A program made the position numbers and the translations under genes. DNA of 64,000 nt from Candidatus Bathyarchaeia archaeon (GTDB taxonomy: Archaea; Thermoproteota; Bathyarchaeia; Bathyarchaeales; Bathycorpusculaceae), in the NCBI GenBank assembly GCA_050015395.1, contig JBEKBM010000007.1, forward strand, positions 33,796 to 97,795, given 5' to 3'. The notes beneath the pieces are model-generated. The model was not told where the DNA came from. It saw only the letters and a list, made by a program, of their open reading frames with translations, and made no database searches. Positions 1 through 64,000 of this stretch are shown here, piece after piece (position 1 is the first letter of the stretch; each line of letters begins with the position of its first letter).

Positions 1-1926
1 GTAGTAATTAATCCGAGTTCTAAGTTCATGAGAGAAACCAAGCTCTTTAAAAAGAGAGTTACGTTTTTTCTTTCTCAGAATTCCTTTCTCAACAACTGTT
101 TTCTGCCCGGACAACAGAGATAGTATCCTTTCCAGAAACTCATCAATTTGGTCTATCGTTTGCTTATTGCATTCCTTCATGTCAAGAATTTGATCCATAT
201 ATGAATCGATGAGTTCTCGAGAATTAAGTTTTAAAATAATCTGGTCTGGTTCCTTTACTGTTGACGGAAGTTTCCTGTAAAAAACTTCTGCATTTTCAGA
301 AACTATTATCAATTTTCGATTTGATTCGTTTTGTTCTAAGTAGGATGCAAAAGCCTTTTTGAATTCTTCGTTAATATAATTTTGGGGTGACTTTGGGCGT
401 CTAACACTTGCATACGCAATAACGGGAGAACGGTCAGAAAAGCGATCTAGAACTTGATCCTTGGTAAACCACATTTTTCCGGAGATCTCGAAGATGGAGT
501 CGATTGCATTCCTGAAGTCTGGCTTAGGTATTTGATCAATGTTCAATATCGGGTTGTCCATTCTTTTTACAGCTGCGGCAAGTACCTTGCCCATTACCTC
601 AGGATGATCTTTCAACTCATCGAAGAGCGCTACCAAATCTTTCGACAATTCTCTGTATGTTCCTCTATCCTCTAAACAACCAATGAATGTTAAGGTCAGC
701 ACCTTGTCGTTCCATTCATCATCAGACCATTCGATACCTAGCGTTCTTGTTCTCAGAGATAAGTCCTTGTCCAGTTTCTTTGGTATTTCACGAAAGTTAT
801 TATAGAATATGTACAAGACTTCATCTACTCTTTTTTCAATGGCCCTTTTCAGTTTCACGTAAGTTTCCATGTTTTTTTGAAGATACTTCAAAGAGCGATC
901 CATATGTTCTTCCTTTACAAGGACCTCCTCAACAAATCCAGGGCCGATTTTTGGGACCTTTCTCAAAGCTCCATCATTCATAATTTCTGTAGCTAGAATA
1001 ATTATCCTCCTTGGGATACCTTTTGTTAACTCTTGTAGCTTTTTGTAAGCATCGTCTGTGAAAGGAATATCAGATGGTTGAATTGAAAAATTCTGTTGCA
1101 GATTTACTTCAACTAAGCGTCGGACGTCATCGATACTTGCAAATAGTGGAACGTTGAATACTTTGCCCAAGAAAAAATTAAATTCATCACCAATTCTAAT
1201 CCTCTCGACCCAGCTTTCATGACCCGCGAAAAAAGCAACGAAACCAAATTTGTCATAAAGCTCTTCAAAAAGTCCTTGATTTCCGCTTAGAAAGGAAAGA
1301 ACATGTTCTTCCACAGTGATTTTGTCCATCTCGTCCAGAAGCAAAACATATTTTGAAAATACACCCTTATTCCTTAGCGGTAGCAGCCCCGTTTCAAGAA
1401 TTTGGTCAAATTTCTCCGTAAGTTTTTCAACACTCATATCTGCAAGTGTTTGGCTGAATTTTTCTATCCCATTTTTGTGTTCTTCCAACCAGCGAAGCTC
1501 TCTTTTAATGTCTTCAGCATATTCCAGATCGAAAATCACGGCGGCTTTTCTTAAGTCAGAATCAATGCTCAGAAATTCCTTCAGGAGACCCTTTACGAAT
1601 TGATGCTGAACGCTGGGCATTTTTGTTTTTTCGTCCTCGCCTCTTGTCACTTTCAAGCGGATTGGAAGTGCTCTGAGATTAGGTAGATTTTTGTAAAGAT
1701 ATCTGGCAGCGTAACTAAGCATGGTAGATTTGCCTGTACCGCCGTAGGGGCTTGAAATCCAAAACTTGCCATGCTGTTCGCGTATATTTTCCAGATAAGA
1801 ATCTAATTCATCATAAACAGGTTGAAGTCTTACAAATGACTCATCAAATGTCAGGCTAAGAGGATTCAACGGTTCTCCTGGAAGAGAGATTGGAAATTTG
1901 TGCTGGTTGTACCAATCGGTACTCAA
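1..1926 (-). CDS. P-loop NTPase (AAA+/STAND-like), partial, runs off the window edge
   Basis: Manual translation from TTG at 1926 is open for 642 codons to position 1: MSTDWYNQHKF..., Walker A PYGGTGKST, Walker B YVLLLDEMD, later KGIPRRII. Absent from the ORF track because there is no stop in the window. Confidence 0.8.
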   Translation of the reverse strand, partial: MSTDWYNQHKFPISLPGEPLNPLSLTFDESFVRLQPVYDELDSYLENIREQHGKFWISSPYGGTGKSTMLSYAARYLYKNLPNLRALPIRLKVTRGEDEKTKMPSVQHQFVKGLLKEFLSIDSDLRKAAVIFDLEYAEDIKRELRWLEEHKNGIEKFSQTLADMSVEKLTEKFDQILETGLLPLRNKGVFSKYVLLLDEMDKITVEEHVLSFLSGNQGLFEELYDKFGFVAFFAGHESWVERIRIGDEFNFFLGKVFNVPLFASIDDVRRLVEVNLQQNFSIQPSDIPFTDDAYKKLQELTKGIPRRIIILATEIMNDGALRKVPKIGPGFVEEVLVKEEHMDRSLKYLQKNMETYVKLKRAIEKRVDEVLYIFYNNFREIPKKLDKDLSLRTRTLGIEWSDDEWNDKVLTLTFIGCLEDRGTYRELSKDLVALFDELKDHPEVMGKVLAAAVKRMDNPILNIDQIPKPDFRNAIDSIFEISGKMWFTKDQVLDRFSDRSPVIAYASVRRPKSPQNYINEEFKKAFASYLEQNESNRKLIIVSENAEVFYRKLPSTVKEPDQIILKLNSRELIDSYMDQILDMKECNKQTIDQIDEFLERILSLLSGQKTVVEKGILRKKKRNSLFKELGFSHELRTRINYY

Positions 1927-2070
1927 ATGTTGTCCCCAAGAGTTATATTTTGAATAGTACCCTTTAACTTTTACTTATCCTATCGACCAAATCTCTGAGA
2001 TGAACAAGGCTACAAGAAATACTCAATAGCTCAGCCTCAAACTCTTTACATACAGAAAAAGTACTATTTC

Positions 2071-2164
2071 ATGTAGAAAGTGCGGGCATTATTTCTATGT
2101 TGAAGTATGTTGAATCATATTTGAAGCATATTAGAAGCATATAGTAGACCGAGGGGGTAGGCTG
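2071..2164 (+). repeat. Dispersed ~95-bp repeat, copy 1, with tandem TATGTTGAA/CATATTTGAAG units
   Basis: Core CTATGTTGAA(G/C)TATGTTGAATCATATTTGAAGCATATTAGAAGCAT(A/C)TAGTAGAC is shared with 38581-38676. Confidence 0.85.
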
Positions 2165-2293
2165 TGAGAGAGCAAAACGCTGCTTGACCTACAGGATAGC
2201 CTACTATTTGTGCAAAAAACCAACCACAAAAAGCAAACAAAAGCCACGAGCGAAATACATACGGAAAAAACAAATTCGGGTTCTCTTGACAGG

Positions 2294-3637
2294 CTACAGC
2301 TGGTATTCCTCGCCTTTTTCCACAAGCGTCACTTGACCTTTCGAGTCGCCCATAAATCTCTTGAACAGCTCAGCGTTTTCCGTGTGGATTGGGAAAACCT
2401 GTTTAGCATTTATCTTTTTGAGCGCTGCCTTCAGCTGCAACGGCATCATGTGGCCTGAGACATGCACATGGTACTGCGGCAAGCCATAGTGGCTCAGCCA
2501 ATTAACCAAGCGTTCATAATCAATCTCCATCTCCTCATTGAACGGTTCCGATGCAGACAAGACATAGCAACTTCCGGCTACAGGCTGAATAGCATTAAGC
2601 TCCTCAAAATCATAAAAGCTAACCGCTAAAACAACCTTACACTGCTGCTTCGAAACCTCGAACACGTCAAAAATCTTGCCATCCCCCTCAAAGCGTTCAA
2701 TCAACTGTTTTTCCCACTTGTCATAGCGCTTCTTCGACTTTCGAAAAATCAATATCCCCTCATCATCCAGCGCTGGAACCTGCAAGTGCACGTCGTTGTG
2801 AAGTGCATCCAGCAAATACGCTTGTTTTAGTGAAACAGCCAAGCACCGATTGTTCTTCTTAGCCATTCGGTAAAACGTGTTGAGGCGGTCAACATCCGAG
2901 TAACCAAATTCTGCAAGCAAGATGCCGTCAACTTGTGATGCAATCTTGTCCAGTTTCGCTTCAACTTCCACTTCGTTGGAAACTGTTGCCCCCGTCATGT
3001 TAGTGGCTTCAGTCACAATTGCCACAGGCTCAGCCTCCTTGGCTTTCTCCACAAATTCCTGAGTCATCTCTGGCTTGGCACCATGATCTCGAAAATCACC
3101 CGTGTAAACTATTGTGCCGTTTGAAGTGTGAATCAGAAAGCCGTAGGCGCCTGGAACTGAATGGTCAACATGGAACGGCTTAACTACTAAATTGTCTATC
3201 TGAATTTTTTTGCCTGTTCTGAAAACGTTAAAGTTGATGTCTGCAACGTTGAATTCCAAATCAGCGCGCCGAATGTCGCTTAGGGTTCGCAGAATGGTTT
3301 GGGTTGTTTCGCCGCAGTACACGGGAATTTCCCGTTTAATAAATGACAAATAAGCCGAATGATCCAAATGCCCGTGAGAAAGGAATACAGCGTTTGTTTC
3401 AGGCGGGCTTTGGTCAAACTTGTATATTCCCTGAATCTGCGGTAGGATTCCGAGTTCTTGAAGGCTTTTCTCGCTTTTAGGCGAAAGGAAAGGAGGCGAG
3501 TAAAACTGTTTTTTAGCGGTAAAAGACATGCCAAAATCAAAGAAAACTCTGGTGCCTCTGTCTTGAAGTAGAATTTTGTTTCCGCCTATCTCGTTAACTC
3601 CTCCATAGAAGGTTAAGGTTGTCTGGTCCTTTACCAT
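2294..3637 (-). CDS. Metallo-beta-lactamase/beta-CASP ribonuclease, RNase J-like
   Basis: GGVNEIGGN start, SHGHLDH, DHS, YTGDFR, HVSGH and PIH motifs. Confidence 0.85.
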   Translation of the reverse strand: MVKDQTTLTFYGGVNEIGGNKILLQDRGTRVFFDFGMSFTAKKQFYSPPFLSPKSEKSLQELGILPQIQGIYKFDQSPPETNAVFLSHGHLDHSAYLSFIKREIPVYCGETTQTILRTLSDIRRADLEFNVADINFNVFRTGKKIQIDNLVVKPFHVDHSVPGAYGFLIHTSNGTIVYTGDFRDHGAKPEMTQEFVEKAKEAEPVAIVTEATNMTGATVSNEVEVEAKLDKIASQVDGILLAEFGYSDVDRLNTFYRMAKKNNRCLAVSLKQAYLLDALHNDVHLQVPALDDEGILIFRKSKKRYDKWEKQLIERFEGDGKIFDVFEVSKQQCKVVLAVSFYDFEELNAIQPVAGSCYVLSASEPFNEEMEIDYERLVNWLSHYGLPQYHVHVSGHMMPLQLKAALKKINAKQVFPIHTENAELFKRFMGDSKGQVTLVEKGEEYQL

Positions 3638-3643
3638 GCACTT

Positions 3644-5350
3644 TCACTTCGGCGTTTCTGTTTTTTTGCAGACGTTTGAAATAACAGAAATAATGGTGAA
3701 CATTGTGAATATGCTAAAAATCCGTGTGTACTTGGAAGCCCCAGCCTTTTTAACGACCTCGACGTCTCCGCCACCCTTCAAGTAGCCGTTTATGAACGCT
3801 TTAGCAATCGCTTCAGCTTTAGCATTCCCATAAAGCGGTTGAAGGTAATGACCTGAATAATACAAAAACACAGCAACATCCCAAGCTTTATCGCCGTCGG
3901 CGTCTTGAGCAGCCTGTTCAAAATCAATCATGTAGATAGTGCCATCGGATGTAACCAGCATGTTTTCCGGCTTGGTATCTCCTAAAACGATATTGTGCGA
4001 ATGAACATGCGCAAGTATTTCGCCTGCTTTGCTCAGATTAGCGAGTTCCTCTTCAAACGTTTCTTGCTCTGTCGCCGTGGCTATGCGTTTGATAGCTTGG
4101 CTGAGGCTCTCTCCCTCAATGTACTCCATGAAAATTAAACGCTCAGCATTACTTACATGTAAAATCTTTGGTACATTAAACCCTTCACTGCGCAAAAACT
4201 CGCTTATTGCGCATTCCTTTGCGAGTCTAGCTTGGCCTGAAACAGCAAAGGACCTTGCGCCGAAAGACCATAAAGTTAATGGAAACCATTTGAAGCCTGA
4301 CCAATCTTTAAAGCGTTTAGCTATCACCCTTGTTTCACTGTCATTTCCGTGAGCAACAATTAGGTACACGTCGTTTAACATTCCGCCGATCGGTTCAACC
4401 TTGACATCTTCGCTTTGACCCTTCAAAAGCATTTTTTGAGCATAGCCTTTGATGTCAATTTTATCTGACATTGAAATCAAGCCTTCTGAAGTTTGAAAGA
4501 AAACGTATTTTAGAGGATCCATGAGTAGGTAGGTTGGGTCAGGAACTGTTCTCCAGTTAATCTTTTGTGTTCTAAGAAACGCTTCAGTGTTCTGTGAAAA
4601 AATGTTCATGAGTTGAGGGAAAAAACCAAACAACGAAGTGAAAAGTGTTCGAGGAGCATTTTTTGACAAGTTAATTATTTTGATTCTTGGGTCTTGGCAT
4701 CGGGTGATAAGTTTTTTTGAAATCTTTATGTAACTGTCAAAAAAGTAAATTTTGCCTTCAGCTTCAAGTTGCCTTAACGCTTCATTGTAGCTGCCAAGGG
4801 CGTCGTCTTCATTTAAAGCGAGTCCATTCAGCACATTTGAAAGATCATAAGCAAGTAAAGGGAAAACTCGGATTCGACTCAAAAGCACCTCATACATGAA
4901 ATATTGCGGTTTAATCTGAATTCGAGGGGAAAGCTCTGGAAAACTCGACGCTAAATTTTCAAGTAATTCCAGAATCAAACGCTTCTTCAACGTTACCTCT
5001 TTTTCGTGCAGGTAATCGTCGCCGTAAAGGGCTGAGTGAGGAAAAATAAGTTTACTTGCAATGGCTTCTCCCAGAAAGCCTCTTTCGATATCTCGCTCGA
5101 AAATCCACTGGTCAACCGCAAAAACGAAAATAGGTCTTTCATTTACTGTTTTTATGTAACTCATTACTCTGGGTTGAAAATCACGGATAACAAGCATTAC
5201 GTCTATTACTGTTTTCTCACTAGCTGTTTTCACTGTATACTTATCAACCTGTGCTATAGCGGTGATACTTGCGGAGCCAGCGACATGTCTACAAAACTCA
5301 AATATTTGATTATTCAATTCATGGTTTGTAAGGTTGCTAATTTGTTTCAA
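3644..5350 (-). CDS. Protein-kinase-like (Bud32/RIO/Kdo-type) domain fused to an N-terminal nucleotidyltransferase-like region
   Basis: IAKRF, MEYIEG, LGDTKPEN and IDFEQA in the C-terminal half; IDVMLVI strand near the N-terminus. Confidence 0.7.
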   Translation of the reverse strand: MKQISNLTNHELNNQIFEFCRHVAGSASITAIAQVDKYTVKTASEKTVIDVMLVIRDFQPRVMSYIKTVNERPIFVFAVDQWIFERDIERGFLGEAIASKLIFPHSALYGDDYLHEKEVTLKKRLILELLENLASSFPELSPRIQIKPQYFMYEVLLSRIRVFPLLAYDLSNVLNGLALNEDDALGSYNEALRQLEAEGKIYFFDSYIKISKKLITRCQDPRIKIINLSKNAPRTLFTSLFGFFPQLMNIFSQNTEAFLRTQKINWRTVPDPTYLLMDPLKYVFFQTSEGLISMSDKIDIKGYAQKMLLKGQSEDVKVEPIGGMLNDVYLIVAHGNDSETRVIAKRFKDWSGFKWFPLTLWSFGARSFAVSGQARLAKECAISEFLRSEGFNVPKILHVSNAERLIFMEYIEGESLSQAIKRIATATEQETFEEELANLSKAGEILAHVHSHNIVLGDTKPENMLVTSDGTIYMIDFEQAAQDADGDKAWDVAVFLYYSGHYLQPLYGNAKAEAIAKAFINGYLKGGGDVEVVKKAGASKYTRIFSIFTMFTIISVISNVCKKTETPK

Positions 5351-5481
5351 TTGAGTCTTCCAATATAGAATTAGCTGTTGATATATTTAAAACACGGTTG
5401 TTAATAAGTCGGCAAGTAATTTTTTGATTGAATACAAAAACTAGATAAAGGCTACCTTTTAGCGGAACGCTTCATTTTTTC

Positions 5482-5934
5482 TTAGTGGATTTGTAATGCT
5501 AAGCGGCTTGTTTGTGCGCTTATGCCTTTCTTAGCTATTATGGCTACTGCTGACTGGGTAGATGGTTCCATAGTTTCTGTGTTTGTTTGTGTCCCTATTT
5601 TTCGGCATATCATGTTTAGGGACTCTTCGGTGAAGTCCAGCATGTTTTGTCCATTGCTTGTTAGGCTGTAAATTTTTCTTGGCCTTTCAGCGTTCATGTT
5701 CCATTCACTTTTTACGAAGCCTTTCTTTTCAAGAGTGTTTAGCAAAGGGTAGACGGTGCTTGGGCCGAAGTACACGCCGAAGTTTTTGCGGATTTTGATT
5801 ATTATTTGGTATCCGTGCATGGGTTGTGTGCTTACGAATTGCAGTATTATTAGGTCCAGTAAGCCTTTAGTTAGTTTGGTTGAAACCTCTTTTTGGGAGT
5901 TTATCGCTCTTAACATTTTTCTCTTTCTCCTCAC
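5482..5934 (-). CDS. PadR-family transcriptional regulator
   Basis: PMHGYQII...GPSTVYPLLNTLEKKGFV...RPRKIYSLT. Confidence 0.9.
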   Translation of the reverse strand: MRRKRKMLRAINSQKEVSTKLTKGLLDLIILQFVSTQPMHGYQIIIKIRKNFGVYFGPSTVYPLLNTLEKKGFVKSEWNMNAERPRKIYSLTSNGQNMLDFTEESLNMICRKIGTQTNTETMEPSTQSAVAIIAKKGISAQTSRLALQIH

Positions 5935-6158
5935 CTGTTTTTTTGTTGAACAGTTTTGCTGTTCTACGTATATACAATATGTCCTTTTTCGGACATATCT
6001 TGAGTATTTAATATTAATAAACCCTAATATAAAGCTTCATACATAACCAAAGCATACAAAAACATAACAGCGCAATATAACCATAAAACAAAATTAACAT
6101 AAGCTAAATAAATCGAAACATCAACAAACTCATACAACAGCCAACAGGAAAGAAACCC

Positions 6159-6491
6159 ATGTCTGAAACATACAAAAAAGAAATTGTACAACACATAATC
6201 AGAAACTTACTAGACATGCAACTATTAAGAATAGTGCAAGCTCAACCAACATGGGGATATAAAATCAAAAAACAAGTAGAAGCAGATTTCAACATAAAAC
6301 TAAGACATGGCGCACTCTACCCCGCACTGAACACTCTTGAACAAAGAGGTTTTCTTGAAAGCAAAAAACAACAAAAAGATGGGCGTTCCCGCAAAGTCTA
6401 TGCTATAACAGAAAACGGCAAAGCCTACCTGCAAACCTACTACGGCATACTGCAAGGTCAACTGGGCAGTGGAAATATAAAAACCAGTTAA
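6159..6491 (+). CDS. PadR-family transcriptional regulator, divergent from its paralog
   Basis: WGYKIKK...GALYPALNTLEQRGFL...RKVYAITENG. Confidence 0.9.
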   Translation: MSETYKKEIVQHIIRNLLDMQLLRIVQAQPTWGYKIKKQVEADFNIKLRHGALYPALNTLEQRGFLESKKQQKDGRSRKVYAITENGKAYLQTYYGILQGQLGSGNIKTS

Positions 6492-6622
6492 CCTCAAATT
6501 GCGTTTATTGCTTAAAAAATTTTTGATTTTTTGATTTATACTTTAACATGCCAACTAGATTAGCCAATGAATAAGCATCAAAAAGCTTTTATTCTAAAAA
6601 AGACGACAGAAAACGGGGAAAA

Positions 6623-7294
6623 ATGATGACTTTAGAATCGAGCAAAAATTTGGGCGGCATAGGCGCAATACTAATACTGGTAGGCTCATTGGTTTCCACC
6701 TATACTTTTGGCGTTCTTGACCTTATTGGCGTAATACTTGTTTTCGTTGCACTGAACGGTTTAGCGAATTATTACCATGAAAGAGGCATATTCACTAATG
6801 CAATTTACAGTCTCGTTGCAGGCATAGTGGGCGTAGTAGCGGCAGCTGCGGCGGCTCTCTACATAATTTTTGACACAACCATACTGACAGGTTTTCTTAA
6901 GGATCTTTATCCGTCGTGGAACGGCAGTTGGTCAACAATTTCGTCACTTAGCGGCATGACACCCAGCACTTCAAGCATAACTACAAGTGATATCACATCC
7001 ATACTGGGCGCAGTATTTTTAGTGCTGGTGGTTCTGTGGGTTTTCGCTATAGTTGCAGCTTTCTTCGCCAGGCGATCACTCAAAACTCTTTCATCAAAAA
7101 CAAGCGTAGGTTTATTCTCAACTGCAGCGCTACTGCTAATCATAGGCGCATTTCTAACAATAATTTTCATAGGTGCCCTTCTGATGTGGATCGCTGCACT
7201 TTTGATTGCCATTGCCTTCTTCCAGATAAAACCGCAACCAGAACAACCCGTAGCAACAGCAACTCCTCCGCCGACAACGCCGACACCAGTTTAA
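6623..7294 (+). CDS. DUF996-like archaeal membrane protein
   Basis: LGGIGAIL start, multiple TM helices, Pro/Thr-rich tail. Confidence 0.75.
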   Translation: MMTLESSKNLGGIGAILILVGSLVSTYTFGVLDLIGVILVFVALNGLANYYHERGIFTNAIYSLVAGIVGVVAAAAAALYIIFDTTILTGFLKDLYPSWNGSWSTISSLSGMTPSTSSITTSDITSILGAVFLVLVVLWVFAIVAAFFARRSLKTLSSKTSVGLFSTAALLLIIGAFLTIIFIGALLMWIAALLIAIAFFQIKPQPEQPVATATPPPTTPTPV

Positions 7295-7476
7295 AAAGCG
7301 CTAAAAATCACCCTTTTTTTTCAATTTTATGCATGTCTTAAACTGGGAATTTTGGTTGTTGCCTGAAGGTGGGGTCTTTTGCGTAGGCGTTTTTGTGTGT
7401 GTGCGCAAGGGTACCCGATAGGAGGGCAAAGCATATACGGAAAGTCAATACAGTTCGTCGATACAGGAGAGCATCA

Positions 7477-7811
7477 TTGCCCAAAGTTTTTAAAGCGTTC
7501 AGGTTTGACCCTCAACTATACGTGAATTTCAAGAAGCTAGCAAGCAAAAAACGGCTACACCGCAACCGCTGCACTTGAAAAGTTCATGGCGGGCGCAGTC
7601 CAGTTTAGGCTTGTTTTTCCGTCGGCCAAAAATGAGGCGGCGCAAGCTGAAGCGCGTGTTATGCTGGCTTGGCTCAAAGAGGGCAAATACTGGGTAAACC
7701 TCGGAGAAAAAGCTGAAACAAGCACAAAAGGACGCCTACTTCAGCTTCTGCCAGATTGAAGACGCCGATTTGCGGAGAGACATTGAAGAGACACTGAAGA
7801 AGATGACTTAG
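7477..7811 (+). pseudogene. Frameshifted ribbon-helix-helix-like small protein
   Basis: TTG start after GGAG; MPKVFKAFRFDPQLYVNFKKLASK, shift in the A6 run near 7546, GYTATAALEKFM...LLQLLP, second shift, IEDADLRRDIEETLKKMT*. Confidence 0.5.
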
Positions 7812-7813
7812 CC
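7665..7813 (+). repeat. 149-bp direct repeat, left copy flanking hicBA
   Basis: Matches 8591-8739 with one mismatch seen. Confidence 0.92.
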
Positions 7814-7880
7814 TTTCGAGTTTTTCCCGTTGATTGTAAAGGGAAAGCTTAAAGAATTTCCGAGTGCCATATGCAGATAT

Positions 7881-8084
7881 ATGCTCAGCTACAGAGTGAT
7901 CATAGAGAAGGACGAAGACGGCGTTCTTATCGCTAAGGTTCCTGACCTGCCTGGTTGCGCCACCGAGGGTAAAACAAGGGAGGAACTGATGAAAAACGTC
8001 AAAGAAGCCATACAAGCATACCTTGAAGCGCTAAAGGAACACGGCGACCCAGTACCAATCGAAACGGTGCAAGTCAGTGTCTAA
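7881..8084 (+). CDS. hicB: HicB-family antitoxin (short form)
   Basis: YRVIIEKDEDG...VPDLPGCATEGKTREE...EAI; ATG at 7881. Confidence 0.9.
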   Translation: MLSYRVIIEKDEDGVLIAKVPDLPGCATEGKTREELMKNVKEAIQAYLEALKEHGDPVPIETVQVSV

Positions 8085-8334
8085 ATTAAAGTCTATCGAT
8101 TATGAAAGGGTTGTCAAAGCTCTCGTGTCAATCGGCTATGTTGTTAACAATCAGAAAGGCAGTCACATAGTCATGCGGCTTGCTGATAAGCAGAAATATA
8201 TTTCGCTATTTGGCTGTAGGAAAAACGAGCCGATGGTGGTTATCCCTGCTCACAAACCGCTTGGAAAAGGAATGGTGCGCACAATTATCAGGGAAGTCGA
8301 CCTCTCGGTTGATGAATTCAATAATCTTATTTGA
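8077..8334 (+). CDS. hicA: HicA-family mRNA interferase toxin
   Basis: QKGSH motif and VIPAH...LGKGMVRTII; overlaps hicB. Confidence 0.88.
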   Translation: MSKLKSIDYERVVKALVSIGYVVNNQKGSHIVMRLADKQKYISLFGCRKNEPMVVIPAHKPLGKGMVRTIIREVDLSVDEFNNLI

Positions 8335-8590
8335 AAATACTAACGTTTTGATTTTCCCAACGGCTTTTTGTCCTTTAAGTTAATGATTTTTACAACCGCG
8401 ATGGTGCTTGATTTCGATTAGTCCATTGACAAAATCGCTTTTTGAGGCTTTCTTGCATAGGCTAAAGTTGCTATTGGACTATGGAAATTACTATTGCGAT
8501 GCTAAAGGCTAACGCGAACTCCAGCAATGAGGTTCGAGGTGAATAATTGGGTGGCAATGGGCTAGGCGCAAGCTAAGGCTCGCGTCATGT

Positions 8591-8739
8591 TGGCTTGGCT
8601 CAAAGAGGGCAAATACTGGGTAAACCTCGGAGAAAAAGCTGAAACAAGCACAAAAGGACGCCTACTTCAGCTTCTGCCAGATTGAAGACGCCGATTTGCG
8701 GAGAGACACTGAAGAGACACTGAAGAAGATGACTTAGCC
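8591..8739 (+). repeat. 149-bp direct repeat, right copy flanking hicBA
   Basis: Matches 7665-7813. Confidence 0.92.
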
Positions 8740-9195
8740 CTTGAGGTTTCGGAGGCAACATGTGTTTTGGTATCACTTTCAGGCTTAAATCAGCTCTTAT
8801 GCGTAATTCACATCTGTTTCAACACGTGATAACATATCAAAAAGAAAATCTTCAAAACCTTGTCGTTAATCGCAATTTTATGGTTGATTGTACATAGGGG
8901 CTTTTAAACATCCATACCGTCACGTTGGGAATGTTCATATTTGACTGGGATGCTGTTCTATCTACGGGGGATGATGTCGCCGTCCCAGTCTGATAGGGAA
9001 AGATGAAGAATTAAAGTTGACAGACCCCAAACAATTTAGAATCTATTTGCCTGTATAATGAGCGGATGATGCCAAATTTTGATTGGGCATTTAAGTGGCA
9101 AAATGAGGGGGGAGGTATCTTTTTAGCTAAGAAAAATAATTCTAAAAAGAGAGCAAAACTTCTGATAAGCAAGCGCTGAGAATTGAAAGGGTTGG

Positions 9196-10656
9196 CTAAT
9201 ATTTTATGATTAGAGTTGTGCCATTTTCGTTTTTTAATGCATAGATAACGGCTATTTGGTTGGGCAGGTTAGTTCCAGGAATGACTAGTGATGTTTGAGG
9301 CGTGATGTATCCTGCTTGGTTTTGATTAAAGTTGGATGGCTCGTTTAGTTCGGCTGGATTGGATGGTGAAATAATTTGCGGGTTTGGGTTTTGCAAACTG
9401 TATATTTGACCGCGCATTGGGTTAAAAGTCAGGTTAGAGCTAATTAATATTATGTGAGTGCCAATCGAATCAGTACTAACGCCTTTAACGTAGGCTGCGC
9501 CAGTTAGTACTATTTTAGGAGTGACGTATCCGGATTGGAGATTGACTAAGGCGTAAGTGGTAGTGACACCAGCTACGATTATTACGCATGTAAGCAAAAT
9601 TGCAACTATAAGTTTGTTGGGTTTGAGTCGTTTTGGTTTTGCCGTGGTTAGTTGGTTTATGTTTCTTAGCCGCAGGTTTATTTTCGGATGACCAGACAGT
9701 ATTTGTGGTCTATGAATGATTGGTGATGATACTAAAAGGTTTGAGGTTATACGAATTAACCTGCCTTCTCCTGGTAGATTTTGTAGTGCCGCGGTAATTT
9801 TTGTTAATGCGTTTGCTAGGTTATCGGGTTTTTGTAGGAGTTTTGCTCCGTTCTCGTCTGCCAGCATTTCTCTTTCCCTTTGACTATTGAACAATGCAAA
9901 GTATGCCAGAGGGTTGAAGAATGACACAGCCGTTAAGGCGTTAGATAAGGTCTTAAAGAAGAAATCGTGGTTTTTGATGTGGGCAAGTTCATGGGACGCT
10001 ACGGCCAATATTTCCTCTTTATCTAAAATATTTAGAAGCCCTATGGTGAAGACAAGTTTTGTTTTGCGGCCATTTCCCATCGTGAAAGCATTGGGTCTCA
10101 AATCTTCAACAAGTGCCACTTTTGGGGTTGGAATAGATAGTTTTTTGGAGATTTTAGCTATTTCTGTTTGAAGCCACTCATACTCGTTTGATCCGAGGTT
10201 GATTACGTGTAAGAGCCTAGAGGCTATCCAATCACCCATCACAAATGTTGTGACAGCGTAAATCCCTCCTAATGCTAAGCCGGTTAAGCAGATAATTCCT
10301 GTTATTGAAAGAATCTGATTTGTTGAAAGAGCCACGAGCGTGACCATTGTTTGCGATAAAGGCGGCTGTATTAGATGGAAGGGACTAAAAAGTATGGGCC
10401 CTTGAGGAACAGGGATGCTGAAGGAACCGATTAAATGGTAAGAGACCGCTTGCATCACAATTTTAGGCGGAAATGAAAGCATGACAAAGAGTGGCGCAAC
10501 TATAGGGATTAGGTAAATCAGGCTTTTGGTTTTACTGCCCATGAATGGGCAACACTTTACGACTATTTTTATGCAAACAAACGATATGGCCAAAACTATA
10601 ATGGAATAGTAAAAGTAGGGTTGAAAGACCTGAACGAGAACGTCTTCAAAGTTCAC
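9196..10656 (-). CDS. Membrane zinc metalloprotease, BlaR1/M56-M48-like
   Basis: PNAFT, HELAH, EREMLAD, HP..NLR motifs; TM segments; directly downstream of a BlaI-like gene. Confidence 0.85.
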   Translation of the reverse strand: MNFEDVLVQVFQPYFYYSIIVLAISFVCIKIVVKCCPFMGSKTKSLIYLIPIVAPLFVMLSFPPKIVMQAVSYHLIGSFSIPVPQGPILFSPFHLIQPPLSQTMVTLVALSTNQILSITGIICLTGLALGGIYAVTTFVMGDWIASRLLHVINLGSNEYEWLQTEIAKISKKLSIPTPKVALVEDLRPNAFTMGNGRKTKLVFTIGLLNILDKEEILAVASHELAHIKNHDFFFKTLSNALTAVSFFNPLAYFALFNSQREREMLADENGAKLLQKPDNLANALTKITAALQNLPGEGRLIRITSNLLVSSPIIHRPQILSGHPKINLRLRNINQLTTAKPKRLKPNKLIVAILLTCVIIVAGVTTTYALVNLQSGYVTPKIVLTGAAYVKGVSTDSIGTHIILISSNLTFNPMRGQIYSLQNPNPQIISPSNPAELNEPSNFNQNQAGYITPQTSLVIPGTNLPNQIAVIYALKNENGTTLIIKY

Positions 10657-10683
10657 TTCAACCGCCTCTTCAGAGTTGCCTTA

Positions 10684-11133
10684 TTATTTTTTATTCCTTT
10701 TTATTTTATTGAGTTGTTCTTGCAACGCTTTGCGTTCTTTTTCGTCCATGTTGGTTTCTTCGATTAGGCAACTGGTTACAGCTTCGCCGAAATTTCCGAT
10801 CAAGCTAGCGAGAACCTCACGGACGGCTGTTTTTTGGAAGTTTCTTTTTTCAAGTTTAGGCCAGTAGACATAGTAGAGTCCGCCTCTTCCCTTTTCTATT
10901 TTCCTTTCCAATAAGCTTTTGTCAAAGAGTCTGTCCATGGTGGACATGACGGTTGTGTAGGCTATTTTCTTGGTTTTGTTTAGGGCTGCGTGGGTTTCTC
11001 TGACTGTTATGGGTGTTTTTTTTGAAGCCCAAATTGCCTCCATAATGTTAGCCTCGAGTGGGCCTAGAAAGGCTTCTAATGCTTTGCCTTCTATGTTGTA
11101 TTGTGAGAATCCTGGTTTTTTCTCTTCAGTCAT
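10684..11133 (-). CDS. BlaI/MecI/CopY-family repressor
   Basis: LGPLEANIMEAIW...AYTTVMSTMDRLFDK; likely ATG at 11133. Confidence 0.88.
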   Translation of the reverse strand: MTEEKKPGFSQYNIEGKALEAFLGPLEANIMEAIWASKKTPITVRETHAALNKTKKIAYTTVMSTMDRLFDKSLLERKIEKGRGGLYYVYWPKLEKRNFQKTAVREVLASLIGNFGEAVTSCLIEETNMDEKERKALQEQLNKIKRNKK

Positions 11134-11146
11134 AGCTTGAGACCAC

Positions 11147-11167
11147 ATTACTATCATCTCTAGTAGC
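11147..11167. promoter_or_regulatory. Operator (G/A)(C/T)TACTA-N7-TAGTAGC, copy upstream of the BlaI-like gene
   Basis: ATTACTA-TCATCTC-TAGTAGC. Confidence 0.6.
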
Positions 11168-11250
11168 TCTTTAATCTTTCGAAAACAAAACGCGTTGCTT
11201 TTTCCAACCTGCTTTCCAAAAAAGAAAAGGTGAGAAGCTTGCCATTTCTA

Positions 11251-12492
11251 TTAAGATGTTCCTGTGCTGGTAGGGGCAGGTCGTGTGCCTAGTACTATTG
11301 ATATGTTCATGTTTTGATTGTTTCGTACAATTGTTAGACTAACAGTTTGTCCAGGCAGCGTGTACTCTTCCATGTATGTGGATAGGTCGTCCCCGTTTCT
11401 GATTCTTGTGCCATTAATAGCTGTTATGATGTCGCCGCCTGTGGTTATGGTGTTGCCGTCTATTGTGGCTTGTGTGGTGCCTGCTTTGAGACCGGCATTG
11501 GCTGCGGGCCCACCGCTTGTTACTTGCTGGATTAGAACGCCGTATGTGACACTTACTCCCATTTGATTCGCGATGTCATAAGACATGTCTACTGTGCTTA
11601 TGCCCAGGTACGAGTATTGAGTGTACGTACCAGTCGTTGCTAAGTCTTGGATTTCTCTCAGTATAGTGTCTGAGGGTATGGCGAAGCCTAAGCCTTGCGA
11701 GTCGGTAACTATGGCTGTTGTTATGCCGATGACCTGGCCTTGGTAGTTAAGTAGGGGTCCGCCCGAGTTGCCTGGGTTAATGGCAGCGCTTGTTTGGATG
11801 ATATCAGCTATGGCGTATCCGTTTGTAGTGTCTTCGGTGATTGTTCTGCCTAAGGCACTGATTATGCCTGTGGTCATCGACCCTGACAATCCATAGGGAC
11901 TGCCAATTGCTATAACTGGGTCTCCAACCTGTAGGCTTGATGAGCTGGTGACTGTTAGTGGGACTAGTTCGGATTGTGGTGCGTCAGTTGAAAGCACAGC
12001 TAGGTCTGAGTAGGGGTCTGAGCCTAGCACCTTGGCTGTGTAAGAATTTCCGTCTTGGAAGGTAACTGTAATGTTTACGCCACCGTCCACTACATGGTCG
12101 TTTGTGACTATGATGTCTTGACCGTTGAGGTCATAGGTAAATCCCGAACCTAGGACTTGTGAATAGACGGGCTGGTTGAACATGTCAGTTGCTGGTTGGA
12201 AGTCTTCGACGACTACTACTGACGGTTCCACCTGCAGGTATATCTGTGAAAGTGAAGCATTGTCAGGTAAAGTGGCGTCGGTTTGAGGGGTTGAGGCAGT
12301 TGAGCTTGTGCTTGATTGAGCTTGTTGGTTTGAGGCGGTTGGGGCTGGGTTTTGTTGATTGATGTTGGTGGAGTTGGTTGGGTGGCCTATGTAATATCCA
12401 GCTATTCCGGCTGTTAGGGTTGCTACGATGAGTATGGTGGCTATGAAAATGGCAAGTTTGGTTTTTTTTGGCTTTTGGGTTGGGTTTTCCGT
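11251..12492 (-). CDS. HtrA/DegP-like membrane-anchored serine protease with PDZ domain
   Basis: VTNDHVV, SDLAVL, NPGNSGGPL. The frame stays open upstream of GTG 12231 through a TM anchor to an ACG at 12492. Confidence 0.85.
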   Translation of the reverse strand, partial: TENPTQKPKKTKLAIFIATILIVATLTAGIAGYYIGHPTNSTNINQQNPAPTASNQQAQSSTSSTASTPQTDATLPDNASLSQIYLQVEPSVVVVEDFQPATDMFNQPVYSQVLGSGFTYDLNGQDIIVTNDHVVDGGVNITVTFQDGNSYTAKVLGSDPYSDLAVLSTDAPQSELVPLTVTSSSSLQVGDPVIAIGSPYGLSGSMTTGIISALGRTITEDTTNGYAIADIIQTSAAINPGNSGGPLLNYQGQVIGITTAIVTDSQGLGFAIPSDTILREIQDLATTGTYTQYSYLGISTVDMSYDIANQMGVSVTYGVLIQQVTSGGPAANAGLKAGTTQATIDGNTITTGGDIITAINGTRIRNGDDLSTYMEEYTLPGQTVSLTIVRNNQNMNISIVLGTRPAPTSTGTS

Positions 12493-12519
12493 TGGTTTTG
12501 TCTCCTTGCGAGTGTTTAC

Positions 12520-12540
12520 GCTACTATCTTTGGTAGTAGC
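12520..12540. promoter_or_regulatory. Operator GCTACTA-N7-TAGTAGC upstream of the htrA-like gene
   Basis: GCTACTA-TCTTTGG-TAGTAGC, perfect inverted arms. Confidence 0.7.
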
Positions 12541-12663
12541 TTAGCGATATAAATGTTACTATTGTTAACGGCACTCACTTTTTTCCTCTATAAAGCACAC
12601 ACCATCCAAACCTGCCAGTAAACAAAACGTAACCAAAAGTGCCGGGCGCTGATTTTGATAGCA

Positions 12664-12684
12664 GCTACTACCTTAAATAGTAGC
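12664..12684. promoter_or_regulatory. Operator GCTACTA-N7-TAGTAGC upstream of the wHTH regulator
   Basis: GCTACTA-CCTTAAA-TAGTAGC, overlapping a TATA-like TTAAATA. Confidence 0.7.
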
Positions 12685-12727
12685 AACGTGTAATAGATAA
12701 ACAAGAAAAAACGGGCAGGCAACCTAC

Positions 12728-13060
12728 ATGATAAACAACAATCGACCAATAAGACAATTACTAGGATGGCTAATCACAGGAACGAAAGGCGGCAAAACCC
12801 GAGCCCAAATAATCAAGGCCCTAAAAAAGAACCCGCAAAACTCAAACCAACTAGCCACACTCCTCAAAGTAAACTACAAAACAATTAGACACCACATCAC
12901 AATTCTAGAAAAAAACAAATTAATCATCTCCGCTGGAGACCACTACTCTACTGCATACTTCCTCTCGGAATTAATGGAAGAAAACTATGTGCTATTCGAA
13001 GAAATAACAAGCAAAATGAATAATACAAGGAAACGAGCAATCAGAGTAGCACAAAAATAA
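12728..13060 (+). CDS. ArsR-like winged-helix regulator
   Basis: GTKGGKTRAQII...PQNSNQLA...YKTIRHH; close paralog at 31265-31567. Confidence 0.85.
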   Translation: MINNNRPIRQLLGWLITGTKGGKTRAQIIKALKKNPQNSNQLATLLKVNYKTIRHHITILEKNKLIISAGDHYSTAYFLSELMEENYVLFEEITSKMNNTRKRAIRVAQK

Positions 13061-13148
13061 CGCTCAAACCTTACTTTTAACCTGACTCCTAATTTGTCGT
13101 AATCTTTAATAACAAAACAGTTCCACGCTAAACTGGAGAGGAAGAAAA

Positions 13149-13301
13149 ACGCCGAACATTGAAATACGCTGCCCTAAATGTAGTTCTACAGCGGTAGAAA
13201 AAACCAAAAATCAAGAGTTTCATTGCAGCAGCTGTGGAGAAATATTTTATTTTGTTACCCCAAAATGCGGTTCCGCTGATCTTGAAAGATACAAACTTTA
13301 A
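13149..13301 (+). CDS. Zinc-ribbon microprotein (50 aa), apparent ACG start
   Basis: (T/M)PNIEIRCPKCSSTAVEKTKNQEFHCSSCGEIFYFVTPKCGSADLERYKL*, two CxxC pairs, purine-rich GGAGAGG upstream. Confidence 0.55.
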   Translation, partial: TPNIEIRCPKCSSTAVEKTKNQEFHCSSCGEIFYFVTPKCGSADLERYKL

Positions 13302-13591
13302 CAAAATACACTGCTCTCATTAACTAAAACCTCATTAAAGGTAAGAAAACACCCAAATGTCTTCCTATGGTTTTTTTGTGCAGTTGTCAACCGTGTGCTT
13401 TGTTGCTTCCTCGACTTCAATCCGTTTCTTCGCTTTCTCGTAAGCCCACCCAGGTGGTTAGGACTGCTGTCATTTAGTTAGTGCTTCCCTTCGTTCAGCT
13501 AACTCCTTTAAGTTCTCGATAAGTTCTTCTTCTGAATCCTTGAGAAAGTTAATTTCCCGAAAAATACGTGCTTCATTTCTAAGATAGTTTG

Positions 13592-13669
13592 TGGTGGGCC
13601 GGACCGGATTCGGACCGGCGACCTTCTGCACGTCAAGCAGATGTCCTAACCAGGCTAGACGACCGGCCC
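13592..13669 (-). tRNA. tRNA-Val(GAC)
   Basis: Cloverleaf GGGCCGG...CCGGCCC-ACCA; anticodon arm TCTGC-TTGACGT-GCAGA. Confidence 0.95.
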
Positions 13670-13874
13670 ACGAGTGCTTACTTTTTTTATCGTCTTTTCC
13701 TATATAGGCGCTTCGTCTTTTCCGCTGTAATGCAATATTCAAAATTGCCGCTTGTATTAATCTATTTCTTAATTGTGATAAAGGTAAAATATTTCTTTAT
13801 TAAATTGTCGATTATCGTGATAGATGTTTTAAGCTGCTTAATGCATATATGTAATAATTCAGGTGGAAAGGGCT

Positions 13875-15125
13875 ATGGCAACCGATGAAGTGCTCTCTTT
13901 ACTCGTTGATTTCATAAACAAAAACTCCGATGTTGCTGACATCCAATGGGATCGACGTATGAGTCCAAGGTTGCTTTTTAATCCGTACTCCGAAAGTTAT
14001 GAAGAGCGGAAAACTATTGCTCACTACTTTTTACTGGCTGCATCTATACTTGATGATACAGTGGTAGGTTACCCTGAAAACGCTAGAATGCTACTATCAT
14101 ATCTCCATGAAGCTTTGGGCAACAGCCTTTTAGAAACTAAAAAAGCACATATTTTTGAAGAAGAAATCGTGAAATCTGATTTTTATTATGACTTGGGCCC
14201 AAACAAAAAAGCGGCATCAGAAATCATGGCCTCCGTCAACATATTTGTTAAAACTAACGCAGAAAAAAACTTGCTAAAATATGCTCAAAGATTTAGTAAG
14301 CCCAAGGATTTCGTTGAGGACATCGCACAAAACATCAAGGCAATTAGCGGACCACACGTAGATAAGGCGTGGATTTACATGCGGTGGATGGTGCGACCTC
14401 AACCTGACCTGCAAATCTACGACCATCTTTTACCAGAAGACCTCTACGTTCCATTGACCAAAGAAAACGCCAACGTAGCAACGAGCTTAGGTATAATAAA
14501 CTCAGCTTCGCCATCACTATGGAGAGACGAAGACTCAGCAGCAATGGCGAGGCAAAAAATAACTGACTTTGCAAAACAGCTCTTTCCCAAAGACCCTGCA
14601 AAGGTTGATTATCCCTTCTTCCTTTTAGGCAGATGGCTTAGACAAAAAACACTAAACCGGTACACGTTGAAAACAGCACTTGATTTTCTTGACCGAATGC
14701 AAAAAATAACTGGTCAGTCCCAAGCTTATTACCAAAAAATGAGCCGTTACAAAAGCGGATGGGAGAAAAAAACAGCTCTTACTCTTTTAAGGATGCACAT
14801 TGCTTTTGGTTATGAAACGATTAGCTTCCCCTTGCCGAATAATGAGATTTACACGCCTGATTTTATTCTAGAAAAAACAGTTCAGGGGAGAAAAATAGTT
14901 CTTGAACCCCACTTTGAAATGACTAAAAGGCAAGCTCGCAAATATGCACTATTCAAAAGAACCTACGGTCACCAGTTCCTCTTAATACTTCTGCTGAAAA
15001 ATGATTTAATTTCTATGTATCATCAACGAAAAATATTGACTGACGATGTATGCGATGATGTTTGGCCGATAGAATTTATTCATTTGTTGGCTGAGAAGAT
15101 CAGAAGAGGCACCTACGGCGAATAA
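13875..15125 (+). CDS. DUF2400 (TIGR02757)-like domain fused to a T7 endonuclease I-like PD-(D/E)xK domain
   Basis: MRWMVR...LYVPL...DPAKVDYPFF, then YKSGWE...YE...YTPDF...VLEPH. Confidence 0.6.
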   Translation: MATDEVLSLLVDFINKNSDVADIQWDRRMSPRLLFNPYSESYEERKTIAHYFLLAASILDDTVVGYPENARMLLSYLHEALGNSLLETKKAHIFEEEIVKSDFYYDLGPNKKAASEIMASVNIFVKTNAEKNLLKYAQRFSKPKDFVEDIAQNIKAISGPHVDKAWIYMRWMVRPQPDLQIYDHLLPEDLYVPLTKENANVATSLGIINSASPSLWRDEDSAAMARQKITDFAKQLFPKDPAKVDYPFFLLGRWLRQKTLNRYTLKTALDFLDRMQKITGQSQAYYQKMSRYKSGWEKKTALTLLRMHIAFGYETISFPLPNNEIYTPDFILEKTVQGRKIVLEPHFEMTKRQARKYALFKRTYGHQFLLILLLKNDLISMYHQRKILTDDVCDDVWPIEFIHLLAEKIRRGTYGE

Positions 15126-15314
15126 TCTCTTACATAATCATTCTTTTGTGCTTATTTAGCTCCTTGGGCTTATTCTAATTTAACGCTTAAATCACAACCC
15201 GCTCCCCCTCCCTACTATTTACACCCAACTTCAACAAGTAAAAAGCACCAAACCTTTCCCAGCTAAATTGAGCGCATTAATTAAGCAGCACAGCCTTGTA
15301 TTGCTGGCGGCACA

Positions 15315-15677
15315 ATGGCGCAGGACAATTTCAAACCAGTAGTTGTCTGGCTTATTCTCAATGGAAAAGCAGAAGAAGCGCTCAGGCTGCTGGCGAAAAA
15401 CTATAAAGTAAACGTTCCCAAACTAAAAGTAGGTTTACCAAAGGGACACAAAATTAAAGCGTTCGGCTGTTACACCTCTAAGAACGAAACCATTTCAGTT
15501 CTAAACAGTGACGTGGTGGTTAATCCCTTTGTTATTCTGCACGAGTTTTATCATCACCTGCGCAGTAAAGCGGTGGATAAAATGCACAGGGGTACAGAGA
15601 AAAACGCTGACAAATTTGCCATAGAATTTATCGAAGCCTACAAAACCTACGCGCTTAGGGGAGCAGTTACTCCTTAG
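15315..15677 (+). CDS. Small HExxH zincin-like protein
   Basis: ILHEFYHH...TEKNADKFA; its stop codon lies inside attL. Confidence 0.65.
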   Translation: MAQDNFKPVVVWLILNGKAEEALRLLAKNYKVNVPKLKVGLPKGHKIKAFGCYTSKNETISVLNSDVVVNPFVILHEFYHHLRSKAVDKMHRGTEKNADKFAIEFIEAYKTYALRGAVTP

Positions 15678-15678
15678 T
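15667..15678 (+). repeat. att core, left (TTACTCCTTAGT)
   Basis: Identical to 26293-26304. Confidence 0.88.
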
Positions 15679-15764
15679 AAGCCTAATTAAAAGACGGATA
15701 TTTAATTAACAGTTCCAGAAGTCTTAAATCTGCATAGCGTAGAATAGAAATGAGGTAAAAATGA

Positions 15765-16085
15765 ATGAGTGACCTTAATGTATCAGTAAATGTAGAAAAG
15801 GGAAAAATAAAAAAAGCCTTAGACTACGCAGAAGAATTGTATGTAGTATTATCAGAAATAAACACAGTTTTGTGTTCTAAGGAATTTGAAAAACAGTGTA
15901 TAGAGCATGGAATATCCAAGAAATTTATTAAATTCACTCAAGACGCAAAACCTCTATTGGACAAATTTGAGAGTACGATTTCTGATTTATCTGAGGAAAA
16001 AATTAAAGAGTGGAAAGCTGAAAAAGAAGCATCCCAAGGCAATCAAGCGCCTCCCGGGAATGGGGCGGCTTTTCAGCCAGAATAA
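15765..16085 (+). CDS. Hypothetical protein (element cargo)
   Basis: 106-aa ORF with GAGGT SD and TTAAAT TATA-like box. Confidence 0.65.
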   Translation: MSDLNVSVNVEKGKIKKALDYAEELYVVLSEINTVLCSKEFEKQCIEHGISKKFIKFTQDAKPLLDKFESTISDLSEEKIKEWKAEKEASQGNQAPPGNGAAFQPE

Positions 16086-16375
16086 ATATGCTAATTGCCC
16101 TGAAGGAAACACAAACGCCGACAGAACCCGCAAACCCCGAGAAAAAGATAAAGATTCGCCTTAAAGCGCAAAATGAATGGAGGTATCTTACCCCAACAGA
16201 ATATCATCGAATAAAAGAACAGATGATAGAGCAGAGAAAACAACAAAAAAATAAGACAGTTAGATAAGGCTTTTTGCTAAAGTTGGTTATTTATTTACTC
16301 ATATAGGTTAGAAGGTGGGTTACAGCTAACATACCAGCCTCACATTAAACAGTAAGACTAAGGAATGTTTAAGGC

Positions 16376-16690
16376 TCAAAAATGCTCTGGATACATTTTT
16401 GCGATTGTTGGATGCGCCTTTTCAAACTCTCTAGTTGCATGGTACGCTTCAGCATATTCCTTTTGAATAGCTTTAAGCTCTGTAGCTAATGCAATGAGTT
16501 TATCAGGGTTTACGCTCATATCTGCTTTGAATATTCTATCAGGGTCACTTATATTATCAGAATACGTTTTTTTTAATGCCTCGCCGAAAGAACCGTTGAA
16601 TTGATCCCCCAAACCTTCCACTCTCTTATGAAGCTCAGATTCGCGTTTTCTTAGTTTAACAAGAGTTCCAATTAATTCTTCTTCACTCAT
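16376..16690 (-). CDS. Hypothetical coiled-coil protein (element cargo)
   Basis: 104-aa ORF with GAGGAG SD and AAGTCTTAAAT promoter like that of 15765. Confidence 0.65.
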   Translation of the reverse strand: MSEEELIGTLVKLRKRESELHKRVEGLGDQFNGSFGEALKKTYSDNISDPDRIFKADMSVNPDKLIALATELKAIQKEYAEAYHATREFEKAHPTIAKMYPEHF

Positions 16691-16780
16691 TAATTTCTCC
16701 TCTATTCGTTTTATTATTCCCGAGAAGATTTAAGACTTATCATCTATTAAAACTCATAAAATCTTAAATGTTAAATAGGT

Positions 16781-17095
16781 CTATTGATCCGCTCCGCTCT
16801 GGATCAACGGGGTTTTCTCAAGCTCTGGAAGGTTCTTTTTGAACCGTAACTCTGGGTTATCCTCAAGCATTTTAATCTCGGGCCTATACTGTAAAAACTT
16901 GATGTGGTTGTCATAGTTCCGCAAATAATAGCCGTCGTGCATTGACCGCTGCATGGCTTTAGTTGAAATATGCCTAAGTGTGCTGCTTTGCCAATCTGCC
17001 GCTTCTTGCTGCCATAAATCCCCGAATAACGCAAAGATTTCTTCGTCTGTTTTGCTTCTTGCTTGCCAATATTTCGGCGTATCTGTTTCACTCAT
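16781..17095 (-). CDS. Hypothetical protein directly downstream of TerL
   Basis: MSETDTPKYW..., abuts the terL stop; far too short for a portal. Confidence 0.6.
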   Translation of the reverse strand: MSETDTPKYWQARSKTDEEIFALFGDLWQQEAADWQSSTLRHISTKAMQRSMHDGYYLRNYDNHIKFLQYRPEIKMLEDNPELRFKKNLPELEKTPLIQSGADQ

Positions 17096-17096
17096 T

Positions 17097-18413
17097 TTAA
17101 TATCCCTCATTATCGTTATGGTTTATGAAACCCGCGCCTAACCCGCTGGGCGCGTATTGATTCTTAAGCTCCCATGCTGCCAATGCCAATGAGCAAACGC
17201 AGTCGTCATGGCTGCCCTCTGGAGCACTATAAAATATTCTGCCCGTTGACCCGATTTCATAACTGAATGCCTCAAGCTCCGATTGCAAGGCTCTATATTC
17301 AACTGCAAATTCTCGGCGTTGAATTGAGCCTGGAAACCATAAGGCGCCTTCATCTAACATGTGGCTAAGATTCTCTATTATTTCTTGTTTTGATGTGTTG
17401 GTGAATTTGAAAGGTCGAACTTGAACCCCGGCGTTTACTAAGCCGTCATAAATCGGATCACCGACGCCCGTCGCGTCAACCAATAGAACATAATGGTTGA
17501 AGCGGTCACAGAAACTTTTAACGCGGCCTAGCTGGAAACTCCAATCTATACGGTTGAACCTGTCGAACCCTACCAATTCGCCTTTTTCGTTAAGCGCTAT
17601 TAGAACCGTGTAATCCATAGTTTTCCCAAAGTCGGCGCCTATCCAAACGTAATGCTCTGGGTTAAACTGCTCTATGCCTTCCCTGATTTGCCTTGTGATA
17701 AACCTGAATACTTCGCCTTCGCCTTCCAGAAATTCCCCATAGATTTCTTGTTTGCGTAGAAACTCAGGCATATCCTCCGCGATTGCGTCTATGCTCTGTT
17801 TCTCAAGGAATCCTCCCCGTTCAATCGTGTTTTCGTAGCTGCTAAAGCTGAATGAAGCATACAGCGGGTTAAACGGGTCTAGGCCCTTGCAATACAATTT
17901 GTGAAACCAGTTTTTGCCTTTAGCTGTGCCGATAAAATCAGCCCAACCGTTAAAATCTATCAGCGACGGCTCCAGCTCTCCGCTCCAACGGGTTTCTTTC
18001 AGCTTCGCGGCTTCGTCTATTACCATCCCGTTTAAACCTGAGCCTCTAAGCGAATCTTCTCTATCCGCTGAATGAAACCAACACTCCGATCCATTAATGA
18101 GTTTTAGGCGTCTTATCATGCCTTGCGTTTCTTGTTTGCCATGCGGAGCGATAAGAGCGGCTGGGGTTAACTCATTGACTTTTCTTGTAACGGGTGCAAG
18201 TTCCTTGTAAAACGGAACTACCCACCAATAGAGACCGTTTGGCTTGTCCTTGTCTGCCATAGCGGTTAGCATTCTGACCCACTCTAAATGAGTTTTGCCA
18301 AACCGTCTGCCGCAATCAATGACCTTAAACCGTTTGTGGCAGTTAAAAACCATGCTTTGTGCAGGATGCAACTTAAGGGAAACTCGGAGGGGAGGCACTA
18401 ACGTTTGAGTCAT
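17097..18413 (-). CDS. terL: Terminase large subunit
   Basis: Walker A CGRRFGKT, LRG, Walker B MVIDEAA, GTAKG; RNase H-like GADFG...D, VDATGVG, HDDCV. Confidence 0.93.
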   Translation of the reverse strand: MTQTLVPPLRVSLKLHPAQSMVFNCHKRFKVIDCGRRFGKTHLEWVRMLTAMADKDKPNGLYWWVVPFYKELAPVTRKVNELTPAALIAPHGKQETQGMIRRLKLINGSECWFHSADREDSLRGSGLNGMVIDEAAKLKETRWSGELEPSLIDFNGWADFIGTAKGKNWFHKLYCKGLDPFNPLYASFSFSSYENTIERGGFLEKQSIDAIAEDMPEFLRKQEIYGEFLEGEGEVFRFITRQIREGIEQFNPEHYVWIGADFGKTMDYTVLIALNEKGELVGFDRFNRIDWSFQLGRVKSFCDRFNHYVLLVDATGVGDPIYDGLVNAGVQVRPFKFTNTSKQEIIENLSHMLDEGALWFPGSIQRREFAVEYRALQSELEAFSYEIGSTGRIFYSAPEGSHDDCVCSLALAAWELKNQYAPSGLGAGFINHNDNEGY

Positions 18414-18895
18414 TAATGAACTTCCAAAACTATGGGTTGCTGTTGCGTCTGGGTGTCGGCTGCTTCTTGCGGTTGCTCTGTTGATGCAATGTTTGCATCT
18501 ATCGGTTTAGGCACGGTGTTGTTTTCAACTGACAGAATAATGTTTGGAGGCGTATTGTTAACCATTTCAGCGGGTAAGAAACTGCATAGTTGCTGGGCTG
18601 CCTCAAGTCGAACCCGCATGTAACCGATTTTAGCGTTATCGTTTGTTGCTTGTCTAAGCTGATATGAGGCTTCGCGGATTGTTTGCAGATAGATGTTTGC
18701 GATTTGCTGCCGTAAGATCTCCGCATTCTTTAAGTCAACGAAAACGCCAATCCATTTAGGCATAAGTCGAATGTGATAACGGGTTGTTGCCTCGTTAACT
18801 TGGCATGATTCTTTCAATATTTGAACAGTCTCGCTTCTGCTAAAGCCTTCTGCATTGAGCTTAAGGATTTTTAAGCGTATTTCGTCGCTGTTCAA
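18413..18895 (-). CDS. Putative terminase small subunit
   Basis: N-terminal HTH-like segment, helical middle, TAATG coupling to terL. Confidence 0.55.
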   Translation of the reverse strand: MNSDEIRLKILKLNAEGFSRSETVQILKESCQVNEATTRYHIRLMPKWIGVFVDLKNAEILRQQIANIYLQTIREASYQLRQATNDNAKIGYMRVRLEAAQQLCSFLPAEMVNNTPPNIILSVENNTVPKPIDANIASTEQPQEAADTQTQQQPIVLEVH

Positions 18896-19072
18896 GTTTT
18901 GCCTACCCCTTTTCGTTAACTTTTCTTATTTTTTCCGTCTATACTGTCGGTTGCTCGATGGGGTTGTCTTTTAGTTGGGGTCTCCAATTCGCTTCGATTT
19001 GCTTAATGTCGTCTCCCACTTGATTGTCAACTCTGCCTAAGATTTCCTTATAGCGGGTTTCGGATGTTTCGC

Positions 19073-19255
19073 TCATTGTTTGCTGTCGCCTCCACCGGTT
19101 AAGTTTGAGTAAGAAGAAATTAAATCGTTTAAAGCAGTATCAAGATGCCGGGATGCGCTTTTGCTTTTCTCAATTAAACTTTCAACTTCGCTTAGTTTAG
19201 CGGTTCTGGGCCTAGCTGTGACAGGGTTCTTTTGTTGTGTTGATTGGCTCGGCAT
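19073..19255 (-). CDS. Hypothetical small protein in the packaging operon
   Basis: 60 aa, tightly coupled; followed by a 45-aa ORF at 18939-19076. Confidence 0.5.
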   Translation of the reverse strand: MPSQSTQQKNPVTARPRTAKLSEVESLIEKSKSASRHLDTALNDLISSYSNLTGGGDSKQ

Positions 19256-19257
19256 TC

Positions 19258-20250
19258 TTATGATTCTTCCTTAACTGGTTTTTGCGGTGACTGCAAATTT
19301 TTCACTTCATTGAAAACTATCGGGTTCATAAGTGACCCCATGCCTTGATTGCCATGTTCGATTATGTCGATTTCCGTGGCTATCTCGAAGTCTTTTTGCG
19401 CTTCGCAGTCTGATTTAGCGAATAAACCGTTGCTTTCTTGTTGGGGTTGCTTGGTGAATGCCCTGTTAAGTTCATTTATGAACTGCGTGTTTGCCTCGAT
19501 TTCTTTTTGAGCCGCGGCTAAAACAGCGTTTGCATTTAGCTTTTTTGTGTGTGAAAGTTTCGTTTGTAAATTACCTATTTTTTGGAGCAGGTCGATTTTA
19601 GCGGTAACTTTGGCTTTTTCTTCTGTTTCCTGCAATTTTTGCGCTGTGACAAGTGCGCCTAAAATCTTAATTTGCAGGTATTTTTTTGCTTTCCAATTTG
19701 CTAAACTGTTGATGTTTTGGCTGGCATTCATAGCTGAAGCAAAACCGCTGGCAATTCTAAATTTTGCATCCTTATAGGCTGGACTTGCCACGATTGAGAG
19801 CTCACGGCAAACGGGATTATGCACAATTTCGTGCGCTCCCTCGCATAAATGGCTGAGTTTCCCATCTATACGCGAAGGCTGCCCGCAGCCCGAGCAAGTA
19901 ACATTTTGAGAATCGACCTGCATGGACACACTATCTAGGTAGCCTTTTTTGATGCGGTCTTTAATCGCGGGGTCGCCTATCTTGCCCTTGAACCAAACTT
20001 TATCATCGCCTTGCATTCTAGCCTCGGGAATCGTACCCACAATATCTAAAACTTTTTCGCTGTGATCTACTCGGATTTTTGAGTCAAGCAAAGATTGAAT
20101 TAAAAACGGCAGATCCTCTTTTGGAACAGCCCATTTGTTCGCGTTGGTTGTTGAATCAATACAGATGCCTTCTATTATTAAATCGCCGTCGGTTGACGGT
20201 TGATCTGACGCTTTAAAATCAAAGTTGTATTTGAGACTTAGCCCATTCAT
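19258..20250 (-). CDS. HK97-type prohead maturation protease with a C-terminal coiled-coil (scaffold-like) region
   Basis: IEG...NAN.W, VDH, YLDSVSM, CSGC...HLC insertion, ELSIVASPAYKDA, then ~150 aa helical tail. Confidence 0.75.
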   Translation of the reverse strand: MNGLSLKYNFDFKASDQPSTDGDLIIEGICIDSTTNANKWAVPKEDLPFLIQSLLDSKIRVDHSEKVLDIVGTIPEARMQGDDKVWFKGKIGDPAIKDRIKKGYLDSVSMQVDSQNVTCSGCGQPSRIDGKLSHLCEGAHEIVHNPVCRELSIVASPAYKDAKFRIASGFASAMNASQNINSLANWKAKKYLQIKILGALVTAQKLQETEEKAKVTAKIDLLQKIGNLQTKLSHTKKLNANAVLAAAQKEIEANTQFINELNRAFTKQPQQESNGLFAKSDCEAQKDFEIATEIDIIEHGNQGMGSLMNPIVFNEVKNLQSPQKPVKEES

Positions 20251-20621
20251 TCAAAAAAGCCTCCAAGGACATGGTCTATTATGCGCTGTATTGTCTCGGT
20301 TGACAGTTCTGCCTCGGATGTTTTGCCAATGGGTAAAAATGTTTCTATGTGTCCTCTGCCACCATCGGTTAGCGTAGATGAAACCTGAATTTTTACGCCT
20401 TTTCCAGCGCTGTCAATAGCGTTTATGACGTTTCCAGATTGAACCACAAAAAACGGTTCACCGTTAAAGATTCTGATGTTTGGGTTTACTTGGCCTAGCC
20501 GATTATTCTTTAAGATGTCTGCCCAGCTCTGGATTTTCTCTGCTGGAGATTTCTCTTTCCATTGATGTTGAAGAATATAGAAGGGGTTAACGATTTCAAA
20601 TTTTGCTGTTTGGCTACTCAT
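20247..20621 (-). CDS. Hypothetical protein
   Basis: MSSQTAKF..., ATGA overlap with the protease gene. Confidence 0.6.
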   Translation of the reverse strand: MSSQTAKFEIVNPFYILQHQWKEKSPAEKIQSWADILKNNRLGQVNPNIRIFNGEPFFVVQSGNVINAIDSAGKGVKIQVSSTLTDGGRGHIETFLPIGKTSEAELSTETIQRIIDHVLGGFFE

Positions 20622-20772
20622 TTTTCGCAATCTCCAAAATTTTATCTCTTACGTTTTTGCTGTTTTCCGTTAAAGCGTCAAGCGTTGCCTCAAGAGCGGC
20701 TTTTTCAGCCTTAACTTTTTCACGGTGTTTTTTCTGATCTGAAGCGTTTAACTTTTTGTCTTTGCGTGGCAT
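20614..20772 (-). CDS. Small basic protein (52 aa), first gene of the packaging operon
   Basis: MPRKDKKLNASDQKKHREKVKAEKAALEATLDALTENSKNVRDKILEIAKNE*, translated manually. Confidence 0.55.
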   Translation of the reverse strand: MPRKDKKLNASDQKKHREKVKAEKAALEATLDALTENSKNVRDKILEIAKNE

Positions 20773-20776
20773 AATT

Positions 20777-20812
20777 ATCTTACGTAAGATTTAACTAATA
20801 AGTGTTTATACA
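20777..20812 (-). promoter_or_regulatory. Packaging-operon promoter with palindrome ATCTTACGTAAGAT
   Basis: Minus strand reads TGTATAAACACTTAT-tagttaaa-TCTTACGTAAGAT just before ATG 20772. Confidence 0.65.
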
Positions 20813-20880
20813 CACTTAATACAAATAGAAAACAATTAAAAAAAACATTATAACCTCGTCTAATTTAGACAAGGTTCAAA

Positions 20881-21501
20881 CTAAACATTAGGAGGTATAT
20901 AGCCGTCTTTTTTTAAGATTGCTGTTGGAATAAAATGTAAACTGCCTTTTTCAGTTATGCCAAGGTAACCTGGATATGTACGTGTAACTTCTGGAATTGT
21001 AAATTGACAAACAAGATCATGTAAAACCCTATAGGCTTTAAACAAGAGCGAATAATAATCGCTGTTGACTGCCCTGAATTTTTGGTCTATTTCTTCTTCG
21101 CTCATTTCGTTATTTATCTTGACGTTTAACCATGCGTTTTCGTATGCAATTCTCCATTTTACAAGCTCACTAGGATCAATCTTATCTAATGCCATAACAT
21201 CTTTTAAAACTACTATACATTGATTGACGTCTTTAAGGACTAACTCACGAGTTTTTTCTCTGCCTTTAACTGTTAAACTAAACTCTAATTTCCCTTTCTG
21301 TTTATAGTTTTTATGCCTTTCTTCATGTATCCACATCTGCGCCCCAGGTTTTTGATCGCCGTAATCGTCTAGTATTTTTCGGGTTTTGTTACGACTCCGA
21401 ATGACGCTTGTTAATTCTCGGAAAATCATAAAGTCTTTTTCAAACAAGGCTAACAAGACTTTGTTACGCTGGTTTTCTGAATATTCTTGTTTTTTGGTCA
21501 T
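20881..21501 (-). CDS. Putative winged-helix regulator of the element
   Basis: N-terminal wHTH-like region ending FSLTVKGRE; divergent from the replication operon; likely ATG at 21501. Confidence 0.55.
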   Translation of the reverse strand: MTKKQEYSENQRNKVLLALFEKDFMIFRELTSVIRSRNKTRKILDDYGDQKPGAQMWIHEERHKNYKQKGKLEFSLTVKGREKTRELVLKDVNQCIVVLKDVMALDKIDPSELVKWRIAYENAWLNVKINNEMSEEEIDQKFRAVNSDYYSLLFKAYRVLHDLVCQFTIPEVTRTYPGYLGITEKGSLHFIPTAILKKDGYIPPNV

Positions 21502-21530
21502 AGTTTTAACCTCTCTATTTGTACTAAAGA

Positions 21531-21561
21531 TGTATAAACACTTATAAGTCTTACGTAAGAT
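21531..21561 (+). promoter_or_regulatory. Replication-operon promoter with palindrome TCTTACGTAAGA
   Basis: TGTATAAACACTTAT-aag-TCTTACGTAAGAT, same blocks as 20777-20812. Confidence 0.65.
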
Positions 21562-21604
21562 AGGCAAACATAACAAACGAACCCGAAAGAAGGCTAAAAC
21601 AACC

Positions 21605-21787
21605 ATGACCCTACAGAAAAACTACATAAAAATTGTTGGAAGCGAAAACTTCGTTGCGCTCTCCCTGAAAGACATCGAAAAAAGATATGCGGTGCTGTCT
21701 AAACCCATAATTCAGAAAAGCAACACTGACCCCGACGTGTACTTTGTTTTTGTTCACTGTGCAGATAGCCCGTTTGCGGAGATCTAG
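21605..21787 (+). CDS. Hypothetical small protein
   Basis: First ORF of the rightward operon. Confidence 0.5.
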   Translation: MTLQKNYIKIVGSENFVALSLKDIEKRYAVLSKPIIQKSNTDPDVYFVFVHCADSPFAEI

Positions 21788-21791
21788 AAGC

Positions 21792-21974
21792 ATGGCACAA
21801 ACCCAACAGCTTTTAGCGAAATATACCCTGCAAAAGCCCAAAAAATGCTCGGATTGCGGGTATTTCCGCGGAGATAATAACCCGTGCGCTGACCTGGGCT
21901 ATTTCACCTATGCAAAAACCCGAGCGTGTAGTCAAGGCGTAACAAGAAAAGCATTGGCAAAGAGGGGTCTTTGA
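21792..21974 (+). CDS. Small Cys-rich (Zn-binding) protein
   Basis: CSDC...C...C. Confidence 0.55.
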   Translation: MAQTQQLLAKYTLQKPKKCSDCGYFRGDNNPCADLGYFTYAKTRACSQGVTRKALAKRGL

Positions 21975-24187
21975 TGATTCCGATTAAAGACCCGTTCAAC
22001 CTTGACATAGACGTAAACGGTAATACACCGCTGGAAAAGTTAACCGCTGAAAATTACGGTTTACCCTTCAAAAAGAACTTGCTTGACCAACAAAAATTTA
22101 CCGATGCTTTAGCTAAAGGCATATTTGACTTAAGCATTGACCCAAACGTGGAAGATTTCATACTCAAAGAAATACATATTTCAGTCGCATACCAGGATGA
22201 TCCGATAGTTAAAACGATTTTACATGCTGGCGTTTCAGCTTATGCGACACCGTTAAACGTAGCATTGAAAGCGGAATCTGGATCTGGGAAAAGCTACTCC
22301 ACCACTGAAACCATAAACTTTTTGCCACCTGAGGACGTTATGTTTATCGGCTCAGATAGCCCAAAAGTTTTTAGCCATTTAAACGGGATTCGCAAAGTTG
22401 TTAAAGACGGTGTGGAAGTTCTTTTCGACAATATACTTGAGCCAATGAAGCCCGACAAGAACGATTTTGACCTTGTTGAATCTTATAACGTCATGTGCCA
22501 AAAATACCGCGAAGATTTGAAAGAGTACCAGCAACTTAAAGAAAATAGCTTCTATGAAGTTGACCTTCGCAATAAGATAATCGTCTATTTGGAAAGCATT
22601 AATCCTGAAACTTTCAAGATGTTAAAGGTTACGATGTCGCATGACGGGCCTAGTATAGATCACCGCTTTGTTGATGATAAGGGAAAAGTGCATGTTACCC
22701 GATTAATCGGCGCTCCAGTTCTAATTTTCAACAGTTTAGACACTGTTTACACATCTGAGTTTGCCACAAGAACCCTAACGATTTCTCCCGTTGTATCTAA
22801 AGAGAAAATAGAAGCTGCCATGCGAATAAGCAACAGAAAAGCATGTTATCCGTGGCTTTTTGACCCTGAAAGACTAAACGTAAAAATCATCCAAGAATAC
22901 CTCCGCAAAGTACGCGACACATTGAAAGCTGGAAAAATCAAAACCATAAATGTGTTTGACGAAGTGCAAAAAGAGTTTAGCGCAAACCAAGCGCGAGACA
23001 TGCGTGACTTTAACAAGTTCCTTGAGTTAATGCCTTGCTACGCTATAATTAAACTGTTTCAACATCCAACAATCGTTTTAAAAGGCAAACGGTGTTTAGT
23101 GCCAACAATTCAAGATTTCTTAGATGCTAAAGCGGTATTTGACAGTATAAGCGAAACCACAAAGACGGGTACAGAAATGCGTATCTTATGCTTTTATTGG
23201 GATTGCGTAGCTCCTTTTACCTCTAACGGCGCCACGGTTGAAACCTTAACCGACCTATACAATAAAGACAAAAAGAAGGCTGTTAGCTCAAGAACGATAA
23301 GGGCATGGCTGGATCGCCTTGTGGAAATAGAGTTTGTGGATGCTAGAGAAGGCGAACAATTAACCGATAAGGGTTTAATTAATTATCAAAAAAAGACGTT
23401 TCACCCGTTGAAACTTAAAGGAACTAATGCAATTCTGGAAACTGCAAAAGATTTAGTGGCTATATTGGAAAAGGCGTTTGATTTATGGCTTAAAACTTGT
23501 GCAGAGGAGATAGTCACCCACCCAATTTATATTTTAAAGATAGACGGAACAGCGGTTCAAATATCTTTAGAAGAATTTAGCGAAATTGTTAAGGGAAGGG
23601 GAGCCTCTTTAACTTCACAAGTTTTTAAGGCTGAATCAACCACAGAACAGCAAACAGACGTTAAAACTATTGCAAAACCTGAAAGCGCACAAGAAACAGA
23701 TAAGAATGTGCTTTATTATCGAAAGCTCATAGTCGGCGAAAACTTTAGGTGTGACGGGGAAAGCGTTGGGTCTCAATGCTTAGACCCAGCAAAATATGAG
23801 ATGTTAAGCACGGCTGACCCGACCCATTACTGCGAAATCCATTTCCAGCGTGTCCTTAAAGATTGCACAGATAACAGTTTCAAGCTAGTGGAAAAGGTCA
23901 TAGCGCCGACTAAAACCGTGACGGTTAAGCGGTCTAAGAACGGTCAAAAATGCGATTATTGCGCTACTTTAACGTCAGAGTTTGAGTTAACCGATAATGC
24001 AGAACCATTTAAGATTTTTGTGTGCGAACTATGCCTAAAAACCAATGTTATCCCAGCGTACAAAGCGAAACCTGATTACAACATTGTTATGGCTAACCTG
24101 GACGACCCAGACGCAAACGCGAAGGACGGCCTAGGCCCTGAAACTAAAGAGTACAGCGACGACGACCCGCACAGCGGAGAGGCTTGA
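21971..24187 (+). CDS. P-loop ATPase, putative replication helicase/initiator, with wHTH and C-terminal Zn fingers
   Basis: AESGSGKS, IVYLE, EFATR, RDMRD; SSRTIRAWLDRLVEIEFV wHTH-like; Cys/His clusters near the C-terminus. Confidence 0.65.
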   Translation: MMIPIKDPFNLDIDVNGNTPLEKLTAENYGLPFKKNLLDQQKFTDALAKGIFDLSIDPNVEDFILKEIHISVAYQDDPIVKTILHAGVSAYATPLNVALKAESGSGKSYSTTETINFLPPEDVMFIGSDSPKVFSHLNGIRKVVKDGVEVLFDNILEPMKPDKNDFDLVESYNVMCQKYREDLKEYQQLKENSFYEVDLRNKIIVYLESINPETFKMLKVTMSHDGPSIDHRFVDDKGKVHVTRLIGAPVLIFNSLDTVYTSEFATRTLTISPVVSKEKIEAAMRISNRKACYPWLFDPERLNVKIIQEYLRKVRDTLKAGKIKTINVFDEVQKEFSANQARDMRDFNKFLELMPCYAIIKLFQHPTIVLKGKRCLVPTIQDFLDAKAVFDSISETTKTGTEMRILCFYWDCVAPFTSNGATVETLTDLYNKDKKKAVSSRTIRAWLDRLVEIEFVDAREGEQLTDKGLINYQKKTFHPLKLKGTNAILETAKDLVAILEKAFDLWLKTCAEEIVTHPIYILKIDGTAVQISLEEFSEIVKGRGASLTSQVFKAESTTEQQTDVKTIAKPESAQETDKNVLYYRKLIVGENFRCDGESVGSQCLDPAKYEMLSTADPTHYCEIHFQRVLKDCTDNSFKLVEKVIAPTKTVTVKRSKNGQKCDYCATLTSEFELTDNAEPFKIFVCELCLKTNVIPAYKAKPDYNIVMANLDDPDANAKDGLGPETKEYSDDDPHSGEA

Positions 24188-24477
24188 ATATGACAAGAAC
24201 AAAGAAACCCAGAATTATTAAGCAACCTAACCCTCCGCGGTGTTTACCGCTTCTTAACCTTGAGATACGGCTAGACAAAAACACGATAATTAAAGCGGAC
24301 AAGATTGAACGGTGCTTAGTAAGTCGGCGTCTTATGGGAAACCGACCCGCTGAAACGGCGCCTATGTTTATGCTGGAAAACGCGGTTATCGTCACGTCCC
24401 GCGAAGGTCAAATAATAGGCGTTGAAACCTTCGCGTCTTATGGTCTCTGGAAAGAACTGATTGCGGAGGCTTCTTAA
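24184..24477 (+). CDS. Hypothetical protein
   Basis: Coupled to the ATPase gene. Confidence 0.5.
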   Translation: MNMTRTKKPRIIKQPNPPRCLPLLNLEIRLDKNTIIKADKIERCLVSRRLMGNRPAETAPMFMLENAVIVTSREGQIIGVETFASYGLWKELIAEAS

Positions 24478-24616
24478 TGCCTTGTCAAAAATTGGGTAGA
24501 TGCGTTAATAGTAAGCCTAAAAGCGTCACTTGTAACGCGGTTGAAAATAGAAGCGGCTGCATAGACTTCGCGGAAAAAGAAACAGCTAGTTTGGTGTTCT
24601 AAAATGGATAAATGCC

Positions 24617-24838
24617 TTGTTTGCGGGTCATGGAGAGATAAGAATGTCTAAGCAAGTGCAAATTATTAAGCGGTCTGCCTCCGCGGTTTCAACTAAGTTT
24701 CTTACGGTTGAACTCCGCGGGAAAGTCTGCCGTCGAATAATCTTACCTGCCTCTAAAAATGATATTTGGAATATGCGAAGGTTTCAAGCAATTAACGGGT
24801 ATTTGGCAAACTTAGAAGATAAGGGGAGGGATAAGTGA
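24617..24838 (+). CDS. Hypothetical small protein
   Basis: In operon; flanked by Cys-rich microORFs at 24477-24602 and 24835-24966. Confidence 0.45.
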   Translation: MFAGHGEIRMSKQVQIIKRSASAVSTKFLTVELRGKVCRRIILPASKNDIWNMRRFQAINGYLANLEDKGRDK

Positions 24839-25122
24839 AAGTGTTAAGTCGTGATTGCGACGGCTGCGAAAACATGTTGAATGATTGCAAACGTCGGTTT
24901 CAACGTGTGGGCCTAGGCGAAAAAGTGTTTTGCCCTGACGGAACCGCTCATTTAATAGACGGTTAATGCGCGGGAAACGTAGTTTCTACAGCTAAAAACT
25001 TGCCAAATACCAGACATTGAAATGCGAAAAGCGTAATGAAATAAACGGTTTTTCCATGAAAAGACTAAGGGTTTTTGAGGTAAAAAAGCCCACTTAAACA
25101 CTCTTTTTCTACTATTCATTCA

Positions 25123-26223
25123 TTATTCGCTTTCAGATGCTCTATCCCCGCGAAGTTTGATCGCTCCGTGTGCTACTGCATTCAAAACTTGTCTTATTTC
25201 AGCTATTTGTTTTTCTGTGTTTGCCGTCATTTCGTCAAGTTGCTGTTTTAATTTGCGGTTTTCTTCTTTCATAAGCTCGGTTTCTTTTGACACCGCAATC
25301 AAGGCTTTAGCTGGAACGGTGCTTTGCAAGGATAAATAATCTTGATAGGCTGCTGGGTATTTCTCGGCTATTTGCTCTTGCAGAGTATTTAGGTAAGTCA
25401 TATCTTCTAACGGAATAGCCTTGCCGACGCAAAACTTAACCTGAAACTCATTGAAACCCGCACGGCTAAGATTGCTCATTACCCATGCGCGGATTTTATG
25501 AAAGCGGATTCTGCCCGTGGTTATGATGTGCGCTCTCCTTGCTAACCTCTGAATAATTTTGTTTGCGGCTGACTCGTTGATGTCGAAAATATCTGAAGTT
25601 CCATAGTTTCTTTTCGGGTTCGCTATGCGGTTTCTTTTTGGGTATTTGTCACTTTCGATAAACCATTTAGGGAGCCATTCAAGAACCAACGGGTTAAGAA
25701 CGCCTAGCCGCGGCGCGTTTGTCTTTTCGCGTTGACTTAAGAAGTAATAGAATGATTGACCCTCACTTTTTGCCTTCGCTATTAAAGATTCCACATAATC
25801 ACGTTTCAAGGCTAAAACGGCGCTGACCTCCCAGCCCAGGCTAGTTGCAAGTGCTAGGAGAGCCTTATCTTTTAAGTCGGCTACGTCAAACATTTTTTGC
25901 AAGTCGCCGTTTGTGAAAACATGGCTGGAAATATCCATTTTATAGCGTAATGTTTTTCCCCTTAAATCAAGTGGCATATCAACGGATCGCAAAAAGGATA
26001 AAATAGCTACGACGTGAGACCCCGCGGTGTTTTTGGATTTATGGATAGGTGCGTTCTGGAATCTTAGAACAAAATTGCGTTTCTCTTGAGGGGTTAAGGC
26101 TAGGAACTGTTCGACGCTGCCGTTATACCACTTGAAAAAATTTGTTATTCTTATTCGGTATTGACGTTCTGTGTTTGGGGTTCTGCATTCGCTTAACCAG
26201 TTTTCGACTTGCTGATTCAACAT
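25123..26223 (-). CDS. Tyrosine recombinase/integrase
   Basis: TPNTERQY N-domain, DKALL, REKT, RFHKIR, TYL; starts 70 bp from the right att. Confidence 0.85.
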   Translation of the reverse strand: MLNQQVENWLSECRTPNTERQYRIRITNFFKWYNGSVEQFLALTPQEKRNFVLRFQNAPIHKSKNTAGSHVVAILSFLRSVDMPLDLRGKTLRYKMDISSHVFTNGDLQKMFDVADLKDKALLALATSLGWEVSAVLALKRDYVESLIAKAKSEGQSFYYFLSQREKTNAPRLGVLNPLVLEWLPKWFIESDKYPKRNRIANPKRNYGTSDIFDINESAANKIIQRLARRAHIITTGRIRFHKIRAWVMSNLSRAGFNEFQVKFCVGKAIPLEDMTYLNTLQEQIAEKYPAAYQDYLSLQSTVPAKALIAVSKETELMKEENRKLKQQLDEMTANTEKQIAEIRQVLNAVAHGAIKLRGDRASESE

Positions 26224-26292
26224 TTAAATCGCCAATAGAATGATATGGCAGATTAGCTTATAAAGTTTTAGATAACCGTGTTTAAAATAGGC

Positions 26293-26304
26293 TTACTCCT
26301 TAGT
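26293..26304 (+). repeat. att core, right (TTACTCCTTAGT)
   Basis: Identical to 15667-15678. Confidence 0.88.
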
Positions 26305-26685
26305 TACCTCTATTGGCAATTTTTCCCCACACGAATTATACACGCTAACATTCTGCTCACTTGCATAAGGGTAACCTACAATCATGAGGATCCGCCCAAA
26401 AAAATGGTTAAAATCCACGTCCGAAGGCGTTGTGTTACCTGACGGATGCGAATGAACAGTGCCTACCAGAGAGAAATCCATCGGCAACAAATGAAGCTGA
26501 TAATTAGCAAACCCATGCCCATAAGTAGCCAACGGCGGCACTAAAAGGTCAACAATACGAACAACATCCTTAACCTTTTTGCCTCTAAGAAGCAAAATCG
26601 TCTCCCGTGGATAAAGTCGCCTTGCACCCTCAAAAATTGAATCCAACAACTCCTGACTCATAGACACTGCTTTAGTTTTTGCCAT
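26293..26685 (-). CDS. JAMM/MPN+ (Mov34) metalloprotease
   Basis: PRE...GTVHSHPSG...PSDVD. Confidence 0.9.
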   Translation of the reverse strand: MAKTKAVSMSQELLDSIFEGARRLYPRETILLLRGKKVKDVVRIVDLLVPPLATYGHGFANYQLHLLPMDFSLVGTVHSHPSGNTTPSDVDFNHFFGRILMIVGYPYASEQNVSVYNSCGEKLPIEVTKE

Positions 26686-26779
26686 AAAACGCCCATACGT
26701 TTACAGCTTTATTACCTTTACTGAGTTTTCACTAAGGAAAAACAGAAATAAACAACTATCCTCATTACACTTAAAAAGA

Positions 26780-26867
26780 GCCGGGATGGCAGAGTGGTTA
26801 ACGCGCGGGCCTTGAGAGCCCGTGGACCTTCTGGTCCGCATGGGTTCGAATCCCATTCCCGGCGCCA
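26780..26867 (+). tRNA. tRNA-Ser(TGA)
   Basis: Anticodon arm CGGGC-CTTGAGA-GCCCG, long variable arm, GCCA end. Confidence 0.95.
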
Positions 26868-27118
26868 ACTTTTTCCAATTTTTCTTTTTCAAAAAGGCCT
26901 CTATATTGTTAGTGCAGTTTTCAAAACATTTCATTTGTTAGCGAAGCACACAAAGGATAAGCCCTTGATCTGTATCTTTTGGATTGAAAATCAAGCCACC
27001 GCTTTCTAGTAAGCTGCTTTTTTAATCAATTGGTTATCCCAAGGGCTTGAATTGGAGGGGATTTGGAGCAAAGCTTTTAAGAATTGTGAGATAAAGGGAA
27101 CGCTAAATAGGTAAGAGA

Positions 27119-27310
27119 ATGGGCTTAAACGGTGAGGATAAATGTTATAGGTGTGGCACTGTAAGAGGGACGCAGGAGTTTCTGTTTAAAAAGTTAGGTC
27201 ATAAAGTTTTCGTTTTTGACCCTTACGTCTTCGCTGACCTCAAGAGCCCAGAAAAACACGTTGGTTTCACATTTATTTCCGATGATAAAACATATAATTT
27301 AAGGATTTAG
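27119..27310 (+). CDS. Small CxxC protein
   Basis: 63 aa, 7 bp upstream of the glycosyltransferase. Confidence 0.4.
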   Translation: MGLNGEDKCYRCGTVRGTQEFLFKKLGHKVFVFDPYVFADLKSPEKHVGFTFISDDKTYNLRI

Positions 27311-27317
27311 GACAGGC

Positions 27318-28508
27318 ATGATAATACTTGATTATTTAATTTCGGTGATTTGGCTTTCCCCCCTTCTCTACCTTTTCGTCTTAGTGTTTGGAAAAATATT
27401 TAACAGGACAAGAAAGACGGCACTCTTGAAACAGAAAGGGCAGGTTGATAAAAAAGTTGACAACATTATCTTTCAGATACCCACGGTAGGTAACGTTAAG
27501 TCAGTAAATAAAATATTGGAAACAGTAAAAAACTATGCTTTGCCTGTGCCCTTGGAAACCTGGGTAATTATTGAAGATTGGGATACGCATAAGGCTGAAT
27601 ACGTATGCGATAAGCTTGTTGTTGTTCCTCCAGATTTTGTGTGTGAAGATTTATACAAAGGTCGTGCACTAGAATACGCTCGCAGGGTAAGACAAAAATT
27701 AGTTGATGAAGGTAAGCTGGGACCAAACTACTTATTGCTTCAAGGTGACGATGATGCGGTGCCTAGCCTTGGGTTCATAAAAGAATGCTTAACTGTTCAA
27801 GCTGACATTATCATTGGGACAATTACTCCTCAAGTAAACGGCGTATGGAACACTATTCTTGACTATGAACGTTGTGTTGCATGCGGGATCTTCTGCAATT
27901 TTTTTACAAATTTGGGACAGCCGCTTTGGGCTCATGGCGAAGGAACCTGCATGAGTAGTCAAGTAGACAGGAACGTTTCTTATGACATAAGCATCTTTAC
28001 CCATAATACTAAGCACAAATTGATAACCAACGAAGACTCTTTTTACTTCCACAAAGCATCAGTAATGGGTTACAGTACCTTTAATTCGGAAGAAAGGATT
28101 TTCATACTGCCGCCATTAACTTTTGCCGATGCAGTAACACAGAGACGCAGATGGTTTTGGGGACAGCTAGCAATTTTAAAGGTGAAAATGCTGCCTCTCC
28201 CAAACAGGATTAGGTTAAGTATAATAGGCTTCTCAGGATTATGGCTATTCTCTATTGGAACAATAGGGTTGCCATTATACTATTTAGGCATCATTAATAT
28301 ACCGGCAGTGCTCTTGCCATTTATATTTACGACTTTAGCCGTATGGCTTGCAATTAGAGCCTACACCATTGGAAAATGCATGGGCTGGAAACACGCCATA
28401 GCAGGTACTGCAGCAAGCTACATAACAGTGACGATGAATTTTATTATTAATTTAATTGGCCTTGCAAAGGGAGATCCAAAAAAATTCGAAGTAATTCGTA
28501 AAGAATGA
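27318..28508 (+). CDS. Membrane GT2-family glycosyltransferase
   Basis: KGRAL, GDDD, NEDS, QRRRW motifs and TM helices. Confidence 0.85.
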   Translation: MIILDYLISVIWLSPLLYLFVLVFGKIFNRTRKTALLKQKGQVDKKVDNIIFQIPTVGNVKSVNKILETVKNYALPVPLETWVIIEDWDTHKAEYVCDKLVVVPPDFVCEDLYKGRALEYARRVRQKLVDEGKLGPNYLLLQGDDDAVPSLGFIKECLTVQADIIIGTITPQVNGVWNTILDYERCVACGIFCNFFTNLGQPLWAHGEGTCMSSQVDRNVSYDISIFTHNTKHKLITNEDSFYFHKASVMGYSTFNSEERIFILPPLTFADAVTQRRRWFWGQLAILKVKMLPLPNRIRLSIIGFSGLWLFSIGTIGLPLYYLGIINIPAVLLPFIFTTLAVWLAIRAYTIGKCMGWKHAIAGTAASYITVTMNFIINLIGLAKGDPKKFEVIRKE

Positions 28509-28674
28509 TACCAAAAAGCTTACTGCATTAGTTAAAGATTAGTCTGAGGCCTGATAAAAGCAAATACTTAATCTTCACAAAAGCGAACTTACCGCATAGT
28601 AGCATGAGTGGCATCGCACTATAATTGTTTCATCTGTGGCTTTCCACACAAAGCAAAATAGTCCATTATTGATA

Positions 28675-29661
28675 CTATTGGTTTTCTGTTTCTGTTAATT
28701 TCCTGTCTTTGAGTTTTAGGGGAAAATTAAAGTGCATTTTTCGTTTTCTGCGGATGACGGTTATTATTTCAACTATGGTTAACGCGGCAACTGCGTAAAG
28801 CGGAATCCAATCGTATTGGTACATTTGTGAGACGATGTTTCCGTTAACTTCCGCATGCAAGAATGCAAAGCCTATACCATAATAGAAGAAAAAGGGCAAA
28901 TTGGTTGCCAAAACAAACGTAACTGTGGCTGTAATGAACTGAAATATTTTCTGTCTGTTGTACCATAGAAGCAGTGGAAGCGCCAAAAGCGCAGCACGCG
29001 GATCGAATGCACCAAACGCGAACAATAATGCTGAGAGCCATGGTTTTTTGGCGAACCCTAGGTACAATGCGCCTACAAGGAGGACGACTTGGAGTATGTG
29101 AGCATTTGCTAAGACATATCCGCAGTAGTAACTTGGAGAGAACGACTGGGCATTTAAGCTAAATACTCGGTAATGGAGTAAGTTGACCTCAACAGAATTT
29201 ATCGAGGGAGAAGGCAGGGGATCAATCAAAACGATCACAGCGGCTATAGCGCCAAGAACTAGGTTTTTGTCTTTTACAATCTTGTAGACAAAGAAAGCCA
29301 AGGCTGGAATTAAAGCAAGTTGTACTAGGTCAAAAGCGGTAAGAGCGTTCTGGTAGCTTAAGGCTAGAAATGGCGCAAAAAGTATCATGAAGGAAGGCAT
29401 ATACTTGAACGTTTGCGGTGCTGGTAGAATCTGGTAATCTCCCGGATAGGCACCTCCAGCATAGATTTTAGTTGGATTATTGAACAAGCGCCATTCTCCA
29501 ATGTAGTACGCCGAGAAATCTCTCGCCCAAATGGTCGATTCTGGTTTAAACGTTTCAGGGAATGCAAGACAAAAGGTGATTGCGTTCAACGCTACCGCTA
29601 TAACGATGACTAAAATGATTTTCTGTTTTTTGGAAAGCATTTGTCTTATTGTCTTCTCCAT
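28675..29661 (-). CDS. GT-C fold (GT87/DUF2029-like) membrane glycosyltransferase
   Basis: RDFSAYY...FKYMPSF loop after the first TM; polytopic. Confidence 0.65.
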   Translation of the reverse strand: MEKTIRQMLSKKQKIILVIVIAVALNAITFCLAFPETFKPESTIWARDFSAYYIGEWRLFNNPTKIYAGGAYPGDYQILPAPQTFKYMPSFMILFAPFLALSYQNALTAFDLVQLALIPALAFFVYKIVKDKNLVLGAIAAVIVLIDPLPSPSINSVEVNLLHYRVFSLNAQSFSPSYYCGYVLANAHILQVVLLVGALYLGFAKKPWLSALLFAFGAFDPRAALLALPLLLWYNRQKIFQFITATVTFVLATNLPFFFYYGIGFAFLHAEVNGNIVSQMYQYDWIPLYAVAALTIVEIITVIRRKRKMHFNFPLKLKDRKLTETENQ

Positions 29662-30017
29662 ATTTTGCAGGGAAGATTAATGGCCAGAGGAAACTTGTTT
29701 GACAACCGATTTATTTTTTGCCCTAAAAACGCAATAATAGCTGGTTCTATTTCGAAAAAATGTTATTTCAATTTCAAGCCCTTCTAGCTTAAGCTTGCAC
29801 AGAAGTTTATCAAGTATCAGAGTTCTATTTCAAAACAATAAAGGCTTGCAACATACTTTACTGCAGAGTGCTCCACAAGGTCGTTGGTGCTGGCAAATAG
29901 GATCTTTTCTGTAACAAGCTTATTTCTTACTTTTTGCTCTGATTGTATTTCACATAGGCAATATCCCATTTGCAATTGACAATTAATCGTTAAGGTATTA
30001 TTATAAAAAAGAAAGAG

Positions 30018-30659
30018 TCAGTAGTAGTATTCGATTGTTACGGTTGCAGTGTTAGTAGTGTTAGATGAGTCTAAGTTGCCGATTTCGACTTCTATTTGGC
30101 CTGGTACGATTGGAAATGCGGCAGTTCCTTGTGTGCCTAACGTTATGTTCTGGTCGAAGTTGACTCCCGAATTAGAATAGATTGTTTCAGCGTACGTTGT
30201 ATTTGATGTTGCTTGAGCTTGAACTGTAATGTATCCCGCGTAGGATAAATTGTCGTTCCAAACAACCGTAGAAGTGTTACCGTCTTGACTTACCGCCTGG
30301 CTAGAAACTGGTGTCGCTGAAGCGGTCATATTTGCGATACTACTATAACTATTTACTAAGGCGTTTTCTTCTGTTAAGTTCTGCTCTAAAATTGCGTATT
30401 GTTCCATAACGGTTGTTATGTTTGTCTGAAGTTTTAGATTATCAACTTGCTGTTGCAACTGGCTGATTGTATTATCTTTATTTGTTATTTGTGTCGGCAA
30501 ATTTGAATTTGGCCCGTAGACTGCAATTACACCAACTAAGCCAGCAGCAAGAACGACACATATTATTGCCAGAGTGATGACTTTCATGTTCCTTTTCCCT
30601 GCTGATGGTGGCGGCGGTGGAGGTAGAGGTAAATTATCAAAGCTATTCTCTCGACTCAT
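30018..30659 (-). CDS. Membrane-anchored protein with coiled coil and beta-rich domain
   Basis: Poly-Pro, TM, heptads, many N-x-S/T sequons. Confidence 0.7.
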   Translation of the reverse strand: MSRENSFDNLPLPPPPPPSAGKRNMKVITLAIICVVLAAGLVGVIAVYGPNSNLPTQITNKDNTISQLQQQVDNLKLQTNITTVMEQYAILEQNLTEENALVNSYSSIANMTASATPVSSQAVSQDGNTSTVVWNDNLSYAGYITVQAQATSNTTYAETIYSNSGVNFDQNITLGTQGTAAFPIVPGQIEVEIGNLDSSNTTNTATVTIEYYY

Positions 30660-30795
30660 TTCTTATCTTTCCATTTTTTCTTTATCATGTATAACTATTC
30701 TATAAATAATTTTTTCCATATTTGACCCAAAGGCATGCCTAAACGAATTGCGCCTTGTTAAATATGTAAACTATCTTTTGGGCTGCAATGTTTTC

Positions 30796-31245
30796 CTAGT
30801 ACTTGATGCTTAGGTACAGCAGTACGGATAATGCGATGAACTCAAATAAGCCTGGCAGAAACTCGAATGGCCCAAGTCCATAAGCTCTAAATCCGAATGG
30901 CGATGTTATAAAGGGACTTGATGTCACGTTTTGTACTAGGAAGACTAAAGCAAAAATTATGAGTCCGATTGTGAATTGGGAACGCGTTTTGATATAGATA
31001 TTAAAGTAAATTAGTGCTAAGATTGCTAAGAGCGCTATATTGATCGTAGAGATTATTGTATTTGCAACATAAAAATACTGGAAGTCGCCTGGAATAGAAC
31101 GAGGCGGTGGGCCTCGTATTTGTTCAAACGCGGGAATCTGCTGCTGACGCAATACTAATGCCCAAAAAGCCGCAAAAACAGCGACTGCTACCAATATCAC
31201 AATTATTAATCCAAATTTTAATCGTTTATTCATTTGCTTCTCCAT
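30796..31245 (-). CDS. Small membrane protein paired with the wHTH regulator
   Basis: Four TM segments, SQFTIGLIIFA. Confidence 0.7.
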   Translation of the reverse strand: MEKQMNKRLKFGLIIVILVAVAVFAAFWALVLRQQQIPAFEQIRGPPPRSIPGDFQYFYVANTIISTINIALLAILALIYFNIYIKTRSQFTIGLIIFALVFLVQNVTSSPFITSPFGFRAYGLGPFEFLPGLFEFIALSVLLYLSIKY

Positions 31246-31264
31246 CTTGCTCTTTCTCCTTTTT

Positions 31265-31567
31265 CTACTTTTTCCCGATTTTCTTCATAATCTCCTCAAA
31301 CATTACATAATTATCTTCCATAGTCTGTGTCAAAAAATAGGTTGCGCCATACCTATCGCCGATAGAAGTGATTATTTTGTTTTTTTCCAGCACCTCAAGG
31401 TGATGCCTCATTGTTTTATAATCCATCTTCAGCGACGTCGCTAGTTGATTTGCGTTCTGCGGCGTTTCCTTTAATGCCCCAATTATTTTGGCACGGGTTG
31501 GTCCGCCTCGCGTACCAGCGATTAGCCATCCTAGCAAGTATTTTAACGAGCGGACATTTGCAGACAT
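31265..31567 (-). CDS. ArsR-like winged-helix regulator
   Basis: GTRGGPTRAKII...PQNANQLA...YKTMRHHL. Confidence 0.88.
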   Translation of the reverse strand: MSANVRSLKYLLGWLIAGTRGGPTRAKIIGALKETPQNANQLATSLKMDYKTMRHHLEVLEKNKIITSIGDRYGATYFLTQTMEDNYVMFEEIMKKIGKK

Positions 31568-31763
31568 CGGTTAAGCTCCTGTGTTTAAAGAGATTCTTTG
31601 ACACTTTTAATCTGACTTAAGTAATAAATGTGTTCTTTTGAAAATTACTAAAATTGCAGGTTTAGGTCAAAATTAGGACTCAATTTGGGTCTAATCTTGA
31701 TAAATCATTTAATAATTTATTGTCAATCGGTTTTTTGATAACAGGAGGTGAAAAACCAGAGCC

Positions 31764-32324
31764 ATGAATAGAAAAATCAAAATTTTAGCGTTAATTTCAG
31801 TCATAGTTGTAGCTACAATTGCTGCTTCACTGGTATTTGCTATGCAATCAACCGTTAAAGCCAATACGACTGCTGTTGCATCTGATGTGACATCGGCGTC
31901 TTCGTCTGTAAACACCACTAACAATGGCGGCTTCTTTAACAACGGGTACATGGGATTCGGAGGACCTGGAGGAATGGGAAGAGGATTCGGCGGTTTCGGC
32001 GGTTTCGGAGGAAACTTTTCCAGCTCAATGATGCCTGGAGGATTTGGTTCCATCCAAGTAAGCTCTGACTTTATCCAGAACGTAACTAACATAGCAAAAA
32101 ATGACTCAGACGTGCAAAACCTGCTTAACCAAGGCTACAACATAACCTCAATTAGACCAGTAATCACGTCAGTAATTGACGGAAACGGCAATGTAGTAAC
32201 CACAGCCACAAGCGCAGACGTAATTTTGCAAAGCACAACTGGCAGAGCATTGGTGATAGTTGATCTCACGTCAGCAACAGTAACAAAGATTGTAACTACG
32301 ACTACCACAGTAATCAATAAGTAA
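31764..32324 (+). CDS. Secreted Gly-rich protein
   Basis: Signal/TM segment, GFGG repeats. Confidence 0.75.
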   Translation: MNRKIKILALISVIVVATIAASLVFAMQSTVKANTTAVASDVTSASSSVNTTNNGGFFNNGYMGFGGPGGMGRGFGGFGGFGGNFSSSMMPGGFGSIQVSSDFIQNVTNIAKNDSDVQNLLNQGYNITSIRPVITSVIDGNGNVVTTATSADVILQSTTGRALVIVDLTSATVTKIVTTTTTVINK

Positions 32325-32613
32325 ACTCCTCCATTTTTTATATTATTTTTTTTCAGTTTTAATTTTCCATTTTTTATATTCATATCCATATTTTAAAGAG
32401 TAAAATTTCTAATTACTTTGAGGATTATGGTTAGATTTGGGTGAGATTTTGAGAAATTGTTTAATAACACTTTAGTAATATGCATGGAAAGGCAATCAAG
32501 AAGAGAATAGAAAATGAAAAACAAGGTCATAAGCCCAATGACTGCCCAAATAAAATTCCCCTTCAATTCTCTTTTTGGTTGCCTTTTAAAATAAAATATG
32601 AAAGGTGTAAAAT

Positions 32614-34092
32614 ATGGGAATCGTAAGTAGAGCGGTTAGAAATATTTCACGAAGAAAAATTCGAGCGTTACTAGTAATTATTGCTTTAGGCTTTTCTTTG
32701 GCAATCATGATTTCAATTCCTGCAGGTGTTTTGGCTAATCAGAAGACAGCAAACGCGGTGTCATCAAACTTAAGCAACATTATTAACCAAACTGGCGCAA
32801 CAATTAACCAAACATTAACTCAAATAGATTGTAGTCTTGCGCCAAGTTTTTCAGGTTTCGGTTTCGGTAGTGGTACATCTGGCGGCAGCGGCTCTGGCCC
32901 CAGTTTTGTTTTTGGTGGCGGTAGCACATCTGGCGGCAGCGGCTTTACGCCTGGTCAATTCGGCGGTGGTACTGTAGGCGGTTATTTTGGTGGCGGTGCA
33001 TTTGGTGGTGGTCAAGCAAGTCCTATGAACGAGAGCCTATACACTGATATTAACAGTAGTATCTCTGGAGTTGCAGCTGTTGAGCCTATACTGCAAGCTT
33101 CTGAAGGGAATAACGTAACGAGAAACCTGGATTTTAACGGATACACGCGAACCATCACGACTCTCGATGTCACGTACCAGATTGAAGGGATTCCGCTGAC
33201 TGCTTCGCTCGTAGACAACTATCCGATTCTGCCGACAAACATAACGGTTGGAAGTAACTTACAGGCAGGCGATAGCGGGGTTGTCTTGCTTAGCGAAAAC
33301 AACTCAGCGTACTTTGGAGCAGGAGTAGGCGACGCAGTTACCATTTTAGGCCAAAGCTTTACGGTGGTAGGTATCTACAGTCCATCATCAGTTTCGGACA
33401 CGCAAACGTTATACATGAACCTTTCCGACGCTCAAGCAGTAACTAACAATACTGGATACATAACTAGTCTTACAGTCTTTGCCCAAAACAGTGATGTTGT
33501 TTCGACGGTAGCTAGCTCCATAAGTACACTGCATCCAGAGCTTACAGTTACTACAGCTCAAGATCGCGAAAGCGCACTTTCAACCGAGGAATCGGGCTAT
33601 ACTACTGCACTGGCAAATGCGAATGCATCTGATAGTCAAACATATTCAACTGCAGTTGAAGAAATTATTGTGGTGGTTGCAGCAACAAGCTTGATAGTAT
33701 TATTTGTCATGCTCTATACTGTCAAGGAGAGAACCAAGGAGATTGGCACGCTTAAAGCAATAGGCTTTAGCAACTCTACAGTGATGGGCCAATTTATGCT
33801 TGAAGGCATCCTCTTAAGTATGATTGCTGGTGTAGTTGGTATTGCAATAGGCAGCATAGCAGCACCTACGCTTGCATCACTTCTGCTTCCGAGCGTAGGC
33901 GGCAGGTCAGCTGCAGGCGCTGTGGTCGTTTCAGGCACTACGAGATTCGGTGGATTAGCAGTAGCGACGTTGACTCCTGAGCTTGTACTGTTGGGTTTCG
34001 GGGTAGCTATCCTGCTTGGAACATTAGGAAGTCTATATCCTGCGTGGAGAGCAGCAAAAATAAGACCCGCAGAGGCGATGAGGTATGAGTAA
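32614..34092 (+). CDS. MacB/FtsX-family ABC permease
   Basis: ERTKEIGTLKAIG, YPAWRAAKIRPAEAMRYE. Confidence 0.92.
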   Translation: MGIVSRAVRNISRRKIRALLVIIALGFSLAIMISIPAGVLANQKTANAVSSNLSNIINQTGATINQTLTQIDCSLAPSFSGFGFGSGTSGGSGSGPSFVFGGGSTSGGSGFTPGQFGGGTVGGYFGGGAFGGGQASPMNESLYTDINSSISGVAAVEPILQASEGNNVTRNLDFNGYTRTITTLDVTYQIEGIPLTASLVDNYPILPTNITVGSNLQAGDSGVVLLSENNSAYFGAGVGDAVTILGQSFTVVGIYSPSSVSDTQTLYMNLSDAQAVTNNTGYITSLTVFAQNSDVVSTVASSISTLHPELTVTTAQDRESALSTEESGYTTALANANASDSQTYSTAVEEIIVVVAATSLIVLFVMLYTVKERTKEIGTLKAIGFSNSTVMGQFMLEGILLSMIAGVVGIAIGSIAAPTLASLLLPSVGGRSAAGAVVVSGTTRFGGLAVATLTPELVLLGFGVAILLGTLGSLYPAWRAAKIRPAEAMRYE

Positions 34093-34909
34093 AACAGTGC
34101 TACAATCAGGTAAACCAGTACTACAATTAGAAAATCTGAGCAAAACATATACGCTTGGCAAACGCGACGTTCCAGCCTTATCAAATCTGAATCTTACAGT
34201 AAACGCTGGCGAGTTCGTGGCCATCATGGGTCCATCAGGCTCCGGCAAAACTACACTGCTAAATGTTATTGGCTGCATTGATAAGCCAACCAAAGGTAAA
34301 GTTCTACTAGACGGCATTAATGCATCAGAGCTCCCAGAAAATCAGCTATACAAGATTAGAAGAGACAAGATGGGCTTTGTATTTCAAACCTTCAATCTGT
34401 TGCCATACCTAAACGCTAGAGAAAACGTCGAGTTACCCATGGAAGGACGAGGCAAATCAAAAAGCGAACAAAAGAAACGAGCAAGCGAACTTTTAGCAAT
34501 GGTTGGCCTTTCAGGAAGAGAAGAACATAGGCCGCAACGTCTCAGCGCTGGAGAGCAGCAAAGGGTAGCAATTGCACGCGCGTTAGCAAATAATCCAGCT
34601 ATAATTCTTGCTGATGAACCTACAGGAAACTTGGATAGCGAAAATAAGCAAGGAATCATCAAGTTGCTTGCAAACCTCAACCTCACGCAAGGCACCACAA
34701 TAATCATGGTCACGCATGATAGTCAAGCTGCACGCAATACAGAACGAATGCTCCTTCTCAAAGACGGAAAAATAGTTAAAGAGATGAAAGGTCTGCATGT
34801 AAATAAAAAGAACAAAACATGCCCACATTGCGGAGCCAGTATTCAAATCAATGACGATACATGCCCAACCTGCAAAAAACCTGTATATGCAAGCGATGAA
34901 CTCTTCTGA
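34085..34909 (+). CDS. LolD/MacB-type ABC ATPase with C-terminal double zinc ribbon
   Basis: [29 protein letters not shown]...CPTC. Confidence 0.92.
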   Translation: MSKTVLQSGKPVLQLENLSKTYTLGKRDVPALSNLNLTVNAGEFVAIMGPSGSGKTTLLNVIGCIDKPTKGKVLLDGINASELPENQLYKIRRDKMGFVFQTFNLLPYLNARENVELPMEGRGKSKSEQKKRASELLAMVGLSGREEHRPQRLSAGEQQRVAIARALANNPAIILADEPTGNLDSENKQGIIKLLANLNLTQGTTIIMVTHDSQAARNTERMLLLKDGKIVKEMKGLHVNKKNKTCPHCGASIQINDDTCPTCKKPVYASDELF

Positions 34910-34969
34910 GCGAAAAATGCAAAACAACAAGCCTCCACAAAACTTTTTTTAAATTTCCGAGGATTTTTT

Positions 34970-36196
34970 ATGGAAACTCCACCTAGCCCAACTATTCCTT
35001 CATTTCCGCAGCCTCAAAAAACTCCAAAAACCAGGCGTTTTTCAGTTTTTATTATTGTGTTTCTTCTGGTTGTAGGTTTGGTTGCAGGAGGTTTAATCGG
35101 GTACGCAGTAACTTATTCAGATTTCAACGGGAAACTCAATAGCATACAAGCTCAACTGCAAGGTTATTCTCAAAATGCCACATATTATTATCCAAACGCC
35201 ACATACGTAATAGGCTCTAATGTTTCGCTTTCGAACCTGTATCAGCAAGTTCAATCGTCAGTAGTTGTCATCCAAGATCTCGTGCCCGTAACCACTTTCT
35301 TTGGTACTGGTTACGATGAACAGCAGGGTTCAGGATTCATAGCTTCGGTGGACAATCAACTGGTCATTGTCACCAACAACCATGTGGTACAGGACGCAAT
35401 CAATGAAACTGTAACCTTTGCAGATGGAGATAGTTACCCCGCGAAAGTGTTAGGTTCAGACCCACTAGCTGACCTTGCAGTCCTCAGTATAACTCCGATG
35501 CCTAGCGGTTTGACTCCTTTGACGCTTGTTAGCTCCGACACTTTGCAGGTGGGAGAACCCGTTGTTGCGGTAGGTGCACCTTATGGCTTATCAGGAACGT
35601 TAACCACGGGCGTAATCAGCGCGTTAGGAAGAGTAATAACTGAATCGAGTTCAAGCGGAAGTACGGGTCCAACAATCCCGGATATAATTCAAACAAGCAC
35701 TGCCATTAACCCAGGCAATTCAGGTGGTCCACTTCTCGATTACTCAGGCGAAGTCGTCGGCATAACCACAGCGGCTGTAAGTAACTCTCAGGGTTTAGTC
35801 TTTGCAATTCCATCAGATACTATAATACGTGAACTTAGCTCACTGGTGACAACTGGCTCATACAATCAGCATCCGTCCATTGACGCCACACTAACAGACA
35901 TGAACTATCAGATTGCTCAAGCCATGGGAACCAGCGTTACCTACGGATCGCTCGTTGAAAGCGTTTCGACACAGAACGGCCTTAAAGGCGGCTCAACTCA
36001 AGTGACAATCTTAGGCTCAACCGTAACCATAGGCGGCGACATAATAATAGCCATCAACGGAGTAAGAATAACTAACACTGACAATCTGCTGTCTTATCTG
36101 GAGCAAAACACGTTGCCTGGCCAAACAGCTAATTTCACGGTGGTACGGAACGGGCAAACACAAACAGTCTCAGTAACCATTGGAAACCTATCATAA
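34970..36196 (+). CDS. HtrA/DegP-like serine protease with PDZ domain
   Basis: TNNHVV, ADLAVL, NPGNSGGPL. Confidence 0.9.
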   Translation: METPPSPTIPSFPQPQKTPKTRRFSVFIIVFLLVVGLVAGGLIGYAVTYSDFNGKLNSIQAQLQGYSQNATYYYPNATYVIGSNVSLSNLYQQVQSSVVVIQDLVPVTTFFGTGYDEQQGSGFIASVDNQLVIVTNNHVVQDAINETVTFADGDSYPAKVLGSDPLADLAVLSITPMPSGLTPLTLVSSDTLQVGEPVVAVGAPYGLSGTLTTGVISALGRVITESSSSGSTGPTIPDIIQTSTAINPGNSGGPLLDYSGEVVGITTAAVSNSQGLVFAIPSDTIIRELSSLVTTGSYNQHPSIDATLTDMNYQIAQAMGTSVTYGSLVESVSTQNGLKGGSTQVTILGSTVTIGGDIIIAINGVRITNTDNLLSYLEQNTLPGQTANFTVVRNGQTQTVSVTIGNLS

Positions 36197-36470
36197 TCAT
36201 CTTTTTACATGATGCTTAGCCACGTTTTTACTGACTCATTTGTGTGAGTATAAGACTAATGATTTAGCTGAAGGTTTGAATAATCTGTTTTAAAAAACAG
36301 TTGAAATTCCAAGAATAAAACACGGTAATAAACAAACTATTGATACTCTGATTAATGAAGAGGCTCTCTTATTCGCTAAGTATTTGAGAAATGAACGGAA
36401 AGACTGGAATCCAAGAATCCCAAGCCTTTAGTTTCGGCGTTTAACACTTTCCCATACCATCGCGCTAATC

Positions 36471-37991
36471 CTACGAGAAGTTCATAACTACCGAAGAGGT
36501 AGCGCCAGTGACTGTGATTTCTCCATTCGAGTAGCTCCAGCCAGTGGAAGCTGGAATACCGTCAATGTCCACTGATGCAGGTGACTTGTTCACAGAAAAG
36601 GTTTGGTTTCCGCTCCCGCTAACTGCGTAGCTTATGCTACTGTTCGAGTTATAGCTGCTTATCACTATATTTGCGTCGATTGCAGTTACTGTAAAGTTTG
36701 AAGTTACTCCGTTCAAAGTCAAATTGTTAAAAGTAAGCGCGTCACCGTACTGGCTGAAACCGTTCAGGGTTGTTGAATTGGCGAAGCTTACGCTGTGGTC
36801 GTTTGCTCCCCAAAAATTAGTATTAGCCGCAATGCTGACGGTTGAGGATGAATAAGAGGTAAGGTTCGTTGAAAAACTGAATTGATCCGCTGGGTCAGTT
36901 AGGTATTGCGGTGTTCCAAAAGTCTGATAAGTGTAAGCAGTTACAACTGGGTTTGCGGGGTCGCTCATGTTGAAAGCGTAAATTCTCGCGGTCGCCGCAC
37001 CCTGTTTGCTGTCATTTTCTTGCATGTTGAAGAAGATTTCTTCTCTGTTCCCTACTCTTTTGTTGTATGCTGAACCTCCATAACCAGCAGCGTGCCCATT
37101 TAGCGTCATAAACACGTTAGAATAATTATTTAGTAAGTTTTCAAAGTTGGTAGCCCACGTAACGTCGTTCGGATTCTTATTACCGCCATACGTACCATTT
37201 CCGTTAAGAAAATTATGCGTTGCCACAATCACGTTTACGTTTGGATTGCATTTAAGAAGCGTCTGCATCCAACCTAAAACGGTTGAGTTAGCATCATATT
37301 CGATGTTAATAATCATAAAGTGGTAATTGCCGTAAGTAAATTGTACAGCTGTGTTTTTGCCGTCGCTAATGTCCCCTACCCAGTAAGGCTGTTGCCTCAT
37401 AGCTGTGACGTTAAAAGCAAGGTAGTTTCCTCCCAACCATGAGCCGTTAGGGTTTCCACCGCCAACTTCGCTTGTGTTGTTAAGTTGGTCGTGGTTTCCA
37501 GCATTCCAACAGTAAGGAACACCATTATTGTAAAGCTGCATCATGGCGTCGTTGGCGTTGCTCCAATCAACCGTAGAATTGGCAACCTGTACAATATCAC
37601 CAGTGTGAACAACCATCGTAACATTCAAAGCGCCACTATTATCCACTATCCAACTGGTTAACCCATTAAATAAGTCTGGGTTAGAATCACTCAAATATTG
37701 AGTGTCCGTAATCTGAATTACGCTAAATCCGTTAAGCGCGCGCTCTAAAGCTTCTGTCTCTTTTAGCCAAGGAATTTGGCTGGTCAGATTTGCTATTTCA
37801 TTGTTTAGATGTGCAATTTCATTGGTTAGATTTGTTATTTCATTATTTTGATTTAATATTTGAGAGTTCAACGAAGCTATTTTAGAATTTCTGTCGTTTA
37901 CTACGCCGTTATAATAAAATATCGTTCCTGCAAATGCACCTACAAAGAGTATCGCTATCAAAAATGATATAGCTATTATTTTTTTATTCAT
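36471..37991 (-). CDS. Membrane-anchored calcineurin-like metallophosphoesterase
   Basis: ITDTQ, HTGDIV, AGNHD, VATH, LNGH. Confidence 0.85.
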   Translation of the reverse strand: MNKKIIAISFLIAILFVGAFAGTIFYYNGVVNDRNSKIASLNSQILNQNNEITNLTNEIAHLNNEIANLTSQIPWLKETEALERALNGFSVIQITDTQYLSDSNPDLFNGLTSWIVDNSGALNVTMVVHTGDIVQVANSTVDWSNANDAMMQLYNNGVPYCWNAGNHDQLNNTSEVGGGNPNGSWLGGNYLAFNVTAMRQQPYWVGDISDGKNTAVQFTYGNYHFMIINIEYDANSTVLGWMQTLLKCNPNVNVIVATHNFLNGNGTYGGNKNPNDVTWATNFENLLNNYSNVFMTLNGHAAGYGGSAYNKRVGNREEIFFNMQENDSKQGAATARIYAFNMSDPANPVVTAYTYQTFGTPQYLTDPADQFSFSTNLTSYSSSTVSIAANTNFWGANDHSVSFANSTTLNGFSQYGDALTFNNLTLNGVTSNFTVTAIDANIVISSYNSNSSISYAVSGSGNQTFSVNKSPASVDIDGIPASTGWSYSNGEITVTGATSSVVMNFS

Positions 37992-38039
37992 TCTATCTCT
38001 GATATGTCTATTCTACGCTATGCAAATTTAAGACTTATT

Positions 38040-38222
38040 CTTTGTTTGTTTTGTGTTTGTGTTTTTGATGCATGCACGTACAACAGAGACAGACAGAGAC
38101 ACAGAGACAGACTGATGGTATGAGATGGTAGTCACACACACGCACACGAGAAAGAGAGCTTAAACGTGCGTGTAAGCGTGCGTGTTTACGTTCGTGCATG
38201 TAGGCGTGTGTAGGTGTGTGCG
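38040..38222. repeat. Low-complexity GT/AC/GA dinucleotide-like tract
   Basis: ACAGAGACAGACAGAGACACAGAGAC, CACACACACGCACAC, GTGCGTGT...GTGTGTAGGTGTGTGC. Confidence 0.7.
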
Positions 38223-38580
38223 AGGACAAGCGAGAAAAAGATTAAAATTTAATCCCAAAAATATGAGAATGACTTTTTCGCTTCATAGCAAGCAATTTAT
38301 ATGAAGCAACTTTGCTATTTTATTTGGCGCAAGAGGGATGAACAGATGTTGTTTCTTCTGAGACAGCGTTTTTGTTCCACTCAATCTCTTGTGTGCCTCT
38401 GCTCTTGTTTTCTACTTAAACAAACAAATGCAAACTGATGTTTTTCGTCAATTTATAAAAGATTACAGTTTTTTCACTTTCAGTCACCCCTCTACTAATT
38501 GAATATGTCATTTCTGCGATGGTTTATTAGGCGTAAACAGCCCATTCTGCAATTCTCAGTATGTTGAAAAAGCATCAATT

Positions 38581-38676
38581 CATGTTGAAAGTGCGGGACG
38601 TTGAGTCTATGTTGAACTATGTTGAATCATATTTGAAGCATATTAGAAGCATCTAGTAGACTAGGAGGGTAGGCTG
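38581..38676 (+). repeat. Dispersed ~95-bp repeat, copy 2
   Basis: Matches 2071-2164. Confidence 0.85.
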
Positions 38677-38755
38677 AGCACACACAAATAGCCTAAGACA
38701 AAAGCCCAAGACTTGTCGCTATTTTTATAAGTTCAACGTTCGAAGTAAATGATGT

Positions 38756-39541
38756 ATGCAAGCAGAAATTGGAATAATCGGCGGAACAGGTCTTTACGAC
38801 CCTAGACTACTCAAGAACGTTGAAGAAGTCACTGTGGAAACTCCGTACGGTAAGCCTTCAGATTCTATAACTGTTGGTGAGTTGGCGGGTAAATGTGTGG
38901 CTTTTCTGCCAAGACACGGGAAAAAACACACTATTAGGCCAACGGACATTAATGTTAGGGCGAATATTTTTGCTTTGAAGAAGCTTGGAGTCAAACGTAT
39001 TCTTGCGCCTTCAACTGTTGGCTCTCTAAGGGAAGAGTATCATCCAGGCGAAATCGTCTTTTGTGACCAGTTCATCGACCGAACCACCCGGCGAGAACAA
39101 TCATTCTACACCGAGAATAAAGTATGCCACATATCTGTTGCTGAACCAATGTGCCCAGAGCTAAGGCAAAACCTGATTGCTGTTGCAAAAAACATGGGCA
39201 TAAAAATGCATGAAACAGGAACTTACGTGTGCATTGAAGGACCGCGCTTTTCCACTAAAGCAGAATCCAAAATGTATCGACAATGGGGCGCAGACGTGGT
39301 TGGAATGACGCTGGTTCCTGAATGCGTTTTGGCAAGAGAAGCAGAAATATGCTATGCTTCTATATCAACCGTAACAGATTATGACGTGTGGAAGGACCAT
39401 CCAGTCTGCGTTGATGACATAGTTAAGATAATGAAGACAAATATTGAAAACGTAAAACGGATAATCGCTGAAACTGTTGCCAAACTGCCAAATGAATGCG
39501 CCTGCAAATGCAACGAAGCCTTGAAAGGAGCGTTCGTTTAA
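38756..39541 (+). CDS. mtnP: S-methyl-5'-thioadenosine phosphorylase
   Basis: GIIGGTG, PRHG, EGPRFSTKAE, GMT, VTDYD. Confidence 0.95.
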   Translation: MQAEIGIIGGTGLYDPRLLKNVEEVTVETPYGKPSDSITVGELAGKCVAFLPRHGKKHTIRPTDINVRANIFALKKLGVKRILAPSTVGSLREEYHPGEIVFCDQFIDRTTRREQSFYTENKVCHISVAEPMCPELRQNLIAVAKNMGIKMHETGTYVCIEGPRFSTKAESKMYRQWGADVVGMTLVPECVLAREAEICYASISTVTDYDVWKDHPVCVDDIVKIMKTNIENVKRIIAETVAKLPNECACKCNEALKGAFV

Positions 39542-39555
39542 AGGAGAAACAAAAA

Positions 39556-40101
39556 ATGAGCAAGAAAACCGCTGAATTGGATCTTAAATCAAAAGTTCGA
39601 AGAATACCCGAGTTTAAAGGCGTGGTTTTCTGGGATATTACCACACTTTTGAAAGACAAGAATTGCCTCCACCAATCCATTAAACAATTAGCGGACCATT
39701 ACAGGGGAAAACCCATTGATGCGGTTGTTTCAAACGAAGCCAGAGGTTTCATCATTGGCGCTGCTGTAGCTTACGAATTAGGGGTCGGTTTTGTTCCTAT
39801 ACGGAAGAAGGGCAAGCTGCCTTTCAAATGCGTTGACCTTACATACAAGAAAGAATACGAGTATGACACTATCGAAATTCATGAAGACGCAATCGAAAAG
39901 GGCCAGAACATTTTGCTAATTGACGATTTGCTGGCAACCGGCGGAACTGTGAAAGCAAATATTGAATTGGTCGAAAAGTTAGGCGGCAAAGTAGTAGGCT
40001 TAGGCTTTTTGATTGAGTTATACTATTTAGATGGCCGAAAAATGATAGGCAACAAATACGATGTGTACTCACTTATTCAATTAAAAACTACAAACGGATA
40101 A
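39556..40101 (+). CDS. apt: Adenine phosphoribosyltransferase
   Basis: EARGF, RKKGKLP, LIDDLLATGGT. Confidence 0.93.
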   Translation: MSKKTAELDLKSKVRRIPEFKGVVFWDITTLLKDKNCLHQSIKQLADHYRGKPIDAVVSNEARGFIIGAAVAYELGVGFVPIRKKGKLPFKCVDLTYKKEYEYDTIEIHEDAIEKGQNILLIDDLLATGGTVKANIELVEKLGGKVVGLGFLIELYYLDGRKMIGNKYDVYSLIQLKTTNG

Positions 40102-40363
40102 AAACTTAGTTTTCGGGCTTGGCTTTTAAGAAGGTACAGGTTAAGCCTCCATTCTTTTCCTTTTAGGAAGGCGATTAAAATTATTGCGAATGGGCGCGGT
40201 TTGCTTTCTTTGTGCCTTCTGAGGAAAAAGGTGGTTTTCGCCAAGCCCCAGCTTCTTTCAGCTGCATGTTCCCATGGTGCTGACGATTTTATATTGATTT
40301 GTTGGTGGCGCTAGACAGCAACACAGGTTTAATAGTTGCGCTTCGAGGGGTTAAAGTATTTAT

Positions 40364-40678
40364 GTGTGGTGGAATTGTTTGGAAAATGTTTTCGCTGATT
40401 TAAGTGCCCAAATAAGCGCTGTCTGTTCTGAAGGGGAGAAAGAGAAGCCTAAAAGGAATGCTTTCGTTTTTATAACTGCTGAGCCTGATTCAGGCAAAAG
40501 TGCATTTGAAGATTTGAAAAAGGTTGAAGGCGTGACCGAAGTTTATCTTTCTCATGGCGCTTATGATTTTGTTGTAAAAGTTAGCGGTGAATCCTTGGAT
40601 CATCTTCGGGAGATCGTGTTTAAGCGGATAAAGAATTTGGGCAGCATTAAGTCAACTTTGACTTTAATGGTAATTTAA
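40364..40678 (+). CDS. Lrp/AsnC ligand-binding-domain protein
   Basis: GAYDFVVKV...IKSTLTLMV. Confidence 0.85.
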   Translation: MWWNCLENVFADLSAQISAVCSEGEKEKPKRNAFVFITAEPDSGKSAFEDLKKVEGVTEVYLSHGAYDFVVKVSGESLDHLREIVFKRIKNLGSIKSTLTLMVI

Positions 40679-40708
40679 CTTCTCGCATAAGCATTGTAAA
40701 AGCAGTTT

Positions 40709-41089
40709 TCAGGCTTCCAACTCTAAGTGATGCTGCAGATTATAAACGAACTCAACAAAATTTAGTTCTCCTTTTTTTGGAGCGTAAGAGAAGTCTTTGT
40801 ATTTTGCGTGTAACCGCTCGATTATTTTTATTTCGATTAGTTTTGAAACTGGACCGAAAGTCTGTTCGATAGCGTTGGCGAAGCCTTCTATTTGGTTGGG
40901 AATGTCTTCTTTGTTTATGCCATACGCCTTTTTCAGAAGACGGTAAATGGCTTCTTTGGTGCTGTCTCCTAAAGCTGAAAGAATGACGTCTATTGCCTCT
41001 GATAGTTGTGTTTCAAAAACGGTTTCAGACGTTTGGTTCTCGATTAAAAACGATAATGGCGTACTTAAGACACTTTGCGGTTGTACCAA
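40709..41089 (-). CDS. DUF3227-like small protein
   Basis: AID..LSALG...AIY..L...IP..IEGF..AIE..FG pattern. Confidence 0.6.
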   Translation of the reverse strand: MVQPQSVLSTPLSFLIENQTSETVFETQLSEAIDVILSALGDSTKEAIYRLLKKAYGINKEDIPNQIEGFANAIEQTFGPVSKLIEIKIIERLHAKYKDFSYAPKKGELNFVEFVYNLQHHLELEA

Positions 41090-41694
41090 TTTATCAACTC
41101 GTACTTGTTGTTATATCCAGCTTAAATACGAGTGTATCGTAATGTTTAATATATAAACCTTGCCAGAACATTAAAAAAAGCAACAACTGTAAAACATTTG
41201 TTCAAGTGCTATACATGAGATTATGAATAAAGAACAAACTATGAATTAGTGTATTTTAATTTTCAGCCTTCTTGAGGAATAATCCTTTGGGGTGTTGTCT
41301 TGGCTTTTTTGATGCATTCGCTCAGGTGCTTCCAAAACATGTAGCGACTTCGCCACGGTTGACTATCACAATATGGACAAGTAAACGTTGGCTCTCTCAT
41401 CCATCCATCACCTTAGACTAAGAAAAATGTCTTATGCACGATATATGACTATGTGGCTGCAAAGAAACTACAACGAAAACATCAGAATCTTTTTAAGATA
41501 AAATTTTGCGCTCTCTTATGCTTCTTCAAATAAAAGATAGCTTTGCTGCATACTTGAACAATTGATTTATCAAGAACCCTTGAGGCAAGTAATGATACAA
41601 CAAAACCGACTAATCCAAGAAAAACCAGCAGCAAAAAATCTGTTACTTTAAAACACTGATTACCGAAAAAGTAAAAACGCCTGGTTGCTGCTTC

Positions 41695-42249
41695 CTATTG
41701 GGATAGAGTAGACTTTGCGGTTCGCAAATAAACTTGAAAATCGTTCTCAGAAAATAAAACGAAAACCGCTCTCTCAAGCTTGTCTTCTTTTTCCAAAAAA
41801 TCTTTGACAGTTCTTACAGCTATTTGGCTGGCATCTTCAATAGGGTAACTATATGCTCCAGTGCTAATTGATGGAAATGCGATTGTCTTAAGTCCTTTAG
41901 CAACTGCAAGCTTTAACGAGTTTTTGTATGCTTGTTTCAAAAGTTCCGCTTCAACATGGAATCCTCCGAGCCAAACAGGCCCAACCGTGTGAATGACATA
42001 TTTAGCTTTTAAGTTGCCGCCTGAAGTAATGACTGCTTTTCCAGTTGGAAGACCATCAGGCCATTCTGTTGCCCTTATGCGTTTACATTCTTCAAGAACC
42101 TTGGGTCCACCTTTACGATGTATTGCTCCATCGACTCCACCTCCGCCCATAAGCGATGAATTTGCCGCGTTCACAATCGCGTCTGCTTCGATATCTGTGA
42201 TGTCTCCTTTGATTAGTTGCAAGATTGCTTTTCCAACTTGAAATTCCAT
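41695..42249 (-). CDS. Macro domain O-acetyl-ADP-ribose deacetylase (YmdB-like)
   Basis: GDIT, AIVNAANSSLMGGGGVDGAIH, PSISTGAY. Confidence 0.93.
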   Translation of the reverse strand: MEFQVGKAILQLIKGDITDIEADAIVNAANSSLMGGGGVDGAIHRKGGPKVLEECKRIRATEWPDGLPTGKAVITSGGNLKAKYVIHTVGPVWLGGFHVEAELLKQAYKNSLKLAVAKGLKTIAFPSISTGAYSYPIEDASQIAVRTVKDFLEKEDKLERAVFVLFSENDFQVYLRTAKSTLSQ

Positions 42250-42271
42250 GAATATTACTCACTCTTAATTG

Positions 42272-42913
42272 CTATATAACTATACTAATCACTGACCATA
42301 AGGCTGAACCCATAAAATATGCTCCGAAAGCGACGAAAACTGCCACACAAAAAAGCGTAATTCCCGTTCCTGTGCGCTCAGTCCAAAACCGTTGCGATTT
42401 AAAAATCAGCACTGCCGTCATCGTGTAAAATGAAAAATCGCAGAGCCAATGAACCCCAGCAAACACCGAAAAACCAATTAATCCAAACAGTTTAGCATTT
42501 AAAATTAAAGCTGTACCAATAGTTAGCCACCATAAGATGAAACCAGCATTTGCAGCTGTGGTCCGGACTCCTGCAACTACTGAATCTTGCTTTAAGCTTA
42601 CAGGTGAATCTTTAGTTTTATGCCTATTCTTGAAAGTTTGGACGCCCATGAAAATCATCAGCAAGCCGCCGACCAATCCTACTAAAATCTGCACGAAACT
42701 TGGAATGCCGAACTGGCTTAGCACAAAAAAGATGAGAAACATCAATGGAAACTCCACTATTCCATGGCCAACTGCGATCAATGCGCCTGCAGTTTTGCTT
42801 TTCGCCGCTTTTTCAATCGTGACAGCAAATAGCGGTCCAGGCATTAAAACACCTGAAAGTGAAATTAAAGCAACCGAAGCAAAAAACAGGTACGGATCAG
42901 TAATAAAAGCCAT
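42272..42913 (-). CDS. LysE-family translocator
   Basis: SGVLMPGP, GHGIVE, WWLTIG. Confidence 0.85.
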   Translation of the reverse strand: MAFITDPYLFFASVALISLSGVLMPGPLFAVTIEKAAKSKTAGALIAVGHGIVEFPLMFLIFFVLSQFGIPSFVQILVGLVGGLLMIFMGVQTFKNRHKTKDSPVSLKQDSVVAGVRTTAANAGFILWWLTIGTALILNAKLFGLIGFSVFAGVHWLCDFSFYTMTAVLIFKSQRFWTERTGTGITLFCVAVFVAFGAYFMGSALWSVISIVI

Positions 42914-42937
42914 TGTTTTTCAAGTCACCATCATAAG

Positions 42938-43543
42938 CTACAGCTTCTTTCCGCCCGTTACAACCAAAATCCTTGACCATCGCCACCGCCGCTGCTGAAA
43001 CTCAACATTCAGCCCAGCTTGAGTAAACATTTCACGCGTCTTAACAGGATTGTTACGTTTAAAGTGGCGAATTACAAGCGATAAACCAAAGGGCATCATA
43101 ATATCCGCCAGCAAAAACCGCCCTTGCAGTCGCAAAACACGTGCAATTTCGCCTACACCATTAGCTTGATCGCTCCAATGATGAAAAGAAAGCGTGCTAA
43201 ACACAAGATCAACTGAAGCATCAGGTAAAGGCAAAGACTCAGCCATAGCAACATGAAATTCAGCGTCAGATAAAAGTTGAGTTGCCTGTTGTATCATTCC
43301 TTCCGCTGGATCAACACCAATCAACCGCGCATCAGGCCAATATTCCTTAGCTTTTCTAAGTAATCGCCCCGTTCCGCAACCAACATCAAGAATACTTTCG
43401 GGCTTTTTCCCGTTTTTAGCTAAATCTAAAACTATCCTCTGAACTCGATCAAAAATGTAGCCTTGCCTTCTTGAATTCTCGTAAGTTGCCGACCTTCGAT
43501 CAAAATCTTGAACATCAGCCTTTTTCTGATTAGTCTCCACCAA
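42938..43543 (-). CDS. Class I SAM-dependent methyltransferase
   Basis: ILDVGCGTG, LPLPDASVDLV, SFHHW. Confidence 0.9.
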   Translation of the reverse strand: MVETNQKKADVQDFDRRSATYENSRRQGYIFDRVQRIVLDLAKNGKKPESILDVGCGTGRLLRKAKEYWPDARLIGVDPAEGMIQQATQLLSDAEFHVAMAESLPLPDASVDLVFSTLSFHHWSDQANGVGEIARVLRLQGRFLLADIMMPFGLSLVIRHFKRNNPVKTREMFTQAGLNVEFQQRRWRWSRILVVTGGKKL

Positions 43544-43667
43544 TTTTTTCCTTCAAGCTTAATTTGTAGCACTACTTTGTAATTTATTCGTTTAAGTGTC
43601 CGTGGTTAATTAGCCTGTTTCAATTTAAAGCAGTTTCTGTATAAAAAAGCATCAACAAAACATGTTT

Positions 43668-44228
43668 TTAAGTGCATTTTTTGCCCTTCAGAAGCCTAGT
43701 CTGCATATCAACGATTTCGGCACTATCCCTCGCCAGTGCATAATTATCAAGCAATACGCCGTTCAACTCAAGAAAAGTGTGCCCCCACGTAAAAATAGAC
43801 AAAAGCTCCGTTGCCTTTTCCTTGAAACCAGCGATGTACAATGCGGCAGCAATAGCTTCAGCAGTAGTCAACTTTGTAAGTTTGCCAAAATTAACCGGGT
43901 TACCTGCAATTAAAATGGGCAAGCAGCGGCTGGTTCCCTTCACATGTCCCGATAAAACTTTCTGTGCATGTTCCCAACTGCAATCCAATGCGACCAAACC
44001 AAAATTTTCAACTCTCTGCCTGTCCGTAGGTGAAAACGCGATTTCAGAAAATGGATTCAGCACTATGGCGCGTTTTGGCAAAAACCGTGTCTTAGTAACT
44101 ATCCTAGCAAGTCCACGGCGTTTGAGCCTCAGTCCCGTGCATTTTTTGGGGTCACATTGCGCTGCATGGTAAATAGTGATCCTTGGAAAATTAATCGTTG
44201 ACGATTTTTGGTTAGGTTCATGTTCCAC
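43668..44228 (-). CDS. tsr3: 16S rRNA aminocarboxypropyltransferase
   Basis: QCDPKKCTG, DCSW, AGNPVNFG, WGHTFLELN. Confidence 0.93.
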   Translation of the reverse strand: MEHEPNQKSSTINFPRITIYHAAQCDPKKCTGLRLKRRGLARIVTKTRFLPKRAIVLNPFSEIAFSPTDRQRVENFGLVALDCSWEHAQKVLSGHVKGTSRCLPILIAGNPVNFGKLTKLTTAEAIAAALYIAGFKEKATELLSIFTWGHTFLELNGVLLDNYALARDSAEIVDMQTRLLKGKKCT

Positions 44229-45759
44229 TTGGTTTGCGCACCTTCAAGTGACTCATCGGGTCATCAAAAACCCGTGGAATCCAATCAATAATGTCCGTAG
44301 CGACCATGTGAAAACCAATTTCGCTTGCAACGAAATCGCCTGCAGCACCATTAACATAGGCACCGGCCACTGCTGCTTCAAACGGATCAACATGCTGAGC
44401 CATTAAACCGCCCACGATGCCGCTGAGAACATCGCCCGTTCCCCCAACAGTCATGCCGGGGTTGCCCGTGAAATTCAACTTAACCCTTTCAGCGTTGCAT
44501 ATAATGTCAACTTTGCCCTTTACAAGAACAACCGCGTTAAGTTTCTTTGCGGTTTTCTGTACTGCCAAGACGCGTTCTTCTTGGTTTTCAGGTAAAGTTT
44601 CGCCTGTAAGTATCGCGTATTCACCAGCGTGAGGTGTAAGAACCAGCGGCACTTTTAAGGGCCTTTTGAACTGGGCGAAGGCTTTTAATCCATCAGCATC
44701 CAAAAGCAGAGGTTTCCCAGCCTTCTCAACTTCTTCAACGCAGAACTTGACAAACTCTGCGGTTTCAGGGTTTAATCCTAAGCCTGGACCCATCGCAACC
44801 GCATCAACTATACTCAGGTAAGGCTTTAGTGTTTCCATGTTGCTTGGTTTCAAGTTGTTACCTCCAAGCTTTATCGTTATCAAGTCAGGAGACATTGAGG
44901 AAATCGCATAAGCCGTCTTTGCAGGAGCAGCAAGATAAACAATGTCCACGCCAGTTCTTAGAGCAGCCAGCGAAACCAGCGTGGGTGCACCAGAGAAGAC
45001 CTCGCTTCCACCAATAACTAGTAATCGCCCGGAATCGCCCTTATGGGCTGTTGGGCTCCGCGATTTTGTGGCAAGGTTAACATCGCCTGGACCAGCATAT
45101 TGTTCCACTTCATGTGGCAAGCCTATGTCTTTCACAACGAGTTCGCCGACGTAGTTTTTCGCTTTTTCTAAGCCTTTCTTTGTCCTATGGAATGTCACTG
45201 TTAGGTCGGCTTTTACAGCGATGCCTAAAACTTCGCCGGTGTCTGAATCTATGCCTGTTGGAACATCAACCGCTATTTTGAAAGCGTTCAAAGAATTAAT
45301 GTACTCGACTACTTGAGATGTTGGCGGCTTAATTTTTCCTTTGGTTCCAGTTCCCAGCAAAGCGTCAATGGCTACGTCAGCAGTCACTTTGGGTATGGCA
45401 GAACTGTCGGTTGCTTCAAGCATTGGAATTTTATCTTGCATTGATTGGAGAATGCACCAGTTTTTCAATGCAGCTTCATGGTTAATGTCGCGACTTTTGC
45501 CAACAAGGATGACTGTTACGCTGTAACCAGCGGCTAAAAGATGTCTAGCAGCTACAAAGCCGTCACCGCCGTTTCCGCCTAAACCGCAGAAAATAGCAAT
45601 TTTCTTCTCCTTTGGGAAGCGTGAAATGGTTTCTTGGGCTATGTTGCGTCCAGCGTTTTCCATTAGTTGAAGCAGACTTATGCCATAGTATTCCGCGTTG
45701 GTTTCTAAAGCACGCATTTCCCTGCTTGTTATGAAAGTATTTTTGTTTTTTGTTTGCAT
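44218..45759 (-). CDS. nnr: Bifunctional NAD(P)H-hydrate epimerase/dehydratase
   Basis: LMENAG, GNGGDG, DVPTG, HKG, TPHAGE, GGTGDVL. Confidence 0.95.
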   Translation of the reverse strand: MQTKNKNTFITSREMRALETNAEYYGISLLQLMENAGRNIAQETISRFPKEKKIAIFCGLGGNGGDGFVAARHLLAAGYSVTVILVGKSRDINHEAALKNWCILQSMQDKIPMLEATDSSAIPKVTADVAIDALLGTGTKGKIKPPTSQVVEYINSLNAFKIAVDVPTGIDSDTGEVLGIAVKADLTVTFHRTKKGLEKAKNYVGELVVKDIGLPHEVEQYAGPGDVNLATKSRSPTAHKGDSGRLLVIGGSEVFSGAPTLVSLAALRTGVDIVYLAAPAKTAYAISSMSPDLITIKLGGNNLKPSNMETLKPYLSIVDAVAMGPGLGLNPETAEFVKFCVEEVEKAGKPLLLDADGLKAFAQFKRPLKVPLVLTPHAGEYAILTGETLPENQEERVLAVQKTAKKLNAVVLVKGKVDIICNAERVKLNFTGNPGMTVGGTGDVLSGIVGGLMAQHVDPFEAAVAGAYVNGAAGDFVASEIGFHMVATDIIDWIPRVFDDPMSHLKVRKPSGT

Positions 45760-45894
45760 GCTTGATGCCTTGTTACTTTATTGTTACTAGTTAAAAGATA
45801 AGCCTATCTTTAAAGTGGTATACAAAAGCATCAACAAAACACATTAAAAATGCTCGGAATTTTCGGGTTAACAAACCGCTTTAGCTGAAGCACG

Positions 45895-46164
45895 TTACTT
45901 GTTTTTGGGTCGGTATCTTTTGCCCTTGTACTCTCTTGAAATTATCATGGTTGAAGTAACAAGTACATTTGGTACGGTTCTGACTTTTTGCGAAACGAAC
46001 TCTTCCAACTTATCCAAATTCTCAGTTGTTAATCGTGCTATCACATCGTATTCGCCGAAAACAATGTCTGCCTGCATAACCTCGTTAAATTCAATTACTT
46101 TTTGAGCAACCTCACGTTCGGTTCCTGAAGCAACCTTAAAAAGAACATAGGCTAAAACTGACAT
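45895..46164 (-). CDS. Lrp/AsnC ligand-binding-domain protein
   Basis: FGEYDVIA...VTSTMI. Confidence 0.88.
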   Translation of the reverse strand: MSVLAYVLFKVASGTEREVAQKVIEFNEVMQADIVFGEYDVIARLTTENLDKLEEFVSQKVRTVPNVLVTSTMIISREYKGKRYRPKNK

Positions 46165-46662
46165 GATTTCACCATTTCATTACACTCATAAAACCTTAAT
46201 TACTTTTCCATCGACTAAGTGATATCAGTAGATTCGCAGGTGCTTTTTGGCAAAAGGGTTTGTGGTTTTGTTTAAAAGTTAACCTTTGGATTTAGGTTTT
46301 CTATTGCTCTGGGTTTTCAAAAGGGCTCCTTTAATATCTGTGTGATCTCTACCTACCTGGTAGGTCACAAAATATATACGTTTTGCATATACGTTTGTAT
46401 ATACACTGGGCATGTGCCTAAAGCGTTTAAGCCTAGTGCGAGGTCTTGTAAGTAAGTGCTCTTATCCATTGAAAGAATCTCTTAATACTGGCAGGCTCTT
46501 GGGTGAATACTCCGCGTCATCGTTTCAGCAGGTTTCACGCCCAACTAAAGCTTACTTGCGGAACTACTAGATATTTCAAAAAGTTTATTCAATAGTATCT
46601 ACTTATTTTATGTTGAATTTGTCGATGATTTCTTAAAGGGAAAAAATGTTAATTTTAAAAAG

Positions 46663-47400
46663 GTGTCTTGTTTGAAACAAACCTATAACATAACGAGTAC
46701 TGATGCGCTTTTGATAACTGATATCCAAAAAGATTTTCTGCCCAGCGGTGCTCTGCCCGTTTCTGGCGGAGAAGAAATAATTCCTGTTTTAAATGGGTAT
46801 GCAAGGCGTTTTGAAGATGCTAAAGCGCATGTTTTTGCTTCTAGAGATTGGCATCCGCCGAATCATATTTCCTTTAAAGCGCAGGGTGGTCCATGGCCGC
46901 CTCACTGCGTTCAGGGGACGGATGGTGCAAAGTTTAGTCCTGACCTTAAACTGCCCGCGGGCATTGTGGTGATTTCTAAGGCTACGAATCCTGAACATGA
47001 AAGCTACTCGGTTTTTGACGGAACAAGCTTCGCTCATGAATTGCTGATGTGCAGTGTTAAACGCCTTTTTGTTGGTGGTTTAGCAACTGATTATTGTGTT
47101 GTAAACACGGTTCTTGATGCACGTAAACTTGGCTACGAGACAGTGCTGCTTATGGACGCAACGCTTGGGATCAACATGCAGCCTGGCGACGTGGACAGGG
47201 CGATTGAAGCAATGCTTAGGACTGGAGCTGAACAGGCTACAAATGATGATTTTCCAGACGCAGTTGACACCTTGCCCTTAGGGGAAGCTGCGCCTGATGC
47301 AATGGAAGAAAAGCCTTCAGAGAGGGCTGCTGTTAAGAAAAAAGCTCGAATGCGTCCTAGAGGGTCTGCTAAGAGGATTCGCACGGAGAATAAAAGCTGA
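46663..47400 (+). CDS. pncA: Nicotinamidase/pyrazinamidase
   Basis: DIQKDF, DWHP, WPPHCVQG, GLATDYCV. Confidence 0.92.
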   Translation: MSCLKQTYNITSTDALLITDIQKDFLPSGALPVSGGEEIIPVLNGYARRFEDAKAHVFASRDWHPPNHISFKAQGGPWPPHCVQGTDGAKFSPDLKLPAGIVVISKATNPEHESYSVFDGTSFAHELLMCSVKRLFVGGLATDYCVVNTVLDARKLGYETVLLMDATLGINMQPGDVDRAIEAMLRTGAEQATNDDFPDAVDTLPLGEAAPDAMEEKPSERAAVKKKARMRPRGSAKRIRTENKS

Positions 47401-47876
47401 ATTTTCTCGAAGTACGACGAAGCTTATATAATCATGCTCTTTTTTGCCTAAAAAAGCCAGATTGTTCTCCTGCAGCTTGATTGACAGGGGAAAATTGATG
47501 CCGACTTGGCTTTTTATTGTGCCGAAGTTTAGAAGCAGGCCTAATTAAGCTAAATTAGGCGGTTTTTCAAAGCATATTTTAGTATTTACATGCATTTGAT
47601 TGGCAATCGCCAGGCAGTTTTTAGCTATAAGTGCTCTTTGCCTGGGGTTAAGTGCGCAAGTGGGTTCTGGTGGTCAGCGAAATTTTTCCGAATGGTAACT
47701 TTTTACAATAAATAGTTAAAAAAGCGTATGCTGGCTTACGTGATTACCATTAAATCGTTAAAATACCATGTTGACTAGCATGTTTTCTATGATACGAGAA
47801 GCGAAAAGTAGAAACTTCGCAGAAATTTAGCGATTGCAGTAAAAAGAGATGCTGCCGCTTGATTCTTTAATTTTTT

Positions 47877-48302
47877 TTATTGCTCGCCCATGACTTGGAT
47901 TATTATGGTTCTTTTTCTCGGGTAAACGTCTGTTTCCACAAAAAGCAGCGACTGCCAGGTTCCAAACGTCACGTGCCCATCAACTATTGGCATGGTCTTG
48001 TCTGGCGGTAGAAGCATGGAACGCAAATGTGAGTGAGCGTTAGAGGGGTGCTGGTATGCCTTGTTTTTTGGCGCAAGTTCCTCAAGCAACGCTTTGATAT
48101 CGTTTAGTAATGCATAATCATTTTCTGTTAAAATCAGGACGCCTGTCGCGTGAGGAGCAAAAACGTGGACTACCCCATTTTTGATGCCTGAGAGCGAAAC
48201 CTCTTCCTGCACTTTGTCAGATAAATCAATGAAGTCTATTTCGCCCTTCGTAGTGAAGCTATAGCTTTTGTTTACAACTTTAAAGTTTGACATTACAAGC
48301 AT
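47877..48302 (-). CDS. yjbQ: YjbQ/UPF0047 family protein
   Basis: HATG, NAHSHL, GTWQ. Confidence 0.9.
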   Translation of the reverse strand: MLVMSNFKVVNKSYSFTTKGEIDFIDLSDKVQEEVSLSGIKNGVVHVFAPHATGVLILTENDYALLNDIKALLEELAPKNKAYQHPSNAHSHLRSMLLPPDKTMPIVDGHVTFGTWQSLLFVETDVYPRKRTIIIQVMGEQ

Positions 48303-48558
48303 CTTTCCTAATTGTTTTATCGCCTTGCATTACTGAAAAATGTTTCGAGAAGCAAGCAGAAAGTGTGTTTGGTTGATGCTTTTGTATACAGACACCTTTG
48401 AATTAGTACCTTGAATGACTTTAATCGCTAAATATTACTGGATTACCTGAGTGTTTTGTTGATTTGTTACTGTAACTAGACACTCACATATGCTTAAAAT
48501 TTTCTATGAGCCACTAATCATACAATGTATTTCTTGATTTTGAAGGTGACTTTTCAAA

Positions 48559-48792
48559 ATGACCCCCAGTAAAAAAAGGCAGAGAGCAAAAAGCTGCGCG
48601 GAGTTAATCGAAGATGTTGAGGAAAATGAGATGCCTGATCATGAAAAAGCAGACGCAGAAGTTACAGCCAATGGCAAGTATCGATGCCGATATTGTGGAA
48701 TGCTTTTTGAAACCTTAGAGGCGCATGACAAGCATTACCGCAAAGTGCACTGGCATTCACAAGCTTATCTGCACACAGTAAACCAATCATGA
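48559..48792 (+). CDS. C2H2 zinc-finger small protein
   Basis: CRYC...F...H...H. Confidence 0.7.
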   Translation: MTPSKKRQRAKSCAELIEDVEENEMPDHEKADAEVTANGKYRCRYCGMLFETLEAHDKHYRKVHWHSQAYLHTVNQS

Positions 48793-50687
48793 AATTTCCT
48801 GGTTGCATTTGAATTTTAGCTAGGCTGAGTTAGCTGCAATTTCATAAAGTTTTAGTTGTTAAGCTTTCAAACGGCTGCTGAGAGTTGAGGAGCTTGGCCT
48901 TTAAGTTGGCTCTTTGCTAATTGTTTCGTCTAACTTTCAGCTTTCTTGTGGCTGGTTGGCAATTGTGATGGTGAGCTAAATACACGCAATATCACACTTG
49001 CACGAAAACAAAGGCTGAAAAAGGCGTTTTAAACAACAATAAATCATTCACTTTGCACCTCGTGAAGAACAGGGCAACAGCAACCAGCAAAACACTGTTC
49101 ACCTAAATTAGCCACTTAACGGGTACCCACAGGCATACCGCTTGGCACTTTACGCTAACCTGACTAAAGTTAGTAGCATTAACTTTATTACAAATATTCT
49201 GCTTTTGAAAATTTGGGGAGCAACCGTTCCGGCAAACAAGCCGGGTAGGTCTTTGCTAAGCAATCAAATTAGAAAAACTTAATTCAGGTGCTCATAAACT
49301 CAAAGTGCATTAAAAAGTGACCTACCTGTCGCTTACCTACCGAGCACCCAAACATAACCTTGTGAGCCATTACTAATAAGGTTAATCTATATTTTAGAGT
49401 TACAGTATTCTCAGGGCAACGGTTGTGGCTATTGAGTCTGACTGCAGGTAAACAAGCTAACTGTGTTGAGCCAGCTTCTAACGCCTGTAGTCCTGTCACA
49501 GAGAGGCGGAAAGTAGTCGAGACAATTCAGCCAAACAAGCTTTGAGTATAGCTGAGGGTTAATTGCAAATTTACTCTGCTGCCAAGTTGTGTGTGAACTG
49601 CTGCTTTTTTGGAAAAATAATAAATTTACAGAATTTTTTTGCACCTGTTCTAGCACTAAAAAAACGGTTTACCGTTTAACTCCTTTCAGCAAAATAACTG
49701 ATATTAAAGCTTATTTTACCATAAGTTGAATGTGCAGTAGTTGTTTTTGTTCGAAACGGTAAAGCTAGAAAATCAGCCAATTTTTTTCTATGGAAGCGAT
49801 AATTTAAAAGCCTGATTCAGGGCTAAAATGTCAAAAAAGCCTTAATTCAGCCGTTTCGTCGGTTGCCTTAGTGCCCTGGCATGGAGAATATCGTGGCCTC
49901 ATATAAGTACCCCCGAAAATCTCCATACGAAGCTAACGCCTGTTTTTTCGGTTCACCTTCGAGCATTTTGCAGTTTTTGCCAAGACCTGTGAAAACTTTG
50001 CTGATTTAGCACAAAAAGTTTAGAATTGAAATTTTTTGTAATCAAGCTTTTAGTTTTGCAATTTGCAGGTCTGCTCAGCGGGTTATGTCTGGGTGATGTA
50101 ACTCGGTGCCAGAGTTCGTCGATGGGTCAGTGGCTATCTTTTTACAACTAAATCACTCAACAAAAAGTATACCCCCTCCCCTCGGTAGTTTTACTAATCT
50201 GAAATTCAGTGGGCAGATGAGTTCGCCTCTGGCTGTTTCTGATGCCATATGTGAGTGTCTGCTACTGGTGAGAGGTGGCTACTTCTGCGTGATATTATAA
50301 GAGGGGTTGTTTGGTTGATGCTTCTGTATACGGCTGTGGTTGCTGAAGCGGTTTTTTGCGTCTTCACTGAACTTTGTGTGGATGAAATTTTGTCTCTAAG
50401 AGGCTTTGTTTTTGGGTCTTTTGGGTTCGGCGCTTGCTTTTGTAGTGGTTAATGTAGTCTAATCAGGCAAGATTTTTGGTGTGTGAATGAAAGCTTTTAC
50501 GTTGTCAGTAACTTTGGTGAAGTTGGTATTACAATGAATTTTCAACGTCACCAGCCTTCTCCGGAAGCACCAGCCCACTGCATTGTATACAAAAGCATCA
50601 ACACAACACTGTTTTCTCAGTGTTTCTGGGCAACAATTTTTATCTCCAACGCCTGATAAAGTAGCAAACATTAAGGGGAGAAAACCG

Positions 50688-51122
50688 TTGAGCACAGAAA
50701 TAGACAGAGTAAGGCTTCGCCGTTGGCGCAAAAGAGGCTTCTACAGCGAAACAGTACTGGTTAAGCTCCTGCAGAAGAAAGGCTACAACGCCGTCCGAGT
50801 TCCAGTAAGCAACCCAAGCCTCAATCCCCTGCCAGATATCATGGCACGAAAAGGCGCGCACAGTTACGCTTTTGAAGTAAAAAACGCCAGCTACTACGCC
50901 TATTTCCCTAAAAAGCAAATCGATAAACTCTTCAGGTTTCTCGACCTCTTCATCCCCGCCGATAACGGGCATAAGCACGCCGTCGTTGCAGCACATCTGG
51001 GCAAACGCTGGCTTTTCAAAGAAGTCAGCTGGACCGATTGGGAGAAAAATAAGCTTCCAGAAAAAGTTAGAATCCTCAAGCGGGACAGGGGAAATCTAAA
51101 CTTGGACACAACTTATAGTTAA
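50688..51122 (+). CDS. Hjc-like Holliday junction resolvase family PD-(D/E)xK nuclease
   Basis: G...E..LVKLL...GY.AVR.P.S...PDIMA...FEVK; likely TTG at 50688 after GGGGAG. Confidence 0.75.
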   Translation: MSTEIDRVRLRRWRKRGFYSETVLVKLLQKKGYNAVRVPVSNPSLNPLPDIMARKGAHSYAFEVKNASYYAYFPKKQIDKLFRFLDLFIPADNGHKHAVVAAHLGKRWLFKEVSWTDWEKNKLPEKVRILKRDRGNLNLDTTYS

Positions 51123-51198
51123 AAATGTAAGGAAATGTACCTCAACATATATTATCTATAATAGTTAACATCTTTTTTCACAATAAGAGGAAGCGTCT

Positions 51199-51891
51199 GT
51201 GCCGAAAGAAGAAGGCGCCATGGTATATGCGGAAGCCTTAGGAAAAACCTACCAAATAGGCAAGGCTAAAATTGAAGTGTTAAAGGACATAACTTTTTCA
51301 ATTCCTAAAGCGAAATTTGTTGTAGTAAGCGGTCCTTCGGGCTCAGGCAAAACAACGCTGCTTAACATAATTGCCGGAATTGATAGGCCGACAAGTGGGA
51401 AAATTTTTGTTCAAGGAGAAGATTTGACGGCTCAAAATGAAGATTTCTTGTCAGATTTTCGATGCAACAATGTGGGCTTTGTTTTTCAAGCTTATAATTT
51501 GGTTTCTACTTTAACGGTGGCTGAGAATGTTGCTTTTCCAATGGAGTGGAGTAGAAAGCTTGATGAAGAAATAGAAAAACGAATAACTGAATTGCTGGAA
51601 ACTGTGGGGTTGCAGGATCGGGCGAATCATTTTCCATCTCAACTTAGCGGTGGTGAGCAGCAACGTGTAGCTTTTGCCAGGGCATTAGCGAATGACCCGC
51701 AGCTTTTTCTTGCGGATGAGCCGACAGGCAATTTAGATGAAAAAAATGCTCAGAAAATCGTTCAAGTGCTTCAGCTGTTGAAGGAAAGGGGAAAAACGGT
51801 TATTGTTTCAACCCATGACCTCCAAATAAGGCAGTTAGCGGATCAAGTTTTAAGCCTTGAAGCCGGCAAATTGGCGAGCAAAAATGAGTAA
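51199..51891 (+). CDS. LolD-type ABC ATPase
   Basis: [25 protein letters not shown]. Confidence 0.92.
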
Positions 51892-53758
51892 AGCAGCTTT
51901 TCCAATTAATGATTTGCTCAGAAGGAAGCTTCAGACAACCTTAACCATCGCCACTTTAACGTTAAGCGTTGCCTCTACACTGTTTCTTTTGCTATATGGC
52001 AGTCGTTTAGGCTTTAACTTAACCTCAGCCACTGGCACGTTAACTGAAGGCTTAACCACCACCCTTACTCAGTTCTTACTTTTCATCGGCATATTGATTT
52101 TTGCCGTAGGAGCAGTATTAACCTCCTTCATCGCTTTCTTAATGATGGCTCAACGAACACGCGATTTCGGCCTGATGAAGGCAGCCGGATGCCCAAATAA
52201 CCTTGTTGCAGGATACTTCATGACAGAACTTTTAACAACGACCCTTGCAGGATGCGTTTTAGGCATAATTCTTGGCTTTTTAATGGATTATGTCGCTGCT
52301 AATATCGTTTTTTCTACTTATCAGCTGCCCAATTTATGGTTTGCACCCTTGGTTTTCGGCGTATTTTTTGTTCTTTCACTAATTTTCGGGGCTCTACCCC
52401 TCCTTAAAGCATCTAGAATGTCACCAGTAAAGGCGCTTTCACCCGTAAACTATTACAGTTTAACCGCAGCAAACAAGCATAAACCGCTATCACGGTATGG
52501 TATAACTTGGAGAATCTCTACCAGAAGCTTGTATCGACGGCAATCAGCAAATCTCAGAATCATCGTATTGCTCTCAATAGTTTTCATTCTTCTAACGGTT
52601 TCTGTTGCGGGCGGAATTATTGCCAGCGGCACCACTATATCATGGGTTCAACAAACTACTAATAAAAACACAATTGCAGTAGCAACTAACAGCATGGGTA
52701 ACCAGTATGAACTGCTTTTATCAAAGTTTTCTGGAGCCTCAGAAACAGGCGTTTTTAACTATTCTGACCCAACACTGGCTATTCCAAAGGTAGTCATTGA
52801 GCAGCTTAGCACTCTGCCAAGTGTGAATGTGATAGATTCACGTTTAGTTTTAAATGAGCAGGTTCAAGAAATTGACAATTTCACCATTGACCCTGACACC
52901 ATGGTAACCTCGACTGTGGGCGGCAATAGAGAAGGAAATGCAATAGTAATCGGCGTTAATCCTGAAAATCTTACTGGCACATGGAATGTTGAGGGCCGAT
53001 TTTTAAATGCAAATGACGATTTTGAGGCTGTTATCGGCGATTCAATTGCTCAATCAATGTACACGCCTGACCCAAGCAAGCAAATAACATTATCCAATCC
53101 TCTGGTTGAAGGCATAGCTTTTCAAAATAACACCTTCAACATAATCGGAGTTTGCATAGATCCAATAAATAATGGTTTAGTAACCTACGTGCCTATTGAG
53201 AGACTGGAAAATATTACTGGTCTCTTTAACCCTAACCTACTATTAGTTACGCTAAGCAACTCAACGGATCAGTCTGTAGCTATTGCGCAAATCAAGACAT
53301 TAATTCAATCGATAGATCCGAACTTGAATGTTTTTCCGTTAAATGGCGTTGTTGAAAAGAACACGAATTTTTTAGCTTCAACTTGGCAGACGATAATGCT
53401 TCTTCCGCTTTTTATTTTAGCATCTGCTGCTCTTTGTCTAGTAGGTTACATGATGCTTGCGGTGGATGAGCAACATCAAGAATTCGCTGTTTTACGGGCT
53501 GTTGGCACTAAACCAAGAATTGTTATCTTTGTTTTGGCAATCCAAAGCTTAATTGTGCTGATTTCAAGCTTTGCGGTCGGAATATCGCTTGGTACTATTA
53601 TAACTCTGCTTATTTTGATGCCTCAGCCGCTAGTTACAAGCATTACAATCTTAGAGATAACAGGTTGGCTTCTTGCAGCTTTAGCTGGAATGTTCCTTTT
53701 TAGCCTTTACCCAGCCTTCAGGCTAGCTAAAACTTCAATTTTAAAAATTATGACTTAA
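51884..53758 (+). CDS. FtsX-like ABC permease
   Basis: QRTRDFGLMKAAG and EFAVLRAVG repeats. Confidence 0.88.
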   Translation: MSKAAFPINDLLRRKLQTTLTIATLTLSVASTLFLLLYGSRLGFNLTSATGTLTEGLTTTLTQFLLFIGILIFAVGAVLTSFIAFLMMAQRTRDFGLMKAAGCPNNLVAGYFMTELLTTTLAGCVLGIILGFLMDYVAANIVFSTYQLPNLWFAPLVFGVFFVLSLIFGALPLLKASRMSPVKALSPVNYYSLTAANKHKPLSRYGITWRISTRSLYRRQSANLRIIVLLSIVFILLTVSVAGGIIASGTTISWVQQTTNKNTIAVATNSMGNQYELLLSKFSGASETGVFNYSDPTLAIPKVVIEQLSTLPSVNVIDSRLVLNEQVQEIDNFTIDPDTMVTSTVGGNREGNAIVIGVNPENLTGTWNVEGRFLNANDDFEAVIGDSIAQSMYTPDPSKQITLSNPLVEGIAFQNNTFNIIGVCIDPINNGLVTYVPIERLENITGLFNPNLLLVTLSNSTDQSVAIAQIKTLIQSIDPNLNVFPLNGVVEKNTNFLASTWQTIMLLPLFILASAALCLVGYMMLAVDEQHQEFAVLRAVGTKPRIVIFVLAIQSLIVLISSFAVGISLGTIITLLILMPQPLVTSITILEITGWLLAALAGMFLFSLYPAFRLAKTSILKIMT

Positions 53759-54448
53759 AGAGTTGAAAGTTTTCGGAAAAAACTTGATTGATTCGGTGTA
53801 GGCTGGCAGTTGGTTTAGGAAATCTTGCAGTTGAAGTATGGGTACGATGGGGACCTCATAATAAAACTTGAATGAGCTGGGTATGAGGGATAATATGGAT
53901 GGAATAAACTTTGCCTCACTCCACTTTGTGCATTCAAGTTTTAGGGCGATGTTTGGCAACGAATCCGCTAATGCTCTTGTACGTTCCACCTGTGAATCCA
54001 CGATTCTCTTCAAAACCGAAGGTGCAATTGCATGTTGCCAATGTTTGCAATCTATGCAGACGACTAAGGGTTTCTTGCAGCCGACTACGTCTATTTCCCA
54101 TTTGCGAACTGCATTTTTAAATCGAACGTTATTTGACACCGCGTAGCCGTTGTTTTTCAATGCAAAAGCAGTAATTTCTTCAAACTCTTGCCAACAAAGC
54201 AAGTTGCTGATGTGCTCTACGTCTGCTCCTAAGGATGCTGCTTTAACTGCTAGTTTGAGCCTGCTGTTGTTTTCTACTTCGACGCTGTCCTGTTTTAAAT
54301 AAATGAGACCTTCGTTTTGCAGTTTTTTCAGCAATTTTCTTGCAGTTGCTGATGGTATGCGAGCATCTCTATTGACACTTTCAGTTAAAACAGGCCCTTT
54401 TTTCGTCAATTTCAGAAGAGAAATTACCAGATTACGCTCAACGCTCAT
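53741..54448 (-). CDS. Mrr-like restriction-endonuclease-fold protein with N-terminal wHTH
   Basis: WQEFEE...GY...EIDVV...IDCKHW. Confidence 0.75.
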   Translation of the reverse strand: MSVERNLVISLLKLTKKGPVLTESVNRDARIPSATARKLLKKLQNEGLIYLKQDSVEVENNSRLKLAVKAASLGADVEHISNLLCWQEFEEITAFALKNNGYAVSNNVRFKNAVRKWEIDVVGCKKPLVVCIDCKHWQHAIAPSVLKRIVDSQVERTRALADSLPNIALKLECTKWSEAKFIPSILSLIPSSFKFYYEVPIVPILQLQDFLNQLPAYTESIKFFPKTFNSLSHNF

Positions 54449-55263
54449 GGCTAACCCCTAAGTAGATTGACATAAAAGAAGCAAGAAATAGCAAATTGCA
54501 TCAAAACTGAAGAAAAATTCAGCGCATGCATCCTAAAACAGTATACGAAAGCATCAACCAAACACACTTTTTAAAGCCCTCTCAGATAATTTAGCTTCAT
54601 CCAAGACAATTCATCGCACCTTGTTACTATGCCCTAATCTATTATCCATTGCTGAAACGTTATTTCAGACCTTACTGAAATACCCTTCTTTCTTTTCGCA
54701 AAAAGCAAAAACAACAAGCCTTCGCCACCCGAAGCCCTCAAAAGCAAAAAAGTGCATGGATAATTTATCAGGCTTGTGTAAATTTGACGAGAGCTTCGAT
54801 GATTTTTTTAACTTTTACATGTAAAAAATCACCATTCGATTGGTTTTCGCTCATAAAAAAGTACCCACAGCAACAACTTTGCGCAAATAGGTCGATTAAA
54901 AAACCTGAGAATAAGCTACTAACCGTAAAAACGCTTGAATTAACAGTATAAGAGGCGAATTTTAAGTGCTACCTCGCTTATTTCAAGCTTTTATAGGTCT
55001 CCTGTCATGCTTTAAAAGCTGATTTTAGCTGTCGATGCCTTTTTTAACTCAATTTGATTTTGCATGCGGTATGTATATTTAAGGTTCGCTGATTTTCGAG
55101 AAATTTTAGGCGCTTAAGGCGTTAAGCTTGAGGCAAGCAATGCTTTAAAGTGGTTTCGTTGATGCTTTTGTATACAACACAGATATTCAACCGTAAGAAC
55201 TGACAGTTTAGCCTGTAAAGGAGAGGCGGCTAAAATAGAAAGGAACAGTTGAGAAAAAATATT

Positions 55264-55464
55264 TTATTTCTCTTTCTCTTTGATTTCGCATTGAAGTTTT
55301 TTTATGATTTCGTCGGCTCTTAAAGGCTCAATTTTCAGCGTGTAAAGTTGGCGGGGTGTGCGAAGTTTAAGTTTAACAGTGCCTTTGAGTCTTTGCACTG
55401 AGCAGTGCTTTGCTTTGGCGCTCATAGCTACAAACTTATCAACATCAGTAATTTCAGATGGCAT
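55264..55464 (-). CDS. rpl38e: 50S ribosomal protein L38e
   Basis: MP.EI.D...F...KLKLRT.R.LYTL signature. Confidence 0.85.
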   Translation of the reverse strand: MPSEITDVDKFVAMSAKAKHCSVQRLKGTVKLKLRTPRQLYTLKIEPLRADEIIKKLQCEIKEKEK

Positions 55465-55665
55465 ACACGTTTCCTCTTACTAGTAGCTTTCATGGATGCA
55501 AGTCGAGTTTTTATTTGTTTTGGTGAAAAATAATTGAACCGTCAAAAGAGGGAAAAAACTCTAAAATTTACTATTCAGAATCAAATATTCTATTTAAAAA
55601 GGTTAAACATACATCTTAAAGAAAAGGGGTTCACGTTTCTTACTGCCAATAGAAAGCATTCTTGC

Positions 55666-55866
55666 TCAAGGCTTTTTTGAACGTATGCCAAGCTTAAGGT
55701 TAACCTCAACAGTGTATTCCTTGTCAACTTTTCCAACTGCAAAGTTCCAATCCTTTACTTCTACTTCCATGTCTTTGAATTGATTAACAATTGCATCCTT
55801 GTAGTCTTGGGCAGTTTGGCCGATTTTCTGTAATTTCTCTGTTATATTAATGGATGTTTCAGGCAC
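55666..55866 (-). CDS. Hypothetical small protein
   Basis: 66 aa with GAGGAGGTG SD. Confidence 0.65.
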   Translation of the reverse strand: MPETSINITEKLQKIGQTAQDYKDAIVNQFKDMEVEVKDWNFAVGKVDKEYTVEVNLKLGIRSKKP

Positions 55867-56202
55867 AAATTACACCTCCTCAAAATATGGTAACTACGCT
55901 AAAGGCATTGACAGTTAACTGCTTTTAAAAATTTGTGATTGTACATGCACAACAGCAAAAATTGCATTATAGTTTGGATTTGTAACTTATTCTTTTTTTT
56001 CAAAGTCAGCCCTAAGAAACTTTTTTGTTTAGAAGTGACTAGGCGCTTTTTGATTTAATGGTATGGATGGATATGTTTTATGCCGAACCATATTGTTGCT
56101 GCAAAGAGGGTTACGAACATTGCTTCAACTATCACTATTATCGAAAAGGTTGTCTGGAGATGTTCGTGCATCTCATAGATCTCGTTTGTGTGCAATCAGG
56201 AG

Positions 56203-56276
56203 TGGGCCGTACCGGATTTGAACCGGTGATCTTCGCCGCGTGAGGGCGACGTCCTAGCCAGCTAGACTAACGGCCC
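56203..56276 (-). tRNA. tRNA-Val(CAC), CCA not encoded
   Basis: Anticodon arm TCGCC-CTCACGC-GGCGA; GGTTCAAATCC T-arm. Confidence 0.95.
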
Positions 56277-56521
56277 GTTGGGTGCTGTGGATTGAAACTA
56301 CGTATTTTCCCTTCATAAAACCTTTCCCCTCACAAAGATAAACCGTAAGGAGGTGCATAAAATTGGGGCTTAGGAAAAAGCTTAATTTCGAATTGTCGCC
56401 TGATCAAGAAGGATTCCTGATGTTACTGTGCTTTTTAGGTTGCGGCTTAATAGGCTACTTCTTAACCCACTTCACGGGTTTCCTGCATTAATTAATTACC
56501 AAACTAGAGAACATATTCAAA

Positions 56522-56617
56522 TTCAGAAACCTTTAAAGCATTTCACTTCATTCTTGGATGTGGTCACTCCCAGCACACGGTGCCAAGGTAGCTCAGCCTG
56601 GGAGAGCATTTGACCTA
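56522..56617 (+). pseudogene. Decayed copy of tRNA-Phe promoter, leader and 5' exon (copy 1)
   Basis: TTCAGAAACCTTTAAA...TGGTCACTCCCAGCACACGGTGCCAAGGTAGCTCAGCCTGGGAGAGCATTTGACCTA versus 58610-58705. Confidence 0.88.
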
Positions 56618-56692
56618 TTGCTTTTATGCGTCTGGGTCTGAGTCCTGTTTGTAGAGCATATTTCAAATACAGATAACTTCAACTTAGTAGCG

Positions 56693-57307
56693 ATGACAGT
56701 TATCGAAATCGGTCCTGAGCTTTGCGAATTCGTCGGAGCAGTAATCGGAAATGGAAACTTGTGGACGGATGGTTCCCGTTACAGAGTTGAATTAACAGGG
56801 GACCCGGAACTCGATAAATCGTATTTTGAATATCTATCTGAACTTGCTTGCAGTGTCTTCGGGAAGAGCCCATATCCAGCCCGCGTTCACCAGAGAGGAC
56901 TACGATTAAGGCTTCAGTCCAAAAGCGCCTACAGATTCCTAACGGAACTAGGCATTCCTCAGGGGTCTGGAAAATCTCATGAAGTGATAATACCTGACCG
57001 AATCATGAAGGAAAATTGGGAACTGGTCAAATGGACCGTTAGAGGAATCATGGACACAGACGGCACCTTATTTTTCAGCAAAAAAACATACAGCGAGCCA
57101 ATTTATCCGACCATTGAACTGAGAACGTGCAGCAAAAAACTTGCCAATCAGGTGGAGAAGCTCTTATCTCAACAGAATTTCAGAGCACGTCTTAGAGGAA
57201 ACGAGAATGAAGGATTCCATGTTGCGCTCTATGGGACGGCGATGTTAAGAAAATGGGCTGTTGAGATAGGTTTCTCAAATTCCAAGCACGCCAACAAAGT
57301 TAAATAA
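56693..57307 (+). CDS. Free-standing LAGLIDADG homing endonuclease (two motifs)
   Basis: EFVGAVIGNG and VRGIMDTDG. Confidence 0.85.
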   Translation: MTVIEIGPELCEFVGAVIGNGNLWTDGSRYRVELTGDPELDKSYFEYLSELACSVFGKSPYPARVHQRGLRLRLQSKSAYRFLTELGIPQGSGKSHEVIIPDRIMKENWELVKWTVRGIMDTDGTLFFSKKTYSEPIYPTIELRTCSKKLANQVEKLLSQQNFRARLRGNENEGFHVALYGTAMLRKWAVEIGFSNSKHANKVK

Positions 57308-57373
57308 AGAAACTTTTAAGCACATCACCTCTTTTCTGAAATTGGTGGCTCAGGCACAACGCTGAGATAGCTC
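57308..57373 (+). pseudogene. More decayed copy of tRNA-Phe promoter, leader and 5' end (copy 2)
   Basis: AGAAACTTTTAA...TCTGAAATTGGT...GCACA...GCTGAGATAGCTC versus AGAAACCTTTAA...TCTGAATTTGGT...GCACA...GCCGAGGTAGCTC. Confidence 0.65.
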
Positions 57374-57621
57374 GCGTGAATCGCAGTTGGCAATTCTTTT
57401 CCACAAAATTCCGTTTCATGCCTAGTATTTATTAGACTCAGTCATAATCCGACCTATTATAGAATGATTGATTGCGGTTAGAAAAACATCTAATGCGGCC
57501 TATTTGCGAAATTTGAATATTCGGCTTAACGTGGAGTGGCATGAGATTAGAAGCTTGCAGAAATTTGGACTTTTATGATATTATAGATAACGATTTAAAG
57601 AGTACACTATAATCGTAGCTT

Positions 57622-58494
57622 ATGAAAGGCAGGCCAAATATTCCCAAAAAAATTGCAGACCAACTTTTGGTTGAATCTAGGCACACATGTAACGTGTGCA
57701 AAAGAGCTGTTGCATCTATACATCATATTGAGAAAATTAACTCAGCGGAGGGAAATTCTCCATCTAATCTAGTAGTTCTTTGTCCGGAATGTCACAGACG
57801 GGCAGAATTTCCAAATCATTTTGAACGTAAAATAACGACTTCTCAACTCAGAAAATATAAAAAAGATTGGACAGAATTTTGCAAGGCTTTTCCAACAATT
57901 GCTTTCGAAAAGCCTGTTATAGCTTACTGTTTCTTAAACGAGCCTAGAATTAACATGATATTTAATCAACTGGCCAATCCTGTAGACAATTCAAAAGTAA
58001 TGGAGCTGAAACGAGAAACTATCGAGGCAAACGTGCCCTCATTGTTTAGGAGAATGCCATTAGAAAGGATGATGCAAATTGTGATCAACAATTTGAATTT
58101 CATTAATCTGGAAACAATAGAAAGGAAAAAAACATTACGCTATTTGGAAAAATTAGAAGGCTTCCCAGTATGTGGGACTAGAGATTTTTATTCAAACGGG
58201 CTCAAGCCCCCACAGTTTTATCAAAAGCATGGAATCACAGATATGCCGTACATTTATAACAAGCGAAAAATCGGGAATAAGATAATCAAAACAAAGGTGA
58301 CATATGATCCAAAATATGTAATTTCAATGACAGCATATGTCGAATTATCTGGGCATCATCGATTATCATTCTACGGCATCGTGAAAAGAGTTAAAAGCGA
58401 TGGAGACACGATAACACTTGAAATCCTGCCACTTGCGATAGGCTTAAGACAGCCAATAGATCCGATAAGCACACATTTTAGACTTTTCTATTAG
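57622..58494 (+). CDS. HNH endonuclease domain protein with uncharacterised C-terminal domain
   Basis: CNVC...IHHI...N...NLVVLCPECH. Confidence 0.85.
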   Translation: MKGRPNIPKKIADQLLVESRHTCNVCKRAVASIHHIEKINSAEGNSPSNLVVLCPECHRRAEFPNHFERKITTSQLRKYKKDWTEFCKAFPTIAFEKPVIAYCFLNEPRINMIFNQLANPVDNSKVMELKRETIEANVPSLFRRMPLERMMQIVINNLNFINLETIERKKTLRYLEKLEGFPVCGTRDFYSNGLKPPQFYQKHGITDMPYIYNKRKIGNKIIKTKVTYDPKYVISMTAYVELSGHHRLSFYGIVKRVKSDGDTITLEILPLAIGLRQPIDPISTHFRLFY

Positions 58495-58669
58495 CCAATA
58501 GACAAAATTCATTACTTTTTCTATTGCCATCACTGTTGGACGCTTTGATATTCTTAGAAGAATTTAACGTGAAAAATAAATTGAGTAGTCAAACCAAACA
58601 AATGTTCCTTTCAGAAACCTTTAAAACGCTTCATCTCATCTCTGAATTTGGTCACTCCCAGCACACGGT

Positions 58670-58776
58670 GCCGAGGTAGCTCAGCCTGGGAGAGCGCTCG
58701 ACCTAGCTGCTTCTCGTAGTTGGGGGCGAAGCTGAAGACCGAGTCGTCGCAGGTTCAAACCCTGCCCTCGGCACCA
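58670..58776 (+). tRNA. tRNA-Phe(GAA) with a 30-nt BHB intron (58701-58730) at non-canonical position 30/31
   Basis: Removing the intron restores CTCGG-CTGAAGA-CCGAG; BHB central helix CGCT/GGCG with bulges CG|A and AA|G; ACCA end. Confidence 0.92.
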
Positions 58777-59102
58777 TTCAATTATTCTAAAGAACGCTTG
58801 TTTTTGGCTCTTTTTGGTTATTAGGACACAATAATTAGTGTTACCTTTTTGCTTGTTTTCTCATCGACAAGCCCAAAACATCTCCTAAAATAGGGCTTGG
58901 AAAACCTCCCACGTTTAACACTTCTCACATCAATGCTCTACAGTCGCGCTAAACTTTTTGAGTCCTCATGAACTAATTTCATGCGAGTTTATGGTTAGAT
59001 TGTGGAAAATCCTTAAGAAAGGCGATGTAAACGACAAATGCTATGATTAGCAGTTTGCTGCATAATAACCATGTGAGTTGTTTACCAGAGAGCTTGATGT
59101 AA

Positions 59103-62100
59103 ATGCCAAGGTCATATTTCGATTCTCTAAACCACTTCATTCGCAGGCGGTACCGATGGGTCATCATAGCCTGGGTGGTTGCAGTACTGCTTTCACTTGT
59201 CCTTATCCCAAGCTTCTTTTCATCCGTTTCCTACAACCTGACAGGCGGGTTTGGGGCGCCTTCAAACACGATGTCGGTTAAAGCAGCTAATATAGTGCAG
59301 GCTCAATTTCCATCATCAACCAATAGCAGTGACAACAGCATCCTTGTGGTCATCCAAGGCGCTCCAGTGTATTCTGACTCGTTACAGCAGGACGTGCTTG
59401 CACTCAACGACACAATATCCAAGGACACAGACATTGGCAATTATACTGGAGAATCAAGCCTTTACTCGCTGGAGGCTAACCTGCTTAAGTCGTCGGTACC
59501 TGACATGCTCAATCAGACGGCAAGTCTACAATCCAACATAATCACGATTAACTCTGGATTATATTCTTTGCAGAGCAACCTATCTGAGTTGAGCACAAAC
59601 CTGTTTCAGCTACAAACTGGCATCAACCAAACAGCCCAACTGGTTTATGGTGTACCAGCGGCATTCGTTGGTGCCTGGCAGGAAATAATCGCACAGGACC
59701 CATCAATCTCGTATGCTGATGCAAATACTAATGCAAACGCCACAGTTTACAATTTAACATCTAATTTCGGAGGCAACCCCCAAACAATCGGATACTACTC
59801 CGCATTCTTTGGCGCTTGGACGGCAAGTTTCCAAGCTCTCCCAAGCAGCACATCAGTATCTGATCGTGAAGCCTTTGCCGTAAATCAAACAGTCACGGCG
59901 ATGATAAGCAGCCAACAGCTTGATGCGCAGACAAGCCAAATGATGGGCGCTGTTGCTTCAGGCTTAACCGTTACTAATTGGAATCAACCTGACGCAGTAG
60001 CGAACTTGACAATTTCAACTATGGCGTCAAGCATCCCTGCGGAACTTTCATCTGCCTTAGGAGCTTCACCAACTAGCCTTGTCAACCAACTATACAGCTT
60101 CGGGTCATCGCCTTCGAATGCGACGCTTGGAAACTATGCAATTACCCTCTTAGAGACAAGCGATTCTAACATTACAACTGCAGACGCGGGGTTTTCAGTT
60201 TCTGACCTGATGCAGTCTACTTATCAGCTTGGCTCATCACCCAACGATACTCAGACATGGAATCTAGCTTGCGATCTTATTTCAAACGCTACCCAAAGCA
60301 CATTTTCAGACTCTCCACTCTTCACCATAAACAGCGCGTCCCTGAGCAATCTCCTATCAGGGCTTTCACCTAACGCAACAACCGCCGATATGACCCTTGC
60401 CATCGACAATGTGATTACAACTCAACCTTACACTGATTATCCGTATGTGCCCACAACCGCCTTGACTGGTAATTTCGTTAATTCTCAAAACGATACGATG
60501 CTGATTGTTCTCGGTTTCTCGTCCAATCCAGACGACAACACTATCGCTCATGTAGAGTCAGATGTAAAAAATTCTGGGTTACAGAACTTTGGCTCGGTTT
60601 ATGTGACTGGCGGCTCAGTTTTGACTAAGGATGTTGCGAAGGCGTTCTTGCCTGCTCTGGAATTAACCGTGGGGCCTGGCATCGCAATTGCCCTTTTAAT
60701 CGTTGGACTACTGTTTTTATCGCCTGTAGCTGCTTTGATTCCTGTGATGCTTGGCGGCGTTTCAATTTCGGTTGCACTTGCCTCCATCTACCTTAGCGTT
60801 GTACGTATTGGTCATGGAACCTTGACTTTCTTAACTCCCACATTAACCATACTGCTGATGCTGGGTCTTGCTGTAGACTACGCTGTGTTGCAGCTTAGAC
60901 GTACAAGAGAAGAGCGGCAAAAAGGCAAATCAATCGAGGAAAGCGTAGGCACCTCAATTAAGTGGGCAGGCCAAGCAGTCCTGACCGCAGGCATAACCGT
61001 AATTGTAGCGTACATCGTCATGGCAGTTGCTAATGTGCCCATCTTTAGCGACGTTGGAACCGCCATAGCACTTGGAGTTGCAATTTTGCTTGTGGCTTCG
61101 CTTACCTTATTGCCTGCCCTTGAGATTGCTTGGGGTGACAGGATTTTCTGGCCTGGACTGAATGGGCAAGGTAAAGCAAAGTCTGATCCTAACAAGAACA
61201 GATTAAGGCGCTTGGCGCATGGTACACTTAAACGTAAAGTGCCCATCGTAATCATCATCAGCATAGTTGCCTTAAGTGCCTTCGTCGTCATGTATAATAC
61301 GCCTACCAGCGATGACTTTCTAAGGCTTATTCCAAACTTCCAAAGCAATCAGGGACTCACCGTCATAGCTAACAGCTTTGGAAGCGGAACAATGGCGCCC
61401 ACTTCCATCATCGTCACAACTCCCACACAGATAACCTATGGAAACAACCAGTTTAACCAGACCTTGCTGAACCAGATTGAGCAAATCACAGCTTCCGCCG
61501 CAGACTCAAAAGGCGTCAGCAGCGTTTCAGGTTTAACTAGACCCTTCGGAAACGTGTTCAACTACTCTTCTGTGGAAAGCATGTCTGAGCCTATCCAAAT
61601 GCAATACGAGAGTCAGATGTTTTCAACAATTGGAAAAGATAACAAGACCGCAGTGATTACTATCGATCTTTCAAATTCATCTGATAGTCTAAGTGCCATC
61701 AACTCCCTGCGTGGGATGGAGAAGAACATCAACCAGCTGCCTTTCATAAGCGGCGTCGCTGTTTACTTTGGAGGGGAAACTCAGTCAACCTACGACAGCC
61801 AAGCGTTCATGGGGAACCTGATTCCAGAAGTTGTAATGATTCTTGCAGCAGCGGTTTACGTAATTTTGTTTTTCCAGCTCCGTTCAGCCTTTACGCCAAT
61901 CCGCCTGATAATTACAATACTTTGTAGCGTCGTGTTCTCTTTAGCCATTATTTCTTTCATATTCTACTATTCCCTTAACCTGCCCATCTTAGACTTTACA
62001 CCCTTATTCGTAGTTGTGACCATGCTGGGTGTAGGAATAGACTACGACATATTCTTCCTCACCCGCATCCGCGAAGAAGTCCTCAACGGCAAAACCGACA

Positions 62101-62366
62101 ACGAAGCAATAGTAACTGCCATCGAGAAAGTCTGGGTAACAATCCTCGGCTTAGGGCTCGTACTCGCCACCGTGTTCGCATCGCTACTTATAACTAACAT
62201 CGCCATCCTTCAAGAAATCAGCCTCGCCGTCGCCGCGGCCATTCTAATAGATGTTACCGTGGTCATCCTTTTCTTCGTGCCCTCACTCATGGGTCTGGCA
62301 CAAAAATTCAACTGGTGGCCCTACAAACTCTCCAGAAACAAAAAACCAGAAAACAACACAAACTGA
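59103..62366 (+). CDS. MMPL/RND-family transporter
   Basis: GLAVDY and GVGIDY motifs, two TM bundles, large extracellular loops. Confidence 0.9.
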   Translation: MPRSYFDSLNHFIRRRYRWVIIAWVVAVLLSLVLIPSFFSSVSYNLTGGFGAPSNTMSVKAANIVQAQFPSSTNSSDNSILVVIQGAPVYSDSLQQDVLALNDTISKDTDIGNYTGESSLYSLEANLLKSSVPDMLNQTASLQSNIITINSGLYSLQSNLSELSTNLFQLQTGINQTAQLVYGVPAAFVGAWQEIIAQDPSISYADANTNANATVYNLTSNFGGNPQTIGYYSAFFGAWTASFQALPSSTSVSDREAFAVNQTVTAMISSQQLDAQTSQMMGAVASGLTVTNWNQPDAVANLTISTMASSIPAELSSALGASPTSLVNQLYSFGSSPSNATLGNYAITLLETSDSNITTADAGFSVSDLMQSTYQLGSSPNDTQTWNLACDLISNATQSTFSDSPLFTINSASLSNLLSGLSPNATTADMTLAIDNVITTQPYTDYPYVPTTALTGNFVNSQNDTMLIVLGFSSNPDDNTIAHVESDVKNSGLQNFGSVYVTGGSVLTKDVAKAFLPALELTVGPGIAIALLIVGLLFLSPVAALIPVMLGGVSISVALASIYLSVVRIGHGTLTFLTPTLTILLMLGLAVDYAVLQLRRTREERQKGKSIEESVGTSIKWAGQAVLTAGITVIVAYIVMAVANVPIFSDVGTAIALGVAILLVASLTLLPALEIAWGDRIFWPGLNGQGKAKSDPNKNRLRRLAHGTLKRKVPIVIIISIVALSAFVVMYNTPTSDDFLRLIPNFQSNQGLTVIANSFGSGTMAPTSIIVTTPTQITYGNNQFNQTLLNQIEQITASAADSKGVSSVSGLTRPFGNVFNYSSVESMSEPIQMQYESQMFSTIGKDNKTAVITIDLSNSSDSLSAINSLRGMEKNINQLPFISGVAVYFGGETQSTYDSQAFMGNLIPEVVMILAAAVYVILFFQLRSAFTPIRLIITILCSVVFSLAIISFIFYYSLNLPILDFTPLFVVVTMLGVGIDYDIFFLTRIREEVLNGKTDNEAIVTAIEKVWVTILGLGLVLATVFASLLITNIAILQEISLAVAAAILIDVTVVILFFVPSLMGLAQKFNWWPYKLSRNKKPENNTN

Positions 62367-62658
62367 ATCTGTAAAGTAAACATATACATACCGAGAAAAA
62401 GGAAAGAATCAAAGAGCTAAAAGACAAAAGGGGCTTATTTGAAAACCTTGCCCGCGGCACCACAAAATCATTTTGTATAAGCTACAGGCAAGCTTATGAG
62501 CGGTCGGTCTCATACGCAGTTAGCGCGGGCGAGCAGGCGTGCAGGAGAGCACACACATACAAATTTTTTACGGAAAAGGAAAGTAAGGGTTTTAGTAAAA
62601 CTAATACGCTCGTAAGTTATTTATACTCAAACGTTGAACATAAACACGAAGGCTTTGT

Positions 62659-63936
62659 ATGCAAGCAAGGACGCGCTTGTTGGTTGGCGTATTTTGTATG
62701 TTGGTGCTACTGTGCTATTTTTTAGGGCTGGTTAGGAGCCAGGACCAAAGCCAGCAGGTGCCAGCACCACAGGTCCAGACAAGTCTGAACCTCCCGGTTG
62801 GCGAGGGTTATGGTCTAGAGATTACTCAAGGATCGGAAGTCAACGCAAACTGGTGTGTTCGAAACTTAACCACCAATGGTGACAATGTCACGGATTGGCA
62901 AGGTAATACATTTTTGAACTTGCAGGGTTCTCAATACATGTACTCGGTCGGTCTTAATTCCATGTACTCTACAAACGGCTATATGGGTACCCCCGCGACT
63001 GGCGTCTACATAAACTGCTCAGGCACAACTATCCCGATTTATCTCTACAACTGCAGCTCTTTCACTATGACGACAAGCAACATAACTTACGTCGACAATG
63101 TCCCGACCTTCAACAACACGATTACGTTCAACAACATTCAAGTGGACACTTATGGGCATGGTCAGTCTTCCGTAACTCTTAAGTTTACACAATCTTTTGT
63201 CGCCAACTGGACAGAATTCACCATCAGAACAGACACGTTCGCAGACCTTTCCAACCTGACACGCTACACCAGTAGCAGTAACGAAGCGCCTGCGAATTCG
63301 AATTTTTCAATCAACTTCAATTACAACGTGGACCTGTTTAACCAGACTGAAGTCAATCTTCAGGGGAATATAACTAACTTACTTGGAAAACCCGCTTGCG
63401 TGTTAACTGCCACTAATGTCACTTCGACTGAGGCCTTCTACAGCATTCAAGGCGTGGGAAACCTGCAGTACTCGCTTGCCAACATGACGCTCGCAGACAG
63501 CTACGTTGAGTCGCAGGGAAACACGCACATTGCTAACAAGACCGTTGCCTCAGGCTTAGACGTTAGTGGAGAGTATCTGCTCCAGACGTTTGATAACTTG
63601 ACTTATGGCTTGACCACAAGCATTGAGAGCGACCCGACAATCACTATTGTACACGATAGTCTCGCTACTGTCACTTCTACGCCTACAGCTACGCCGACCC
63701 AAACTTCATCTTCATCTACTTCTTCAACGTCTTCATCTAGTTCTTCTTCTAGCTCTTCATCCAGCTCTTCTCCTTCCCCTTCACCGACTTCGTCTGCGTC
63801 TCCTCAACTAGTCCCAGAAATCCCAGCATTACCCATAGCAGGAGTTGCAATGCTAGCGATAACACTGCTTGCAGTTGACGGTGTGCAGGCTAAAAAAAGA
63901 GAGCGCGCCAGTCCGTTGCTAAATTATTTGGATTGA
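62659..63936 (+). CDS. Secreted surface glycoprotein with PEF-CTERM-like sorting signal
   Basis: Signal peptide, many sequons, Ser/Thr/Pro linker, VPEIP + TM + basic tail. Confidence 0.75.
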   Translation: MQARTRLLVGVFCMLVLLCYFLGLVRSQDQSQQVPAPQVQTSLNLPVGEGYGLEITQGSEVNANWCVRNLTTNGDNVTDWQGNTFLNLQGSQYMYSVGLNSMYSTNGYMGTPATGVYINCSGTTIPIYLYNCSSFTMTTSNITYVDNVPTFNNTITFNNIQVDTYGHGQSSVTLKFTQSFVANWTEFTIRTDTFADLSNLTRYTSSSNEAPANSNFSINFNYNVDLFNQTEVNLQGNITNLLGKPACVLTATNVTSTEAFYSIQGVGNLQYSLANMTLADSYVESQGNTHIANKTVASGLDVSGEYLLQTFDNLTYGLTTSIESDPTITIVHDSLATVTSTPTATPTQTSSSSTSSTSSSSSSSSSSSSSSPSPSPTSSASPQLVPEIPALPIAGVAMLAITLLAVDGVQAKKRERASPLLNYLD

Positions 63937-64000
63937 CATTTTCTTGCTTTATCAATTTGTATTCGATTGAATAAACAGTCTAGTATGGAGAAGAATGAGG

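Follow-up and report, generated by a model that had tools for sequence, protein, structure and literature searches.

Classical PICI/SaPI and P4 satellites resize capsids via CpmA/CpmB, Sid or Rcm, and classical PICIs hijack packaging via TerS (or Rpp or Ppi) and use the large terminase subunit (TerL) of their helper. As described, these satellites measure about 10-15 kb and carry an integrase, a replication module and a packaging-specificity gene of their own, but rely on the TerL and the protease of the helper. The cfPICIs are small integrative islands which, according to their description, combine an integrase and a replication gene with TerS, TerL, a prohead serine protease and a capsid protein, head-tail adaptor and connector of their own, and steal tails only (2023, PMC10085698). 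An archaeal precedent is NitKor-E1, a capsid-less cryptic integrated element of Ca. Nitrosopumilus koreensis AR1 (Thaumarchaeota) with a tyrosine integrase and with TerS directly upstream of TerL, which was read as a likely relic (Krupovic et al. 2019, PMC6563490). Its cargo is given as VapBC and a restriction endonuclease, and that description lists no capsid, portal or tail genes. The same paper holds the terminase complex to be specific to tailed viruses and herpesviruses, and not identified in non-viral mobile elements (PMC6563490). A plasmid-type replicon joined to an incomplete virion-morphogenesis module is described for pSSVx/pSSVi, the haloarchaeal SRCEs and the putative Asgard NMV2S (Zhou et al. 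2025, bioRxiv 10.1101/2025.02.15.638363; Meltzer et al. 2026, bioRxiv 10.64898/2026.08.12.739948); pSSVx, pSSVi and the SRCEs exploit spindle-shaped viruses, whereas NMV2S is linked to a tailed virus and is presented there without terminase or protease.

Here, we describe an integrated element of about 10.6 kb in a peat-soil Bathyarchaeia genome, located at positions 15667-26304 of the window, by which we mean the whole 64-kb stretch of DNA analysed. Like NitKor-E1, it has TerS directly upstream of TerL and neither a capsid nor a portal gene, a likeness in gene content, and the protease comes as one extra virus gene; NitKor-E1 is described without a prohead protease or scaffold, without a dedicated Rep of the kind found here and with a different cargo. 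What is new with respect to this precedent, which the preliminary description of the locus had overlooked, is a prohead protease-scaffold beside capsid-less TerS and TerL, and the element itself is real. With the cfPICIs it shares TerL and TerS together with an integrase, a replication gene and a prohead protease; unlike them, it has an archaeal host and no capsid protein, head-tail adaptor or connector. It resembles the classical PICI/SaPI and P4 satellites in size and modules, and its scaffold-type protein could, like theirs, resize helper capsids, but it encodes a full-length TerL and a protease of its own, and no sequence relationship to them was found. The earlier judgement that the element fits neither PICIs nor cfPICIs thus holds. 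The combination of TerS, TerL and protease is not described for any of pSSVx, pSSVi, the SRCEs or NMV2S. A complete Caudoviricetes provirus was considered as a class and rejected: a large terminase is present, but the sequence searches detected no HK97-fold major capsid protein or portal gene.

Integration site and backbone of the element

The 12-nt core TTACTCCTTAGT forms a direct repeat at the two ends of the element (Table 1); the window contains no further copy, and both copies are on the + strand. One repeat search worked with a 14-nt minimum, which cannot list a 12-nt core, and in another the core is not among the 20 repeat families shown. Since chance could give a lone 12-mer repeat, the ends were decided by comparison with relatives. 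Among 29 same-genus loci around the JAB gene, 27 have an empty site in which the 120-aa gene and the JAB gene are adjacent and convergent; the other two have an integrase at the site (G003) or about 900 bp between the two genes (G070). In G019, whose JAB protein is 97% identical, the junction consists of the left flank, a single core and the right flank. The direct repeats thus reconstitute an uninterrupted target site, as is characteristic of site-specific integrative elements, and the intact att ends reported in the preliminary description are borne out. The element is a site-specific integrative element of about 10.63 kb in a Bathyarchaeia chromosome. In the sister species G003, two copies of this core flank a different element of 11,390 bp; its integrase is 84% identical to the one studied here, its cargo is different and it has no TerL, and it is not a fuller provirus of which our element could have been taken as a deletion derivative.

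Metagenome contigs in three of four runs connect position 15644 to 26293 or 26314, corresponding to the empty-site form, and stem from a diverged co-occurring strain. The presence of the element is polymorphic between close strains. In all four runs, the contig depth of the element equals that of its flanks (1:1), a weak measure taken from assembled contigs only; in the same contigs, which are a weak source in this respect too, neither a circular junction nor any other sign of excision or packaging was seen.

Table 1 Features of the integrated element and its flanks (positions in the window).
Feature	Position	Strand	Remarks
Left flanking host gene, 120 aa, HExxH metalloprotease-like	15315..15677	+	adjoins JAB gene in empty-site genomes
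attL core, 12-nt direct repeat	15667..15678		overlaps stop codon of flanking 120-aa gene
29-nt motif	15720..15748	+	17 nt upstream of first cargo ORF
Cargo ORF, 106 aa	15765..16085	+	no family
Cargo ORF, 59 aa	16088..16267	+	no family
ORF, 104 aa	16376..16690	-	last gene of packaging operon; no family
ORF, 109 aa	16781..17110	-	directly after TerL
Large terminase subunit TerL, 438 aa	17097..18413	-	ATPase and nuclease domains; start overlaps TerS stop
TerS-like protein, 160 aa	18413..18895	-	N-terminal three-helix HTH, then long helical hairpin
Two small coupled ORFs, 45 aa and 60 aa	18939..19255	-	no homologs found
Prohead (capsid-maturation) protease with scaffold-like tail, 330 aa	19258..20250	-	
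ORF, 127 aa, orphan	20247..20630	-	4-nt overlap with protease gene
ORF, 52 aa	20614..20772	-	first gene of operon
ORF, 241 aa	20881..21606	-	called regulator in the preliminary description; no convincing family or PDB match
ORF, 76 aa, Cys-rich, zinc-ribbon-like	21744..21974	+	upstream of Rep
Replication-type P-loop protein (Rep), 738 aa	21971..24187	+	GSGKS Walker A motif
Four small ORFs (97, 41, 73, 43 aa)	24184..24966	+	after Rep
Tyrosine integrase, 366 aa	25123..26223	-	HxxR box and Tyr conserved across family
attR core, same 12 nt	26293..26304		overlaps stop codon of flanking JAB gene
Right flanking host gene, Prok-JAB/MPN, 130 aa	26293..26685	-	

The backbone of the element is formed by the tyrosine integrase and the Rep, and the same backbone carries unrelated cargo elsewhere in the genus. 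The integrase matches phrog_1 (E = 4e-11) and reaches only 17.5 bits against PF00589, under the cut-off; the conservation of the HxxR box and the Tyr extends over 13 members of its family, in which the usual first Arg position reads GWE throughout. The Rep is related to MTBMA_p00010 P-loop/primase-helicase clusters and has homologs in other integrated elements, with neither TerL nor protease in any of the six Rep-family loci fetched. Among the small features, the 43-aa Cys-rich ORF after Rep has six paralogs in the genome, and the 29-nt motif, which occurs nine times in the genome, looks like a host-type promoter. For the 109-aa ORF, one distant homolog (P0230, 43% identity) was found among 1.84 billion representatives. 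The regulator label of the 241-aa ORF could not be maintained, as Pfam and PHROGs gave no match, NCBIfam one far-sub-threshold hit of 15 bits (cut-off 950) and the PDB one hit at E = 0.97. All ORFs of the element are intact, and in the run from 20772 to 16781 neighbouring ORFs overlap or lie at most 43 nt apart, in agreement with the compact, tightly coupled layout described before; the gap between the 109-aa and the 104-aa ORF is 90 nt. No pseudogene remains were found in the element.

The terminase and prohead protease genes

The identity of TerL is confirmed. The protein matches phrog_2 (E = 4e-34) as well as solved TerL ATPase and nuclease domain structures, keeps the Walker motifs and the nuclease Asp, and conserves 43 of the 45 positions invariant in 26 homologs and 62 of 64 nearly invariant ones, a pattern which speaks against the relaxed selection on terL that would have refuted the preliminary reading. 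Its closest relatives, P0002-P0004, are 63-66% identical and form a supported clade with it; identity to the TerL of canonical Bathyarchaeia head-tailed proviruses is up to 55%. The assignment of the 160-aa protein as TerS is supported by 13 homologs at E <= 0.01, of which eight were checked and seven immediately precede a TerL gene. The fold points weakly in the same direction, the ten best PDB folds all being small terminases (E = 0.08-0.3).

For the 330-aa protein, structure modelling confirmed the predicted capsid-maturation protease fold (assemblin/T4 gp21; HK97 gp4 fold class). The protease domain spans approximately residues 20-165, modelled with a pLDDT of 87-97, and contains a zinc-ribbon insert with Cys119, Cys122 and Cys136. 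The best PDB folds in Foldseek were herpesvirus assemblins and T4 gp21 (4v07, 1o6e and 5jbl, probability 1.00, target TM up to 0.56). There were also 244 BFVD matches at E <= 0.001, whose named members include many prohead proteases; Pfam gave no PF04586 match. All 35 sequences compared share His63 and Ser109, which are probably the catalytic residues. The C-terminal part is a scaffold-like tail of about 160 aa, all helix in the model, without the conserved C-terminal motif of most homologs. The preliminary description had assigned the element its own TerL, TerS-like protein and protease-scaffold, and the searches agree with it on all three.

Within its family the protease stands apart, with a median identity of 52% to the family where the other members reach 75% among themselves; it conserves only 29 of 46 nearly invariant positions, and its nearest protease domain is 58% identical. 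This divergence could be due to adaptation or to decay, and the outlier status could reflect relaxed constraint.

Virion genes and gene order

TerS, TerL and the protease-scaffold, which lie amid orphan ORFs, are the three head-tailed-virus genes of the element; genes for a capsid, a portal, a separate scaffold or a tail are absent. Searches of the element with Pfam, PHROGs, tblastn, phmmer and custom HMMs, among them the PHROG portal families, detected no capsid, portal or scaffold gene, as the preliminary description had held. A 60-member MCP HMM run with the filters off gave only E > 0.8, and the best match to a portal HMM (E = 0.23) fell on a 45-aa ORF. Elsewhere, a capsid gene follows the protease in 28 of 29 genus loci (one cut by a contig end) and in 74 of 80 IMG/VR loci (six cut), i.e. 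none of the 102 other protease loci with enough downstream sequence is without one. We found no second element with the same layout.

That the element is an autonomous miniature virus, with capsid and portal proteins hidden among unrecognised ORFs, is barely plausible. In favour of this reading, 11 ORFs within the element proper lack a family match at E <= 0.01 in any of four libraries, four more have only far-sub-threshold matches, and the 127-aa ORF is an orphan. Against it, all ORFs besides integrase, Rep, TerL and protease are at most 241 aa long (at most 160 aa if the 241-aa ORF is excluded), whereas related protease loci have a capsid gene of about 300 aa wherever there is enough sequence, and mostly a portal gene of about 450 aa; the capsid, portal and scaffold HMMs of the family match no ORF, and the protease tail is entirely helical.

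Canonical Bathyarchaeia head-tailed proviruses (L024, L026, IMG/VR L221-L300; Fuxivirus, Duan et al.) have TerL and TerS homologous to those of the element and a homologous protease N-domain of up to 58% identity. Unlike the element, they also carry a portal, a phrog_673 scaffold, the MCP of about 300 aa and tail genes, and their protease tails end in the conserved motif. The Fuxivirus genome is given as 31,982 bp (Duan et al.), about three times the size of the element. The gene order of these relatives is TerS-TerL-portal-...-protease-scaffold-MCP, whereas in the element the protease lies upstream of TerS, which places integrase and Rep on the opposite arc of the circle compared to what deletions only would give. 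The order of the element cannot be derived from the canonical one by deletion alone. The coupled genes, the non-canonical order and the absence of pseudogene remains speak against simple decay.

Possible roles of the packaging genes

In the same genome, there are four further TerL genes with no capsid gene nearby, so that stray packaging genes are common there. Partial packaging modules recur in the genome and its relatives: C3 has TerL and a portal gene without an MCP, TerL stands by itself in C29, C31 and C35, and L069 resembles these. It is possible, if on the unlikely side, that the element is a chimeric or relic cryptic integrated element, in which an integrase and Rep element gained a fragment of a head-tailed provirus by recombination, and TerS, TerL and protease are passengers without present role which have not yet decayed. 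Such partial modules in the genome and its relatives, the unique layout, the faster divergence of the protease compared to its family, the 1:1 depth and the judgement of the NitKor-E1 TerS and TerL pair as a likely relic (Krupovic et al., PMC6563490) are in line with this. It is more difficult to reconcile with full-length TerS, TerL and protease with key residues kept, with the near-complete set of invariant TerL positions, with tight coupling of these genes to orphan ORFs in one operon free of pseudogene debris, and with a gene order requiring more than deletions. In addition, with the nearest TerL 66% and the nearest protease domain 58% identical, the genes appear to have stayed open over a long divergence, unless the donor is unsampled.

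On three other contigs of the genome, TerL genes adjoin ParA or ParB-type genes and no capsid genes, which hints at non-virion contexts. We regard it as very improbable that the terminase of the element was repurposed for its DNA metabolism, e.g. for cutting replication concatemers into units, with the protease in an unrelated role and no virion. The terminase complex is held to be specific to tailed viruses and herpesviruses (PMC6563490), and it is hard to see what a capsid-maturation protease with a scaffold tail would do other than in a procapsid.

An interference or defence island, which would not spread in capsids but would use terminase and/or protease-scaffold to wreck the assembly or packaging of infecting head-tailed viruses and so protect the host population, is improbable, albeit less so. 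Bacterial satellites are described to hinder their helpers via packaging and capsid-size genes (de Sousa 2023; Eppley 2022), a scaffold tail lacking the conserved C-terminal motif might poison procapsids, and the polymorphism between close strains would fit. On the other hand, PADLOC gave no family match above noise in the element, interference would need less than a full TerS and TerL pair in which the ATPase and nuclease sites are conserved, and an own Rep and integrase are expected for a mover.

We consider it quite possible, though short of probable, that the element is a satellite which depends on head-tailed viruses of Bathyarchaeia as its helpers, a reading derived from gene content only. 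Upon infection by a head-tailed virus, the element would excise and replicate with its own Rep; its TerS would recognise the DNA of the element, and its TerL would cut this DNA and pump it into procapsids made of the capsid and portal proteins of the helper. The diverged protease-scaffold would join these helper-built procapsids and mature them, and may bias them to a smaller shell fitting 10.6 kb. The particles would be completed by helper tails. Of the corresponding proposal in the preliminary description, the anatomy and the gene content stood, while a single element, a genome without a helper provirus and contigs without a sign of excision or packaging count against it. Neither a capsid gene of the family nor a PF05065 match was found anywhere in the 98.9%-complete genome. 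One of its 58 CRISPR spacers matches 27 of 30 nt within the capsid gene of the canonical virus contig L271, which suggests that possible helper viruses exist.

More tentatively still, the element may represent a type of satellite unknown in any domain, with both halves of the packaging motor and the protease-scaffold of its own, with capsid, portal and tail taken from the helper, and with a diverged scaffold tail that would build capsids of a size for 10.6 kb. The element, the TerL clade of P0002-P0004 and further terminase elements that lack a capsid would then represent a layer of hyperparasitism that is widespread, yet hidden, among soil archaea.

Integration site and organisation of the element

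The 10.6-kb element is carried by a genome (G000) of 2.59 Mb and 98.9% completeness and was found in at least 24 sequencing runs from peat and wetland metagenomes. Inspection of its ends revealed a repeated att core, TTACTCCTTAGT, which has no further copy in the window. Each of the two copies overlaps the stop codon of one of two convergent flanking genes, coding for a metalloprotease-like protein of 120 aa on the left and a JAB protein on the right. Of 60 other genomes of the genus, 49 possess the JAB gene, and in 27 of the 29 loci fetched it abuts the gene for the 120-aa protein. In the remaining two loci, these genes are separated by about 900 bp (genome G070) or by a stretch with an integrase (genome G003). 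In genome G019, whose JAB protein is 97% identical, a single core is present and the junction consists of left flank, core and right flank. In G003, an element of 11,390 bp is enclosed by two such cores; it shares 84% identity with the window element in its integrase and 34% in its Rep, a P-loop protein. At the DNA level, the two elements resemble each other along some 35 nt of the left end and along the 140 nt compared at the integrase end. The remaining genes of the G003 element are different and include one for a 575-aa protein with tape-measure-like PHROG matches; neither a terminase nor a protease was found among them. This att site serves as a hotspot for a family of modular elements. 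The G070 insert is absent from other genomes and matches none of the element proteins; it may represent a remnant or a further small insertion.

The mobility of the element is proven. In Logan contigs, it was present without differences and at the depth of its flanks in all four runs, and the empty site was seen in a diverged co-occurring strain in three of them; neither excision nor over-replication was apparent from these contigs. Loose ends of contigs at 15719 and 15741 were considered as variant elements and rejected, since they are accounted for by a 29-nt motif with a TATA-like core, whose nine genome copies (at most 4 mismatches) break k-mer assemblies. Both window copies of this motif end 16-17 nt 5' of a start codon. 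The motif is probably a shared promoter/operator of a small regulon, with one copy driving the first cargo ORF of the element.

Coordinates of the element, its genes and the loci used for comparison (window positions unless a contig or locus is named)
Feature	Location	Strand	Basis
Window	G000:C7:33796-97795
Element	15667-26304
att core, left	15667-15678
att core, right	26293-26304
Small ORFs, 106 and 59 aa	left end of 15667-26304	+	ORF map
Nine-ORF run, 52, 127, 330, 60, 45, 160, 438, 109 and 104 aa	20772 down to 16376	-	ORF map
TerL	17097-18413	-	PF03237 E = 2.5e-7; phrog_2 E = 4e-34
241-aa ORF	within 15667-26304	-	ORF map
ORF run, 76, 738 (Rep), 97, 41, 73 and 43 aa	within 15667-26304	+	ORF map
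43-aa Cys-rich ORF	24835-24966	+
Integrase, 366 aa	after the plus-strand run	-	ORF map
29-nt motif	15720-15748	+
29-nt motif	38007-38035	-
29-nt motif, other copies	G000 C1, C5 (two), C8 (two), C15, C17
G003 element	L064 3226-14615 (G003:C1)
G070 insert	L066 3165-4070 (G070:C17)
Further TerL gene	G000 C3:92413-96947 (L006)
Further TerL gene	G000 C29 (L008 14617-16638)
Further TerL gene	G000 C31 (L010 13891-15360)
Further TerL gene	G000 C35 (L012 11332-13421)
TerL-bearing stretch, single-cell genome	L067 2848-13443 (G200:C11)
954-aa open frame	L070 9977-12841 (G066:C6)
CRISPR array, 34 spacers	G000 C4:79643-82115		37-nt repeat common to both arrays
CRISPR array, 24 spacers	G000 C34:18387-20133		37-nt repeat common to both arrays

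The ORF map showed neither frameshifts nor gene fragments in the element, and its intergenic gaps measure 156 nt at most. The first eight ORFs of the nine-ORF run overlap or lie at most 43 nt apart, and a 90-nt gap precedes the ninth. The GC content (41.2% versus 42.6% for the genome) is uninformative because TerL is GC-richer than its surroundings in four of the five loci compared, and level with its locus in the fifth (L024). PADLOC and NCBIfam searches yielded no match above noise, and an interference island is a rather improbable reading of the element. PDB sequence searches with the 241-aa ORF, the small terminase and the integrase returned nothing useful, the ESM Atlas model of the 127-aa ORF (pLDDT 0.44) gave no usable match, and Rfam detected only two flanking tRNAs and one sub-threshold match outside the element.

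Packaging genes, protease-scaffold protein and missing head genes

The large terminase (TerL) matches the solved ATPase and nuclease domains of such enzymes (4zni, 5tge, 5m1f) and has conserved 43 of the 45 positions at which 26 homologs show no variation. Database gene callers start it 51 residues late (record P0001, 387 aa); the homolog alignment shows the long form, with Walker A, to be right. The 160-aa protein had no library match and gave 13 phmmer matches (E <= 0.01) among ORFs of related loci. The genomic context was checked for the eight of these that lie outside IMG/VR: the homolog is found directly upstream of a TerL in seven (L012, L025, L026, L028, L030, L032 and L033) and 2 kb from it in the eighth (L031). 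In the structural model, a three-helix bundle at the N-terminus leads into a long helical hairpin; the ten PDB entries that match it best are without exception small terminases (TerS) of phages P74-26 and G20c, with weak scores (E = 0.08-0.3).

The 330-aa protein matched neither Pfam nor PHROG, and 106 database sequences (105 without its own record) were retrieved at E <= 1e-5. An alignment of 35 sequences shows no variation in His63, Ser109 and an insert with three Cys residues. In the model, residues 20-165 reach a pLDDT of 87-97 and are followed by long helices; in the PDB, the best-matching folds are those of herpesvirus assemblins and T4 gp21, and prohead proteases account for many of the named entries among 244 BFVD matches (E <= 0.001). 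The tail lacks a C-terminal motif conserved in most homologs, and the protease domain is an outlier of its family, with a median identity of 52% versus 75%.

Ordinary head-tailed viruses and proviruses of Bathyarchaeia, here called canonical, have the gene order TerS, TerL, portal (phrog_9232), small genes, protease, scaffold (phrog_673) and major capsid protein (MCP; phrog_1650/544). In 28 of 29 other protease loci of the genus, the MCP gene lies within 1.5 kb, the remaining locus being cut by a contig end; the same gene was found in 74 of 80 IMG/VR protease loci, the other six having less than 400 bp of downstream sequence. HMMs for MCP, portal and scaffold, built from 60 members each, found no match in the element and, genome-wide, only one portal gene (contig C3) and no MCP. 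PF05065 is absent from the genome, and a 16-bit match to phrog_10 inside an 827-aa ORF of this genome was not regarded as a capsid gene. That the element is an autonomous mini-virus is a reading we consider hardly credible. The att ends, the evidence for TerL, TerS and protease, and the MCP and portal HMM results confirm the preliminary description of a bounded element with its own terminase and protease-scaffold but no capsid, portal or tail. Its gene order is protease, TerS, TerL, then cargo, att, integrase and Rep. Since integrase and Rep thus occupy the arc between TerL and protease, this order is not derivable by deletions from the canonical circle.

Relatives of the terminase and of the replication and integration genes

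In the phylogenetic tree, the TerL of the element and its closest relatives (P0002-P0004, 63-66% identity) form a supported clade (100/99), which is sister to the canonical-virus TerLs. No relative above 55% identity was detected in 119 genomes of the genus, 400 of the order and 331 of the family, and a search of genome contigs with the single TerL sequence gave no match. Searching metagenome contigs with the four-sequence alignment yielded at least 80 loci, 79 of them at no more than 38% identity and one (L110) at 62%; this 1.4-kb fragment is the only one of the 80 that was compared with the proteins of the element, and the contigs of P0002-P0004 were not recovered among them. A stretch in a Thermoproteota single-cell genome (L067) encodes a TerS-like protein, a TerL of 54% identity, a 761-aa methylase-like protein, a primase-helicase and an integrase, with neither portal nor MCP. 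The stretch is located beside tRNA-Pro, with host heliorhodopsin/MFS genes on one side and the end of the contig on the other. A search for an att repeat found none, which leaves its limits unproven, and its TerL is not the sister of the element's TerL. In another locus (L070), a 954-aa open frame joins TerL (phrog_2) to portal (phrog_146), either as a fusion or by read-through of two genes.

Four further TerL genes of the source genome have no nearby capsid gene. One of these loci contains a full portal, two lie beside ParA-like genes, and the fourth includes a TerS homolog together with ParB-like nucleases. That the terminase has been redirected to the DNA metabolism of the element itself seems very unlikely to us.

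Rep has homologs in 11 of the 119 other genus members compared, and neither TerL nor protease was found in any of the six such loci fetched; the integrase has homologs in 10 of the 119. The Atlas groups Rep with MTBMA_p00010-type P-loop proteins, which are often fused to Toprim primases. An IMG/VR contig (L158) carries a Rep fragment, a TerL (55% identity) and a portal-like gene, and this Rep type therefore also occurs beside fuller head modules. The 43-aa Cys-rich ORF has six paralogs in the genome (55-76% identity) and recurs in a canonical provirus (locus L026) and in IMG/VR contigs L231, L236 and L247; it is a small gene family common to host, viruses and element.

Satellite or relic, and comparison with known systems

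None of the 58 CRISPR spacers of the genome matches the element; exact matches of 18 and 17 nt were treated as chance. One spacer, number 22 of the C4 array, agrees at 27 of 30 nt with the MCP gene of a canonical IMG/VR virus (L271; E = 0.002 for one query among 58), which suggests that canonical head-tailed viruses infect this host lineage.

We tentatively favour a helper-dependent satellite of head-tailed viruses. We count for this reading the proven mobility, a size about one third of that of the Bathyarchaeia virus Fuxivirus (31,982 bp according to Duan et al.), intact genes that are exactly those conferring packaging specificity and procapsid entry, the compact, rearranged operon and the spacer match to a canonical MCP gene. 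Against it stand that the element is the sole one of its kind among all loci examined, the four other capsid-less TerL loci of the genome, the outlying protease, the lack of any sign of excision or over-replication and the lack of a resident helper in the genome. With these points in mind, we regard a relic or chimera as a possible, if doubtful, alternative to the satellite.

The element resembles NitKor-E1 of a thaumarchaeon, described as a capsid-less integrated element with TerS and TerL and called enigmatic and likely a relic (PMC6563490), and is a variant of such terminase-bearing elements. The archaeal satellites described so far in the sources cited, pSSVx, pSSVi and the proposed haloarchaeal SRCEs, are all satellites of spindle-shaped viruses, and one putative Asgard satellite is presented there as tied to a tailed virus and devoid of packaging genes (bioRxiv 10.1101/2025.02.15.638363; 10.64898/2026.08.12.739948). 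In bacterial satellites, TerL is reported to mark the capsid-forming cfPICI (PMC10085698), which combine it with their own capsids, whereas the window element has TerL without shell genes. Our literature searches retrieved no description of a capsid-less element that unites TerS, TerL and a protease-scaffold.

The purpose of a terminase in capsid-less archaeal elements has been a standing question since NitKor-E1 (2019), and its cleanly defined att site, the alleles with an empty site and its occurrence in at least 24 runs make the element testable in raw reads and virome fractions. If it is a satellite, it would extend satellite biology to archaeal tailed viruses, with a division of labour unseen in bacteria, whose satellites with TerL also produce capsids of their own. 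Even as a relic, it documents the passage of packaging and maturation genes from viruses to non-viral archaeal elements.

Follow-up and report, generated by a model that had tools for sequence, protein, structure and literature searches.

The locus described here raises the question of how a single archaeal tRNA gene came to be preceded by partial copies of its own 5′ end, with nuclease genes lying between them. It occurs in the metagenome-assembled genome of a Candidatus Bathyarchaeia archaeon, within a stretch of 64,000 nucleotides that was analyzed as a whole and that we call the window (GCA_050015395.1, JBEKBM010000007.1:33796-97795). The origin of non-canonical introns, orphan halves and split genes among archaeal tRNAs is an old question, and earlier proposals for such disruption invoked integrating viruses or plasmids, or introns as protection. 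The locus and its relatives suggest one way in which archaeal tRNA genes could gain introns and leftover halves.

Between positions 56516 and 58776, the window contains, in this order and all on the plus strand, a displaced copy of the promoter and tRNA 5′ end (c1), a LAGLIDADG gene (hereafter LAG), a second such copy (c2), an HNH gene, and a third copy (c3) that belongs to an intact tRNA-Phe(GAA). An original prediction, made from the sequence, had listed these elements in the same order, and each was recovered about where it had been placed, using Rfam, Pfam, blastn and Smith-Waterman alignment. The three copies are direct repeats of roughly 85-108 nt that include the promoter. An inserted block of ~2.0 kb (56618-58609) accounts for LAG, HNH and the replacement promoter and 5′ exon. 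No integrase is present in this 2-kb insert, whose only ORFs are LAG and HNH, or adjoining it, as had also been predicted. Around the array lie genes for two transporters, one ABC/FtsX and one MMPL, and a NERD/Mrr-like ORF whose synteny is conserved in relatives.

The intact tRNA-Phe (58670..58776, including the intron and CCA) is the sole tRNA-Phe found in the assembly and matches the Rfam tRNA model with 46.4 bits (E 6e-8). Its 5′ exon (58670-58700) is followed by a mini-intron of 30 nt (58701-58730), located between tRNA positions 30 and 31, then by the 3′ exon (58731-58773) and CCA. The tRNA-Phe genes of intronless relatives align to it as nucleotides 1-31 joined directly to 62-107. Upstream, the working promoter with its BRE/TATA and the leader, which together form c3, extend over 58606..58669, as judged by alignments. 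ARAGORN misses this tRNA in its default mode and wrongly calls it Thr(cgt) when introns are allowed. Because of this failure, ARAGORN isotypes for intron-bearing genes in the 80 LAG loci discussed below were not trusted. A separate ARAGORN “Phe” call on another contig (C4) was rejected, since by eye it has an Asp GTC anticodon loop.

The mini-intron can be folded into an hBHBh′ structure, in which a 4-bp helix stands between two 3-nt bulges that contain the splice sites, with a further helix on either side. Written out by hand and checked over 10 sequences, this structure has 96.7% of its cells paired, versus 33-45% in controls in which it was slid along the sequences. Helix H is paired in 100% of cells and h′ in 95%, and h′ includes three pairs with changes on both sides. 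In BHB motifs, cutting occurs between the second and third bulge nucleotides. The mini-intron is a textbook hBHBh′ element by its pairing, and it is predicted to be spliced. It is found in all nine LAG-bearing Bathyarchaeia loci, including the window, and in only one (G019) of 17 LAG-less congeners whose tRNA-Phe locus was compared.

The copy farthest upstream, c1 (~56516..56624), consists of a promoter (BRE/TATA at ~56529-56545), a leader, a 31-nt 5′ exon (56581-56611) and the start of an intron. In a blastn search of the whole 2.59-Mb genome, it matches c3 with 85.4% identity over 96 nt (E 1e-25), and this similarity runs from about −72 through the 5′ exon and ~13 nt into the intron. However, the promoter and leader of c1 are closer to the resident promoters of three relatives (95% identity for G003, 90% for G004 and 90% for G019) than to c3, with which they share 82%. 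The best match of c3 is instead in L050 (85%, as compared to 82-84% for G003, G004 and G019), which is the only other locus that bears an HNH gene. In addition, c1 is continuous with the intergenic region of G004 and G019 at ~90% identity, and has an A4 in common with G004. These alignments show that c1 and c3 have different origins.

In fact, c1 is a mosaic. Its left part resembles resident sequence, and the remainder, beginning at about tRNA +25, is cassette-like and matches the sequence that precedes LAG in L051. The 3′ part is therefore of the cassette lineage, and is not a fresh decay product of the resident gene. The original prediction had described c1 as decayed, with similarity fading just after the 5′ splice site. 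The lineage of the 3′ part corrects this description. The switch at ~+25 is the pattern expected from a left crossover located inside the 5′ exon.

The similarity of c2 (~57296..57373) is weak, and blastn over the whole genome does not find it. Nevertheless, its Smith-Waterman score against c3 is 37, versus 15.8 ± 2.4 for dinucleotide shuffles, and this score was reached by none of 2000 shuffles and none of 5000 random windows of the genome. Failure of a significance test by c2 would have counted against the original prediction; against c3, c2 passes. Against c1, the score of 29 was reached by one of 2000 shuffles and three of 5000 windows. Scores of 25-37 were obtained with six promoter/tRNA-Phe units of type A, and of 16-22 with the other scored units, four of which are also of type A. 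L050 has a homologous copy, also decayed, at the corresponding position. The copy comprises a decayed promoter, a leader and nucleotides 1-13 of tRNA-Phe, ending at about +13. It had been predicted to begin at the base after the LAGLIDADG stop codon; it is indeed located approximately there, but starts within the last codons of the ORF and overlaps the stop.

The LAG gene (56693..57307) encodes 204 amino acids with two LAGLIDADG motifs that are visible in the alignment of homologues, and matches PF14528 (LAGLIDADG_3) with 25.8 bits (cut-off 22.5). We found 86 homologues, and a profile of this family matches solved LAGLIDADG domains (7qsu, 1e-8; 2dch, 5e-7; I-DmoI, 3e-3). The D of motif 2 is invariant and is kept in the window. 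Motif 1 reads G-D-G outside Bathyarchaeia and in two of nine aligned Bathyarchaeial homologues, and G-N-G in the window and in the other seven. By analogy with mutant studies, the replacement of the acidic D by N may mean that the protein is a nickase or inactive. Between LAG orthologues, synonymous change has reached saturation, and dN/dS is 0.05-0.15 where it can be estimated; by this measure, the gene is under purifying selection. In its own genome, tblastn found no paralogue of LAG or of HNH.

Within the 5′ region of LAG (56625..56692), a TATA-like motif at 56660-56669 was aligned between the window and seven other Bathyarchaeia loci. It is exact in five of the seven, one base off in L049 and degenerate in L054. 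The original prediction proposed that an old promoter is left to drive the newcomer nuclease gene, and this idea has only indirect support: displaced promoters are conserved in several loci. Against it, both nuclease genes have TATA-like boxes of their own.

The LAGLIDADG family is linked to tRNA-Phe across archaeal phyla, as shown by the gene neighborhoods compared. In each of the eight other Bathyarchaeia loci (L049-L055 and L112), tRNA-Phe is preceded, on its own strand, by LAG or what remains of it. Seven of the gaps measure 56-104 nt; the gap in L050 contains HNH and measures 1181 nt. A contiguous Phe 3′ half occurs at most 300 nt from LAG in 28 of 80 loci, against ~0.025 expected per locus, according to a regex count, set against a background rate; the count misses canonical-intron genes and L050. 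A regex search for whole tRNA-Phe genes was either too strict or gave wrong 5′ ends, and only the 3′-half count was kept. Many homologous ORFs terminate within the TATA box of the tRNA promoter, and gene and promoter are therefore physically coupled.

In Nanoarchaeota and Desulfurococcales, LAG is located within a BHB intron of tRNA-Phe at 30/31. The tRNA-Phe intron that contains the gene is at 30/31 in L066 and L122 and at 31/32 in L063, and the 3′ end of the intron in L066 and L122 has the same motif as the mini-intron of the window. A group I intron reading of these 630-662-nt introns was rejected: the ORF fills all but ~50-110 nt, and by eye the ends pair as a BHB. The link across phyla and the intron-encoded members fit a homing origin. 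A LAGLIDADG enzyme is expected to cut at the intron site.

The HNH gene (57622..58494) encodes 290 amino acids, of which residues 23-60 match PF01844 with 27.6 bits (cut-off 21.4). This N-terminus is an HNH/zinc-ribbon nuclease motif, and the C-terminal ~190 amino acids match no known family. Among 5.8 billion proteins, there are only nine homologues. All nine sequences have the second Cys pair and the H of C-x-E-C-H, and eight of them have the first pair. The gene is known from only two genomic contexts and lies between LAG and tRNA-Phe in each; the orthologue in L050, at the same position, is pseudogenized. Across 401 genomes of the class, the only matches were to the N-terminal motif, and a scan of metagenomes retrieved the window's own contig and, beyond it, no more than three weak HNH-motif matches. 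The blastn match between the window and L050 starts at the ATG (57622), and in both a TATA-like box precedes it, in the window ~25-35 nt upstream within the HNH 5′ region (57374..57621). An AF2 model has a mean pLDDT of 59, with values below 50 in the N-terminal 99 residues. Its best Foldseek matches are the OB-folds of Asp/Lys-tRNA synthetases and PriB (E 3e-4 to 1e-2, TM ~0.25), a weak, model-based likeness that we treat as a lead and not as an assignment.

The original prediction expected relatives to differ at this locus, and they do, as do alleles in the source habitat. The analysis drew on about 55 species genomes of the genus, for which at least about 55 exist. The closest relative by its flanks is G004 (91.4% identity over 6390 nt upstream, 85-89% downstream). 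It has an exact empty site: tRNA-Val, the intergenic region, the promoter and an intronless tRNA-Phe, without the 2-kb block. This empty site, together with the resident-like c1 and the closeness of c3 to L050, bears out the predicted arrival of DNA that brings its own promoter and 5′ half as replacements. Of the eight other Bathyarchaeia loci, four have displaced 5′ copies upstream of LAG (L049, L050, L052 and L053), and L051 has a decayed one. None of 10 non-Bathyarchaeial loci with LAG upstream of tRNA-Phe that were scored had a displaced 5′ exon upstream of LAG scoring above shuffles. Displaced copies end at +13 (c2), +14 (G002 and L085), +15 (L049), +18 (L050, L052 and L053) or 13 nt into the intron (c1), so that most ends lie 12-17 nt from the 30/31 intron site.

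Given that the window comes from a metagenome-assembled genome and that relatives with other alleles live in the same habitat, the promoter/5′-exon repeats could have led an assembler to chain pieces of different strains. We regard such an artefact as extremely improbable. In three of four peat-metagenome runs, none of which is flagged as the source sample, single contigs of 2292 nt span 56389-58680, from c1 to the start of c3, with 0 differences, and in the fourth run a 2106-nt contig spans 56578-58683. Moreover, an independent assembly of another species (L050) has this gene order too. Both observations contradict the misassembly that the original prediction had named as a refutation. Two further alleles occur in these peat runs: one carries a scar of LAG (joints 56356->57263 and 57286->56522), and the other is empty and intronless (joint 56607->58731). 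Their coexistence with the full array is consistent with cyclical invasion, decay and loss.

We think it probable that homing-type cassettes replace the 5′ part of the tRNA gene and that the mini-intron masks their target. According to this proposal, the ~2.0-kb block would have recombined into the single tRNA-Phe gene. The LAG family would originally have been encoded inside a BHB intron at 30/31 of archaeal tRNA-Phe. In Bathyarchaeia, the ORF is found outside the intron: a truncated old 5′ copy precedes it, and it is followed by a complete tRNA-Phe that keeps only the 30-nt, ORF-less intron. From these observations, we infer the following cleavage, repair-mediated spread and order of events. 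The putative nuclease would cut or nick an intronless tRNA-Phe gene. The cassette-bearing allele would then be the repair template, with the 5′ exon as its left arm and the tRNA body as its right arm. Copied between the arms would be the intron start, the nuclease gene or genes, a new promoter, a new 5′ exon and the mini-intron, and the resident promoter and 5′ exon would be pushed upstream as c1. The tRNA would stay functional with no need to splice a 650-nt intron, and the carrier would be protected by a mini-intron that interrupts the target sequence. The position of the cut and this immunity are likewise presumed, and the homing activity of both LAGLIDADG and HNH proteins on tRNA-Phe DNA is putative. 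Several observations weigh against the proposal: the N in motif 1 of LAG, the differing ends of the displaced copies and the distance of most of them from the expected cut site, the displaced 5′ end in G002 with its non-nuclease cargo, the lack of displaced 5′ exons upstream of LAG in the 10 scored loci outside Bathyarchaeia, and the fact that HNH has just two known contexts.

In the same proposal, c2 would be the relic of an earlier round in the donor lineage, in which an HNH cassette with c3 entered a LAG-linked tRNA copy at about +13. The original prediction held that the cassettes entered one by one. For this genome, serial entry is not upheld, because the composite LAG-c2-HNH-c3 already exists in another species (L050, 70-81% nucleotide identity) and the whole block may therefore have come in one event. 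Arrival in one event would explain why c1 is less decayed than c2.

A long vertical residence with losses may nonetheless be part of the history, since LAG synonymous sites are saturated, the synteny of tRNA-Val and tRNA-Phe is kept and no near-identical donor was found. In its full form, this alternative posits one ancient partial tandem duplication of an intron- and ORF-bearing tRNA-Phe, followed by partial losses, with nuclease genes that are resident, perhaps domesticated or inactive, and immobile today. The purifying selection on LAG, the N for an acidic residue in motif 1 and the composite shared with L050 agree with it, as does the persistence of tRNA-Val: of the eight other Bathyarchaeia loci, six retain it, and the sequence retrieved for the remaining two showed none. 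We consider it unlikely, because the clean empty site of G004, with 91% identical flanks, also lacks the intron, which a simple deletion between c1 and c3 would keep, and because the nearest relatives of c1 and c3 differ. Beyond G000, a LAG orthologue was found at the locus in only one of 24 congeners, as a remnant. The remnant in G003 has 68.5% nucleotide identity, compared to 81-91% for its flanks, and scar and empty alleles occur beside the full array in the same runs.

The repeats at the borders might instead be relics of integration. Decayed plasmid- or virus-like elements with an integrase of the pNOB8 or SSV type and an att site in the 5′ part of tRNA-Phe would have left att-type direct repeats (c1, c2 and c3) and two cargo nuclease genes. 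A 5′ tRNA-Thr fragment in Caldiarchaeum, with a recombinase gene between it and an intron-gaining tRNA, provides a precedent (PMC3293823). Additionally, G002 has a similar displaced 5′ fragment whose cargo is a Na+/H+ exchanger with no nuclease, and without nucleotide homologues in the other loci compared, and an att core whose edge lies at +13 to +18 could account for the recurrent boundaries there. However, there is no integrase-sized ORF in or beside the insert, and none in the interval between tRNA-Val and tRNA-Phe of the six other Bathyarchaeia loci in which Val was found, which contains only LAG, HNH and a TIR/Nuc_deoxyrib-like ORF. For an att site, a repeat that begins at about −72 and reaches into the intron is long. 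Random cargo would not predict the link of LAG to tRNA-Phe across phyla, or its residence in introns at three loci. On balance, integration by an integrase seems quite unlikely to us.

The original prediction set 5′-end duplication apart from the common 3′-end tRNA duplications, but archaeal 5′-end tRNA fragments left by mobile elements were already known. In Caldiarchaeum subterraneum, the 5′ fragment of tRNA-Thr(GGU) is a direct repeat 1.8 kb upstream, a mobile insert lies between it and the reconstituted tRNA, which has an extra non-canonical intron, and the authors propose the intron as protection (Sugahara et al. 2012, PMC3293823). The displaced 5′ fragment, the insert and the intron in the working tRNA all resemble the locus described here. 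That insert has a DNA recombinase and is modeled as a site-specific integration of attP and attB, whereas the present locus has no recombinase, but has homing-type nuclease genes from a LAGLIDADG family that is intron-encoded elsewhere.

Another comparison is provided by fungal mitochondria, where an essential gene is invaded by a LAGLIDADG (or GIY-YIG) ORF that brings a foreign version of the displaced segment with it (Allomyces macrogynus atp6; Glomus atp6, atp9, cox2 and nad3; PMC3630166). The native part survives as an adjacent duplicate and is nearer to relatives' genes than the incoming copy is, much as c1 is 90-95% identical to relatives and 82% to c3. In these fungal examples, the 3′ (C-terminal) end of a protein gene is replaced, often with the ORF fused in frame. 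At the present locus, by contrast, the 5′ end and promoter of an archaeal tRNA are replaced, a BHB mini-intron is brought along and two nuclease cassettes are stacked.

The LAG protein itself is a two-motif monomeric LAGLIDADG protein of ~200 amino acids, like I-DmoI, the “putative homing endonuclease” of PDB 2dch and a V-ATPase intein endonuclease domain. Known archaeal LAGLIDADG endonucleases sit in rRNA introns or inteins. The family described here shares the location within BHB-type introns in L063, L066 and L122, but is linked to tRNA-Phe and, in Bathyarchaeia, is free-standing with a duplicated 5′ exon. The locus also resembles that of the T4 SegB gene, a free-standing phage gene for a GIY-YIG homing endonuclease beside tRNA genes. 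SegB would promote the inheritance of its own neighborhood after cutting an allele without the nuclease, and involves no duplication of a tRNA 5′ half or promoter and no intron. The literature that we searched contained no description of a homing endonuclease gene in an archaeal tRNA intron, and the word “homing” occurs 0 times in a 2014 review (PMC4090602).

The locus and its relatives offer a concrete, integrase-free alternative to earlier proposals, with every intermediate on view: a nuclease in the intron, a nuclease outside it with a duplicated promoter/5′ exon and mini-intron, scar alleles, and naive intronless alleles in the same habitat. They also give the fungal mitochondrial endonuclease cassettes, with their replacement gene ends, an equivalent in a prokaryote, here for the 5′ end of an RNA gene. 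More tentatively, an intron-borne LAG might have escaped by duplicating the promoter and 5′ exon, and such nucleases might be a general engine of archaeal tRNA gene disruption, although we would rather doubt than assert this. It is similarly conceivable, though speculative, that the cassette now spreads, delivers a pre-interrupted, immune tRNA copy and, with every invasion, leaves behind a promoter-equipped orphan 5′ half. If a general engine of this kind exists, it would provide a direct route to introns at position 30/31 and to free-standing 5′ halves for split tRNA genes, and further nuclease or defence genes would stack at the same site, for example HNH here and, in L050, a TIR-like ORF.

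A further observation concerns the tRNA-Val(CAC) gene on the minus strand (56202..56276; ARAGORN, and 65.4 bits with Rfam). Lying outside the insert, it is a conserved left neighbor of tRNA-Phe and an anchor of the ancestral synteny, and in most congeners the distance between the two tRNA genes is 268-644 nt.

Each element of the array as first described was confirmed. A tRNA-Val(CAC) gene (56202-56276, minus strand) is followed, after a spacer of ~240 nt, by the first of three promoter/5′-end copies of tRNA-Phe (c1, ~56516-56624), which comprises a BRE/TATA-type promoter, a leader, the 31-nt tRNA-Phe 5′ exon and ~13 nt of intron. Then come a LAGLIDADG ORF of 204 aa (56693-57307), the second copy (c2, ~57296-57373), with a decayed promoter, leader and tRNA nt 1-13, and an HNH ORF of 290 aa (57622-58494). 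The ORFs match Pfam LAGLIDADG_3 and Pfam HNH, respectively, each above Pfam's own cut-off. The promoter and leader of the third copy (c3, 58606-58669) directly precede the intact tRNA-Phe(GAA) gene (58670-58776; Rfam tRNA model 46.4 bits, E 6e-8). Because this gene has a 30-nt intron between positions 30 and 31, ARAGORN overlooks it or calls it Thr; when the tRNA-Phe of intronless relatives is aligned to it, query 1-31 is joined straight to 62-107. No second tRNA-Phe was found in the 2.59-Mb assembly, and neither nuclease gene has a paralogue in this genome.

The copies c1 and c3 are 85.4% identical over 96 nt (genome-wide E 1e-25). The similarity of c2 is weak and is not reported by blastn. 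Its local alignment with c3 scores 37, which none of 2000 dinucleotide shuffles (15.8 ± 2.4) and none of 5000 random genome windows reached; its score of 29 with c1 was reached by one shuffle and three windows. Two classes of upstream region, type A and type B, occur before tRNA-Phe in the genus. Against six type-A promoter/tRNA-Phe units c2 scores 25-37, and against the remaining scored units, which include four further type-A units and units sharing only the tRNA exon, 16-22. A relic homologous to c2, decayed even further, lies at the same place in L050, a locus of another species. We regard c2 as real.

At least 93% of the words sampled from the stretch occur in 24 peat or wetland runs from 23 studies. 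We compared alleles in four runs, none flagged as the source. In three of them, a single 2292-nt contig covers 56389-58680 with zero differences, and the fourth yields a 2106-nt contig. Such single contigs spanning the array rule out an assembly artefact, a concern raised with the original prediction. Related alleles, at 90-95% likeness, are present in the same runs. One is empty, with an intronless, cassette-free tRNA-Phe after a c1-type promoter (joint 56607 to 58731). Another carries a scar, with the spacer running into the final 24 nt of the LAGLIDADG gene and these into a promoter of the c1 type (joints 56356 to 57263 and 57286 to 56522). The full array thus occurs alongside potential targets and decayed forms. 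Homing endonuclease genes pass through a cycle of invasion, decay and loss, which these coexisting full, scar and empty alleles appear to match.

Sequenced relatives are also variable at this locus. The tRNA-Val and tRNA-Phe genes are adjacent, 268-644 nt apart, in most of 24 congeners. Across the genus, this distance varies between 268 and 4902 nt, and longer intervals contain unrelated cargo genes; the interval is a general hot spot. The flanks most similar to those of the window belong to G004 (91.4% over 6390 nt upstream, 85-89% downstream), in which tRNA-Val, spacer, promoter and intronless tRNA-Phe follow one another with nothing in between, i.e., an empty site. G019 has the same single-copy layout, but its tRNA-Phe has an intron. 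G003 retains a LAGLIDADG remnant of 74 C-terminal residues (66% amino-acid identity) that abuts the promoter as the window gene does. Among the fetched congener tRNA-Phe loci, 16 genomes are intronless, and, besides G000, an intron occurs only in G003 and G019. A 235-aa ORF with nuclease-related NERD and Mrr_cat domains (53744-54448, minus strand) is located 1.8 kb to the left of tRNA-Val; it lies outside the insert, since G003 and G004 have it in synteny.

Over promoter and leader (-60 to -1), the identity of c1 is 95% with G003, 90% with each of G004 and G019, and 82% with c3. For c3, the top match is L050 (85%), the sole other locus bearing the HNH gene. Therefore, the promoter in c1 is the resident one, and c3 arrived as part of the insert. 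An unusual A4 is also common to c1 and G004. The original prediction viewed c1 as decayed. Its promoter and 5′ exon are indeed the displaced resident ones, but from about tRNA +25 on, its aberrant anticodon-stem and intron-start sequence is cassette sequence, common to the region upstream of the LAGLIDADG gene in L051, where the preceding exon is much more decayed. This rules out a simply decaying resident copy. Thus, c1 is a mosaic, resident on the left and cassette on the right, which is the footprint that would be expected from a crossover inside the 5′ exon.

Displaced fragments of promoter, leader and tRNA 5′ end also occur upstream of the LAGLIDADG gene in other Bathyarchaeia. They end at +15 in L049, at +18 in L052 and L053 (18-21 nt identical to the working copy) and at +18 in L050, 1.7 kb upstream; L051 has a decayed form. 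Outside Bathyarchaeia, none of 10 loci showed a displaced 5′ exon. The BRE/TATA boxes of the displaced copies are mostly intact, which indirectly suggests that the old promoter may serve the nuclease gene. Yet a TATA-like motif upstream of the LAGLIDADG start (56660-56669) is exact in five of seven aligned loci, one base off in L049 and degenerate in L054, and the HNH gene has its own TATA-like box in the window and L050. These boxes would count against use of the old promoters, and the earlier claim that those promoters drive the nuclease genes is not established. Many Bathyarchaeial LAGLIDADG ORFs extend into the tRNA promoter, with the stop codon in the TATA box.

The LAGLIDADG protein has 86 homologues in the protein collection, and those with a named source belong to MAGs of Bathyarchaeota, Micrarchaeota and Nanoarchaeota. 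When 20 homologues were combined into a profile, it matched solved LAGLIDADG domains (intein endonuclease, 1e-8; 2dch, 5e-7; I-DmoI, 3e-3). The aspartate of motif 2 is invariant; in motif 1, the window and 7 of 9 aligned Bathyarchaeial homologues have N, and more distant ones D. Bathyarchaeial orthologues have saturated dS, dN of 0.15-0.30 and dN/dS of 0.05-0.15 where estimable, and they appear to be old, functional genes.

We examined the contexts of the gene in 80 loci of species-representative genomes. In 28 of the 80, a contiguous Phe 3′ half is no more than 300 nt away, a count that leaves out canonical-intron genes (ARAGORN Phe calls in L059, L064, L103 and L124) and L050; ~0.025 per locus is expected from the rest of the same loci. 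In eight Bathyarchaeia loci (L049-L055 and L112), the gene or its remnant precedes a co-oriented tRNA-Phe with an intron, at a distance of 56-104 nt in seven loci and of 1181 nt in L050. Loci of Micrarchaeota and Marsarchaeota, and some others, have it 29-54 nt before a tRNA-Phe that lacks an intron, and in several DPANN loci it adjoins tRNA-Phe on the opposite strand. The gene is inside a 650-660-nt tRNA-Phe intron at position 30/31 in L066 (Nanoarchaeota) and L122 (Desulfurococcales), and inside one at 31/32 in L063 (Undinarchaeota). Distant homologues (below ~43% identity) are often beside other tRNA genes. Two paralogues at 28-30% identity, L023 (G005:C25) and L024 (G026:C4), also have tRNA neighbors, a tRNA-Met on the opposite strand 118 nt downstream and a tRNA-Thr ~165 nt upstream; L023 has additional tRNA-3′-end-like repeats.

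All nine LAGLIDADG-bearing Bathyarchaeia loci, including the window, have an intron of 30-31 nt whose fold is a textbook hBHBh′ motif. A 4-bp helix joins exon nt 25-28 to the four nt just before the last two of the intron, flanked by the bulges C29-G30^A and A-A^G31, a 9-bp interior hairpin and an outer helix of 2 bp (positions 23-24 with 32-33). In 10 sequences, this pairing holds in 96.7% of cells, compared to 33-45% for slid partners, and three hairpin pairs have changed on both sides. The LAGLIDADG-bearing introns of L066 and L122 have the same 4-bp helix and the same intron 3′ end, and by eye the position-28 pair covaries (U.G in the window, A-U in L066, C-G in L122). Given the common helix and 3′ end, the mini-intron is probably best seen as an ORF-less form of the LAGLIDADG intron. 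It would interrupt the sequence that an intron-homing enzyme would recognize.

The HNH family is rare, with 9 homologues among 5.8 billion proteins and no full-length match in 401 genomes of the class. Its only second context, L050, has the order tRNA-Val, displaced copy, a TIR/Nuc_deoxyrib-like ORF in opposite orientation, LAGLIDADG gene, c2 relic, HNH gene broken into pieces of 175 and 82 aa, c3-type promoter and intron-bearing tRNA-Phe. The HNH-c3 part is 81% identical to that of the window over 1161 nt, and the LAGLIDADG gene 70%. The composite common to both is therefore older than either genome. The original prediction envisaged serial entry into this genome; this is not established, since the composite may have arrived as one block, which would explain why c1, the outermost copy, is the least decayed. 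The stacking itself appears to have occurred in a donor lineage, and L050 suggests that a third gene can be added. A candidate for such a third cassette is the 303-aa ORF of L050 (L050:2926-3837, minus strand; Nuc_deoxyrib_tr E 2.4e-5 and TIR_2 E 4e-3, both under Pfam's cut-offs), which is situated between the displaced copy and the LAGLIDADG gene. The HNH C-terminal domain (residues ~100-276, modelled at pLDDT 66-88) has weak Foldseek matches to OB-folds of Asp/Lys/Asn-tRNA synthetase anticodon-binding domains and PriB (E 3e-4 to 1e-2), an unproven hint of a nucleic-acid-binding module.

The idea of an integrase-free, homing-like replacement of the 5′ half was largely right in kind, considering the empty site in G004 and the contrast between resident c1 and incoming c3. 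We regard homing-type spread of the cassette as reasonably probable. A cut or nick in an intronless tRNA-Phe gene would be repaired from a cassette-bearing allele, with the 5′ exon as left homology arm and the tRNA body as right arm. The resident promoter and 5′ exon would be left upstream, and the installed tRNA copy would be immune because it is already interrupted. Integration of an integrase type, since decayed, has an archaeal precedent in Caldiarchaeum (PMC3293823), but no integrase was found in any locus examined here and we consider it improbable.

Homing-type spread has weak points of its own. The acidic residue of LAGLIDADG motif 1 is replaced by N, and the displaced copies end (+13 to +18, or intron +13) off the 30/31 site. 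In the congener G002, a promoter with tRNA nt 1-14 is displaced with a Na+/H+ exchanger and a different promoter class, without a nuclease. The LAGLIDADG divergence is saturated, and a close donor was not found. An old vertical rearrangement without present mobility seems doubtful.

Among known systems, the closest functional analogue of the array is the mobile ORFs of fungal mitochondria, which bring a replacement C-terminus of atp6, atp9, cox2 or nad3 while the native end stays as a duplicate (PMC3630166). The closest archaeal analogue is the Caldiarchaeum tRNA-Thr locus. The full-text literature searched, in which few subscription journals are represented, yielded neither an account of an archaeal tRNA intron with a homing endonuclease gene inside it nor one of a nuclease cassette replacing a tRNA 5′ half. 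The word "homing" is absent from a 2014 review of tRNA introns (PMC4090602).

We now note additional properties of individual loci. In G002 (L034, G002:C4:398310-409388; locus 6016-8079), a displaced type-A promoter, leader and tRNA-Phe nt 1-14 are followed by ~1.9 kb of cargo, a type-B upstream region and an intact intronless tRNA-Phe. The cargo encodes the exchanger (PF00999, 186 bits) and no nuclease gene, and the 10 nt that immediately follow the junction correspond, in reverse complement, to the hallmark 10-mer of the type-B region. Over the 75 nt upstream compared, type B occurs in G002, G007, G013, G014, G020, G021, G023 and G024, marked by a 15-mer conserved at about -72 to -58. In G004, the working tRNA-Phe (L028, oriented position 8061) has the same A at position 4 as c1 (56581-56587), giving an A4.C69 mismatch in the acceptor stem; G004 is 71% complete, and a second gene is possible. 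Two contig ends of G008, L031 (C15) and L032 (C4), carry identical promoter/tRNA-Phe units, which may reflect either a repeat at which the assembly broke or a genuine duplication. In L085 (Woesearchaeota), tRNA-Phe nt 1-14 are duplicated downstream of the LAGLIDADG gene, ~40 nt upstream of the real tRNA gene (2329-2432) and separated from it by 28 nt, a further break at +14.

Non-canonical introns seem common in the window's own genome. A "tRNA-Phe" called by ARAGORN at C4:38400-38502 was rejected, as its anticodon loop by eye is GTC (Asp); this gene has an insertion after the anticodon arm. Another gene, at C34:5791-5944 (called Leu with a 68-nt intron), has D and T arms in common with tRNA-Phe. 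In C22:17000-23000, three tRNA 3′-end copies (T arm and acceptor) are interspersed among ORFs, one of which, of 317 aa, has an N-terminus judged TIR-like by eye. The ARAGORN "tRNA-Ser with 1014-nt intron" there is probably spurious, and the region resembles the usual kind of island at tRNA 3′ ends.
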